In this document: piece after piece, positions 1-47,029 of the stretch
How positions within the stretch are numbered: the first letter of the stretch is position 1
How the letters are laid out: every line of letters starts with the position of its first letter
Assembly: GCA_030631995.1 (NCBI GenBank)
Contig: DAOVKB010000002.1
Location: 1-47,029 of the forward strand
DNA length: 47,029 nucleotides
From: an archaeon
GTDB taxonomy: Archaea; Asgardarchaeota; Heimdallarchaeia; Heimdallarchaeales; Heimdallarchaeaceae
Direction: 5' to 3'
The notes under the pieces: model-generated
The model's database searches: none
What the model was told of the DNA's origin: nothing
The model's input: the letters and a program-made list of their open reading frames with translations, nothing else
Made by a program: the position numbers and the translations under genes

Positions 1-285
1 ATACAAGTTTGGGGAGCTAAAGATGAAGATGTTAATTATCTAAAACAATTCTGGGGAGAACCAATCAAGAAAATTGTTCTAAAGATGTCACCACTTGTAT
101 TTGCAAACGAAATAGTAAAAATCCCAAATATGAGTGAATTAACAATAGAGGATATAACAGCCATAATGGAAATAAGTGAAAGTGATTTTCAACAATACTG
201 TAGATACATAAATGTGGCTGCAAGTAATGCTTCTGCCCCCGCAGATGTTGTTAAAGCAAATAATCTGCTAGAAAATATATCTTAA
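1..285 (+). CDS. hypothetical protein, C-terminal fragment (ORF open to the left window edge)
   Basis: Frame 1 is open from nt 1 (IQVWGAKDEDVNYLKQFWGEP...) through the listed 85..285 ORF to TAA at 283-285. No recognisable motif. Confidence 0.35.
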   Translation: MQVWGAKDEDVNYLKQFWGEPIKKIVLKMSPLVFANEIVKIPNMSELTIEDITAIMEISESDFQQYCRYINVAASNASAPADVVKANNLLENIS

Positions 286-342
286 TCATCTTTTTTCCTG
301 TTTTCTTGTTTTGTAGTAAGATATTTATTAAGTGAAATTTTT

Positions 343-2373
343 ATGTATAATATGAAAAAGAAAGATTTTGTTAATATTATAATTCTAGGGATGTTATTAT
401 TCACAACAATAAAGACATCTTACACAACAAATGGATTAATTTTAACTAATGATAATTCCGAAACTACACCAGATGCTATTACAATACAAACGTTTACTGG
501 AACAATAAATGTAACTACAATAGTAGGACCAGATTATGCTTATGATGTAATTCACAAAGCGTTAAAACATGCTCAAACATCAATTCATCTTGAAGTATAT
601 ACACTATCTAGTGAGCCTTTAGTTAATGAATTAATTAGAGCTGATAGAAGAGGAGTGGAAGTAATAGTTCAGCTTTCCGATGATAGAGTAAACTCTTATG
701 AAGATGCTTATACAGAAGAAGCTGCATATAGACTAAAGAAACAAGGAATTGACGTTTACTGGACTAATGGAACTGAATTTGTTTTCACACATGCAAAATT
801 CTGGATAATCGATGGAATAGAAACATTCGTTTACTCTGGCAATTGGGCACCTTCAAGTATTCCTCAATATTCAGGCGCTAGAACAAATAGAGAGATGGGT
901 TTTCTGTTCAATCATGCCGGAATTGCAGCATATTTTGAAAATGTGTTTATTGCTGATGGATTAATCTCTACTCCATATGCACTTGGTTCAGGTGGCGGTA
1001 GTTTACAAGGTAATGAAACAACCGGAACTTATACGCCCGTTTCTTCAGTAGATACATTTAATGAATATACAGAAGTTACACCTATTTTTGCACCAGACAA
1101 TAGTTATGAACTACTCTCTGGGATCATTGATGCTGCTACAACTTCTATAGATTTAGAATTACAATACATGAAATTTGATTGTGATTTGCTAGATGATGTA
1201 TTAGATGCTGCACTACGAGGTGTTTCTATAAGAGTTCTAATTCCAGAACCAGGAGTCGCAAATGAAAATGTTACTGAAACTCTCATCAGTCACGGCATAC
1301 AGGTTAAGTTCTTCAAAGGTTTAGGACATAATCACAACAAGTTTGTTTTAGTTGATGGTGAGACCGTACAAATTTCAAGCATTAATTGGTCAAATAACTC
1401 TGTTGACTATAATAGAGAATCAGGAGCTATTGTAAAGAACTCTAATATCGCAGCATACTACGAAGATGTTTTTGACGAGGATTGGGTTGTTAGTGAAACA
1501 CCTACTGGTTTTGCAAAACCTGTAGATCTTGTATCACCAAAAGGAGGAGGAATCGCAGATGGCAATTTTAACTTCCAAGCATCATTTTCTGTTAATACAT
1601 ATACATCAGGAGAACTACTCATAGATTCAGTTTCAGTTCATACATGGGCCAGTCCTGTTGGAATTGTTGGTCACATAGTAGATACTACTGCTTATGCAGA
1701 TGGAATTCATACAGTGAAGGTTATAGGAACCCCCACAGCAGGATCACCTATAGAAATCGAGAAAAATATCAACATAGTGAATACAGCTGATTGGAATCTT
1801 CTAATTACGGAAGTAAGATACGATGCCAATACTGAACCAGATGGTGAATTCGTTGAGATTTACAATTATTTTAGTTTCGCACTAGCCATTGAAGGATGGA
1901 TACTGACGGATAATGAGGGGAAATATACTATACCAGATGGAGCTCAGATAAATGCGAATGAAGTATTGGTATTTGCACAAAGCAGTTCAACTTATGTAAG
2001 TGAGATGAGTGCATTAGGAATTACTGTATCAGCTGCTGATTATGGATTAGGCGATATTGCTCTAGCAAATACAGGCGATGAAATAATACTCAAAGATCCA
2101 GATGAGGGTATAAAAGATGCGGTTGCATGGGGATCAGGATCTGTATCCGGAGTTATCAGTTGGTCTGGAAGTGCAACAGGAGAAGACGAGACATTACAGC
2201 GAAGTCCACCTAATGAAGATTCAGATGATTGTGATGCAGATTTTGTAATAGATACGCCTACACCTGGAATAGTAGAACCAGATGGTCCAGGATTTACTAC
2301 TTTGCTAGTTTTACCAATAATAACAATTGCTGCATTAGTTGTAGTATTCTTAAGAAGAAAAATACAGAGATAA
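343..2373 (+). CDS. secreted/anchored phospholipase D-family protein with lamin-tail domain and PGF-CTERM-like anchor
   Basis: N-terminal hydrophobic segment (FVNIIILGMLLFTTIKT). Two HxKx4D motifs (HAKFWIID nt 790-813; HNKFVLVD nt 1333-1356). LTD-like segment LLITEVRYDANTEPDGEFVEIYN...GWILTDNEG (~1798-2200). C-terminus is PGF (nt 2287-2295) + TTLLVLPIITIAALVVVFL + RRKIQR. Confidence 0.8.
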   Translation: MYNMKKKDFVNIIILGMLLFTTIKTSYTTNGLILTNDNSETTPDAITIQTFTGTINVTTIVGPDYAYDVIHKALKHAQTSIHLEVYTLSSEPLVNELIRADRRGVEVIVQLSDDRVNSYEDAYTEEAAYRLKKQGIDVYWTNGTEFVFTHAKFWIIDGIETFVYSGNWAPSSIPQYSGARTNREMGFLFNHAGIAAYFENVFIADGLISTPYALGSGGGSLQGNETTGTYTPVSSVDTFNEYTEVTPIFAPDNSYELLSGIIDAATTSIDLELQYMKFDCDLLDDVLDAALRGVSIRVLIPEPGVANENVTETLISHGIQVKFFKGLGHNHNKFVLVDGETVQISSINWSNNSVDYNRESGAIVKNSNIAAYYEDVFDEDWVVSETPTGFAKPVDLVSPKGGGIADGNFNFQASFSVNTYTSGELLIDSVSVHTWASPVGIVGHIVDTTAYADGIHTVKVIGTPTAGSPIEIEKNINIVNTADWNLLITEVRYDANTEPDGEFVEIYNYFSFALAIEGWILTDNEGKYTIPDGAQINANEVLVFAQSSSTYVSEMSALGITVSAADYGLGDIALANTGDEIILKDPDEGIKDAVAWGSGSVSGVISWSGSATGEDETLQRSPPNEDSDDCDADFVIDTPTPGIVEPDGPGFTTLLVLPIITIAALVVVFLRRKIQR

Positions 2374-2377
2374 TATC

Positions 2378-2396
2378 TCTTTTTCTCTATTTTTTT
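2378..2396 (+). terminator. oligo-T tract downstream of the PLD gene (putative archaeal intrinsic terminator)
   Basis: ctctttttctctattttttt lies immediately after the stop at 2373. Archaeal RNAP terminates at T-runs. The functional role is inferred only. Confidence 0.3.
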
Positions 2397-2431
2397 GGGT
2401 TTATATATTAAAAAGACCATTTTCTCATGAC

Positions 2432-3574
2432 ATGGCCCTTGTCAACCAAACAACTTATTTCTCTGAAAAAGAGCAATCATTTGATTCCATAATTCTCTAT
2501 ATGGATTTAGATGCATTTTTTGCTTCAGTTGAAATCAGAGAAAATCCTTCTTTAGCTGGAAAACCGATAATTGTAGGAGGAAATCCTAAAACAAAGAGGG
2601 GAGTTGTTAGTACTTGTTCTTATGAAGCAAGGAAATATGGTATACATTCAGGGATGCCCGTTTCCCAAGCTGTTAAATTATGTCCTCATGTTGTTATGGT
2701 TAGAGGAACTTTTAGTCTCTATACTAAAGTTTCTAACAATATTATGAGTATTCTAAAGCACTATTCCAACGTAATGAAAGTTGCAGGAAATGATGAAGCA
2801 TATTTAGATTTGACAGATATTGTATCAGACTATGAGGAAGCAAGAAAACTAGCAATGGAATTAAAAGATGATATTTATGCGAGTGAGCACTTAACTTGTT
2901 CAGTTGGGATTGCTCCAAATAAAATCCTAGCAAAAATAGCCAGTGAAACAGATAAACCTGATGGCCTCGTTGTACTGAAACCTCTTGAAATAGCAGATGT
3001 TCTTGCCCCTTTAGATATTACTGCGATTCCAGGTGTTGGAAAAAAAAGTAAGGAAATCTTCGTTAGAAATGGAGTTTATACTTGTGGGGATTTAGCAAAA
3101 ATACCTTTTCAGCTTGTATATCAGAAATTTGGTAAATATGGCTTAAAAACTTGGAAATTAGTTAATGGATATAATACAGAAAAAACTAATGAAAAATTTG
3201 TAAGTAGAGAAAGAAAATCCATTAGTGAAGAAAGAACTTTCTTTCATACATATTCAAGTTGGGGAGATATCTGGGTATCTTTGGATTCCTCAATTCAGAC
3301 TATAGTAACAAAAGCTAAAGAGAAAAGAATGAATTTTAAGACAGTTACCTTAAAAATAAGATTTCAGAATTTTGAAACATTTACAAGGAGCTATTCTCTG
3401 CAATGCTATGCCAATTCTGAAAAGCAGGTGAGAGAAGTTATAACATTGTTATTAGAAGAATTTTCAGATAGGGCTCCCGATAAGATAAGATTAGTAGGTG
3501 TAAAAATCTCTAATCTTATAAAAATAGACGAGAACCAAAAAACGTTAACACAATTTTTTAATAAGACAGATTAA
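2432..3574 (+). CDS. dinB: DNA polymerase IV (Y-family, Dpo4/Dbh-like)
   Basis: LYMDLDAFFASVEIRENPSL (catalytic Asp motif), GNDEAYLDLT, SVGIAPNKILAKIASE, IPGVGKK HhH. Length of 380 aa is typical. Confidence 0.9.
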   Translation: MALVNQTTYFSEKEQSFDSIILYMDLDAFFASVEIRENPSLAGKPIIVGGNPKTKRGVVSTCSYEARKYGIHSGMPVSQAVKLCPHVVMVRGTFSLYTKVSNNIMSILKHYSNVMKVAGNDEAYLDLTDIVSDYEEARKLAMELKDDIYASEHLTCSVGIAPNKILAKIASETDKPDGLVVLKPLEIADVLAPLDITAIPGVGKKSKEIFVRNGVYTCGDLAKIPFQLVYQKFGKYGLKTWKLVNGYNTEKTNEKFVSRERKSISEERTFFHTYSSWGDIWVSLDSSIQTIVTKAKEKRMNFKTVTLKIRFQNFETFTRSYSLQCYANSEKQVREVITLLLEEFSDRAPDKIRLVGVKISNLIKIDENQKTLTQFFNKTD

Positions 3575-3602
3575 GTGTTTAAAAGAAGCAAAGGAAAATC
3601 CT

Positions 3603-4958
3603 ATGTCTGTCGTACTTCCAGATTGGTATATCTTAAAAGATCCAGGTGACATCACAATAGATGTAAATAGTTGGTACAAGTTTGCAAATACCAGATTAGA
3701 GAGATTTTTATCTGAAGACTTATGGATAATACAAAAACCAACATGGATGTCAAACGAAGAATGGATAGAAACGAAAGTTCAGGAAATTGGAGGACATTTC
3801 CTTCTACGGTTAGCAGTTGCAAAGGATCCCAGATTAACTTCCTGGTTAGTAGAAGTTGAGGGAGATTTGTTTGAATTTAGATTTGTTAGTAGCCCAAATT
3901 TCGATGAAAAGATTCATGTTTTGATGGATCTCTATGGTCAAGAAAATGTTAAAACAATAGATGAAATTAATGAGATTTTCAGAATAAATATCCACAAAAA
4001 ATTCAATCTAGCTGATGTTCCTCCAAAGAAAAAAAGATATTCAAGTAGTAAATTTGGTGGAAAAGTAAAAGATTTGGATAAAAGAATTGCGATTAAGTTC
4101 TTCAAAATCCCATCTGTAGTTTCTGCAAAGAAAGTTTTGTTATATCAGGGATGGGCAATTGTTAGATTAGCGGATATCAGACTGACAGTGAAAAGAGAAT
4201 TTGAGAAGGATTTGAAAGGAATAATCGAGAAATCAAAGACGATAGTTGAGAAAGATTCAAGCTTGGAAGTAACTATCAAACCCATAAAAGACAAAATAGA
4301 TGAAATCGCAAGATCAGCTCGTTTGTCAGGAGATTTATCAAAATTAGGTATAGAAGCAGGAGAAGAAATATTCACTAAACCCGAAACTTTTCCTCCTTGT
4401 ATTCGGGAATTAATTTCCGTTTTACAAGCAAAAGGTCACCTTTCTCATGTTGAAAATTGGCAACTTGGGACCTATCTCAAGAGAGTTGGTATGAGTATAG
4501 AGGAACAATATGCTTTTTGGTATCGAAATTCTGTAGATAATGTTGGGATGTCGTTTGATGAATTCAAAAATAGAGTGGGATATCAAATTAGACATATTTA
4601 TGGCAAAGAGGGAGGAGGAATAGATTATTCTCCACCAAGCTGTAAAACATGTATTGATGGATTTTTCTGTTACTGGGCTCATAAGAAATTAGAGGATCTT
4701 TCTGAGGACATCAGAGTTGGTTTAGCAGACAGAAACACAGAGGTTGTAGAGACAGCTATTGAAGATATTTCAAGACTTATTATCAATCAGAGATTTCAAA
4801 CAGCTTGTGCTAGATATTTCAATCTACTCACAGGGTGGAGAATGGGTGGGAATAGAGTAAATCATATGGTTAATTATTCAAGACAAGTATACAAACGGTT
4901 CCATAGTAAGAAACAGAAGGATGATGCAAAGAACAAGGAAAAAAATGAAGAGGGATAA
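3603..4958 (+). CDS. priL: DNA primase large subunit PriL
   Basis: FPPCIRELI...HLSHVENWQLGTYLKRVGMSIEE...YQIRHIYGKEGGGIDYSPPSCKTCIDGFFC matches the Fe-S domain signature of archaeo-eukaryotic PriL. Confidence 0.85.
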   Translation: MSVVLPDWYILKDPGDITIDVNSWYKFANTRLERFLSEDLWIIQKPTWMSNEEWIETKVQEIGGHFLLRLAVAKDPRLTSWLVEVEGDLFEFRFVSSPNFDEKIHVLMDLYGQENVKTIDEINEIFRINIHKKFNLADVPPKKKRYSSSKFGGKVKDLDKRIAIKFFKIPSVVSAKKVLLYQGWAIVRLADIRLTVKREFEKDLKGIIEKSKTIVEKDSSLEVTIKPIKDKIDEIARSARLSGDLSKLGIEAGEEIFTKPETFPPCIRELISVLQAKGHLSHVENWQLGTYLKRVGMSIEEQYAFWYRNSVDNVGMSFDEFKNRVGYQIRHIYGKEGGGIDYSPPSCKTCIDGFFCYWAHKKLEDLSEDIRVGLADRNTEVVETAIEDISRLIINQRFQTACARYFNLLTGWRMGGNRVNHMVNYSRQVYKRFHSKKQKDDAKNKEKNEEG

Positions 4959-5940
4959 AAGAATGAAAAACGAACTTACACCAGAATTCCTTGCTGAATA
5001 TTATGAAAAAAAATTTCCAATGGATTACTTTATGTCTTTTATTGGTCTCTCTAATTTTTCTAACAGGGAATTTGGTTTTGTTGTTGGTAAGGAAGCGTTT
5101 GTTCGAAACATTTCTTTTCAAAACACTGATCAATTGCGGGAATATATGATTAATAATGCAGTTAAACATGCATATGTAGGAGCTATATATGATACACCAC
5201 CATCACGAGAAACTCCAATACAAAAAATAAAATGGAAGGGAAGAGAATTTATTTTTGATATTGACATTGATGAGTACGATTTAGTCCGAAAATGTGGGTG
5301 TAAGGGATATCAGTATTGCAAAGAATGCTGGTCACTTGTTCAAGATGCTGCATCTTTCATCGATGAAACAATGAAAGATGATTTTGGATTTAAAGAAGTG
5401 ATCTGGATTTTTTCTGGAAGAAGAGGGGTACATGGCTGGGTTATGGATAAAATCACTCAAGATTTCGATCAAGCGCAACGTGTAGCAATTCTGAATTATT
5501 TGACTTTTATACATGATGAAAAAAGGACGCAGTCTATTGAAGAAATCCCAAATGAAGCAAAACCACTTAGGAATCGAATCTATTCTTTAGTAGCTAAATC
5601 GTTTTTAGAAAAGTCAACTCCTGAACAACTTAAAGAACTTGGAATCTCCATAAATAAAGCTAAAGAAATCATTCAAAATGTACAATTGAGTGAACAATTT
5701 GATCATCATCAATATAACATCATCATACCTAATGACACATTAGTCAGAAGAAAATTATCTGACGAGTTTATCCTTCGAAGGTACCCTAGGATTGATAGAA
5801 AAGTTACAATGGACACACGAAGAGTAAGTCGAATGCCTTATTCAGTTCATGGAAAAACAGGACAAATAGCAATTGAGATTAAAGATATCGGAAACTTTTA
5901 TCCTGATTCAGCACCTACTATTTGGGAGTCGCTAATGTAA
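4921..5940 (+). CDS. priS: DNA primase small (catalytic) subunit PriS
   Basis: REFIFDIDIDEYD (catalytic DxD), zinc knuckle CGCKGYQYCKECW, SGRRGVHGWV, RMPYSVHGKTG. The track start at 4921 overlaps priL by 38 nt. In-frame ATGs at 4945 and 4963 (the latter 5 nt after the priL stop) are alternative starts. Confidence 0.9.
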   Translation: MMQRTRKKMKRDKRMKNELTPEFLAEYYEKKFPMDYFMSFIGLSNFSNREFGFVVGKEAFVRNISFQNTDQLREYMINNAVKHAYVGAIYDTPPSRETPIQKIKWKGREFIFDIDIDEYDLVRKCGCKGYQYCKECWSLVQDAASFIDETMKDDFGFKEVIWIFSGRRGVHGWVMDKITQDFDQAQRVAILNYLTFIHDEKRTQSIEEIPNEAKPLRNRIYSLVAKSFLEKSTPEQLKELGISINKAKEIIQNVQLSEQFDHHQYNIIIPNDTLVRRKLSDEFILRRYPRIDRKVTMDTRRVSRMPYSVHGKTGQIAIEIKDIGNFYPDSAPTIWESLM

Positions 5941-5952
5941 AAGAAAAAGGGA

Positions 5953-7140
5953 TTAAAAATCCGCATGAAGATAAGGTGGTATTTTTGGGAATAGTTCTTG
6001 TATTTTATCTTTGTTTTCTTCTGTAAGTTTAGCCCATCCTTTGAATTCGAAATCATCCAGATTGTAGCAACCATACACTATAGCTGAAATCGCTTGAATA
6101 CTAAGTTCACATTCATATTCTATAGATTCTGTGACAGAAAGTTTTCCTTCTTTTCCTTCAAATGTGTAAGTTTTATTATTCCAGTCACAGTTGTCATCTG
6201 TTATTTTAACAGATAGTTTTCCATGACCAACATTTAAATCGGACAGGTTATTAACGATCACAACCCTTCCCATACAGGATGGAACCCATTCTCTACTCTG
6301 GATTTTCCCATATTCACCCCAGAAGGTATCATTCAACCATGTTTCAGGATATTCATTAGGTTTGATTGGAATATGAACGTTTTTTATTTGATCAGCATGG
6401 AGAGCAAACCATTGAAGAAATAAATATCTAGCAAGACTGTTTTTACAATAAAAATCTCTTATCTTAATGTCCTTCCAAAAACCAGTAATTGCATAAGTCA
6501 TGATTCCTATGGTTTCGTTTCCTTCTTTCGCAGATACTACCCACATTTTATTCTCATCTTTATGACGTTCTAGTTCTGCATCATGAAGAACTCCCATACC
6601 GTGAATTCTCAATCTTATTTTTTTCAGAAATTCTTTGTAAATCTCAAAACCTTCACTAAAACTCATTCGTTCAACAATTCCATCAAGTTTCAAATCTAAC
6701 AAAGGAACTAAGGATTTAGCTGAAATAATTGCAGTTCGAATTTGAGGAAAAGAAACATACCCTAATCTCTCATAGAATGATTCTTTGAAAGGATAGAGTG
6801 TTGAAAAACCTTGATCATTTTCTTTCATTTTGTCAAATGCTAATTTCATTATTTTTTTTGCATACCCCTTTCTTCTTCCTTCTGGATGTGTTGCTACTTC
6901 TGAAATTCCACACATATCCTTTATAACCCCTCTTACATTCTGAGGAATGGGTTTACATATCAATCCTGAAACTGGTTTTTCATTTTCGTAGAGAACTAAA
7001 CATGTGTCTTCTTTCATGTATGGTTTTCTTTTCATTATCTGTTCTATATTTCCAGGAGTTGGAAAAAAAGCATAGAAAGCGAGCTCAAGAATAGGATCAA
7101 CATCTTCTCCTCTTAGCTCCTTTATTTCAACTTTATTCAT
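5953..7140 (-). CDS. GNAT N-acetyltransferase, Eis-like (GNAT + SCP2-like C-terminal domain)
   Basis: Acetyl-CoA motif HPEGRRKGYAKKIMKLAFDKMKE. The ~395-aa, three-part architecture is typical of COG4552/Eis-type enzymes. Confidence 0.65.
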   Translation of the reverse strand: MNKVEIKELRGEDVDPILELAFYAFFPTPGNIEQIMKRKPYMKEDTCLVLYENEKPVSGLICKPIPQNVRGVIKDMCGISEVATHPEGRRKGYAKKIMKLAFDKMKENDQGFSTLYPFKESFYERLGYVSFPQIRTAIISAKSLVPLLDLKLDGIVERMSFSEGFEIYKEFLKKIRLRIHGMGVLHDAELERHKDENKMWVVSAKEGNETIGIMTYAITGFWKDIKIRDFYCKNSLARYLFLQWFALHADQIKNVHIPIKPNEYPETWLNDTFWGEYGKIQSREWVPSCMGRVVIVNNLSDLNVGHGKLSVKITDDNCDWNNKTYTFEGKEGKLSVTESIEYECELSIQAISAIVYGCYNLDDFEFKGWAKLTEENKDKIQELFPKIPPYLHADF

Positions 7141-7204
7141 AGAAAAATGCTTGAAAAAACGTTTAAAAAACTATTGCAAGGAAACTCACCCTTTTTTAAA
7201 CAAA

Positions 7205-7213
7205 TTTTTATAT
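7205..7213 (+). promoter_or_regulatory. putative TATA box upstream of alaS
   Basis: tttttatat is centred ~33 nt upstream of ATG 7242, which fits an archaeal TATA at about -26 with a very short leader. Inferred only. Confidence 0.3.
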
Positions 7214-7241
7214 TTCAGAAATATTCTGGTTGTAGAGTATA

Positions 7242-10001
7242 ATGTCTATATCCAAAGATGAACTAAAGAAGAGATTCAACAAAGACAGTTATGAAGTTAA
7301 TCTCTTCAAAGAGAAAGGATTTGTTAGAAAGCATTGCCCAATTTGTAATCATCAGTTCTGGACACTCGTACCAGATCAAGAAACATGTGGAGATACAAGA
7401 TGTTCTGGTGGTTATCAATTTCTAGATAAGAAAGGAAAAAATCTAAATTTTGATCAAACCCTAAATAGACTAACAGATTTCTTTGTAAAACATGGACATA
7501 CAGCAATCAAGGATTATCCGGTAGTAGCAAGATGGAGAGGAGATATGGATTTCACAATTGCTTCTATCGCAGATTTCCAACCTTGGGTATTAGAAGGAGT
7601 AATTGACCCACCAGCTAATCCATTGGTGGTTCCTCAGATGTGCATAAGGACAGGAGGAGATTTTTCCGATATAGATAATATAGGAAAGACTGCAAGACAT
7701 CTAACTAGTTTTGTAATGTTTGGGCAACACTCTTTCAATTCCAAAACATTAACTCAAGGATACTGGATGGATAGATGTTTGGAGTTAAATTTCCAATTTC
7801 TTACAGAAGAACTAGGTCTAAAACCAGAAGAAATATCGTATGTTGAAGGTATTTGGTCTGGTGGAGGAAACTTTGGACCAAATCTGGAAGCTATGGCATA
7901 CGGATCAGAGCTGGTAAATAATGTATTCATCGCATATGGTTTTGAAAATAACACTGTCAAGAAGTTAGACATGCAAGTAATCGATGTAGGGTGGGGATTG
8001 GAAAGAGTCTCTTGGTTTACTCAAGGAACTCCTTCAATTTACGAAGCTATTTTTCCAAAAGCGATTGATTACTTGCAAAAAGAAAATGGGTACAAAGCTG
8101 ATCACAAGCTATTAATTGAATATAACAGATTAGCTGGTTTACTTGCTGTTGAAGAAGTGAAAGATCTTCGAGAAGAGAGAAAGCTAATGGCTAAGAAACT
8201 TGGTATGTCATATGAAGAAATGTTGAAGGAACTTGGACCACAAGAAGCAATCTATGCAATCGCGGATCATGCAAGAACTCTTTCCATGACCATAGCTGAT
8301 GGTGCAATTCCTTCCAATGTTGGAGGAGGATATAACTTACGTGTTCTACTTCGCAGGATAATAGCACTCAAAGAACTATACAAACTTCAATTTTCAGTTG
8401 AGAAGATTTTTGATCTCCAAATTGATCATCTCTCTGTTTCATATCCTAGAGTAAAAGAAAATAGAGATATTATACACAAAATCATTGATATTGAGACCAA
8501 AAGATATGAAGATACAAAAGCAAGTGGTAGAAGAATAATCAGTCAACTTCTCCAGAAAAAGAAAGAATTCAATTTTACTACTCTTGCTGATTTATATCAG
8601 AATAATGGCATCAATCCCTTGATGGTTAAAGAGCTTGCAAAAGAAAAGGATGTGGATGTTGATGTTCCTGATGATTTCTTTGTAAAAATCGAAGAATATC
8701 TAGCTCAACAAGCTGCCAAACGAAAAGCGAAGGAGGAAGCAGTAGAAATTAAATTAGATAAAGAATATAAAACACACTCATTATTTTATGAGGATGTGTA
8801 TCAAACTGAATTTGAAGCAAAAATTATTGCCATTATTGATAACAAATATGTTATTCTAGACAAAACTCTATTCTATCCAACAGGTGGAGGACAAATTCAT
8901 GATACAGGTAAGTTACTTGTTGAAGAAACAGTGTTTCAAGTGATTAATGTATTCAGAAAAGCTTCTACCATTTTGCATGAATTAGATAAAGTAAGTAGTT
9001 TGAAGGAAGGGATGAAAATCAAAGGTAAAATTGATGCAAAAAGAAGAATGGATATTATGAGACATCACACTGCAGTGCATGTTGTTAATAATGCTGCAAG
9101 AGAAGTCTTAGGGCAGCACATCTGGCAAGCAGGTGCAGATAAAACCGAGTATAAAGCTAGATTAGATGTCACACATTATCAGGCTATAAGTTTTGAAGAA
9201 CTACAAAAGATAGAGTATCTAGCAAATCAAGTAATTTTAGAGAAACGTACAGTCGATAAACAAGATGTGGATCGAGATGATGCTGAGAGAGATTTTGGTT
9301 TTCAAATATATCAGGGCGGTGTTGTTCCTGGAAAATCTCTTCACATTGTAGCTATTAATGATTGGGATATAGAAGCATGTGGTGGTACTCATCTAAATAA
9401 CACAGGCGATATTGGGATTATTAGACTGACCGGAAGCGAAAGAATACAAGATGGTGTTGTTAGGATTGAAATTCTAGCTGGAGAACCTGCGTTAAAATAT
9501 ATTCAGATTCAGGAAGCAATACTTAGAGAATCATCTTCAGAATTAAGTGTTGAGCCAAAAATTCTCCCCAAGACTGTCAAACGATTCTTCAAAGAGTGGA
9601 AAGAACAGAAAAAGCTAATTGAAAATTTGAACAAGCAAATCGCTGAGCTTCAATTCTCTTCAACAAAAATAACTTTAGAGAAAATAAAGGATGAAGAGGT
9701 TATCATCAGAAAAACTGAAGGGAAACAAAAGGAATTAATTATTCAAGCTAGTGAAGCAGTAAAAAACATGGACAAAGGATTGTGTATCCTAATATCAAAT
9801 GTTCAAAACAAAATTGTAATTGTAGGTGTAAAAACACCTTCTTCAAAAGCAGATATCTCTGGAATTGTGAAGGAACTCTCTCTCTTAGGAGGAGGATCAG
9901 GTGGAGGAAAGGGTGATTTAGCAATTGGAGGAGGACCAGATATTAAAAAAATTGATGATATACTTAACAATGCTAAAGAAATAATTACAGCAAAAATATG
10001 A
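7242..10001 (+). CDS. alaS: alanine--tRNA ligase (archaeal type)
   Basis: 919 aa. N-terminal Cys cluster CPICNHQF...CGDTRC. Catalytic core FDFTIASIADFQPW..MCIRTGG. Editing-domain metal motifs HHTAVHVV and CGGTHL. C-terminal DHHA1-like GGGSGGGKGDLAIGGG. Confidence 0.95.
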   Translation: MSISKDELKKRFNKDSYEVNLFKEKGFVRKHCPICNHQFWTLVPDQETCGDTRCSGGYQFLDKKGKNLNFDQTLNRLTDFFVKHGHTAIKDYPVVARWRGDMDFTIASIADFQPWVLEGVIDPPANPLVVPQMCIRTGGDFSDIDNIGKTARHLTSFVMFGQHSFNSKTLTQGYWMDRCLELNFQFLTEELGLKPEEISYVEGIWSGGGNFGPNLEAMAYGSELVNNVFIAYGFENNTVKKLDMQVIDVGWGLERVSWFTQGTPSIYEAIFPKAIDYLQKENGYKADHKLLIEYNRLAGLLAVEEVKDLREERKLMAKKLGMSYEEMLKELGPQEAIYAIADHARTLSMTIADGAIPSNVGGGYNLRVLLRRIIALKELYKLQFSVEKIFDLQIDHLSVSYPRVKENRDIIHKIIDIETKRYEDTKASGRRIISQLLQKKKEFNFTTLADLYQNNGINPLMVKELAKEKDVDVDVPDDFFVKIEEYLAQQAAKRKAKEEAVEIKLDKEYKTHSLFYEDVYQTEFEAKIIAIIDNKYVILDKTLFYPTGGGQIHDTGKLLVEETVFQVINVFRKASTILHELDKVSSLKEGMKIKGKIDAKRRMDIMRHHTAVHVVNNAAREVLGQHIWQAGADKTEYKARLDVTHYQAISFEELQKIEYLANQVILEKRTVDKQDVDRDDAERDFGFQIYQGGVVPGKSLHIVAINDWDIEACGGTHLNNTGDIGIIRLTGSERIQDGVVRIEILAGEPALKYIQIQEAILRESSSELSVEPKILPKTVKRFFKEWKEQKKLIENLNKQIAELQFSSTKITLEKIKDEEVIIRKTEGKQKELIIQASEAVKNMDKGLCILISNVQNKIVIVGVKTPSSKADISGIVKELSLLGGGSGGGKGDLAIGGGPDIKKIDDILNNAKEIITAKI

Positions 10002-10033
10002 TACGTTAAAAGTTAAAAATCCAATCTCCGAAT

Positions 10034-10402
10034 TTATTCCATCTTCAATTTATCAATTTTATCTTTACTAATTTTTTCTGGAGATAATGAACGTATTTCT
10101 ATTGGAACTGTAGACGGTGCAACCATTACTGTTTCTTCTGATACCATTTTTAGTGTTGCATGAAGCATCGCAGAGGATTTTTTTAGGTTTTTGAGGAATT
10201 CAGTTTTTCTTTCTGGGAATGCAGATATTCGACTAATGTTAAGAAATACAAGATTTCCACTTTCGACTTCACTTAATATCCTTTCAGTTTGAACCACATC
10301 TATTAAAGAATAAAACTTCACACCAGGAGGACTATTTACTACTTTAACTTCATCCTTTGAACTAGTGTTAGATTGGCGCATATCCTTTCTTTTCCTTGCC
10401 AT
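10034..10402 (-). CDS. sepF: SepF-like cell-division protein (FtsZ anchor family)
   Basis: 122 aa with a basic disordered N-terminus. The core VKFYSLIDVVQTERILSEVESGNLVFLNISRIS...ATLKMVSEETVMVAPSTVPI follows the archaeal SepF pattern (..DGNLVIADITR...IVITPTGISI). Confidence 0.6.
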   Translation of the reverse strand: MARKRKDMRQSNTSSKDEVKVVNSPPGVKFYSLIDVVQTERILSEVESGNLVFLNISRISAFPERKTEFLKNLKKSSAMLHATLKMVSEETVMVAPSTVPIEIRSLSPEKISKDKIDKLKME

Positions 10403-10537
10403 AGATTATACACCTATATTTAGAATGATTGTCTATTAATAAAAGCAGATTAATACAGTAGTAACATGAGGGTAATACTAGCTCTATATAAATTAGGACA
10501 AGAAGAGAAGTGTTGTTAACAAATAGCATGGGAGTGA

Positions 10538-10771
10538 TTAATCATATTTGGATAGAATTTGTTCCAAATCCGAATCATATTTTTGAAGATATAGTCTTTT
10601 AATATCTACGCAAGGAAAACATAAAGATCCTTTGGTTTTATAACACCAGTTACAGAAGATAGTCAATAGTCTTTTTTCTCTATTTACAGATTCATTAAAC
10701 TCCTCACATAATTCCTTCAATGTATTGAATAATTCTTCAGGATATTTCTCTTTTGCATCTTCCCATTTCAT
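10538..10771 (-). CDS. hypothetical small Cys-containing protein
   Basis: 77-aa ORF in an otherwise empty gap, with CNWC...CFPC (possible 4-Cys knuckle). No family recognised. Confidence 0.4.
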   Translation of the reverse strand: MKWEDAKEKYPEELFNTLKELCEEFNESVNREKRLLTIFCNWCYKTKGSLCFPCVDIKRLYLQKYDSDLEQILSKYD

Positions 10772-10849
10772 TATCAGTAAACTAGGAAACCATGCTAAAA
10801 AATGTTATCAAATCAAAGTAAAAGAAATGGAAAAATTAGATTTATAGAA

Positions 10850-11806
10850 CTAATCAAATTTCCATGGGTCTCTGACATATACTGGTGCTGATGCAGCTCC
10901 TCTTTTTACTATTACATTTGCTAATTCTAAAGAATCAACTATTTCCCTGAAACGATTTCGTAATGTTACAGGAGTTGTTTTTGCTGCTTTTGCAACTTGT
11001 TGTTGAGTTCTTCTTTCACCAGTTCTAATACCAGCGATATAAATCGCAGCTGCTGCTACACTTAATGGATTCTTCCCCATATCTAGTCTTCTTGATTTAC
11101 TCTCTTCAAGAATCTTTAGTGCTTCATTTTGAGTTGCTGTTGTTAATTCCAATTCATTACATAGTCTTGATAGTAACACAGCTGGATCAATTGGTGTAGG
11201 TCTGATTCTTAACTCTTGAACATATAATCGGAAACATCTTGCAATTACTTTCCTATCAGCATTAATTGTTTTTTCAATATCCTTCAGTGTTGTTGGATTA
11301 TTGTATTGTCTAGCCGCTAGATAGACTGCTGCAGCCACCATTGATTCAATACTTCTACCTCTAATCAAATCTGCTTTCAGAGCTTTTCTGTAGGTTGTTG
11401 CTGCGGCTTCAGCTATTTCTTCACTAAGTTCAAGTTGGCTTGCAATCCTTCGAAGTTCTCTAAGAGCTATTCTAAGATTCCTAATTTGAGATCTTGAATC
11501 TCTTCTGTTCAACCATCGAAGTCTTCGCATTTTAGCCATGACATTGGGTTCAAGTTTCTTCCCATGTATATCCATATTGCCAAAACTAATTTGGGATGAA
11601 ATACCATAATCTGATTTCAAAGCTGAAACAGGACCACCGGTTCTGCTTCGAGCTGCTTTCTCCTCTCCAGAAAATGCTCTCCACTCAGGAGTTGTATCAA
11701 TTAATCTGGAAACCACTAGCCCACAATTACTACAAATAGACTCTCCTCTCTGAAAGTCGGATACAATTTCTTCGGAATTGCAGTTAGGACAGCGATCTCT
11801 ACTCAT
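10850..11806 (-). CDS. tfb: transcription initiation factor IIB (TFB)
   Basis: N-terminal zinc ribbon CPNCNSEEIV...CSNCGLVV, B-reader/linker, and two cyclin-fold repeats (GRSIESMVAAAVYLAAR.., PLSVAAAAIYIAG..TQQQVAKAA). Confidence 0.95.
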   Translation of the reverse strand: MSRDRCPNCNSEEIVSDFQRGESICSNCGLVVSRLIDTTPEWRAFSGEEKAARSRTGGPVSALKSDYGISSQISFGNMDIHGKKLEPNVMAKMRRLRWLNRRDSRSQIRNLRIALRELRRIASQLELSEEIAEAAATTYRKALKADLIRGRSIESMVAAAVYLAARQYNNPTTLKDIEKTINADRKVIARCFRLYVQELRIRPTPIDPAVLLSRLCNELELTTATQNEALKILEESKSRRLDMGKNPLSVAAAAIYIAGIRTGERRTQQQVAKAAKTTPVTLRNRFREIVDSLELANVIVKRGAASAPVYVRDPWKFD

Positions 11807-11840
11807 CTATCTTCTCACTATGTTCAGATACCCATGGACA

Positions 11841-11848
11841 TATATAAA
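11841..11848 (-). promoter_or_regulatory. putative TATA box of tfb
   Basis: The minus strand reads TTTATATA, centred ~39 nt upstream of the tfb ATG (11806). Inferred from archaeal promoter architecture. Confidence 0.35.
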
Positions 11849-11989
11849 GCTAGCTAAATCCTTGTAGTTTAAAGCGCTCTGATAAGTGAATTTGATATGT
11901 AGTATAAACACTTAATTGAAATAATTATTTTTTGGCTTGAACAAAAGAACAGAAGATTATTTCAAGAATAAATTAAAAGTAAAAGAGTT

Positions 11990-13852
11990 TTATTTTCTCT
12001 TTTTAAACTTCAGATTACTACTTATCAAAATCCCCATTGCGACGAGAGCGATCAGAACTGAAACAAAGTTATTAGGAGTAGGTTCTGTTGGTGTCTCTGT
12101 AGACAGTACAACATTGTAGATTAACATTAAGCTTTGATTATTTCCTGCATGATCTTGAACAGTTATTGTTACATTGTAAGTACTACTTTCAACGTAGTAA
12201 TGAAATGCATAATGCTCATCAGTCACATTTTGAACAATACCATCTCCCCAATCAATGTGTACAAATTTTACTCCAGTATAAGCGTCAGAATACTCGAAAC
12301 GAAGTTCAACTAATCCATCCACTATGTCTCTTGAAGTATTTGTATTCGATGTTACGTCAAGAAAAGGATTTTGGAAGTCCAAATAAATCAGTTGTGTTAG
12401 ATTATTTGCTGTTCCCAGAGAATTGTTTACAAATAGAGTGTAATTATAGAAAGCTGCAATACCAAATGGATAATCGTATACAATTGTATCGTTACTCTCG
12501 AGAGATAGAGTATCTAAAGGTGTTCCATCTCCATAATCGAATGTTGCTTCAGTAATATTTCCTCGAACTAATTCGACCTCATAATAGAAGGTTACAGTTT
12601 CATTATTTGTGTAAATTCCATCTTTAGGAGTGAGAGATAGTACAGGAGTGGAATCGTAGATTTCTACTCTGTGAAGGTTACCTGTAGTTTCGTTATAATG
12701 TTCTCCTTTGTAAATATTGTATGCTTCAAAGTAGATAACATTTCCAACATTAAAAGGACCAATTGTTGCATTAAATTTCCTGATTGTGCTATTGTATCCA
12801 TCACTATCAATATCAAAATATGTTGTGTTTAGAGATGCATCTACTAACGTCCATGGAACTATTTTTGTATTGTTATCTGAACTTTCAACAACATAATAAC
12901 TAATGCCAAATGTTTCGAATTCTGTTGCATTTATTGATGTAATATTTAACCTAATAGGGTCAACTTCTGTATGTCTTTCATTTAATACTGTCTTAGATTC
13001 AAAATGGAAACCATTATCTATTCTGTAGATATTTAGCTTATCTTTTATCAATCCTTCATCCCAAGTATCCCACCCATGCGAGTTATTTGCAGTGAAATAG
13101 AGTGTTCTCGTTGTAAATGTTATTGTCGTGTTATAGACTTCATAGGCTTCATGAGTTTCATTTACCCAATCCATTTTGATGAATGTTACATCAGCATCGA
13201 AAACAGTCAGTGATGCGTTAGAGATTTTATCACGATAAAGTGAAGTTACTAAGGTTATATTTTCATTCTCTCCTCCTTCGAATACTTTGAAACGAATAAC
13301 AATTGTGTGATTTGTATAATTAGCAGGAGAATAATATACCTTATCTACACCTGTACTAGTCGCATTGATAATTTTATCAAATTGTGGTGGAAGAATTTCA
13401 TTCACATAAAGATAGTGCCAAGGACCTAGATGAGCAAAGTAATCTACTTCTTCATAGGTTCCATTTGTGATTTCCCCAATCCACCCATATGCTTTGAAGT
13501 ATGAGTGTTCTGTCAAATTGAATGTACCTGTATAGTACGATCGTACTTCAAAAGAATTAGAGAAGTTTAACTCCAAACCCTGATTTATATCTAGAGTAAA
13601 ATTGGAACCTTCACCAACTAATATAACGCTATCAACTCCAACATATCGCTTAACAGAATATTCAACAGTAATCAGAGTTCCAGCTGGATAATTCTGACCA
13701 GGAAAGCCTTCAAAACCTTCTGCTGTTAAACTTTCAAGCCTTGGTTTAGCTTCATCTTCTGCTATAACGTTATTTGTGTTTGTAACACTGAATACAACAC
13801 TCACCAGTATTGAAGTCAATAATAGTAGGGTTAGTGATTTCTTTAGTCTCAT
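11990..13852 (-). CDS. secreted, C-terminally anchored surface protein with PKD-like modules
   Basis: Signal peptide MRLKKSLTLLLLTSILVSVVFS. PKD-type motifs FDYGDGT and IDWGDGI near the C-terminus. Many N-x-S/T sequons. T/P linker ETPTEPTP + TM (FVSVLIALVAMGILISS) + KFKKRK tail. Confidence 0.7.
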   Translation of the reverse strand: MRLKKSLTLLLLTSILVSVVFSVTNTNNVIAEDEAKPRLESLTAEGFEGFPGQNYPAGTLITVEYSVKRYVGVDSVILVGEGSNFTLDINQGLELNFSNSFEVRSYYTGTFNLTEHSYFKAYGWIGEITNGTYEEVDYFAHLGPWHYLYVNEILPPQFDKIINATSTGVDKVYYSPANYTNHTIVIRFKVFEGGENENITLVTSLYRDKISNASLTVFDADVTFIKMDWVNETHEAYEVYNTTITFTTRTLYFTANNSHGWDTWDEGLIKDKLNIYRIDNGFHFESKTVLNERHTEVDPIRLNITSINATEFETFGISYYVVESSDNNTKIVPWTLVDASLNTTYFDIDSDGYNSTIRKFNATIGPFNVGNVIYFEAYNIYKGEHYNETTGNLHRVEIYDSTPVLSLTPKDGIYTNNETVTFYYEVELVRGNITEATFDYGDGTPLDTLSLESNDTIVYDYPFGIAAFYNYTLFVNNSLGTANNLTQLIYLDFQNPFLDVTSNTNTSRDIVDGLVELRFEYSDAYTGVKFVHIDWGDGIVQNVTDEHYAFHYYVESSTYNVTITVQDHAGNNQSLMLIYNVVLSTETPTEPTPNNFVSVLIALVAMGILISSNLKFKKRK

Positions 13853-13938
13853 ATTGCGTCACTTAATTTGTGCTTGGTAGTTTTAAAATGTACTATTTTT
13901 ATGCTTTGCGTCTCATACGTTTTCTTAAATCATAAAAA

Positions 13939-14502
13939 TCATAATTGTTCGTAAGTGAAAGGATCGAAAACAACAAATGCTACAACACATCCATATTGCT
14001 TCTCAATCTGGAGAGATGAACTGACTAGTTTATACCCAGATTTCCCCCAATCTTCCTGTACTCGTCCTGCTCTCAGTTCAATCATTTCTTTTACTCCCAT
14101 CTCTGCTTTTTCTTCAACTTTGCTTCGAGAAGAACTTTGAGCTTCAAATGCTAACACACACTTTTGGGGTTTACCATCTACATCTGTTTCAATCTTAGCT
14201 AAGGCTATACTGCATGCTATTTTGTCTCCTTTGTTTCCTATATTCATTGATCTAACTACATGAATGATGGAACTGAAAGGTAATAGCTTTATTTCACCAT
14301 TAATTGGAACATAGGTGATTCCTTTCTCACGATCAACTTTAGGGTAAATCTCCTCTTTCGGAGGTATTGAAGAAACAGCAACATGGTTCTGGTACCCTAT
14401 TCCAGCATCCATAAAAGCTGAATCTATAGATTCTAGTTCTGAACCTTCGGATTGACCAGTCCCTGTTGTGAGCCAAAATCTTGTTGGTAACATGAATAAC
14501 AA
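13939..14502 (-). CDS. pdaD: pyruvoyl-dependent arginine decarboxylase
   Basis: GTGQSEGSELESIDSAFMDAGIGYQNHVAVSSIPP matches the PdaD pattern ([35 protein letters not shown]), including the Ser-Ser self-cleavage site. Confidence 0.8.
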   Translation of the reverse strand: MLFMLPTRFWLTTGTGQSEGSELESIDSAFMDAGIGYQNHVAVSSIPPKEEIYPKVDREKGITYVPINGEIKLLPFSSIIHVVRSMNIGNKGDKIACSIALAKIETDVDGKPQKCVLAFEAQSSSRSKVEEKAEMGVKEMIELRAGRVQEDWGKSGYKLVSSSLQIEKQYGCVVAFVVFDPFTYEQL

Positions 14503-14590
14503 ACCCTATTCACTTTGAACTACTTAAATAATTATCGAAAAAACATATATATAGAAAATATACGATAATGATTAAAGCAAAATCTCTAGG

Positions 14591-15895
14591 ATGAAAGCGA
14601 TGAATGATTTGGAAAATTACTTTAAAGAAAATGGGATAGAATTTATACAATTTCAATTTTCAACTATTTTTGGGGAACTAAAATCTGTAGAATTTCCTGT
14701 TGACATTTGGAAAGAAATGAGAAATGGTACTGGAGTAGATGGTTCTTCATTAGGTTTTCTTAAAACTGAACAGAGCGATATGAAAATTATTCCAGATTTT
14801 GATACTTTAGCCATACTTCCCTGGGAACCAAGAGTAGCGAGATTTATCTGTGACATTTATGGAAATGATGGTAAACCTCATCCTACTGATCCTCGAAGTA
14901 TTTTGAAGAGAGTAATTGAACAAGCAAAGAAACTAGGATATGAATACAAAACAAGACCTGAACTGGAATGGTTTTTCTTAGATTTCGAATTCGATCCAAT
15001 AGATTATGGTCAGTATATGGACATACTTCCTTTTGATATGATGGGATCTTTAAGAAGAGACATAGCAGCTGATATGAAAAAGATGGGAATACCTGTAAAA
15101 ACAATTCATCATGAATGTGGAGCTGGACAACAAGAGATTGAATTCTTAGTTTTAGATGCACTCAAACAAGCTGATAATGTTCAAACAGCAAAAATGATTA
15201 TAAAAGCTGATTCAGCTTTTGAAGAGATTATTGGTACTTTTATGCCTAAACCTTTTCCTGATCAAGCTGGGAATGGATTTCATATTCATCAATATTTAGT
15301 CAAAGATGGAAAAGATATTTTCTCTGATAGGGAGAAGGGTATAAGTGAAGAACTCAGATATTTTATTGGAGGAATTTTGGAACATGTGGATGCAATGACA
15401 GCAATTCTCAATCCGACGACAAACTCCTATAAGAGACTAGTACCAGGTCATGAAGCACCTGTATTCAAATCATGGGGTGTAGCTAACAGAACTGCATTAA
15501 TTCGCATTCCTGGTTATGAAAAGAATGCAAGATTAGAATATAGAGCAACTGATGGTGCTGCGAATATTTACTTAGCTTTTGCGCTCCTATTAGCAGCAGG
15601 ATTAGACGGCATTAAAAGAAAAATTGAGCCTATTTCATCAACAACCAGAAACATAGAAGATTTATCTTCTCAAGAAAGAGAAGAAATGGGAATAACTAAG
15701 CTTCCTGAAAATCTAAATGAAGCACTAGATCATTTAGGAGAAAGTGCTTTTGTTAAAGAAGTTCTTAATGATGAGATCCTAGAAATTTTCTTGAGTGTAA
15801 AACGTAAAGAATACAAAGAATATCTTGAAGCAAAAAATAAAGGTGAAGAACAGGAATGGGATTGGGAGTATCAAACATATTTGGAAAGAGTATGA
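14591..15895 (+). CDS. glnA: glutamine synthetase, type I
   Basis: DGSSLGF, HHECGAGQQEIEF, NPTTNSYKRLVPGHEAP, RIPG...RLEYR. 434 aa. Confidence 0.9.
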   Translation: MKAMNDLENYFKENGIEFIQFQFSTIFGELKSVEFPVDIWKEMRNGTGVDGSSLGFLKTEQSDMKIIPDFDTLAILPWEPRVARFICDIYGNDGKPHPTDPRSILKRVIEQAKKLGYEYKTRPELEWFFLDFEFDPIDYGQYMDILPFDMMGSLRRDIAADMKKMGIPVKTIHHECGAGQQEIEFLVLDALKQADNVQTAKMIIKADSAFEEIIGTFMPKPFPDQAGNGFHIHQYLVKDGKDIFSDREKGISEELRYFIGGILEHVDAMTAILNPTTNSYKRLVPGHEAPVFKSWGVANRTALIRIPGYEKNARLEYRATDGAANIYLAFALLLAAGLDGIKRKIEPISSTTRNIEDLSSQEREEMGITKLPENLNEALDHLGESAFVKEVLNDEILEIFLSVKRKEYKEYLEAKNKGEEQEWDWEYQTYLERV

Positions 15896-15998
15896 ATTAG
15901 TTTAATTGGCCATGTTTCAAGAATCATATCACAACTTTCTACTGAATAAGAGAAGGTTAATAAATCTTGTTTAACAATATAAAAGTAACATTTTATGG

Positions 15999-18074
15999 AT
16001 GATTGAACTGAGTTACGAGCGAGAAGATGTTTATAACATCAATTTTAAAAAACTGGAACTTCCTGAGCCCAAATTATCAAAAACTAAACGAGCTCTGGTC
16101 CTAACGCATTTATTTCTCTATCGTAATTTAAATCTAGCAGATTTTTCTGAGAAACATGAGATCAATTTAGAAGCAATTAAAGAGTACATCCAAGTACTGA
16201 TACAGTCGCTAACTATCAGAGGTTATTACAGAAAAGATAGATTTGTTATAGCATCAATCTATAAGTTTCCAAATATAAATCCAGGTCGTTTAACCTCTAT
16301 TCGAAAAGCTATCCTAGGTTTATTAGCATATTCAAAAAAAATAAGCCTAAAAGAGATAACTGGGATAGTTAATATAAAGCTCGATATTCTGTTAGATCAT
16401 CTGAAGTATTTCATTAGCAGAGGATTGTTAATAGGACAAATTAAAAACAAAGAACTAATTTCAAATTGGATATGGAAACCTCCCGAAAAAGTTACAATTT
16501 CTGCAGAAGATACTTTTATTGTGGGAGTTTGTATGATGCTAAGAGATGCTGAATTGGCAAACGTAGCAAAGCACACAGGTTTTTCCAGAGAGCAGGTATT
16601 TACAAAATTGTCTTTTCTAATGCTTTATAGAAAACTAGAAGCTCAGTTTGAGATTCGATCAAAATTAGTTGGAGCTTCAAGTGTTTTCATTAACGTGAAA
16701 AAATATCATATTTCACCTAGAATCCTCCCACTAGCTGCCTTACAAGGAATTGAGAAAGAAATCGCTGGATACACAATACTAAGAAAAACTGTTTCAATTA
16801 AAGAATTAGTAAAGTTTGTAGGCAAGGAACCCATAGAAATAATGAAAATTTTAGCTCTTCTTACTGCAAGAGGAACTTTTCAAGTAGTATTTACAGAAAA
16901 AAATTATATTAATCCAATTGTTATTCCTGAATTAAAGCCAAAACGGACCATTGAGGAAATGGCTACTCTTTCATTCTTTAATTATGAAGCTTTATTTGGA
17001 TTGTTATCTACTCAAGACAGAATCCCTCTTAAAAAACTAGGAGCTTTCATGAATAGAACAACTGGTGAGGTTTTAGAAGGTGTTATAACACTTCTTTTGG
17101 AAGGATTTATTTCTGGGACAATAAAAGGTACTACTCTTTATGTTGAAAGTATCCGTAGATATAGTAGAACACAAGAAGGAACTCTAGATAGATGGGAAAA
17201 GATCCTACTTGGAATGGTTATTGCTAAAAAACAGATTAATGTCAGAGATATAGCTTTAGCACTAGGGGTAGACAAAATCTATGCTAAAGAAAGGTTGTAT
17301 GGTTTTTATGGTAAAGGTCTGATAAAAGGCACAATTGTGGGAAATCGATTAGAACCAGATGAGATTCCTATCTTTCCTCCTCTCACACAATTAGAAGATC
17401 TTCCCATTCATTATCAAGAAATATTCGGATTTATTACTGCGAATAAGAAAGTATCATTAACCAGCATTCAGAAAAACTGGAGCAAATCCCTTAATGCGTC
17501 TCGAAATATAGTCTACGAATTAACTGGTTCAGGTTTAGTTAATTTGGAAATGAGAGGTAGTTCTCTAAATGTATTATCTTATCAAAAATTTCTACCTAAT
17601 AGAGAATTGGAGGAGTTAGGAGATAATTATGTCCGGATAGTTAATGAGATAGAAAAATCAAGAAGGAAAAAAATCAGACTCAATATTATTGCTGCAGATC
17701 TCTCTTTAATGGAACAAGATATTTTTAGAATCATTTGTCAATTACTTGCTCATGGATATTACAATGGAATTCTTACTAGCACATACTTTGAGAGGAAAGG
17801 ACAACTCACCTTACCATCATTAAAGATGCACTGTTTGAACTGTGGGCATATAATCAAGTCAGCATATGACCCATGTAACAACTGTGAAGAAATTCCTTCA
17901 AAATGTTCAGTCTGTCAAGGTTTAATTAAAAGAGGGGATAGCATCCTAGAATGTCCAAATTGCTCCAATGTTGCTCATGACGATCATATGGAGCAGTGGA
18001 TGAAAATAAAGAATGAATGTCCCATGTGTAAAACAAAGATATCAAAAAGAAATCTTAAATCGTATTCAGTATAA
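15999..18074 (+). CDS. tandem winged-helix (PCI-like) repeat protein with C-terminal zinc ribbon and RING-H2-like finger
   Basis: About 8 repeats of the WH pattern (e.g. ISLKEITGIVNIKLDILLDHLKYFISRGLLIGQIKNKEL). CLNC-x10-CNNC at nt 17832-17885. C-x2-C-x12-C-x2-C-x4-H-x2-H-x3-W-x6-CPMC at nt 17904-18029. Confidence 0.6.
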   Translation: MIELSYEREDVYNINFKKLELPEPKLSKTKRALVLTHLFLYRNLNLADFSEKHEINLEAIKEYIQVLIQSLTIRGYYRKDRFVIASIYKFPNINPGRLTSIRKAILGLLAYSKKISLKEITGIVNIKLDILLDHLKYFISRGLLIGQIKNKELISNWIWKPPEKVTISAEDTFIVGVCMMLRDAELANVAKHTGFSREQVFTKLSFLMLYRKLEAQFEIRSKLVGASSVFINVKKYHISPRILPLAALQGIEKEIAGYTILRKTVSIKELVKFVGKEPIEIMKILALLTARGTFQVVFTEKNYINPIVIPELKPKRTIEEMATLSFFNYEALFGLLSTQDRIPLKKLGAFMNRTTGEVLEGVITLLLEGFISGTIKGTTLYVESIRRYSRTQEGTLDRWEKILLGMVIAKKQINVRDIALALGVDKIYAKERLYGFYGKGLIKGTIVGNRLEPDEIPIFPPLTQLEDLPIHYQEIFGFITANKKVSLTSIQKNWSKSLNASRNIVYELTGSGLVNLEMRGSSLNVLSYQKFLPNRELEELGDNYVRIVNEIEKSRRKKIRLNIIAADLSLMEQDIFRIICQLLAHGYYNGILTSTYFERKGQLTLPSLKMHCLNCGHIIKSAYDPCNNCEEIPSKCSVCQGLIKRGDSILECPNCSNVAHDDHMEQWMKIKNECPMCKTKISKRNLKSYSV

Positions 18075-18088
18075 ATTGAGGTTTTTAT

Positions 18089-18412
18089 GTGGAATTAAAT
18101 GATATTATAGATGAGTTTAGAGATTTTTTAGATGAGAGAGGATGGTTATCTTTTTCTCCAAATGATGTTTTCATACATCTAATTGAGGAACTAGGTGAGA
18201 TAGGTAAATATCTCCTTTTTCTATCGGAATATAAAACAGAAAATCAAGGTCATGAAAAACCACCTAGCGCTAACCTTTCGAGAGAATTTGCTCAAGCTTT
18301 CTCTCTTTTTATGCAGTTATGCATATTGCTAAATATAGATTTGGAGAAGACCTGGTTGGAAGAAATAAAAATAATGAAAGCAAGATTTCCAATAAACGAT
18401 AAACACAAATAG
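18089..18412 (+). CDS. MazG-like nucleotide pyrophosphohydrolase-fold protein
   Basis: GTG start. IEELGEIGKYL fits the EExxE helix of all-alpha NTP-PPases. 107 aa is typical of single-domain MazG-like proteins. Confidence 0.5.
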   Translation: MELNDIIDEFRDFLDERGWLSFSPNDVFIHLIEELGEIGKYLLFLSEYKTENQGHEKPPSANLSREFAQAFSLFMQLCILLNIDLEKTWLEEIKIMKARFPINDKHK

Positions 18413-18435
18413 AGTAATTATATGAGTGGGTAACA

Positions 18436-19179
18436 ATGGCAAAGGAACAAAAGAAGGAAACTGCTCGAGAAAAGAGAAGGGAAGGGAAGGAGTTCATTAA
18501 AGTAAAAGATGTTTCCAAATCTTATTCTCTAGGAGAAGTAGAAGTAAAAGCTCTTGACAACGTTTCTTTGTCAATCAAAAGGGGAGAGATAGTATCTATA
18601 GTTGGTCCAAGTGGAAGTGGAAAGACTACGCTTCTAAATATCATTGGTGCATTGGATTATGTGGATTCAGGAGAAATCATAATCGATGGTAAAAAACTTA
18701 GTGACCAAAATGATAAAGAACTAAGCTACCTTAGAAGAGAGACCATAGGGTATGTATTTCAAAACTTCAATCTTCTTGAAGAAATAAATGCTGAAAAAAA
18801 TATTGAAATGCCAATGATTCTTTCTCGCAAGTCAAAGGAGGAGAGAAAGAAACAAGTTGATAAGCTTTTAGCAGCGGTAAACCTATCTGATAGAAGAGAT
18901 CACAAACCTGAGCAATTGTCAGGGGGGGAACAACAAAGAGTTGCAATTGCTAGAGCATTAGCAAATAATCCACAGATAATTTTGGCTGATGAACCAACAG
19001 GGAATTTAGATTCCTCAACTGGCGAGAAAATATTACAACTTCTTTTGAATTTAAGTAAAAAACACAAAAAAACGTTAGTATATGTTACACATGATACAAA
19101 ACAAGCAACGCTAGCTTCTAGGCAATTAATTATGAATGATGGAACAATAATTAAAGATTTTTCAAGCAGTAAAAAATAG
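18436..19179 (+). CDS. ABC transporter ATP-binding protein (MacB/LolD-like, COG1136 type)
   Basis: Walker A GPSGSGKTT, Q-loop, signature LSGGEQQRVAIARAL, Walker B ILADEPTGNLD, H-loop VTHD. Confidence 0.9.
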   Translation: MAKEQKKETAREKRREGKEFIKVKDVSKSYSLGEVEVKALDNVSLSIKRGEIVSIVGPSGSGKTTLLNIIGALDYVDSGEIIIDGKKLSDQNDKELSYLRRETIGYVFQNFNLLEEINAEKNIEMPMILSRKSKEERKKQVDKLLAAVNLSDRRDHKPEQLSGGEQQRVAIARALANNPQIILADEPTGNLDSSTGEKILQLLLNLSKKHKKTLVYVTHDTKQATLASRQLIMNDGTIIKDFSSSKK

Positions 19180-19270
19180 TTACTGATCCCGCTTCTTTTG
19201 AAAATTACAACAAAGCATTTAGAAATATTAATATAGCAAACTGGTAGTTAAGAATAATGGAGATGACAAT

Positions 19271-19648
19271 ATGACAGCTCGACCTTCATCTTTTATAGGA
19301 GGAGCTTTACTCGCAATTGGAATGTTTGGAGTAATAATTACAATTGTACAGCTTACAAATCAATATTGGTGGTTTTTATTCTACATAGCTATTGGAGTAA
19401 TTGGTGGTTTTGGTTTGGGCTCTGTATCTAGAGTCTATAAAACTGAGGAGAAAAATGCATATCTTGTTCTCACAGGATTTATGCTAGCTGCTCTGATACT
19501 TTATACAGTTTACCTAGCAATTTGGCAGAACAGTCATGCAGATTTGAACGTTGGAGTCCTTTCAGGTATCCCTGTAATAATGATAGCAGCAGCTTCAGGT
19601 CTTCTAACATTCATTGGTTGCATGCTGATGTCTGTCAAACCAAGATAA
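19271..19648 (+). CDS. small integral membrane protein (about 4 TM)
   Basis: Four hydrophobic helices, with GGAG upstream of the ATG. Lies downstream of and co-oriented with the ABC ATPase. Confidence 0.5.
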   Translation: MTARPSSFIGGALLAIGMFGVIITIVQLTNQYWWFLFYIAIGVIGGFGLGSVSRVYKTEEKNAYLVLTGFMLAALILYTVYLAIWQNSHADLNVGVLSGIPVIMIAAASGLLTFIGCMLMSVKPR

Positions 19649-19674
19649 ATTTCTCTCTTCCTACACCCAAAATC

Positions 19675-19682
19675 TTTTTTTT
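19675..19682 (+). terminator. T8 tract after the small membrane-protein gene
   Basis: tttttttt lies 27 nt after the stop at 19648. The role is inferred. Confidence 0.25.
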
Positions 19683-19731
19683 ACCTTAGTACATATAGTT
19701 TGTTAATCGAATAATTTATAGAAAGAGAAAG

Positions 19732-20868
19732 ATGTTTATGACAGAACCAAAATTTTTCCATATCGGACAGTTTTTAACTAAAAGGGCTTTCTTATCTACG
19801 TTTTTTGGAGCAGGGTTAATAATTATCACGGAATTCCTTCTTCCTTGGTTAGGAATCCTTCAAATTGAAGTTTTGTGGGATTGGATAACTCCTGTTACAA
19901 TCATGTTTACGATAGCTATAATTCTTGTTTTTTCTGCTTTAGCAAAGAATGTTGCAGCTTCCATTCTATTAGCCACCGCAGCTATTCTTTCATTTTACAG
20001 TCCTGATCCATCTATAGACTATGGATTCGTCTCTGTAATTATCATATATCTCGTAACTGCATTTTTTGCTGGTTTCTTTTCAACAGTAAGAATCACAGGA
20101 AAATCAGCTATATTGACTATAGGTATAGTTATGGGACTTCAAGGATTGATTGGTGCAGGAGCAAGTTTCTTCACTACTTGGGAAGGTGCAGTCTCAAATT
20201 TCCATGATAATTCAATTGGAATCGCTCATGGAGGTGGGATGGGTACTTTTCCACTTTATGACGTCATAGTAGGCGGTTTTTCCTTAATTTACATGATAGT
20301 TTTCATTGTTCTATCTAGAAGAAACGTCACTGTTGAACATTCAAGCAAGAAATTTGAGATAATTGGACAAATACTGATTTTCTTAAGTATTGTTGGAGCA
20401 CTTGTATTCATTGTCTTCTCTCATGAGACATTTACCAGTACAACTGCAGTTTCAGTATTTGGGGAAACAAATACATACTATCTAAACGGATTATTTGCCA
20501 AAATGGTTGATAGTCAATTCATGGCAGTCCAGCTATTGAATGCTTTTTACATCCTTCCAATAGTAGGATTTGTAATAGGAATAGGTATGGCTTTGATTGT
20601 TTATCAGAGAGCTAATGGTACCAGTAATTTTATGAGATTTAATCATCAAGGTACTTTTCTAACACTTAATGTTGCACCATTCTTGATTATATGTGGTTAT
20701 AGCTTTATACTTCAAAATGCAATGGGTTTCGCTTCATATTTCTATATTAGAACATCTACATGGTTTACCATTTTTACTGAATTTACTAACCTACTTCTAA
20801 TTAACATGTTTGTAGCCTATATAATATTCCTAGTAATAACTTTAATACGAAAAATAGCGACCAAATAA
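19732..20868 (+). CDS. polytopic integral membrane protein (about 10 TM), family unknown
   Basis: 378 aa, almost entirely hydrophobic helices, with no large extracytoplasmic loop of FtsX type. Confidence 0.5.
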   Translation: MFMTEPKFFHIGQFLTKRAFLSTFFGAGLIIITEFLLPWLGILQIEVLWDWITPVTIMFTIAIILVFSALAKNVAASILLATAAILSFYSPDPSIDYGFVSVIIIYLVTAFFAGFFSTVRITGKSAILTIGIVMGLQGLIGAGASFFTTWEGAVSNFHDNSIGIAHGGGMGTFPLYDVIVGGFSLIYMIVFIVLSRRNVTVEHSSKKFEIIGQILIFLSIVGALVFIVFSHETFTSTTAVSVFGETNTYYLNGLFAKMVDSQFMAVQLLNAFYILPIVGFVIGIGMALIVYQRANGTSNFMRFNHQGTFLTLNVAPFLIICGYSFILQNAMGFASYFYIRTSTWFTIFTEFTNLLLINMFVAYIIFLVITLIRKIATK

Positions 20869-20890
20869 AAGCTATTTTTTCCCTTTATTT

Positions 20891-22138
20891 TTATGTAACA
20901 ATTATTTCAGATTCATCCTTTAACGGTAATTCTTCATCATTGTGTGTTTGAGTCAACCTGTCTCTCATTTTAGGGTTAAGCCCAAAAAGTAACGATCTTC
21001 CTTCGTTTCCTTTAACAACAACAACATTCTTATCTTTTAATCGTTTCAAGAAGCTTTTTGTGCCCATGTATTTGCTTCGATATTCTGAAGAAGGTAATTC
21101 TCCATAGAGATAAATAGTAATCTCTTTTGCGGTTGCATCTTTGTGAATTAAATACTCACATACTTGTCTTTCTCTATATGGAAAATTATTCAATGCTTGT
21201 TGTATGATGAATTTATCATGATCTTCATACAATCCTTGAATGGGTGTTCTAGAAAACATATTAACTACAGAATCTATATCACTATGATTGACTATACTTG
21301 ATTCTCTCTTTTCAGCGTATGAATAAGCATCTGATAAAATAGAGATAAGTACCCAAGGATTTCCTTTTGATTCTATCCATGATGCTTCTATTGCTCTATC
21401 AGTAAAAATCTCAGTTATCTGTAATGAAGACTTGTTTAACGCATAGCGCATCCTTTTATCGATTAGAACTTTAGCTTCTTCTATTGATAATTCAGGGACG
21501 TGAATAGTATAAGAAAAATGATCAGTTCCTCCTTGTCTGAGCCCATCAGAAACTGTTTGCATTTCACTCAGGTTACTTGATAAAATACAAGAAAAATGAT
21601 TTTTTAGAAGTTTTAGTAATTTTGCAGAATCTCTCGAGATTGAGAAGAGCTGATCTCTTTTGAAATTATCTAAGAGTACTACAACTAGAGAGTTACTCTC
21701 TTCAACATATTTCTTCAGTTCTACAATTATTTGCTCTTTTGAGTGATAGAATTTGTTAAGAATTTGTTCTGCAATCTGTTGCATATATATTGTTAAAGAA
21801 TACTCTTTCATGTCTTCAGAATTAAAGAAAAGAACATGAATGTTTTCAAAATCAGTATATTTCCATAATGCGTTTTTGAATCCTTCATCGAGAAGGCTCA
21901 TAAGATATGATTTTCCTGATTTAATGTCACCCATAATTGAACAAATAGCTTTTCCATTTTTTATTATTTGAACCAATCTTGCGATTTGGTTATTTAGTTT
22001 TTCAGAGGACACATATAATTCTGGAACATAATCCATTGTCCAGGGATCTCGTCTAAATTCTTGATTCTGTATATCGTAGCTACCATCTTTTATATATTGT
22101 GAAATTTTGAATACTCTGTCTAATAGATTATCCGGCAC
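20891..22138 (-). CDS. divergent Orc1/Cdc6-like AAA+ ATPase with C-terminal winged helix
   Basis: Walker A GDIKSGKS and Walker B-like VVVLLDNF. The lid region GNPWVLISILSDAYSYAEKRESSIVNHSDIDSVV resembles the Orc1/Cdc6 GDAR..LDLL..A...A...G...V...HV pattern. C-terminal WH (ATAKEITIYLYG...FLKRLKDKNVVVV). Confidence 0.5.
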   Translation of the reverse strand: MPDNLLDRVFKISQYIKDGSYDIQNQEFRRDPWTMDYVPELYVSSEKLNNQIARLVQIIKNGKAICSIMGDIKSGKSYLMSLLDEGFKNALWKYTDFENIHVLFFNSEDMKEYSLTIYMQQIAEQILNKFYHSKEQIIVELKKYVEESNSLVVVLLDNFKRDQLFSISRDSAKLLKLLKNHFSCILSSNLSEMQTVSDGLRQGGTDHFSYTIHVPELSIEEAKVLIDKRMRYALNKSSLQITEIFTDRAIEASWIESKGNPWVLISILSDAYSYAEKRESSIVNHSDIDSVVNMFSRTPIQGLYEDHDKFIIQQALNNFPYRERQVCEYLIHKDATAKEITIYLYGELPSSEYRSKYMGTKSFLKRLKDKNVVVVKGNEGRSLLFGLNPKMRDRLTQTHNDEELPLKDESEIIVT

Positions 22139-22238
22139 GATATCCCCACCTTTTTTATGTAATTTTTCTATATATACTTTGTCAAGACGGAAATGCGATT
22201 GAAATGTAAAAAGGATTATTAATAGGAATAGGAAGTGT

Positions 22239-23327
22239 TTGCTGACTCTAATGTATTTTTCATCAGCACCAGCTAGAGTGTGTTTATACGGAGAACATCA
22301 GGATTATTTAGGACTAAAAGTAATTCCTGCAGCTATCAACCTAAGACTCAACATTTCATCAACTAAGACAGGTGATAATGAAATAAACATACAAAGTATG
22401 GATGTTGGTAATGTGTTCAGCATTCCAATAGGAATTTCCTCGCTTAGTAGCAACCAGAAGAATTTTCAGAATTATCTTGAATCAGGTTTATTGGCTTTGA
22501 AAAAGAGAATCAGAAACATAGATTTTCCTCCATTATCAGTTAAGATACATAGCGATATCCCTATTGCACGTGGATTATCCAGTTCTGCAGCTCTTCTAGT
22601 TTGTTGGATAAAGCATTTAGATGGGATCCTCAATCTGGAATTAGATAAAAGTGAAATAGCAGAAATAGCTTATGATGCTGAACACAATATTCTAGGAATA
22701 CCTTGTGGAAGAATGGATCAATATTCCTCGTCTTTTGGTTCGATCATTAGTCTCATCTGCACTGAACCACCATCGTTATCTTTTTTGCCTGAACCTGAAT
22801 TAAGCCTAATTGTAATTGATAGTAATACGCCTAAATTAACTAGTGAGGTTCATGGAAAAAAAGTAAGTGAGATTAAGAAAGCGGTTCTTGAATTGGAAAA
22901 AGCTATAGAGCTGAACTTGAAAGATATATCATTAGATCACGTTAGAAGTATTGAACAAAGATTATCCAAACATGACGTTAAGATACTCAAAGGCGTTGTA
23001 TCAATAAAAACAGATACTGATATTGCTGAGAAAGAACTTCAAAAATCTAATCCTGATGTACATATATTAGGAAAACTCCTCACATCTCAGCACAAAAGCT
23101 TGAGAGATAATATTGGTGTATCTTTACCGATTTTAGATAAAATAGTCACTAAAGGATTAAGTAAGGGAGCATTAGGTGGAAAACTTACTGGAGCAGGATT
23201 GGGGGGGAGTGTTGTGCTTCTTTTTGAAGGTAGGAATAATAAAACTAAGTATGAATTGCATAAAGAACTTGGATTACAAGCATGGTCTGTCAATATAGAT
23301 AAAGGGGTAATTTTCGAAGATAGATAA
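22239..23327 (+). CDS. GHMP-family sugar kinase, galactokinase-like
   Basis: APARVCLYGEHQDYLG (GalK signature-like), PIARGLSSSAAL (GHMP motif II), CGRMDQ, TGAGLGGSVV (motif III). The track start is TTG 22239, and an in-frame ATG at 22251 is an alternative. Confidence 0.7.
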   Translation: MLTLMYFSSAPARVCLYGEHQDYLGLKVIPAAINLRLNISSTKTGDNEINIQSMDVGNVFSIPIGISSLSSNQKNFQNYLESGLLALKKRIRNIDFPPLSVKIHSDIPIARGLSSSAALLVCWIKHLDGILNLELDKSEIAEIAYDAEHNILGIPCGRMDQYSSSFGSIISLICTEPPSLSFLPEPELSLIVIDSNTPKLTSEVHGKKVSEIKKAVLELEKAIELNLKDISLDHVRSIEQRLSKHDVKILKGVVSIKTDTDIAEKELQKSNPDVHILGKLLTSQHKSLRDNIGVSLPILDKIVTKGLSKGALGGKLTGAGLGGSVVLLFEGRNNKTKYELHKELGLQAWSVNIDKGVIFEDR

Positions 23328-23350
23328 GCTCTATATTTTTTTCTGTTTTA

Positions 23351-24238
23351 TTATTTGTTAAAATGTATGATTTTTTCAGCAACTCTTATAGCTTCTAATG
23401 TTGGCTTAACATCATGTGTTCTAACTATATGTGCACCATTCATTACTGCTACGATTGTAGCACCTATAGAACCAAAAAGTCTTTCTTTAGGAGGAGCATC
23501 GTTTAGAATTTTCCCTATTGATGTTTTCCTGCTAATTCCTACATAAATTGGTTTTTCAACTGTGCGGAACTCTTCGAGATTCTTAATCAGTGAGTAGTCA
23601 TGATGATAATCTCTTGCTTCCCAACTGCCAATTCCTGGATCAATGATGATGTTATCTTCTTTAATTCCATTGTCAATTCCTTTTGCTATGCTGATTCTTA
23701 ATTCTTCAACAACATCAGGTATTTCGTACACATCTCCTGGCTCATTCTTTGCTGCCATAAGTACAGCACAGCCGCTGTAATCACCAATAATTTTAGCCAT
23801 TGAACTATCTTTCTTGAGACCGGAAATATCATTTATAATGCGAATACCTTTCTTAAGTGCATATTCAGCAACGATACTTCGAGTTGTGTCTATGGAGATC
23901 TCAATATTATCATAACTACTAGTTGTATCCAAAGCAATGACTGATGATTTCTTGATCATATCTAATTCAGTATCAGCATCAACTCTTCCTTCACCACCAT
24001 ATATCTGAACTGGACGTGTTGATTGTGCTCCTATGTCTATGCAATTAACTCCTTCCTCAATCATATGTCGAATCTTTTGAGAAATTTCATCTGATGAAGA
24101 TGCAATTGATTCCTCAAAGAACGAAGCTGAAGAAAGATTGACTACTCCTACAATCCTTATCTGCTTCCCATCCCCCACTTCTAGTTTCCCTAAATTACCC
24201 TTTATCATGTTTATGAACCCCTTTTCTCTTCCAGGCAT
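23351..24238 (-). CDS. folP: dihydropteroate synthase-like pterin-binding protein
   Basis: VGVVNLSSASFF, GVNCIDIGAQSTRP, ISIDT, IINDISG, IIDPGIG, GISRKTSIG, IVRTHDV. An internal ATG at 24208 would start 3 nt after the upstream gene's stop and remove the 28-nt overlap. Confidence 0.75.
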   Translation of the reverse strand: MPGREKGFINMIKGNLGKLEVGDGKQIRIVGVVNLSSASFFEESIASSSDEISQKIRHMIEEGVNCIDIGAQSTRPVQIYGGEGRVDADTELDMIKKSSVIALDTTSSYDNIEISIDTTRSIVAEYALKKGIRIINDISGLKKDSSMAKIIGDYSGCAVLMAAKNEPGDVYEIPDVVEELRISIAKGIDNGIKEDNIIIDPGIGSWEARDYHHDYSLIKNLEEFRTVEKPIYVGISRKTSIGKILNDAPPKERLFGSIGATIVAVMNGAHIVRTHDVKPTLEAIRVAEKIIHFNK

Positions 24239-25011
24239 TTAAGAAGAGGACCAATGAACATACATTGTTCTGCAGTTATCAAAGTATTGAGATCCTCTTC
24301 CTTTGATGCATTGATTCTCAACGTAGAATATCCTCTTATTATAACGAAAGGGATCTGTTCATCTGTTTCTCCCATCACAAGCTCTGCTGCTGTAGCTAAT
24401 TGATCAGCAATTGCTCTGGTTGTTATATGCATTGGCCTACCGAATAGATCCTCTTTACCTCTTACATCCAAAACAGCTTTAAAACCGTATGTTGCTAAAG
24501 CTCCACCTACTGTTCCTAGACGTAAAGGCATTGTTCTAGAATCAGCGACTATAATTCCCACATATTTTCCATATTTCTCACGAATGATTTCATGAAGTTC
24601 TTTTGCTGATTGCTTACAATCTTTTGGAAGTAAAATAGCATGTCTTTTCCCAACGTTGGATTGATCTGCACCCGCATTTGCCAATAATCCATATTCGTTA
24701 AGAGTTGTGATAGCACCAGGAACAGCTCCAATATAATTACCATCTGATTCATTCAGTATAAGCTGAGCAAATTCAGGAGGTATTTTAGCTGCTATTCCAA
24801 GTTTTTCTGCTAGTTCTCCATAATCTACTGAATCATATGAAACAATTCTACTCTCAACAACCGATATTACTTTGCTAGCAATTACTAGAATGTCATCATC
24901 TTTAAGAGAAATTTTTTGATTTTCCAAAGATTGACTAAGTACAGTTAATAAATCATCGTCTTCATCTATAATTTTAACAGACCTGATTGGGATGATCTCT
25001 ACATTGGACAT
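24211..25011 (-). CDS. CofE-like (F420-0:gamma-glutamyl ligase family) protein
   Basis: DDDILVIASKVISVVESR, LLANAGADQSNV, VGIIVADSRTMPLRLG, GKEDLFGRP follow the CofE-fold pattern (DGDI.VI..K.VSK.EGR / AGID.SN / .I.D..GR). Confidence 0.6.
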   Translation of the reverse strand: MSNVEIIPIRSVKIIDEDDDLLTVLSQSLENQKISLKDDDILVIASKVISVVESRIVSYDSVDYGELAEKLGIAAKIPPEFAQLILNESDGNYIGAVPGAITTLNEYGLLANAGADQSNVGKRHAILLPKDCKQSAKELHEIIREKYGKYVGIIVADSRTMPLRLGTVGGALATYGFKAVLDVRGKEDLFGRPMHITTRAIADQLATAAELVMGETDEQIPFVIIRGYSTLRINASKEEDLNTLITAEQCMFIGPLLKCLEEKRGS

Positions 25012-25074
25012 TATATTGTATTGAAAGTAAGTATTTGAAAAATTCTTCTACTCTAGTAAAATTCTTCTCTAGTA

Positions 25075-25917
25075 TCAAGTGAAAAAAGCAATCAAGAACC
25101 AAGAAATTGCTATCATAACAACAGCAATAATGTTGAGAACTGCGTAAAGATTGAATGTTTCTTCATTATATATCTGAGTAACATTGTCACTAATCATGTT
25201 TAGTTTCTTATCAATAGATTCTAAAATCTCCTTACTTTCTCCAACATCCACAAGCTCTTCTCTTGTCTCACTTAATATATCAACAAAACCATGAAGCAGT
25301 TTTTTATCAGTTTCGAGAAGTTTTGGGGAGACAATAGTTTCCAGTTTTTGATGAAGCTTCCTAACTTCTTCCTTTGTAAGTTGGGGAATATCCCATTTGA
25401 TATCAACTTCTACAAGATTAGATAAGTGTTGAGTAAGATCATCGAAATATATACCATAAGGAACTGCTTTGTAATCAAGGTCATCAATTAATCTAAAAAA
25501 TTGGATCTCCAAATCCTTCTGTTGTGAGGTGTTATAGTATTTAGAAGGGTCTACAACAAGGGCAACAGCATGTGAGAACAAGTTTTGGTATATTCTTTGA
25601 GTATTTTTATCAGTTCCTGAGAGAAAACAACCAAACGATGGATGAGTGTGAGCCCACCCAACTATTGTTTCATTTCCATCTCTTTTCTGTAGATTTCCAA
25701 CAATCTGAACAAGAGCTTCATCGTCTATAGCAACAAATGTGGATGTTTGTTTTTGACTTCCTGTGTCAAAATCTGTTATAATTAACGTTTCTCCATCCTT
25801 ATCCAAATATCCCAATAGAACACCTGCTGATTCTTTAGTTGGTTCTATTGAATCAACTGACAATATTTTTGCCAAAACATATGGGGAAATCAAGATTTCT
25901 TTTCTATATTGAGTCAT
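25075..25917 (-). CDS. membrane-anchored JAB1/MPN/Mov34 (JAMM, MPN+) metalloprotease
   Basis: E-x2-G (ESAGVLLG). Complete JAMM motif HTHPSFGCFLSGTD (HxHx7Sx2D) at nt 25609-25650. C-terminal TM LYAVLNIIAVVMIAISWFLIAFF. Confidence 0.8.
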   Translation of the reverse strand: MTQYRKEILISPYVLAKILSVDSIEPTKESAGVLLGYLDKDGETLIITDFDTGSQKQTSTFVAIDDEALVQIVGNLQKRDGNETIVGWAHTHPSFGCFLSGTDKNTQRIYQNLFSHAVALVVDPSKYYNTSQQKDLEIQFFRLIDDLDYKAVPYGIYFDDLTQHLSNLVEVDIKWDIPQLTKEEVRKLHQKLETIVSPKLLETDKKLLHGFVDILSETREELVDVGESKEILESIDKKLNMISDNVTQIYNEETFNLYAVLNIIAVVMIAISWFLIAFFT

Positions 25918-25962
25918 TCTTCAGTCCATTATCTCATTGATTCTTTTAATTTTTTCCCCTTG

Positions 25963-27012
25963 TCAAAGAAAATTGTTCACTTCGTTGCTTATTGGGTGTT
26001 CTGTTAAGAAATTAATCGCTAATTCTTTCAGTAGAAGGACATCAGGATGGTCAACTGGTATATTCAGTGTGCTAGTTTTATCTATGATATCCATCATAGC
26101 CCAAACTGATAGAAAGAAATCAATTGGATAACCCTTTGGATACAGCTGTTCAAGTGGAACGTTATTTATCTCTTTCAGATGAACATTATATCCTTCTATA
26201 AATTGCTTAATGTCAGAGATCGTACTTATCAGAGTTCTTGATGTTCGGTATTCGAGTAAAGCTTGTCTACCAAAGAAAGTACCAATATCCTCAAAACGGT
26301 CGAATGATCCTTGCATCCAGAATGTTGGGTCTATAATAGCAATATTGACGATTTCTCCTTGAGGAGTTGTTCTTATCATTAAATTGCTTTGATGAAAATC
26401 TCCGAATGAATCACTACCACCTTGAGAATTCGACACCATCTCAAGAAGATCTTTGGATTTCTCCATTATTTCTTGCTCGATTTCTTCTCCTCCAAAAATA
26501 GTTAAAATCAATCGTCGATATAATTCTTCATAAATGTCAGTGATGACTGATCTTGGCTTTCCTTCATGAATTATGGATAAAACATATCCTGCCCAGAAAC
26601 TTTTATCAAGAACGCTATCAGCATCCTCATAATTTACTCCAGTTATGCCTTCATATGCTATAAATGTAGGTTGTTTCAGATTCACATAGATGTATCTAGG
26701 TACCTGAACAAATGATCGAGTTGAGAACTTTTTTTCAAGAAATGATGAATTTTTTATCTCAGTTACAACATCAGTTGAGCTTTCAATAAATTTTATCGCA
26801 AGCTTACTTTTGTGCTTTCCCACTACAGATGTATAAAAAACGTCTACTACATATACATCTCCAAATCTCCCACTAGCTTTGTAATATTCAATATCGTCAA
26901 TTTTAACTTCTGTAATTTCGCTTCCCTTTTCTTTGCGTGCTTCATCTACTAGATAATAAGAGAATGAACTAACTAGTTGGATTAACAGTGGCTTCACAGA
27001 AGAGTTCATCAA
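25963..27012 (-). CDS. eukaryotic-like protein kinase-fold protein (atypical)
   Basis: Gly-loop-like ASGRFGDVYVV, VAIK-like LAIKFIE, catalytic-loop-like GDFHQSNLM (D-x4-N), and IAIIDPTF in place of DFG. Confidence 0.55.
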   Translation of the reverse strand: MMNSSVKPLLIQLVSSFSYYLVDEARKEKGSEITEVKIDDIEYYKASGRFGDVYVVDVFYTSVVGKHKSKLAIKFIESSTDVVTEIKNSSFLEKKFSTRSFVQVPRYIYVNLKQPTFIAYEGITGVNYEDADSVLDKSFWAGYVLSIIHEGKPRSVITDIYEELYRRLILTIFGGEEIEQEIMEKSKDLLEMVSNSQGGSDSFGDFHQSNLMIRTTPQGEIVNIAIIDPTFWMQGSFDRFEDIGTFFGRQALLEYRTSRTLISTISDIKQFIEGYNVHLKEINNVPLEQLYPKGYPIDFFLSVWAMMDIIDKTSTLNIPVDHPDVLLLKELAINFLTEHPISNEVNNFL

Positions 27013-27210
27013 ATTATAATTATTTGTTAGATTATTAAAGTTTAGTTTATTATTAGCAGAAGTTAAATAAACAATAATAATAGAACTTGTAGATGATTTT
27101 TCATTAACAATGATTCATTAATAGTTTTCACTTAGAGTTTAAAAAAATTTAATAACATATGAGTTGTATTGTGAGTAGAGATTCCTTAATTTCAATAGTG
27201 TGGTTACCTC

Positions 27211-36252: not shown

Positions 36253-37161
36253 ATGCCATCTATCATCGAAGCTGTTTATTTATGGGATTCTCAAAAAACA
36301 AGAATGCGAAAAAGAAATCAGGATTTCGCTAATGTAATTGCAACCTTTATGATATTCTTTTATTTCTTATTGTTCATTTTTGGTTTATCAGGAGGAGTAT
36401 ATCCTCTCTTAAGAGAATACGATTTAACTTTTCTAGGATATAGGAGTGGTATTGTTAATTTCCTAGGTTTTATTGCAAATCGATGGTGGTTTATTTTCTT
36501 AATCTTCCTATTCTCTCTACTGGTCATTATCCCACTAACATTTCTATTAACAAGAACTAGAATAGGTTCGTTTAGAACTTTTATTGAGTATTTGAAATTA
36601 GATTTCAAAGGATTTACTAAGTTTGAGAACTCAAAGCAAGTATTTTTTGATATTTTAAAAATAGCAGGATTTTCAATAATATCATTTGCAATTGCAGAAA
36701 TTATTACAGCTGGAATTTGTTCAATTATTTTCGTTTTGATTATTTCTTTCATTCTAAGTGGTCTGCAGCAATCATTAGGCATTCTATATACTGTGTTTCT
36801 AATTACCCATATCATTATTTTCCCATCAATTGTAGCAATCTACCAATATTATCTAAGAAAACGTATGACACATATTTCTGATGTTGATTTCAAAGAATTT
36901 CTTAGAGAAGATGGAGAGGTTGATTTAGAAAAATGGAGAGCAAGAACTTGGGGTAAAAAACCATATACATACGACTGGTCTGAAGACGAGTATTTCCCTA
37001 TCACTTGTTTCTCTTGTGGTTCTTTAATTTCTAGCAATCTTATAGAATGTCCAATTTGTAAAGCAGATCTTGAAAAGGAAATCAAAGCGATAGATGCAGA
37101 GTATGAGATTGTAGACGATTCTGAAGATTTAGAAGAAGAAGAAGAAAAATCAACATCATAA
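36253..37161 (+). CDS. polytopic membrane protein with C-terminal zinc ribbon and acidic tail
   Basis: About 5-6 TM helices, then CFSC-x12-CPIC, then DDSEDLEEEEEKS. Confidence 0.5.
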   Translation: MPSIIEAVYLWDSQKTRMRKRNQDFANVIATFMIFFYFLLFIFGLSGGVYPLLREYDLTFLGYRSGIVNFLGFIANRWWFIFLIFLFSLLVIIPLTFLLTRTRIGSFRTFIEYLKLDFKGFTKFENSKQVFFDILKIAGFSIISFAIAEIITAGICSIIFVLIISFILSGLQQSLGILYTVFLITHIIIFPSIVAIYQYYLRKRMTHISDVDFKEFLREDGEVDLEKWRARTWGKKPYTYDWSEDEYFPITCFSCGSLISSNLIECPICKADLEKEIKAIDAEYEIVDDSEDLEEEEEKSTS

Positions 37162-37202
37162 TTGGAAAACCAGTACTGGTGAGAAGTATTAGTTCAATTA
37201 TT

Positions 37203-37508
37203 TTAAAATCCAAATCTAGCGAATATAATAGTAAATATTATTATCCCTAAGATTACTACAAGCAGAAAACTTGTAATTAGCATATTTCTGATTTTAGCTT
37301 TTCTTAGACAACTTGGACAATAAGTCATTTCCTGTTGTGTCTGTTTCTGAGGAGAGAACATAGCTGAAATAGCATTAGTATGCCAGTATTTCTTAGCGCA
37401 ATCATGACATATGTTATTTCCGCAATTCTCGCATTCCTTGAAAGATTCCTTTGTTGTGTGAATATAGCAGTATTTAGTCATATTTACCACAAATGGTGCC
37501 TCAGCCAA
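37203..37508 (-). CDS. tail-anchored B-box-like zinc-finger protein
   Basis: C-x2-H-x8-C-x2-C-x4-C-x2-C-x5-H (CYIHTTKESFKECENCGNNICHDCAKKYWH), plus CPSC and a C-terminal TM LITSFLLVVILGIIIFTIIFA. Confidence 0.45.
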   Translation of the reverse strand: MAEAPFVVNMTKYCYIHTTKESFKECENCGNNICHDCAKKYWHTNAISAMFSPQKQTQQEMTYCPSCLRKAKIRNMLITSFLLVVILGIIIFTIIFARFGF

Positions 37509-37586
37509 AAGTCGATCATCAGCATTCAGATCGTTGCAACTACATCATTGGCTGTTAGTAATTATTGTTACAATTTTAAAGAATTG

Positions 37587-38480
37587 CTATTCATATGCAA
37601 TTAAGGAAGTGATTCTTTCCACAACCAACTGTCTTATTCTTCCAATAGGTTTCTTTCCTCTTTCAGATAGCACTAGATTGAGCTTTCGTATTTTAGCTTC
37701 GTTTACTAGATGATCATGTATTTTCCTAATTTGCTCAAAATGGTTTAGCAATTCTTCTTTTTCTTTTGTATATTGAGCACTTAGATTTTCTTTATGCAAT
37801 GATTCATCTGGAGTTGCAATTGTAATATAGAGCACATTAGGTTTTTTCAGTATAGTATCTTCATAAAAGGCTGGTAAAAGATGCTCACCCTCAACTACAA
37901 TTGATACAGATTCAGTTTCAGCTCTTGATAAGACAGCTTCAACGCCTATATTAACAAATTTTGAATGATTTTCGAAACCTAATATAACTTCCTCGAATCT
38001 ACTACTATATATTGGTCTTAAAGTCTGGAAAGCTTTGTAGGAAGTAGAATGAAGTTCAGGCATTATATCAGCGGAAAGGACTTTTTGAAGAATATTTCGA
38101 ACAACATCAGTTCCTATTACATGTTGAATACCTAAATCTCCTGCTATCTGCCTCGAGATAGTACTTTTTCCAACCCCTATTGCACCAGAGATGAAGATCC
38201 ACAATGGAATTTCTGAATCTCGCCAGTTTTCTATTTTCTTATATTGTCCAGCAAGTCTTTTTGTGTAATTCTGATTCAAGAGATTACTTACAATTTCATC
38301 TAATTGTTTTTTAGTAATTTCGTTCTTTTTTAATTTTAATAATTCATTATGAACCTGTATTGAAAATTCGTAACCATCAGAGAGACTAAAACCTACTAAT
38401 TCCAATTTCTTTGCTAATAAACCTCTAGAAAAAAGCTGATCAGGTTTTCCTTTGATTTGTATTTGAGGTTCAGTACTCAT
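37587..38480 (-). CDS. 2-phosphoglycerate kinase-like protein (ATP-cone + P-loop kinase), paralogue A
   Basis: N-terminal ATP-cone-like segment (FSRGLLAKKLELVGFSLSDGYEFSIQVHNEL). P-loop GAIGVGKSTISRQIAGDLGIQHVIGTDVVRNIL, typical of COG2074. Confidence 0.65.
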   Translation of the reverse strand: MSTEPQIQIKGKPDQLFSRGLLAKKLELVGFSLSDGYEFSIQVHNELLKLKKNEITKKQLDEIVSNLLNQNYTKRLAGQYKKIENWRDSEIPLWIFISGAIGVGKSTISRQIAGDLGIQHVIGTDVVRNILQKVLSADIMPELHSTSYKAFQTLRPIYSSRFEEVILGFENHSKFVNIGVEAVLSRAETESVSIVVEGEHLLPAFYEDTILKKPNVLYITIATPDESLHKENLSAQYTKEKEELLNHFEQIRKIHDHLVNEAKIRKLNLVLSERGKKPIGRIRQLVVERITSLIAYE

Positions 38481-38623
38481 CTGTTAATCACATTAAATAT
38501 ATTAGTTATACCACCATTAAGAATTTTTGCGTTTAATGAAGAATAGATATATCATATAAATCAGACACTTTACTTCGTTTATCTTCATAATTGCTTATAC
38601 ATTCTCAAAAGTTACATTTTTAG

Positions 38624-39577
38624 ATGAGTTATACTATCTTATTTTTAATGAGCAGCAATGTTTCCACTGGTTTTTTGAAGATTCGGAGAGGAAAAGATAA
38701 AATTGAATATTTCTCTAAAGGAATACTTTCTTCTTCATTATATTCAATTGGAATGAATGCTAATGAAGCAATGGAAATTGCTAATCACGTAGAACAAACT
38801 ATGGGAGAATTAGAGGGACCTGTTTCACGAAAAAAGCTCATTAAAACAATTACTGATGAAATCGAGAAGATTGACAAACGATTAGCAGAGAGATACAAAA
38901 TCCATGAAGGAGAGAGAAATTATAAACCAATCATAATACTACTTGCAGGAGTTCCAGGGATAGGTAAAAGCACAATATCGTCTCGTCTTTCTCAAAGATT
39001 GGAAATATCAAGTATTATTGGAACAGATATGATCAGAGAGATTCTTCGCCAGACAATTTCTCCAAAACTAGTTCCTGAATTGCATTGTAGTAGCTATGAT
39101 GCTCATAAATATCTCAAATCAAAATTAAATCCGATTTTGAGGCAGTCAATAGTAGGTTACGAAGAACAGTGTAGACACATAATAGTAGGTGTAGAGGCAG
39201 CTATTCAATCAGCCCTATACTCAAGAGAAAGTACAATAATAGAGGGGGTGCATTTAGCACCAAATATTCTTCAAACCTCAATTCTTGAAGAACAACACAT
39301 TTTGATATTCCTTCTTTATCTAGAAGATGAAGAAGAACATTCAATAAGAATTCAAGCTAGAGGTTCATCAATAGAAAAACGAAGTGCGGATAGATATATT
39401 TCGGCATTTTCTGAGATTAGAAACATACAAACATACCTTGTGGAGGAAGCTACAAAATTAGGTTTACATATGATAGAAACTTCCAGTAGCAGTAAAGCAA
39501 TAAGTAAAATGATGGATCTAGTCTGGGATAGAATCATCGAACTCGAAAAATCGGAAAAAGGGAAAGAGAAAAACTAG
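38624..39577 (+). CDS. 2-phosphoglycerate kinase-like protein, paralogue B
   Basis: Same architecture as paralogue A: FSKGILSSSLYSIGMNANEAMEIANHV, then GVPGIGKSTISSRLSQRLEISSIIGTDMIREILRQ, then EGVHLAP. Confidence 0.65.
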   Translation: MSYTILFLMSSNVSTGFLKIRRGKDKIEYFSKGILSSSLYSIGMNANEAMEIANHVEQTMGELEGPVSRKKLIKTITDEIEKIDKRLAERYKIHEGERNYKPIIILLAGVPGIGKSTISSRLSQRLEISSIIGTDMIREILRQTISPKLVPELHCSSYDAHKYLKSKLNPILRQSIVGYEEQCRHIIVGVEAAIQSALYSRESTIIEGVHLAPNILQTSILEEQHILIFLLYLEDEEEHSIRIQARGSSIEKRSADRYISAFSEIRNIQTYLVEEATKLGLHMIETSSSSKAISKMMDLVWDRIIELEKSEKGKEKN

Positions 39578-39593
39578 TTCTTTCAATATACAA

Positions 39594-41288
39594 CTAGTAA
39601 GTCTTCTTTATCTTACATTTAAGAGTTGGAATGCTAGGTAATTCTACTTCAAAACAAACTACAGGAACCCAAATTTGATTCTTCTCAAGTATAAGTGGGT
39701 TAATCTCTCCTATGATTCCGCATTGGATGTCATTGATACTTATTATTCCACAGCGACCATCTGTAAAGGAGGGGTGAGTTATATTTTCAATCTTATATTC
39801 AGTGTTTAGCAGTTTCATAAGATGATGAAGTCTTTTATGTGCATCTTCAAAACTAGCATCTGCATCTGCAATACAAAAGGCAGCATTAGTTTGAGTCCAA
39901 ACATCATTCTTATCCATTTTAACTACTTCACCAACCTCAAAAATAATTTGAGGATAGGGTTCGTGAGTATTTTTTGAAACTACATTTATCAGATTAGGAA
40001 ATATCTGATTTCTAAGAACACTGTATGTTTGACTGACTGGATTTTCAATAATCACTAGTTCTTGCTTATCGAGGTTAACATTAGTAGTCAGAATATTTGG
40101 ATCAGTAAGTATATTAGTAACCAATTCGATGCCAGAAGCTCCTACTAAAATTTCTCGTACAAGATTTTCGCTTTCAGTTTCTGGAAGGAGACCTCCAGTT
40201 GTTAATACTTTCCATTTTGTTGGACCTATTTTGTTATAATCTAACGCTATTGCAATCTCTTCTGCTATGTCCACCCAGTGTAGTATATCTTTTCGATAAG
40301 GGGGAATCAATACTTCAATCTTATTATCTTCTAATTCCTTACACTCGAATCTTCTTTTCTGCATTAGTTCTTTTGCTTTTGCAGCATCAATTTTTACATC
40401 TAGATATTTTTCAATTATATCCAGTTCTACGGTAATGCTTTCAAGTTCTAGTATAGGAGTAATAACTTGTTCTTTATGAATTTCAGGTGGATATTCGATA
40501 ACAACACTATAGATATCTGCTCCATGGTCAGCCATTGTTTGACATAGAATATTAAGGACTACATTAACTGTCTCGAAATTGGTACCAGTAACTTCGATTA
40601 AACATTCAGTTGTATCTTCAGTAATTCTTCCAACATCATTGCTGTTAATTACTGGAGGTAATGATAGTGTCATTCCATCTGCGGACAGTAAGATAGGATA
40701 AATACCATAATCTTTGACTATTTGACCGAATTCCAATCCTTTTTCATGCTCATCAAGTATCTTATCCAAAGTCATTTCTTTTTCATACCCAAGAGGAATG
40801 AATTTATGAGTTTTTTGAGCAGTTTCATAAAGTACTGGATTTTGAATCATTGAAAGATTATACATTCCAATAGATGACCGTTTTCTCTTTCTGCCATAAG
40901 AATTATCTATTTTCTCCGAATGTTGCATTAGCTGCTTAATATGGAAATCATCTAAATTGATTTTCTTTGCTATTGCACAAGCAATATATGGTCGAGATGA
41001 AGCTAAAGCTGAATCCACTTTAACACCGAAACCACTTTCTTTCACTTCATAAGAAGGAATGCCTTTTTCCATATCTAGAATTCCTTTTATTTCTCTAATC
41101 ATTCCTTCAACACACCAAAGATCAGGACGATTACTCGTCTTAATATCGAGGACAAGCATGTCTTCCTCTTTGACGTAATCATCAATCTCTGTTTTTGCAA
41201 ATGATAGCAGCTCTTCAAATTCTTCCATCGATAATTCTTTCCCTAGGAATTCCAGCATTTTTGTATAACTTGCTTTTATAGATACCAT
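39594..41288 (-). CDS. pheT: phenylalanine--tRNA ligase beta subunit (archaeal type)
   Basis: 564 aa. B3/4-domain motif TSNRPDLWCVEGMIREI. Lies 9 nt downstream of pheS on the same strand. Confidence 0.85.
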   Translation of the reverse strand: MVSIKASYTKMLEFLGKELSMEEFEELLSFAKTEIDDYVKEEDMLVLDIKTSNRPDLWCVEGMIREIKGILDMEKGIPSYEVKESGFGVKVDSALASSRPYIACAIAKKINLDDFHIKQLMQHSEKIDNSYGRKRKRSSIGMYNLSMIQNPVLYETAQKTHKFIPLGYEKEMTLDKILDEHEKGLEFGQIVKDYGIYPILLSADGMTLSLPPVINSNDVGRITEDTTECLIEVTGTNFETVNVVLNILCQTMADHGADIYSVVIEYPPEIHKEQVITPILELESITVELDIIEKYLDVKIDAAKAKELMQKRRFECKELEDNKIEVLIPPYRKDILHWVDIAEEIAIALDYNKIGPTKWKVLTTGGLLPETESENLVREILVGASGIELVTNILTDPNILTTNVNLDKQELVIIENPVSQTYSVLRNQIFPNLINVVSKNTHEPYPQIIFEVGEVVKMDKNDVWTQTNAAFCIADADASFEDAHKRLHHLMKLLNTEYKIENITHPSFTDGRCGIISINDIQCGIIGEINPLILEKNQIWVPVVCFEVELPSIPTLKCKIKKTY

Positions 41289-41297
41289 TTTATCACC

Positions 41298-42788
41298 TCA
41301 CAACATCCTAGCTGATCGCAGCCAATCGAGTTTATAGCTATAAAGTTCTCTAATGTCAGTTATTCCATATTTAACCATAAACAGTCTGTCTACACCTAAG
41401 CCCCAAGCAATTACTGGTTCATCTATACCAAATGGTCTTGTTACCTCAGGTCGGAATATTCCTGCCCCACCATATTCAATGTGTCCTATTTTAGGATCTT
41501 TTACACTTAATTCCACTGATGGTTCTGTGAATGGATAATAATCAGGCTTGAATGTATAATTCGGCGCTTCTGATATTTCAATTGCGAAAGTTTCGAGAAT
41601 ACCCAATAAATCACGAAAAGTAATAGACGGATCACAAACAATTCCCTCAGCTTGATTAAATTCTGATAGATGTGTAACATCTGTTGTATCAGGTCTAAAG
41701 CATCGAGATATACTGAAATACTTTGAAGGAATCGGTAAATCTACAAGAGTTCTTGCACTCACAGAAGTTCCTTGAGCTCTGAGAACTAGACGAGCACTCT
41801 TCATTGGATCCCACTTGTATCTCCAACCTTTACTTCCAGTATCATAACCATCTTCATGAGCTTTCTGAACCAGCTTAACATGACCTTCTTTTGGTAATTT
41901 TCCTTTACTAGGTCGAGCAATTCTATACACATCTGACCATTCTCTTGCTGGATGATCTTGAGCCTGAAACAGAGCATCAAAATTCCAATATTCAAGCTCT
42001 ACAATAGGACCTCGCATTTCTTGAAATCCAAATGCAACTAATTTCTGTTTAACTTCATCCAAAAATCTTGCATAGGGTTGTTTCCTACCTGTAAAGAATT
42101 CAGGAGGGGAAACATCTAGATTGTATTCTCGCAATTTTGTTTTTCTCCAGGTTCCATTTCTAATCATTTCTGGAGTTAATCTACTGATATCAGATGTTTC
42201 AACTATGTTCTTTTTCATTTCTTCAAACTTGACTATTGTTTTAATGATTATTTTTTTCTCATCTTCAATTGTTATTAAATTTCTTTGAAGCAATGCTTTT
42301 TCATAATTCTGAATATCCACTTTGTTTCCTTTGGATAATTCAACTAAGATATCCTGTATGTCCTTGCTAACCTCTAATTCTGTTTGAGATAAAGAGATCT
42401 GTCCTTGAACAATGTCAATCAATCCCTGCTTTTTCAGATAACCAATCCCAGCGTTCAATTCTCTATTATCACAATCTAATAAGTTTGAAAGCTCAGATGA
42501 ATTAATTGGTTGATTTTCTTTTAAAACAGATAGGATTCTGCGTTCTACTAATTGATTTACAGCAGCTATTTCACCTGCTTCAGTTAAGAGAACTTTTTTC
42601 TTAACCTCTATAATCCTTTCAACAAGATTATTTGAAGTTAGAGCTCCAAGTAGATATTCAAGTTTCCCATGGTCTAGCTTAGTTACATTCTTCAATTCAT
42701 CAATTGATATTTCGTCTTTTAAGCTAATTTCTTTATAGAGTTTTACTACTTCTGGTGTTAACGAAATTTTCTTCTTTACACTACTCAT
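41298..42788 (-). CDS. pheS: phenylalanine--tRNA ligase alpha subunit
   Basis: N-terminal WH repeats. Class II motif 2 FRPDTTDVTHLSEFNQAEG, and motif 3 region GAGIFRPEV..AWGLGVDRL. Confidence 0.9.
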   Translation of the reverse strand: MSSVKKKISLTPEVVKLYKEISLKDEISIDELKNVTKLDHGKLEYLLGALTSNNLVERIIEVKKKVLLTEAGEIAAVNQLVERRILSVLKENQPINSSELSNLLDCDNRELNAGIGYLKKQGLIDIVQGQISLSQTELEVSKDIQDILVELSKGNKVDIQNYEKALLQRNLITIEDEKKIIIKTIVKFEEMKKNIVETSDISRLTPEMIRNGTWRKTKLREYNLDVSPPEFFTGRKQPYARFLDEVKQKLVAFGFQEMRGPIVELEYWNFDALFQAQDHPAREWSDVYRIARPSKGKLPKEGHVKLVQKAHEDGYDTGSKGWRYKWDPMKSARLVLRAQGTSVSARTLVDLPIPSKYFSISRCFRPDTTDVTHLSEFNQAEGIVCDPSITFRDLLGILETFAIEISEAPNYTFKPDYYPFTEPSVELSVKDPKIGHIEYGGAGIFRPEVTRPFGIDEPVIAWGLGVDRLFMVKYGITDIRELYSYKLDWLRSARML

Positions 42789-42975
42789 TGTCTAACACTC
42801 CTAAAATATTGATATAAAAAACTAATTACCTTTAAGTTGTTGTAGTCGGGCACTTTAGAAAGAGTTAATGAAATTCCAAGTCACGATACGCCCCAATTTT
42901 ACGGTATTAGAAAGTATTTTGTAACTTATTTAAAACTTTCGAGAACAAATAAATCTAAAAATGCGGTAATCAACC

Positions 42976-43455
42976 TTAAAATTCCTTTTCTAGGTCGTAT
43001 GCACTAATGTTTTCTTCGAAATCTTCGTCTTCTAATTCCTCATCTTCGATTTCTTCTTGATATTTGTCTAGGACTTCATCCACATCCATTAATGAATCAA
43101 GATCATCGCTATCTCCTATTTCCATTTCAAGAAGCCAACCCTCTTTATATGGACTTTCATTAAGAAGCTCAGGTGATTGTCTTAATTCTTCATTAATTTC
43201 ATCTATAGTACCACTAATAGGAGCTGTGATGACGAATGTTTCTTCAATGGAGTCTATTGATATAATCTCTTCATCCTTTTCTATATAGATTCCCTTCTCA
43301 GGAAGAGTTATGGAGATAATATCATCAAGTGAGAATTGAGCATAGTCAGTAATTCCCATACGAATGACACCTCTACCCATTTCCTCTAGCCAAACGTATG
43401 TAGAATGGTAAAGGCATTTTTCAGGAAATCTAAATTGTTTTTTCATATTAGTCAA
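42976..43455 (-). CDS. glycine-cleavage H-protein-like protein lacking the lipoyl-lysine, with acidic C-terminal extension
   Basis: GITDYAQFSLDDI...DSIEETFVITAPISGTIDEINEEL..SPELLNESPYKEGWL aligns to the GcvH core (ESVKAASD.YAPVSGE...PELVN..PY..GW). The Lys position is Glu71 (nt 43243-43245). The tail is EEIEDEELEDEDFEE. Confidence 0.7.
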   Translation of the reverse strand: MTNMKKQFRFPEKCLYHSTYVWLEEMGRGVIRMGITDYAQFSLDDIISITLPEKGIYIEKDEEIISIDSIEETFVITAPISGTIDEINEELRQSPELLNESPYKEGWLLEMEIGDSDDLDSLMDVDEVLDKYQEEIEDEELEDEDFEENISAYDLEKEF

Positions 43456-43518
43456 TTCATCCTTTCTAATATCTTTTTGAAGTTTTCCTTCTTAATCTTT
43501 TTCTTTTTCTGTTACCAA

Positions 43519-44244
43519 TTAAACTGAAAAGACCTTAGATAATAGATTAGGAATTTCAGATATACTAGATATGATCAAATCTGGATTTGTACTTTCTATA
43601 TATGATTGACTTATTTCAGCAAATTCACTTAGTACCCCTATAGTTTTTGTTCCAGCGTTTTTACCTGCTTGTATATCACTCATGAAATCACCAACTACTA
43701 CAGAATTTTCATTTTGAATGTTAAGTTTTTCAAGGGCAATGAGAATTTGTTCAGGGGATGGTTTTGTATGACGAACATCATTTCTTGTAACTATGCAATC
43801 AAACGTGTCATATATTGAAGGATATTCTTTTTTTACTCTTCTGAGAGTATGTTTTGAAGCAGAAGTAATCAATGCTAAATTAATGTCCATCTCTCTTAAT
43901 TGTTGCAAAGTCTCAAATGTTCCTTCAAATGGAACAATTGGCCATTTCTCTTTTGAAAGGATTGAAAAGAACAATCTCACTATTACTCGAAATGTTTGAA
44001 ATTTTGAGAGACCTCCAATTTTGCATATCTCCAAAATACCCTTAAACATGATATTTGCACTTCTTCCACCATGGATAAGTAGAAGAGAGGGAGCATGTTG
44101 AGCAATTTTGCTTTTATCAAAATTAGGATTGATTTTCTCAATAACTTGCTCTACAGGGTCAATCCATCTAGCTTTAAGACTGATAAGTACACCATCCATA
44201 TCGAATAGAATACAATAATTCTTCCAACTAGACGTATCTTCCAT
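43519..44244 (-). CDS. HAD-superfamily hydrolase (phosphatase, PGP/beta-PGM-like subfamily IA)
   Basis: Motif I LFDMDGVLI, motif II LITSASK, motif III K (HTKPSP), motif IV VGDFMSDIQAGKNAG. Confidence 0.8.
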   Translation of the reverse strand: MEDTSSWKNYCILFDMDGVLISLKARWIDPVEQVIEKINPNFDKSKIAQHAPSLLLIHGGRSANIMFKGILEICKIGGLSKFQTFRVIVRLFFSILSKEKWPIVPFEGTFETLQQLREMDINLALITSASKHTLRRVKKEYPSIYDTFDCIVTRNDVRHTKPSPEQILIALEKLNIQNENSVVVGDFMSDIQAGKNAGTKTIGVLSEFAEISQSYIESTNPDLIISSISEIPNLLSKVFSV

Positions 44245-44286
44245 AACAAAAAAATGAGAAAATAGAGGTTTTTAAACTAACTGATT

Positions 44287-47029
44287 TTACCTTAATCTTT
44301 TACGCAGTAGAATATTAGCATCAACCATTTCAAATATTTTTGAAAGCACTTCTTCCATTGAGTGTTTGCTGAAAAATTCAAGTGCTACACTTATTGATAC
44401 TTCATTATAATCTTTAATGAATTTATATAGTCTTTGACTGAAAGTGTCTAATTTTAGCACATCTTTTTCTTTTACTGCATTTACAGAGAGAGGATGTAAT
44501 GTCCAAACGAATAGACTTTCAGATAATGTATCAATTATTGATCTTTCATTTGCTAGAAATTCATCTGTTTTGCCATCCCAAGTTGTGCTCACAAGTGCGT
44601 GGAATTTCTTCTCAAACCAATCAACAAAGCTTGCTATGCCTGTTTCTACATCTACTGAGATGTCACCAGTGCTAAACAAATAGGTTGTTATACAATCTGT
44701 TCCTGCACTAGAGACGCAGAATTGTCCATAATCGATTTTTCTAACTGCTCCAGCTTCTCCCCCACTTATCTCACCACCCATACCTGAAACAGCTTGTAGG
44801 AAACCAGAAACTAACGAAGAATCTACTGATATTTCTCCACCGAGATCCCATTCATATATAGGTAATCCGGTTTCATTGTGAACAACGATTACTTTTCTCA
44901 TAGAGATTACACTGGTAAGAACCTTTGAAATTTTATCCAGATATCTTCGCTTCTTAGCTTTCTTTCTTTGTTTTCTTGGTCTAATTACTGCGAAATGTAT
45001 TGTTAAGTATAATAACACCGCAGCAATTGCTGCTAAAACTGCAGCCATGTATGGAGTATATGCTTGGAAGAAGAACAACAGTATCGCCATAAAACTAGCT
45101 GAAGCAGTAACAACTTCTTCCTCAACTGATGTTTTGGACAGAACAATAGCATCGTTTGATGCTATATATTCAGCAGAATATCTGATTCCTACAACTCTCC
45201 ATGGAATAAGAATGTCGTCAGTAAATGCAATAATATCATCACCTACTAACTCCAGATCCACTAAAATCCAGTATGTCATTTCAGTTCCGTTTGCAAAAAT
45301 GAATGTATAAGTAATATTAACTGAACCTAGTGCAAGATCAGGAAGATATCTGACACTCATGCTAGATAAGGCAGACACATCAGCATAAGAAGCATTACCT
45401 ACTGTAATTTGGAATTGGAAAGTTTCTAATTGCCTGACTTCTCCGACAATCTCAACTTCCAAATCAAAGTCTGAAGCTGGATTAAATACCAAAGTTATAG
45501 TTATGATCTGTGACACGTAACCATATTTAGATAGGGTTATCACTATAACCAGTGTTTGTCCTACAACTGCTGCATCATTAGGATCAAAGTAAATAACATA
45601 ATATAAACCAAGAGTAGTGACTCCATAATCATCAAAATAATCATCCAAACTCAAAGTTCCATTAATAAAGGAAAATTGTACATCTGCCGAGTTTATTGTA
45701 GAGTCATTCAAATCATCTGTATAACTAATATAGATGTCAATCTCCGTTGCATCAGCATCATTTCTAATAGTTACTTCCGTTTCTCCATCATCAGTTTCAC
45801 CTACCGTCAGTCTTTCTTCTATAGTAATGTAGATCGTAATCAGTTGAGGAAGATATCCAAACTCTATAATCGTTATATTAAGCTGATACGTTCCAGTGGT
45901 ATTGATATAGTTGAGGTAAATGAATATGAACTCACCAGTGGGTGTTAAAATGATGTCAGTTACATTGAATATTGTTGTGAAATTACCTTCATAAATTACT
46001 ATGTCAGGAGAACTAATATTAAATTGAGAATTTATATCCCAGTAACGGATTTCAACAGTAACGTTTTGATCATAATAAATAGTATTATTTGGAGTGGTTA
46101 AGAGTTCTGCATCAGTATCTACAAAGACCAATTCGATAAGGATTATATCAGTTGAATTTAAGTAACCCGTTTCACCAAATTCTATAGTGATCTGAAGCCA
46201 TTCCATGTTATAATCATTATTCTCGATTGTTATATTGTACAAACCGTCTTTCCAGTGAATGACACTAATTACTATATAATCAGTTGAATTAGTTATGATA
46301 CTGTAAATTTCATCACCTGCTATGGTTATATTTTCATTATTATCTATGTCTGTGAAATGTACAGTTATGACAAAAGGATAGCCGATTGATATACTACTAG
46401 GCGCACCAACTATTTGCAAATCTGTGGTAATGGGATCTACAGTCAAAACTCTCAAATTAAAATTCACAATAAACTCATAATTGTCTTTTGAGATATCAAG
46501 AAACACTGTGAAGGATGAAAGGGAAGCATTGTTATTCTGAATGTTGATATAATATATGTTCCCTATTGCATATGAATAATAGATGATGTTTTCTGCACTA
46601 AATAAAACACTAATTGTAGCCCCTAAGATATCTGTAGAATGATTAGTATCTACGAATTGGAAAGAAATAGTTGCATTATGATATGAGTATATTGATAAAT
46701 CTCCACCTACGTTCTGAATTTCCGTTTTCGGTGCAGTAATATCTAAAATAAAACTATCAGAAGCATATTCTTTCGTATAATTAGCTCTGTAATCATTTAT
46801 CTGAATCGCTACAAAAACATCATAGCTTCCTACGGCTAGATTATTTGTTGATGTACTTAGATCTAATTTCCAAGTTTCTTCTACAGCTCCTTGATATGTA
46901 AATGTGTAATCTATTCCGGTAGACAAATTATAAGCTACCGATGCATTGCTTATTGTAACAATCATGTCATTTAGAGGTGTTCCTGTGTCCAAGTTAACTG
47001 TTGCAGATTCATCATAAAGATACATGAAG
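44287..47029 (-). CDS. large single-pass surface protein (N-terminus beyond window) with cytoplasmic longin/roadblock-like and winged-helix-like tail
   Basis: The ORF stays open to the right window edge. About 660 aa of repetitive beta-rich modules carry many N-x-S/T sequons. TM AAVLAAIAAVLLYLTIHFAVI + RPRKQRKKAKKRR (~44940-45085). The tail is VIVVHNETGLPIYEWDLGGEISVDSSLVSGFLQAVSGMGGEI... followed by a WH-like end. Confidence 0.6.
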   Translation of the reverse strand, partial: FMYLYDESATVNLDTGTPLNDMIVTISNASVAYNLSTGIDYTFTYQGAVEETWKLDLSTSTNNLAVGSYDVFVAIQINDYRANYTKEYASDSFILDITAPKTEIQNVGGDLSIYSYHNATISFQFVDTNHSTDILGATISVLFSAENIIYYSYAIGNIYYINIQNNNASLSSFTVFLDISKDNYEFIVNFNLRVLTVDPITTDLQIVGAPSSISIGYPFVITVHFTDIDNNENITIAGDEIYSIITNSTDYIVISVIHWKDGLYNITIENNDYNMEWLQITIEFGETGYLNSTDIILIELVFVDTDAELLTTPNNTIYYDQNVTVEIRYWDINSQFNISSPDIVIYEGNFTTIFNVTDIILTPTGEFIFIYLNYINTTGTYQLNITIIEFGYLPQLITIYITIEERLTVGETDDGETEVTIRNDADATEIDIYISYTDDLNDSTINSADVQFSFINGTLSLDDYFDDYGVTTLGLYYVIYFDPNDAAVVGQTLVIVITLSKYGYVSQIITITLVFNPASDFDLEVEIVGEVRQLETFQFQITVGNASYADVSALSSMSVRYLPDLALGSVNITYTFIFANGTEMTYWILVDLELVGDDIIAFTDDILIPWRVVGIRYSAEYIASNDAIVLSKTSVEEEVVTASASFMAILLFFFQAYTPYMAAVLAAIAAVLLYLTIHFAVIRPRKQRKKAKKRRYLDKISKVLTSVISMRKVIVVHNETGLPIYEWDLGGEISVDSSLVSGFLQAVSGMGGEISGGEAGAVRKIDYGQFCVSSAGTDCITTYLFSTGDISVDVETGIASFVDWFEKKFHALVSTTWDGKTDEFLANERSIIDTLSESLFVWTLHPLSVNAVKEKDVLKLDTFSQRLYKFIKDYNEVSISVALEFFSKHSMEEVLSKIFEMVDANILLRKRLR

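What the first reader, a model, noticed from the sequence alone, without database searches (positions are those of the whole stretch)
15999..18074. Array of about eight PCI-like winged-helix repeats fused to a zinc ribbon and a RING-H2-like finger
Seen: there are repeats of ~55-75 aa, each ending in a WH recognition-helix/wing pattern. Examples are ISLKEITGIVNIKLDILLDHLKYFISRGLLIGQIKNKEL, VSIKELVKFVGKEPIEIMKILALLTARGTFQVVF, IPLKKLGAFMNRTTGEVLEGVITLLLEGFISGTIKGTTLYV, INVRDIALALGVDKIYAKERLYGFYGKGLIKGTIVGNRL, VSLTSIQKNWSKSLNASRNIVYELTGSGLVNLEMRG and IRLNIIAADLSLMEQDIFRIICQLLAHGYYNGIL. These are followed by CLNC-x10-CNNC (nt 17832-17885). Then comes C-x2-C-x12-C-x2-C-x4-H-x2-H-x3-W-x6-C-P-x-C-K (nt 17904-18029). 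Established: eight ligands with this spacing, the Trp three residues after ligand 6 and a CPxC pair for ligands 7/8 are hallmarks of cross-brace RING-H2 E3 fingers (here ligand 4 is Cys and ligand 6 is His). The repeat pattern is that of the WH subdomain of PCI proteins (proteasome lid, CSN, eIF3). Inference: this is a candidate E3-like or scaffold protein. Together with the JAMM protease about 7 kb away, it hints at a PCI/MPN/RING-type toolkit. I do not recognise a described family with a WH array plus a RING.
Basis: partly seen in the sequence, partly recalled or inferred. Interest (0 to 1): 0.8.

Follow-up and report, generated by a model that had tools for sequence, protein, structure and literature searches.

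The report
Archaeal winged-helix array RING ubiquitin ligase
A 691-residue protein from Heimdallarchaeia, archaea regarded as among the closest relatives of eukaryotes, places eight winged-helix domains in front of a zinc ribbon and a eukaryote-type RING finger, which makes it a probable large ubiquitin ligase of an uncharacterised design.

Summary
ORF 15999-18074 (+) encodes 691 aa: eight tandem winged-helix (WH) units, a C4 zinc ribbon and an eight-ligand RING. The AlphaFold2 model is confident (pLDDT 88). The eight units match each other at profile level (probability 89-99%; controls at most 24%). All 12 zinc ligands are invariant in 48 sequences, down to 22-26% identity. The finger is a RING variant (C4H2C2) whose model superposes on catalytic RING domains at 1.2-1.8 A. 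It keeps the residues that canonical RINGs use to bind and activate an E2. PCI is the best Pfam match for several units, but only its WH half is matched. UFL1 is the best structural match for the array, but specific homology was not shown. The family is confined to Heimdallarchaeia. One member genome (AB_125) is reported to encode ubiquitin and catalytic E2s. No ubiquitin genes lie nearby, and the Rpn11-like MPN gene 7 kb away is ordinary synteny. The zinc-ribbon-plus-RING cassette is a mobile Asgard module, and its sequence matches the C-terminal domains of GATOR2 and IFT-A subunits. Most likely this is a soluble RING E3 with a WH-array docking scaffold; its substrate is unknown. I rate it a new variant of a known kind.

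The parts
15999..18074 (+). Complete ORF, 691 aa: 8 WH units + zinc ribbon + RING
16080..16259 (+). WH1 (residues 28-87)
   Evidence: AF2 secondary structure; unit-vs-unit hhalign; PCI hits on this unit in P0036 and P0037
16296..16472 (+). WH2 (residues 100-158), the most basic unit (net +8)
   Evidence: strongest PCI hit of the family falls here (P0009, 3e-12)
16503..16706 (+). WH3 (residues 169-236), with a longer beta-hairpin wing
16746..16916 (+). WH4 (residues 250-306)
16923..16982 (+). Highly conserved linker between WH4 and WH5 (residues 309-328; invariant P314, T317-I318-E319, L324, S325, F327)
   Evidence: invariant columns; conservation by segment
16983..17153 (+). WH5 (residues 329-385)
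17190..17357 (+). WH6 (residues 398-453), the most conserved WH unit (FYGKGLIKG motif)
17406..17582 (+). WH7 (residues 470-528)
17622..17795 (+). WH8 (residues 542-599)
   Evidence: E3_UFM1_ligase sub-threshold hit on this unit in P0041
17832..17885 (+). C4 zinc ribbon (C612, C615, C626, C629)
   Evidence: invariant in 48 sequences; DZR and Zn_ribbon Pfam hits in relatives
17904..18032 (+). RING finger, C4H2C2 variant. Inferred site I: C636, C639, H660, H663. Inferred site II: C652, C655, C674, C677. E2-contact positions V638, W667, P675; K678 directly after the last Cys.
11990..13852 (-). Tentative partner: 620-aa PKD-domain surface glycoprotein (signal peptide, many N-x-S/T sequons, C-terminal TM anchor, KFKKRK tail). 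Its orthologue is directly adjacent to the WH-RING gene in four distant clades.
   Evidence: linkage is inferred from gene order only

Best explanation
It is a soluble, single-chain RING-type E3 ubiquitin ligase. Shown: the C-terminal 85 residues form a zinc ribbon packed next to a cross-brace RING, binding three zinc ions through 12 invariant ligands. Inferred: the RING docks a Heimdallarchaeial E2~ubiquitin thioester through V/I638, W667 and P675. K/R678, directly after the last cysteine, acts as the 'linchpin' that holds the E2~Ub in its reactive closed state, as in RNF4, Arkadia and RNF165. The zinc ribbon buttresses the RING, as the flanking zinc fingers do in LNX1 and LNX2. Shown: the preceding 600 residues are eight homologous, basic winged-helix units of the PCI/DDRGK1/UFL1 class. 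Inferred: this array is the substrate-docking scaffold that places the RING next to target lysines on a large partner. The way UFL1's WH array docks on the 60S ribosome, or Nse1/Nse3 WH pairs dock on DNA and kleisin, are working analogies. The partner is not identified. The leads are a nucleic-acid-containing target (DNA/chromatin or ribosome) and the short Lys-rich cytoplasmic tail of the surface glycoprotein encoded next to the gene.
For: RING identity: zf-RING_2 hits all 32 members. Family and cassette profiles hit solved catalytic RING-H2 domains at E from 8e-6 to 7e-10. The model superposes at 1.2-1.8 A on RNF165, Rad18, Ring1b, PCGF5 and LubX. The alignment to ARK2C/RNF165 places V638 on the CxIC Ile, W667 on the Trp, P675 on CPxC and K678 on the Arg after the last Cys. 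These positions are conserved in 46-48 of 48 sequences. WH array. The best structural matches are UFL1 (5e-7), TFIIIC tauB, SelB, RPC62/82, ESCRT-II and ScpB. All units are basic; the protein has pI 9.4. Cognate machinery exists in the lineage. AB_125 carries a family member (L010) and is reported to encode ubiquitin and two E2s with catalytic Cys (PMC9192718; PMC5654768). Archaeal E1/E2/RING cascades work in vitro (PMC5654768; bioRxiv 10.1101/2023.07.25.550441). An Rpn11-like deubiquitinase is in the window. Domain swaps point to DNA: the same array is fused to an Mrr nuclease (P0071) and to a serine recombinase (P0068).
Against: No activity data exist. The window protein scores 26.5 bits against the zf-RING_2 gathering cut-off of 27.3. 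The canonical ligand-4 His is absent. The RING part of the models has only moderate confidence (pLDDT 67-88) and zinc is not modelled. No E1, E2 or Ub gene is linked to the gene in any of 36 loci. I could not scan the source genome itself. The whole two-domain cassette matches GATOR2, SEA and IFT-A C-terminal domains best, and those RINGs are described as structural. The function of the WH array rests on analogy only.
Confidence: 0.6

Rival explanations
1. The zinc-ribbon-plus-RING cassette is a structural assembly module that dimerises or binds a partner, as in GATOR2/SEACAT and IFT-A, and has no ligase activity. The protein would then be a pure WH scaffold that oligomerises through its C-terminus.
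For: The cassette profile aligns end to end with WDR19/IFT144 (3.5e-7), WDR24 (4.3e-6), MIOS (5.5e-6), WDR59 (7.5e-5) and IFT122 (9e-5). The best whole-cassette fold matches are IFT-A (TMq 0.63, 2.9 A over 81 columns) and GATOR2/SEA. The SEA-complex paper says these RINGs 'clearly play a structural role' by heterodimerising (PMC9646525).
Against: The RING half scores higher against catalytic RING-H2 E3s (7e-10 to 1e-8) than against the structural ones. The E2-contact and linchpin positions are conserved across the whole family. The N-terminal beta-propeller and alpha-solenoid context of the eukaryotic proteins is absent. Structural and catalytic roles do not exclude each other.
Confidence: 0.2
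2. It is mainly a multi-WH nucleic-acid-binding regulator, for example of the adjacent surface-protein and protease genes. The zinc modules would serve DNA/RNA binding or partner recruitment, as in TFE/TFIIE-alpha (WH plus zinc ribbon).
For: Public sources annotate relatives as 'DNA-binding transcriptional regulator' or 'TFIIE alpha'. Pfam hits on units include TrmB, MarR, FeoC, GntR, IclR, TFIIE_alpha/beta and RPC82 HTH. Structural hits include TFIIIC tauB, RPC62/82 and the FokI recognition domain. Every unit is basic. Relatives fuse the array to a nuclease or a recombinase. The PKD gene is a conserved neighbour.
Against: The strictly conserved RING with E2-binding residues would be unexplained. 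The best Pfam match of the units is the protein-binding PCI class. No archaeal transcription factor with eight WH units is known to me. Basic composition is common in AT-rich genomes.
Confidence: 0.12
3. It is the archaeal counterpart or ancestor of UFL1 and works as a scaffold-type E3 for a ubiquitin-like modifier on the ribosome.
For: The UFL1-DDRGK1 chimera and ribosome-bound UFL1 are the top structural hits. P0079 scores above the Pfam E3_UFM1_ligase cut-off (25.5 vs 23.2) and P0041 just below it. [quoted passage not shown]
Against: Profile-profile comparison with a UFL1 alignment gives only 16% probability with several alternative registers. A1 against human UFL1 is not significant. A UFL1 HMM finds nothing significant in 191 family and relative proteins. 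TM-scores are 0.1-0.2. UFL1 has no RING. UFM1 and UFC1 are reported only in eukaryotes.
Confidence: 0.08

Closest known systems
Catalytic RING-H2 E3 domains (Arkadia/RNF111, ARK2C/RNF165, RNF4, RNF38, RNF126, EL5)
   Same: Significant profile matches (7e-10 to 1e-5). Fold match at 1.2-1.8 A. Same positions for the CxIC hydrophobic residue, the Trp, CPxC and the basic residue after the last Cys.
   Different: The ligand pattern is C4H2C2. The canonical ligand-4 His is replaced by N657 and an extra Cys three residues upstream (C652) is used. Ligand 6 is His. A C4 zinc ribbon always precedes the RING.
Archaeal small RING finger proteins (srfp) of the Caldiarchaeum and Asgard ubiquitin operons
   Same: An archaeal RING in a lineage with a eukaryote-like E1/E2/Ub system. 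Those proteins are proven E3s (PMC5654768; bioRxiv 10.1101/2023.07.25.550441).
   Different: Those are small proteins encoded inside Ub/ESCRT operons. This one is 691 aa with eight WH units, stands alone, and has no ubiquitin-system neighbours.
UFL1 (UFM1 E3 ligase) with DDRGK1
   Same: An E3 built on a tandem array of PCI-like WH domains. It is the best structural hit (5e-7). The H3-G-x-I-x-G-x-I hairpin signature is shared.
   Different: UFL1 has no RING or zinc ribbon, has about five WH units plus a composite one with DDRGK1, and has a long helical C-terminal region. Sequence homology was not demonstrated.
Nse1 of the SMC5/6 complex (KITE protein with a RING-like finger)
   Same: WH domains followed by a C-terminal variant RING in one chain. 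Other KITE proteins (ScpB, MukE) appear among the structural hits.
   Different: Nse1 has two WH units, not eight. There is no SMC_Nse1 Pfam hit, and zf-RING-like scores E=5. No kleisin or SMC context is present.
C-terminal zinc-finger-plus-RING domains of GATOR2/SEACAT (WDR24, WDR59, MIOS) and IFT-A (WDR19, IFT122)
   Same: The whole two-domain cassette (ribbon plus RING) aligns by sequence (3.5e-7 to 9e-5) and by fold.
   Different: Those sit behind a beta-propeller and an alpha-solenoid and act as structural heterodimerisation modules. Here the cassette follows a WH array.
PCI domain proteins (proteasome lid, CSN, eIF3)
   Same: The WH subdomain is the best Pfam match for several units and exceeds the gathering score in 18 of 32 members.
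   Different: No N-terminal helical-repeat half is present. There are eight copies in one chain instead of one per subunit. The hit is not significant in the window protein itself.
Tandem WH arrays of TFIIIC tau138, RPC82/RPC62 and SelB
   Same: Multi-WH arrays that bind DNA, RNA or polymerase. They are significant Foldseek hits (2e-5 to 1e-2).
   Different: No RING is present. TM-scores are low (about 0.1-0.25), so only the unit fold and the tandem arrangement are shared.

Membership tests
RING finger superfamily (Pfam zf-RING_2 / RING-H2) | Eight Cys/His zinc ligands with RING spacing, conserved across homologues | tested here: met
   C636, C639, C652, C655, H660, H663, C674 and C677 are invariant in 48 sequences
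RING finger superfamily (Pfam zf-RING_2 / RING-H2) | Score at or above Pfam's gathering threshold | tested here: inconclusive
   The window protein scores 26.5 bits against a cut-off of 27.3. P0031 reaches 27.5. All 32 members hit at E<=0.01.
RING finger superfamily (Pfam zf-RING_2 / RING-H2) | Cross-brace fold (ligand pairs 1+3 and 2+4 interleaved) | tested here: met
   The AF2 model superposes on RNF165, Rad18, Ring1b, PCGF5 and LubX at 1.2-1.8 A over 46-58 columns. Zinc is not modelled and pLDDT is about 70-82, so this is a prediction.
RING finger superfamily (Pfam zf-RING_2 / RING-H2) | Canonical C3H2C3 ligand identities (His at ligands 4 and 5) | tested here: not met
   The alignment to ARK2C puts N657 at ligand 4. 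C652 upstream substitutes for it, and ligand 6 is His. The pattern is C4H2C2.
RING finger superfamily (Pfam zf-RING_2 / RING-H2) | E2-contact residues and linchpin basic residue | tested here: met
   V/I638 in 48/48, W667 in 46/48, P675 in 48/48 and K/R678 in 46/48. The positions are equated through the alignments. The functional role of these positions is from established knowledge of RING E3s.
RING finger superfamily (Pfam zf-RING_2 / RING-H2) | E2-dependent ubiquitin ligase activity | not testable with these tools
   Needs biochemistry
PCI domain (PF01399) | WH subdomain matching the PCI profile | tested here: inconclusive
   Window protein E=0.41. 18 of 32 members exceed the gathering score, best 3e-12, on WH1, 2, 3, 5 or 8.
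PCI domain (PF01399) | N-terminal helical-repeat half preceding the WH | tested here: not met
   Only profile positions about 24-82 of 84 are matched. The AF2 model shows WH units joined by short linkers with no helical repeats.
UFL1 (PF09743 E3_UFM1_ligase) | Sequence-profile match to the UFL1 N-terminal WH array | tested here: not met
   The window protein has no hit. hhalign probability is 16%. A UFL1 HMM finds nothing significant. Only the distant relative P0079 exceeds the cut-off (25.5 vs 23.2).
UFL1 (PF09743 E3_UFM1_ligase) | Cognate UFM1/UFC1 system and DDRGK1 partner | not tested
   The literature reports UFM1 and UFC1 only in eukaryotes (PMC10183829). I did not search the genomes.
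Nse1 (SMC5/6 KITE subunit) | SMC_Nse1 tandem WH plus Nse1-type RING-like finger | tested here: not met
   No SMC_Nse1 hit at E<=10. zf-RING-like scores E=5, 7.8 bits.
GATOR2/SEACAT and IFT-A C-terminal domain | Zinc finger plus RING as one C-terminal cassette | tested here: met
   The cassette profile matches WDR19 (3.5e-7), WDR24 (4.3e-6), MIOS (5.5e-6) and WDR59 (7.5e-5) over both sub-domains.
GATOR2/SEACAT and IFT-A C-terminal domain | N-terminal beta-propeller and alpha-solenoid (protocoatomer architecture) | tested here: not met
   The N-terminal 600 residues are eight WH units.
Archaeal ubiquitin-operon small RING finger protein | Small protein encoded next to Ub, E1, E2 and Rpn11 | tested here: not met
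   It is 691 aa. No Ub, E1 or E2 gene lies within 10 kb in 36 loci. The MPN gene is 7 kb away behind about eight unrelated genes.

The most novel reading that the evidence does not exclude
This Heimdallarchaeial family is a surviving representative of the stock from which two eukaryotic inventions were assembled. First, the PCI-like WH array of the atypical E3 UFL1 (and DDRGK1) would descend from a WH-array E3 that originally worked through a RING and later lost it. Second, the Asgard zinc-ribbon-plus-RING cassette would be the precursor of the C-terminal RING modules of the protocoatomer-type complexes GATOR2/SEACAT and IFT-A. On this reading, Asgard archaea already had large, diversified, partly membrane-anchored RING E3s before eukaryogenesis.
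Probability: 0.15. Interest if true: 0.85.

Novelty: new variant of a known kind. Interest (0 to 1): 0.6.

Why it matters
The archaeal ubiquitin ligases studied so far are minimal RING proteins encoded inside ubiquitin operons. This family shows that the archaea nearest to eukaryotes also carry a large, stand-alone RING protein with a dedicated eight-domain docking scaffold. Its RING cassette is reused on dozens of other Asgard proteins, many of them predicted membrane proteins. That is the modular 'one RING, many substrate adaptors' logic of eukaryotic E3s. If the protein is active, it offers a tractable way to ask what ubiquitylation targets in Asgard cells. It also gives concrete sequences for testing where UFL1's WH array and the GATOR2 and IFT-A RING modules came from.

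Tried and rejected
1. BLASTP self-comparison found no repeats. I replaced it with profile-profile comparison plus controls.
2. UFL1 homology was tested in four ways: A1 against human UFL1, a broad family profile against a 23-sequence UFL1 profile, a UFL1 HMM against 191 proteins, and Pfam E3_UFM1_ligase. Only a structural and architectural resemblance survives. My UFL1 set was mostly metazoan, so this negative result is not final.
3. Membership of Nse1/KITE was rejected.
4. An operon with the MPN gene, or with any ubiquitin-system gene, was rejected.
5. The tightly linked downstream orf107 is a DCTPP1/MazG-type pyrophosphatase. It is inverted together with the ABC gene in Ca. Heimdallarchaeum, so it is not an obligate operon partner.
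6. The glnA adjacency is conserved in Heimdallarchaeaceae but replaced by pdxT in distant clades. I left it unexplained.
7. The supplement text held for PMC10183829 does not name its Asgard 'UFL1 homologues'. I could not tell whether they are this family.
8. I searched Eme 2023, Hatano 2022 and Makarova 2024 and found no description of this architecture.
9. There is no second cassette copy, no tRNA and no Rfam hit in the window.
10. I could not inspect model coordinates, so zinc-site geometry and the overall shape of the WH array remain unseen.
Full report
**1. What is there**

The ORF at 15999..18074 (+) is real and encodes 691 aa. Its start codon coincides with the N-terminus of about 30 homologues of nearly identical length.

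An AlphaFold2 model built on a 32-sequence alignment is confident (mean pLDDT 88.2, pTM 0.70). It shows eight consecutive H-strand-H-H-strand-strand units, which is winged-helix (WH) topology. The units span residues 28-87, 100-158, 169-236, 250-306, 329-385, 398-453, 470-528 and 542-599. A small beta-rich region with one helix follows.

**2. The repeats are real**

BLASTP sees no internal similarity. I cut a 48-sequence family alignment into the eight units and compared every pair with hhalign. All pairs match, with probability 89-98.6% and E from 2e-6 to 1e-15. The same comparisons against reversed or column-shuffled templates peak at 24% and 4%.

The zinc motifs sit exactly at the stated nucleotides. 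All 12 Cys/His ligands are invariant in 48 sequences, including relatives only 22-26% identical overall.

**3. The C-terminal finger**

- Pfam zf-RING_2 hits all 32 family members. The window protein scores 26.5 bits against a cut-off of 27.3.
- The family profile matches solved RING-H2 E3 domains (ARK2C, RNF165, Arkadia) at about 1e-5.
- A more diverse profile of the C-terminal cassette matches RNF4, ARK2C, RNF165, Arkadia, RNF126, EL5, RNF38, RLIM and Hrd1 at E from 7e-10 to 1e-6.
- A separate model of residues 600-691 (pLDDT 70; 72-82 over the RING) superposes on RNF165, Rad18, Ring1b, PCGF5 and the LubX U-box at 1.2-1.8 A.

The predicted fold is therefore the cross-brace RING fold, not two sequential knuckles.

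The alignment to ARK2C shows how the variant works. C655 takes the place of ligand 3. Invariant N657 sits where the canonical ligand-4 His would be. An extra Cys three residues upstream (C652) completes that site. H660 and H663 are ligands 5 and 6. The pattern is C4H2C2.

Four positions match residues that established work on RING E3s links to E2 binding and E2~Ub activation. V/I638 aligns with the CxIC Ile, W667 with the Trp, P675 with CPxC, and K/R678 with the Arg after the last Cys. They are conserved in 46-48 of 48 sequences.

**4. The WH units**

- PCI is the most frequent and strongest Pfam match. It passes the gathering score in 18 of 32 members (best 3e-12) and falls on WH1, 2, 3, 5 or 8 in different members.
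- Only the WH half of the PCI profile (positions about 24-82 of 84) is matched, and the model has no helical-repeat half. In the window protein itself the hit is not significant (E=0.41).
- Generic wHTH families also hit: TrmB, MarR, FeoC, TFIIE alpha/beta and the RPC82 HTH.
- Foldseek places the array nearest to other tandem-WH proteins: the UFL1-DDRGK1 chimera (5e-7), ribosome-bound UFL1, TFIIIC tauB, SelB, RPC62/82, ESCRT-II and ScpB. TM-scores are only 0.1-0.25, so the unit fold and the tandem arrangement are shared but not the overall shape.

**5. The UFL1 link**

[quoted passage not shown] I therefore tested the link directly.

- I recovered the human UFL1 sequence and verified it against PDB chain 8ohd_A, then collected orthologues.
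- Profile against profile gives only 16% probability, with several alternative registers.
- The family alignment against human UFL1 is not significant.
- A UFL1 HMM finds nothing significant among 191 family and related proteins.
- One distant relative, P0079, does exceed Pfam's E3_UFM1_ligase cut-off (25.5 vs 23.2 bits).

The resemblance is real at the level of WH class and architecture. Specific descent is not shown.

**6. Distribution**

- Close homologues (44-100% identity) all come from Heimdallarchaeota or Heimdallarchaeaceae.
- A scan of species-representative genomes found 29 loci, all Heimdallarchaeota. They include AB_125 and the complete genomes of Ca. Heimdallarchaeum aukensis and endolithica. 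The one exception is a 2.6-kb contig labelled Thorarchaeota, probably mis-binned.
- An exhaustive profile search of 1.84 billion representatives found 42 clusters at E<1e-30. These include full-length relatives of about 690 aa from MAGs labelled Heimdallarchaeota and Hodarchaeota; a longer, partial relative (P0070, 889 aa) comes from a Kariarchaeaceae MAG.
- No eukaryotic full-length relative appeared among the 150 best hits.

**7. The cassette is a mobile module**

More than a hundred further hits match only residues about 600-690, at their own C-termini. They come from Heimdall-, Loki- and Freyarchaeia, with one hit labelled Bathyarchaeia. Their N-terminal parts carry Ig-like, beta-helix, TSP3 and FG-GAP domains.

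A simple hydropathy scan finds a TM-like segment within 150 residues upstream of the cassette in 46 of 106 proteins. Many are signal peptide, ectodomain, TM helix, then cassette. Others have 7-8 TM helices followed by the cassette. This layout recalls eukaryotic transmembrane RING E3s.

The whole two-domain cassette also aligns by sequence with the C-terminal domains of IFT-A WDR19 (3.5e-7) and IFT122, and of GATOR2 WDR24, MIOS and WDR59 (4e-6 to 7.5e-5). It matches them by fold as well. The SEA-complex paper describes those RINGs as structural heterodimerisers (PMC9646525). That is the basis of the main rival explanation.

**8. Alternative partners of the WH array**

- P0071 (Hodarchaeales) has WH2-WH8 followed by an Mrr-type nuclease instead of the RING.
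- P0068 has a MerR-type HTH and a serine-recombinase domain in front of the array and the RING.
- Every unit is basic, and the protein has pI 9.4.

These facts favour a nucleic-acid-associated target but do not prove it.

**9. Gene context**

The window is housekeeping DNA and contains no E1, E2 or ubiquitin gene.

- The MPN gene at 25075-25917 is Rpn11-like. Its best match is the Caldiarchaeum Rpn11-like deubiquitinase (3e-23), followed by Rpn11 and CSN5. About eight unrelated genes separate it from the WH-RING gene.
- The whole region is syntenic in Heimdallarchaeaceae, so proximity there carries little weight.
- glnA lies directly upstream on the same strand in 24 of 29 loci. In distant clades pdxT takes that position.
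- The one neighbour that persists across deep divergence is a 620-aa PKD-domain protein. Full-length orthologues (24-27% identity) lie directly adjacent to the gene in L030/L031, L033, L035 and L036. They lie within 2-4 kb in Heimdallarchaeaceae. They are absent in L032 and L034.
- That protein has a signal peptide, dozens of N-x-S/T sequons, a C-terminal TM anchor and a KFKKRK tail. It may be a substrate, a co-regulated gene or only a persistent neighbour.

**10. Does the lineage have the machinery?**

AB_125 carries a family member (L010). It is reported to encode ubiquitin and two E2s with catalytic cysteines (PMC9192718; PMC5654768). Archaeal E1/E2/RING cascades have been reconstituted (PMC5654768; bioRxiv 10.1101/2023.07.25.550441). 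I could not scan the window's own genome.

**11. Verdict**

The most likely reading (0.6) is a soluble RING E3 ubiquitin ligase whose eight-WH array is a docking scaffold for a substrate not yet known. The rivals are a purely structural RING (0.2), a nucleic-acid-binding regulator (0.12) and a UFL1-type ancestor (0.08).

It is a new variant of a known kind. The RING and the WH fold are ordinary. The 8xWH-ribbon-RING architecture, its restriction to Heimdallarchaeia and its independence from ubiquitin operons are not described in the papers I could search.

Noticed in passing
window 25075-25917 (-): A 279-aa JAB/MPN protein. Its closest solved relatives are the Caldiarchaeum subterraneum Rpn11-like deubiquitinase (3e-23), eukaryotic Rpn11 (3e-16) and CSN5 (about 1e-12). 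It is conserved in synteny but is not an operon partner of the WH-RING gene.
   Followed up: partly
window 11990-13852 (-); L030 12177-14021; L033 10214-12094; L035 5751-7853; L036 10156-12018: A 620-aa PKD-domain surface glycoprotein (signal peptide, many N-x-S/T sequons, pI 4.6, C-terminal TM anchor, KFKKRK tail). It stays next to the WH-RING gene across clades where both proteins are only about 25% identical. In L030/L031, L033 and L036 it is followed, and in L035 accompanied, by a ~1190-1260-aa S8 peptidase.
   Followed up: partly
window 17796-18071; proteins P0085-P0191: The zinc-ribbon-plus-RING cassette is a mobile Asgard module found on more than 100 other proteins. Many have a signal peptide, an ectodomain and a TM helix, or 7-8 TM helices, before it. 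Its profile matches the C-terminal domains of IFT-A WDR19 and IFT122 and of GATOR2 WDR24, MIOS and WDR59 at 3.5e-7 to 9e-5.
   Followed up: partly
proteins P0071 (942 aa, Hodarchaeales) and P0068 (892 aa): The same WH array occurs with other effectors: a C-terminal Mrr-type restriction endonuclease domain in place of the RING (P0071), and an N-terminal MerR-HTH plus serine-recombinase (Resolvase) domain in addition to the RING (P0068).
   Followed up: partly
window 14591-15895 (+); L030 9277-9903; L033 7301-7927; L036 7348-7950: The gene directly upstream on the same strand is glutamine synthetase in 24 of 29 Heimdallarchaeaceae loci. In three distant clades it is the PdxT glutaminase. Both enzymes handle glutamine. 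This may be coincidence and is unexplained.
   Followed up: no
window 18089-18412 (+): A 107-aa ORF starting 15 nt after the WH-RING stop has no Pfam hit but resembles DCTPP1/RS21-C6 MazG-type nucleotide pyrophosphatases (9e-4). It is inverted together with the ABC ATPase gene in Ca. Heimdallarchaeum.
   Followed up: partly
window 25963-32058 and 44287-47025 (-): Six consecutive ORFs (348, 402, 366, 217, 192 and 326 aa) and a 912-aa ORF have no significant Pfam match. The 217-aa ORF (29629-30282) has TM segments and one C-terminal zinc ribbon but not the RING cassette.
   Followed up: partly
window 343-2373 (+): A 676-aa protein combines two PLD-like domains with a Lamin Tail Domain hit (PF00932, 5e-14).
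   Followed up: no
L005 (JBHLQZ010000308.1, 2.6 kb): The only non-Heimdall label among 29 genome loci is a 2.6-kb contig in a 'Thorarchaeota' MAG. It carries a 64%-identical copy plus the same downstream orf107, so it is probably a binning error.
   Followed up: no
L032 12165-12665 (-): In one distant relative (P0076) the gene next to the WH-RING gene, on the opposite strand, is a 166-aa TFIIE-alpha/TFE homologue.
   Followed up: no

Follow-up and report, generated by a model that had tools for sequence, protein, structure and literature searches.

A giant surface glycoprotein of Heimdallarchaeota with a predicted longin domain in its cytoplasmic tail

Introduction

Eukaryotes use the longin fold for docking small GTPases. 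In published work, domains of longin and roadblock type are described as platforms for GTPases (PMC3747258). Asgard archaea encode many longin/roadblock proteins together with small GTPases, and a longin built into a surface glycoprotein would give this machinery a concrete, testable anchor point at the membrane. The window, that is the whole 47,029-nucleotide stretch of heimdallarchaeal DNA analysed here, ends in a reading frame that a first-pass annotation took for a link between an extracellular part and a cytoplasmic GTPase-platform domain of longin/roadblock type. What does this frame encode, on which side of the membrane does its conserved part lie, and what might that part dock? The protein may connect the outside of the cell directly with its inside, in those archaea that are most closely related to eukaryotes.

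Results

A conserved giant gene at the window edge

The open reading frame 44287..47028 on the minus strand belongs to a gene that extends past the window edge, and represents its 3′ part. The codon 5′ of its first ATG (47025) is TTC and not a stop; the frame is therefore open at the edge, and the window holds only the C-terminal 913 residues, comprising an ectodomain fragment, a transmembrane (TM) helix and a tail of 231 residues (683-913; Table 1). All strings quoted in the first-pass annotation are found in this minus-strand translation. By comparison with orthologues, the full-length protein would have about 1,700 residues, of which some 750-950, including a predicted signal peptide, lie beyond the window.

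We located the giant gene at 17 syntenic loci in Heimdallarchaeota MAGs. Gene order is kept as metallophosphoesterase, giant gene, optional HAD gene, GcvH, PheRS alpha and PheRS beta; in the window, the HAD hydrolase gene (43519..44244, minus strand) follows the stop codon after a gap of 42 bp. The giant gene is single-copy amid housekeeping genes in 17/17 genomes, and the 17 loci have no conserved neighbour encoding a GTPase or a longin/roadblock protein. Full-length orthologues have 1,155-1,867 aa with a signal peptide at the N-terminus, and "giant" was thus an apt description.

Table 1. Features of the C-terminal 913 residues encoded in the window
Feature	Residues	Coordinates	Strand	Sequence or elements	Basis
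Ectodomain fragment	1-659	45052..47028	minus		open frame, sequon count, orthologue comparison
Module 1, degenerate copy	101-197	46438..46728	minus	end ...KDNYEFIVNFNLRVL	module-a HMM iE 6.9e-6; in-register alignment
Module 2	200-305	46114..46431	minus	end EFGETGYLNSTDIILIEL	module HMMs, alignment
Module 3	314-408	45805..46089	minus	end IIEFGYLPQLITIYITI	module HMMs, alignment
Module 4	413-522	45463..45792	minus	end LSKYGYVSQIITITLVF	module HMMs, alignment
Outer juxtamembrane motif		45052..45099	minus	SFMAILLFFFQAYTPY	amphipathic; comparison of 17 orthologues
Single TM helix	660-682	44983..45051	minus	YMAAVLAAIAAVLLYLTIHFAVI	Kyte-Doolittle up to 2.52; kept in all orthologues
Basic stop-transfer cluster	683-695	44944..44982	minus	RPRKQRKKAKKRR	directly after TM helix; start of 231-aa tail
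Juxtamembrane cytoplasmic helix, TM-to-longin linker (predicted)	tail 2-15	44902..44943	minus	YLDKISKVLTSVIS	AF2
Longin domain (predicted)	tail 16-150	44497..44901	minus		AF2, Foldseek, hhalign
Longin strands				b1 16-23, b2 29-34, b3 70-73, b4 76-82, b5 86-92	AF2
Longin helices				a1 43-60 (carries SGFLQAV), a2 98-120	AF2
Longin end				W-x-G-x4-F motif, then helices 128-132, 134-144, 147-150, read together as a3	AF2
Winged-helix-like bundle (predicted)	tail 153-219	44290..44490	minus		AF2; homology to P0227 C-terminal part
Bundle elements				strand 153-155, helices 157-165, 168-180, 185-191, 197-209, strand 213-215	AF2
Stop codon		44287..44289	minus		

Membrane topology

Hydropathy, taken as the 19-residue Kyte-Doolittle mean, and orthologue comparison agree with the earlier reading of one TM helix with a basic stop-transfer segment directly behind it. 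A second TM helix at residues 638-657 would invert the topology, and this candidate was ruled out. Across the orthologues the maximum hydropathy of the stretch is 0.26-1.77, below 1.4 in 15/17 and about 1.7 in the other two, and the amphipathic juxtamembrane motif, which contains K/E, reads P-x-F-x-x-LL-x-YLF-x-E-[YF] in most of them. At the far end of the protein, orthologues of 1,665-1,867 aa begin with MKLPxxxRKxRK followed by a hydrophobic core, and the full-length orthologues L002, L009, L012 and L015 have signal-peptide-like N-termini. Across the tail family described below, K+R counts average 5.4 after the TM helix and 0.6 before it (after exceeds before in 86/88 members), and sequons number 3.7 per 100 aa outside versus 0.54 per 100 aa in the tails. 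Signal peptides, a single TM helix, the positive-inside charge and the sequon asymmetry support the cytoplasmic placement of the tail that had been proposed. Computation thus shows that the TM helix and the basic cluster keep the last 231 residues on the cytoplasmic side, and that the signal peptide, as read from the orthologues, sends a very large, acidic, cysteine-free and sequon-rich ectodomain to the cell surface. By these computational measures the protein is a type-I (N-out, C-in) membrane glycoprotein, with its signal peptide predicted from orthologous sequences.

A repetitive, sequon-rich ectodomain

The 659-aa ectodomain fragment has 22 N-x-S/T sequons, compared with one in the tail. 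Composition-preserving shuffles give 8.7 ± 2.6, and 0/2000 reached 22, confirming the density of sequons noted at first sight. The fragment contains no Cys, and K+R make up 2.5% of it. Plain BLASTP self-comparison finds no repeats in the ectodomain, which are visible only with module HMMs derived from orthologues, and the repeats are therefore old and diverged. HMMs built from orthologues of one module match other modules with domain E-values of 7e-6 to 6e-3 (in a small database). Four modules align in register and have the common ending "...K-x-G-Y-x-x-Q-h-h-I-x-h", in line with the ~100-aa modules and recurrent ending that had been described. Orthologue L009 carries the module-4 type as three tandem copies. 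I, T, V and Y account for 38% of the ectodomain; this composition and the alternating patterns of hydrophobic residues suggest that it is beta-rich. Sequence searches of Pfam, NCBIfam and PDB returned no match for the ectodomain, and a PDB profile search with the ectodomain and module alignment (A5) gave no significant match. A Pfam scan of full-length orthologues and distant TM-type members found sub-threshold matches to CarboxypepD_reg (Ig-like) in two Lokiarchaeota-type members, and nothing else.

Contrasting constraint on ectodomain and tail

Tail identity across orthologues is 69-96%, and where ectodomain identity is as low as 30-42% the tail remains at 69-91%. Against the closest genome (L001), identity reaches 89-95% for the flanking proteins and 91% for the tail but only ~30-45% for the ectodomain, and the L001 ectodomain is ~380 aa longer. 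The comparison shows a fast-evolving ectodomain with a changing number of modules, joined to a tail under strong constraint. Because of its rapid diversification, the ectodomain would seem to interact with partners, viruses or the environment.

A huge, repetitive, sequon-rich and acidic ectodomain, encoded by a single-copy syntenic gene among housekeeping genes with no GTPase gene nearby, raises the possibility of a structural envelope or glycocalyx protein, either an S-layer substitute or an adhesin. Its tail would then only anchor, oligomerise or attach to a scaffold or to part of the cytoskeleton, and no small GTPase would be involved; longin/roadblock folds also serve as pure dimerisation or scaffold modules, dynein LC7 being one of the fold matches given below. 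We regard this as possible but rather unlikely. A mere anchor would have no need of a 231-aa tail so strongly conserved while the ectodomain drifts to ~35%, and the longin family of the tail is fused elsewhere to GTPase-like domains. There are also short TM-plus-longin members (P0061, P0147 and P0152), and because these lack any ectodomain, they suggest that function centres on the membrane-fixed longin.

The tail is predicted to contain a longin domain

The tail sequence has no match in Pfam, NCBIfam or PDB, and PDB profile searches with two tail alignments (A2, A3) were without significant match. AF2 with 12 close orthologues reached only pLDDT 44 and that model was discarded, whereas the diverse 35-sequence alignment (A3) gave a model with pLDDT 92.2 and pTM 0.85. 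It has the order beta-beta-alpha-beta-beta-beta-alpha-alpha, followed by a winged-helix-like bundle. With this model, all 50 matches listed by Foldseek against PDB are longin or roadblock proteins. Those listed include MON1A/CCZ1 (9l0d, E 2.8e-4), COPI zeta, TRAPP (3cue_C), AP sigma, Prometheoarchaeum Roadblock2/3, Fuzzy-Inturned, LAMTOR, MglB and dynein LC7; the E-values are modest, 1e-4 to 6e-3, and target-normalised TM-scores are 0.4-0.68. Strand and helix order in the model, together with these matches, assign the predicted tail to the longin/roadblock fold superfamily, and the Mon1/Ccz1 likeness guessed from the window letters recurs among the listed matches.

The soluble relatives of the tail start right at beta-1 (MNFEFIVSNNSGLPIY, MISKVLIIRANGILCY, MGLKQIWILEESGTCLF), and tail helix 2-15 is present only in TM-linked members, as a juxtamembrane linker. 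Because the soluble relatives begin in this way, the tail has longin rather than Roadblock topology, a topology that starts with beta-1 and ends in two helices; tail helix 2-15 would then be no integral part of the fold. At E <= 1, Pfam searches found Robl_LC7 (PF03259) neither in the tail nor in any of 35 family members, and these 35 matched no recurrent family. From the label "longin/roadblock", then, longin is retained and Roadblock is dropped.

The C-terminal bundle

Along its entire length the bundle has a homologous counterpart in the C-terminal part of P0227, a soluble protein (hhalign 97.1%). In the AF2 model its order of helices and strands is compatible with a winged helix (WH), the wing being truncated by the C-terminus. 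Sub-threshold Pfam matches occur in P0211 (MarR_2, E 0.003; HTH_27, E 0.0048) and P0227 (HTH_27, E 0.044), and a PDB profile search with the tail gave a weak match to the Lrp-type HTH 2ia0 (E = 0.37). Model and weak HMM matches suggest that the segment is winged-helix-like.

These matches, and the wHTH arrays (HVO_0163 HTH, ArsR, TrmB) of other soluble family members, could point to a membrane-tethered transcription regulator. Its WH would bind DNA at the membrane, as in ToxR or CadC, or after proteolytic release of the tail, with the longin in a regulatory role. We find this highly improbable. Acidic and hydrophobic residues make up the putative recognition helix (SMEEVLSKIFEMVDANI), the charge of the WH segment is close to neutral (12 K+R versus 10 D+E), the wing is truncated, and every HTH match stays below the Pfam cut-off. 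Moreover, WH domains of the PCI or ESCRT-II type mediate protein-protein contacts, and we see no sign of a protease site or of a partner protease.

The tail family and its relatives

Profile searches recover 287 cluster representatives of the tail family at E <= 1e-3; with a family of this size and an orthologue identity of 69-96%, the tail motif lies far beyond chance. At least 88 representatives (88/148 listed) have a TM helix no more than 75 residues upstream of the domain, and 64 of those 88 carry 300 aa or more (median 929 aa) N-terminal to that helix. One TM-type representative is annotated as Lokiarchaeota. The A3 tail profile aligns with the stand-alone longin P0179 (hhalign 98.5%, E 2.8e-15) and with the soluble longin-WH protein P0227 over 188 columns covering longin and WH (97.1%). 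Both of these distant homologues pass the 26.1-bit cut-off of Fuz_longin_1 (PF19036), P0179 with 28.5 bits and P0227 with 26.5 bits, while the tail itself and its 34 relatives in A3 do not match this model at E <= 1. Computation thus shows a tail made up of a juxtamembrane helix, a longin domain, probably of Fuz/Mon1/HPS1-LD1 type, and a winged-helix-like bundle, and shows that Asgard archaea have the longin-WH module as a free-standing soluble protein too.

In an Asgard family of ~291-318 aa (P0187, P0195, P0215, P0178), a longin of this family is joined to a P-loop domain that is Ras/Roc/Arl-like. The tail matches P0195 with an hhalign probability of 97.5%, and in P0195 the G1 motif reads GENGVGKTS, while 133 residues match Arl5 weakly (E 0.04). 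These fusions indicate that the longin family of the tail works with GTPase-like domains. Longin/RB-GTPase fusions have been reported in Asgard genomes (PMC10933270; 10.1101/2020.10.19.343400).

Weak matches to Clat_adaptor_s and Sybindin were seen in the soluble relatives P0211 and P0227. A longin like that of sigma-adaptin, zeta-COP or a SNARE might recruit coat, ESCRT or fusion machinery instead of regulating a GTPase, and the protein would then be a cargo that sorts itself into protrusions or vesicles. This would fit those matches, the high rank of AP sigma and COPI zeta in the fold matches listed (TM-scores to 0.64 on the target), and Asgard longins fused to ESCRT-I (Vps28-C) and adaptin-appendage domains (PMC10936438). 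We think it improbable, since relatives pass no Pfam model other than that of the Fuz/Mon1/HPS1 longin, with Intu/CCZ1 just below threshold in P0179, and Pfam revealed no SNARE or adaptin large-subunit context. To our knowledge, it is still unproven that Asgard archaea have intracellular vesicle traffic at all. Internal membranes were not seen in cultured Asgard strains (PMC10933270).

Other proteins in the window

The last ~60 aa of the tail had been likened to the WH repeats of the frame at 15999..18074. We detect no such likeness (hhalign probability 0.4%), and kinship with this WH-repeat/RING protein is not supported at the sequence level. A functional link had also been drawn to three "Roadblock paralogues" ~12 kb away, and this one finds no support either. 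None of the three matches the tail profile, Pfam does not identify them as Roadblock proteins, and their best PDB profile match is cvnB5 (E = 0.31). Among all six-frame ORFs of the window, the A3 HMM matches only 44287..47028, and the tail thus has no paralogue elsewhere in it.

Discussion

A proposed docking platform behind a surface glycoprotein

With a rough probability of 55%, we favour the reading that the membrane-fixed longin-WH tail is an inner-face docking or regulatory platform of a surface type-I glycoprotein. Like other longin and roadblock domains, the longin would probably form a homo- or heterodimer, and its likely partner would be a small Ras-superfamily GTPase, a partner longin/roadblock protein, or both. 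Events at the ectodomain, such as clustering or contact with a partner cell, matrix, virus or particle, could in this way be coupled to the site at which membrane or cytoskeleton machinery under GTPase control is put together. Equivalently, that machinery could position or sort the surface protein. Of the link to a cytoplasmic GTPase platform that had been suggested, fold and topology hold up, and we infer the docking of a GTPase. Not every longin domain binds a GTPase directly; SNARE longins and the longins of AP sigma and COPI zeta are ones that do not. Should the tail bind one, a prokaryote would have GTPase regulation of eukaryote type linked directly to the cell exterior, and the conserved tail can serve as bait for cognate GTPases.

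A bolder version, which we consider improbable, makes the family an undescribed class of archaeal surface receptors. Ligand- or contact-driven dimerisation of the hypervariable ectodomain would assemble a longin dimer that recruits or activates, in the manner of a GEF or GAP, a Rab/Arf/Rag-type GTPase at the plasma membrane. If true, a single polypeptide would carry signals from outside to small GTPases within the lineage from which eukaryotes arose, and the family could be a forerunner of membrane-recruited longin GEFs of the Mon1-Ccz1 type.

Comparison with known systems

We know of no eukaryotic protein with an ectodomain-TM-longin architecture, and literature searches yielded no description of a TM-glycoprotein-longin arrangement. 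The soluble Asgard longin-WH proteins (P0227, 218 aa, Heimdallarchaeota; P0211) and P0179 are like the tail in their SGFLxA and W-x-G-x4-F motifs. These soluble proteins are all cytosolic, lacking the ectodomain and TM helix of the window protein and the signal peptide of its orthologues. P0227 and P0179 are recognised as PF19036, whereas the window protein's own sequence is below every Pfam threshold. Tri-longin Rab GEFs (Mon1-Ccz1, Fuzzy-Inturned/CPLANE, HPS1-HPS4/BLOC-3) provide the best fold matches listed (9l0d, 9rs8, 9lol, 7q3d), and the Pfam models of their first longin domain are those matched by relatives of the tail. They have three tandem longins per subunit and are soluble heterodimers recruited peripherally. 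The AF2 tail model has no three consecutive longins; the window protein is predicted to have one, followed by a helical WH-like bundle, and is membrane-integrated behind a giant ectodomain.

MglB/Roadblock-LC7, Ragulator (LAMTOR) and the Asgard Roadblocks 9jue and 9jq8 belong to the same alpha-beta-alpha sandwich superfamily as the tail. MglB/Roadblock-LC7 and Ragulator serve GTPases as dimeric platforms, and Ragulator, too, sits at a membrane. However, the Roadblock topology starts with a helix, unlike the soluble tail relatives, and what anchors Ragulator is lipidated LAMTOR1, where the window protein has a TM helix of its own. Longin SNAREs and phytolongins (Sec22, Ykt6, VAMP7) do combine a cytosolic longin and a TM helix in one polypeptide, but in reverse, with an N-terminal longin and a C-terminal tail anchor in place of ectodomain, TM helix and longin. 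They have almost no luminal part and, except in phytolongins, a SNARE motif; Synaptobrevin and Longin Pfam models do not match the window protein. The longin/roadblock-GTPase fusions of MK-D1 and other Asgard archaea, whose longin is of the same sequence family as the tail, are soluble two-domain proteins with a P-loop domain where the window protein has the WH, and the latter adds a TM helix and an ectodomain. A longin built into a glycoprotein would be a principle of membrane localisation that needs no lipid modification. Tested soluble Asgard proteins stayed off membranes when expressed in human HeLa cells (PMC10933270).

An orthologue-backed giant gene at the window edge

A single long open frame spans 44287..47028 on the minus strand. 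Its stop codon lies at 44287-44289, the first ATG listed is at 47025, the in-frame codon before it is TTC (47028-47026), and no stop occurs up to the window's last base. The frame is open to the window edge, so the gene extends further and the window covers just its C-terminal 913 residues. Plus-strand ORFs of 79-90 aa within the same interval were rejected as shadow frames without support. Every peptide string quoted in the first-pass annotation is found in the translation. The window has a G+C of 31-36%, and its housekeeping genes are archaeal, with archaeal-type PheRS alpha and beta, GcvH, Kae1, TFIIB, SepF and AlaRS; a RING-finger protein is also among the neighbouring genes. Every named homologue of the feature comes from Asgard archaea, and the nearest ones belong to Heimdallarchaeota/Heimdallarchaeaceae.

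In a search of one genome per species the gene turned up at 17 loci. All are in Heimdallarchaeota-type MAGs, and one carries the label Thorarchaeota. Gene order is conserved as metallophosphoesterase (two Metallophos domains), feature gene, an optional HAD hydrolase, GcvH, and PheRS alpha and beta, and continues for >10 kb; the gene is therefore present in single copy, is inherited vertically as an orthologue and does not belong to an island. Two divergently oriented paralogous P-loop kinase-like genes (AAA_18/AAA_33) adjoin PheRS beta in every orthologous locus. Wherever a locus extends that far, the metallophosphoesterase lies directly upstream of the giant gene with a gap of ~55-80 bp, and the two may be co-transcribed. 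Many of the 17 loci break off within the feature gene, which suggests that its repeats caused the assembly breaks. Four loci carry it complete, with 1,665-1,670 aa in L002, L012 and L015 and 1,867 aa in L009. All four proteins begin with MKLPxxxRKxRK, followed by a hydrophobic core of ~17 residues and a small-residue site, a predicted signal peptide.

Gene length is polymorphic. In the L003 orthologue an upstream stop leaves 362 aa, either a pseudogene or an assembly error, and the L013 variant has its own N-terminal hydrophobic segment. A further locus, L018, has upstream of GcvH, where synteny places the giant gene, a short form (P0008) consisting of MKTF, the TM helix and the complete tail. 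In place of the ectodomain stands an unrelated ORF that overlaps P0008 by 4 bp. Because contig coverage is only 2.4x, the short form could be a genuine variant that lacks the ectodomain or else an assembly chimera. P0012 (353 aa, from a 1.4-kb metagenome contig), in which an unrelated 165-residue N-terminus is fused in frame to the tail from ITVDSSLVSGFLQ on, is probably an assembly chimera.

Coordinates of modelled tail elements (residue numbers of the tail model, window 44290-44946) and of genes
Feature	Position	Strand	Description
Tail helix	2-15		AF2 model
Tail strands	16-23, 29-34		AF2 model
Tail helix	43-60		AF2 model; bears SGFLQAV
Tail strands	70-73, 76-82, 86-92		AF2 model
Tail helix	98-120		AF2 model; then conserved W-x-G-x4-F motif
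Three short tail helices	128-132, 134-144, 147-150		AF2 model
Tail C-terminal bundle	strand 153-155; helices 157-165, 168-180, 185-191, 197-209; strand 213-215		AF2 model
Three paralogous genes	28464-29564, 30299-30880, 31078-32058	+, -, +	C-terminal ~125-aa domain, 27-30% identity, Roadblock-like sequence pattern
Metallophosphoesterase	L012:4041-5591, L015:4030-5580, L002:2359-3885	as giant gene	509-517 aa, two calcineurin-like domains
P-loop kinase-like pair	37587-38480, 38624-39577	-, +	
RING-finger protein	15999-18074	+	691 aa
PLD-like protein	343-2373	+	676 aa
Acidic ORF	27211-28419	+	402 aa
Zinc-finger-like ORF	37203-37508	-	101 aa
P0008 short form	L018:196-954		252 aa
Shortened orthologue	L003:4190-5275		
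Orthologue variant	L013:374-3838		1,155 aa

A modular ectodomain on a single transmembrane helix

By computation, the gene product is a surface glycoprotein of type I, in which a modular, variable ectodomain is joined by a single TM helix to a cytoplasmic tail made of a longin domain and a WH-like (winged-helix-like) part. The ectodomain fragment (residues 1-659) has 22 N-x-S/T sequons against 8.7 +/- 2.6 expected (none of 2000 shuffles reached 22), and the tail has one. The fragment has no Cys and 2.5% K+R and is enriched in I, T, V, Y, N and D; its composition suggests a beta-rich structure. No sequence relative of the ectodomain was found in Pfam or PDB. The three 'GY' endings are spaced by 103 and 112 residues. 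BLASTP self-comparison detected no repeats; per-module orthologue HMMs match other modules in register, with domain E of 7e-6 to 6e-3 in a small search space. Eight aligned modules share a strand-like pattern ending in K-x-G-[YF]-x-x-Q-h-h-I-x-h, and we consider the repeats genuine yet diverged. Four modules lie in the window, and the last module type occurs three times in tandem in the L009 orthologue.

There is one strong TM segment, residues 660-682, followed by RPRKQRKKAKKRR. A second TM helix in the hydrophobic stretch just before 660 was rejected, as orthologues show there a conserved amphipathic motif with K/E. Among the 148 family representatives listed, 88 have a TM helix at most 75 residues upstream of the domain. 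In these, K+R in 15 residues averages 5.4 after the helix and 0.6 before it, and is higher after it in 86. The N-terminal part is at least 300 aa long (median 929 aa) in 64 of the 88, with 3.7 sequons per 100 aa compared with 0.54 in the tails. Together, the signal peptide, single TM helix, basic cluster on its C-terminal side and sequon asymmetry give a predicted topology with the tail in the cytoplasm and the large N-terminal part outside.

The tail is a longin domain with a WH-like extension

The tail (fragment residues 683-913) has no match in Pfam, NCBIfam or PDB sequences. An index-limited search gave only 12 close orthologues, from which AF2 reached a pLDDT of 44. Searched exhaustively with an HMM, 1.84 billion cluster representatives yielded 287 proteins at E <= 1e-3; with a 35-sequence alignment built from these (A3; 20-71% identity to the tail) AF2 gave a mean pLDDT of 92.2 and pTM of 0.85. 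The 50 Foldseek matches listed against PDB are longin or roadblock proteins only, including MON1A/CCZ1, COPI zeta, TRAPP Bet5/Trs23-type subunits, Prometheoarchaeum Roadblock2/3, AP sigma, Fuzzy-Inturned, LAMTOR, MglB and dynein LC7 (E 2.8e-4 to 6e-3; target-normalised TM-score up to 0.68). The first-pass annotation had taken the gene for a giant surface protein with a cytoplasmic longin/roadblock-like domain; this title and main inference hold, the tests of fold and of topology having both come out in their favour.

The A3 profile also retrieves Asgard proteins bearing Pfam PF19036. On Pfam rescan, two of the proteins matched, P0179 (123 aa) and P0227 (218 aa), exceed the gathering score of Fuz_longin_1, the first longin domain of FUZ, MON1 and HPS1; P0179 is narrowly under threshold for Intu_longin_1. 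With A3, hhalign gives 98.5% for P0179 and 97.1% for P0227, the latter over 188 columns comprising longin, linker and C-terminal bundle. The entire tail thus has a free-standing Asgard counterpart, the 'longin-WH' protein, of which it is a membrane-attached copy. We assign longin rather than Roadblock topology because the soluble relatives begin at beta-1; the first tail helix is a juxtamembrane linker.

Tail residues 153-219 are modelled as WH-like, as suggested by the AF2 model, sub-threshold MarR/HTH_27 matches in P0211 and P0227 and a weak Lrp-HTH match. Such a segment could point to a membrane-tethered WH transcription factor, a reading disfavoured by the acidic, hydrophobic character of the putative recognition helix and by the nearly neutral charge of the segment. 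The proposed likeness of the last ~60 aa to WH repeats in the RING-finger protein was not borne out, as no similarity was detectable (hhalign 0.4%). That protein carries at its C-terminus a RING finger (zf-RING_2, E 8e-6), which is a eukaryote-like ubiquitin-ligase signature; the repeats called WH in the first-pass annotation lie upstream of it.

An Asgard family with a constrained inside and a variable outside

The gene is conserved and syntenic in Heimdallarchaeota, and computation finds its architecture widespread in Asgard archaea. Named family members are Asgard throughout (Heimdall-, Thor-, Hermod-, Hod-, Jord- and Prometh-/Lokiarchaeota) with the sole exception of one partial protein attributed to a bacterial MAG. 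The domain is also C-terminal in soluble proteins with wHTH arrays, PCI, TPR or LRR repeats or zinc ribbons, and N-terminal in a family of ~291-318 aa whose second half is a P-loop domain (motif GENGVGKTS) with weak Roc, Ras and Arl5 matches. Short TM plus longin proteins without an ectodomain are present as well. Published surveys describe 130 Roadblock/LC7-superfamily asCOGs. They also report that Asgard genomes encode fusions of longin with GTPases and have shuffled domains extensively (10.1101/2020.10.19.343400; PMC10933270), and that longin is joined to ESCRT and adaptin domains (PMC10936438). In the texts searched, no surface glycoprotein of type I is described whose cytoplasmic tail is a longin domain. 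The longin fold is already known, as is its abundance in Asgard archaea; what is new is how signal peptide, giant variable glycosylated ectodomain, TM helix and longin-WH are combined in one architecture, the breadth of that architecture and its conservation pattern.

Within the same orthologue pairs, identity is 69-91% in the tail and 30-42% in the ectodomain. The contrast is sharpest in the closest relative, L001 (L001:1-4059 against window 44290-47028), where ten flanking proteins are 89-95% and the tail 91% identical, whereas ectodomain identity falls to ~30-45% in 50-residue windows and L001 has ~380 more ectodomain residues, or about four modules more. These comparisons argue for a module under constraint inside the cell and a hypervariable outer part that evolves fast and differs in module number between near neighbours. 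Such a combination is typical of surface molecules facing changing partners: other cells, viruses or substrates.

Possible function of the tail

We infer a GTPase platform because this is an established role of longin/roadblock domains (PMC3747258), the family includes fusions to a GTPase-like domain, and tail conservation is extreme. The tail would be a membrane-fixed platform, probably dimeric as is usual for longin/roadblock domains, with a small GTPase, a partner longin/roadblock protein or both as its binding partner; it could so couple the surface protein's position or state to GTPase-controlled machinery. No conserved neighbouring partner gene was found at the orthologous loci, and some longin domains do not bind GTPases; both points weaken this reading, whose rivals, besides the WH transcription factor disfavoured above, are a purely structural coat protein and a self-sorting, adaptor-like tail. 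As a proposed platform, the tail offers a concrete bait for learning how Asgard GTPase systems attach to membranes.

Three genes in the window had been singled out as Roadblock paralogues. They are indeed paralogous in their C-terminal domain; neither a Pfam Roadblock model nor the tail profile matches them, and Pfam at E <= 1 gives nothing for all three. Their best PDB profile match is the Roadblock-type cvnB5 (3leq), weak at E 0.31. A functional link between them and the tail is pure speculation. The 366-aa and 326-aa paralogues have an additional N-terminal domain of similar look.

Other genes in the window

The acidic ORF, without a Pfam match, is extremely acidic and of low complexity (rich in E, P, V and I), and its C-terminal ~40 residues are strongly basic. 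The 101-aa ORF has weak RING, FYVE and B-box-like zinc-finger matches (E ~1.6e-3), under cut-offs. The PLD-like protein is unusual in its domain combination: along with two PLD-like domains it has a TrmB-like segment and a lamin-tail domain (LTD, E 4.9e-14).
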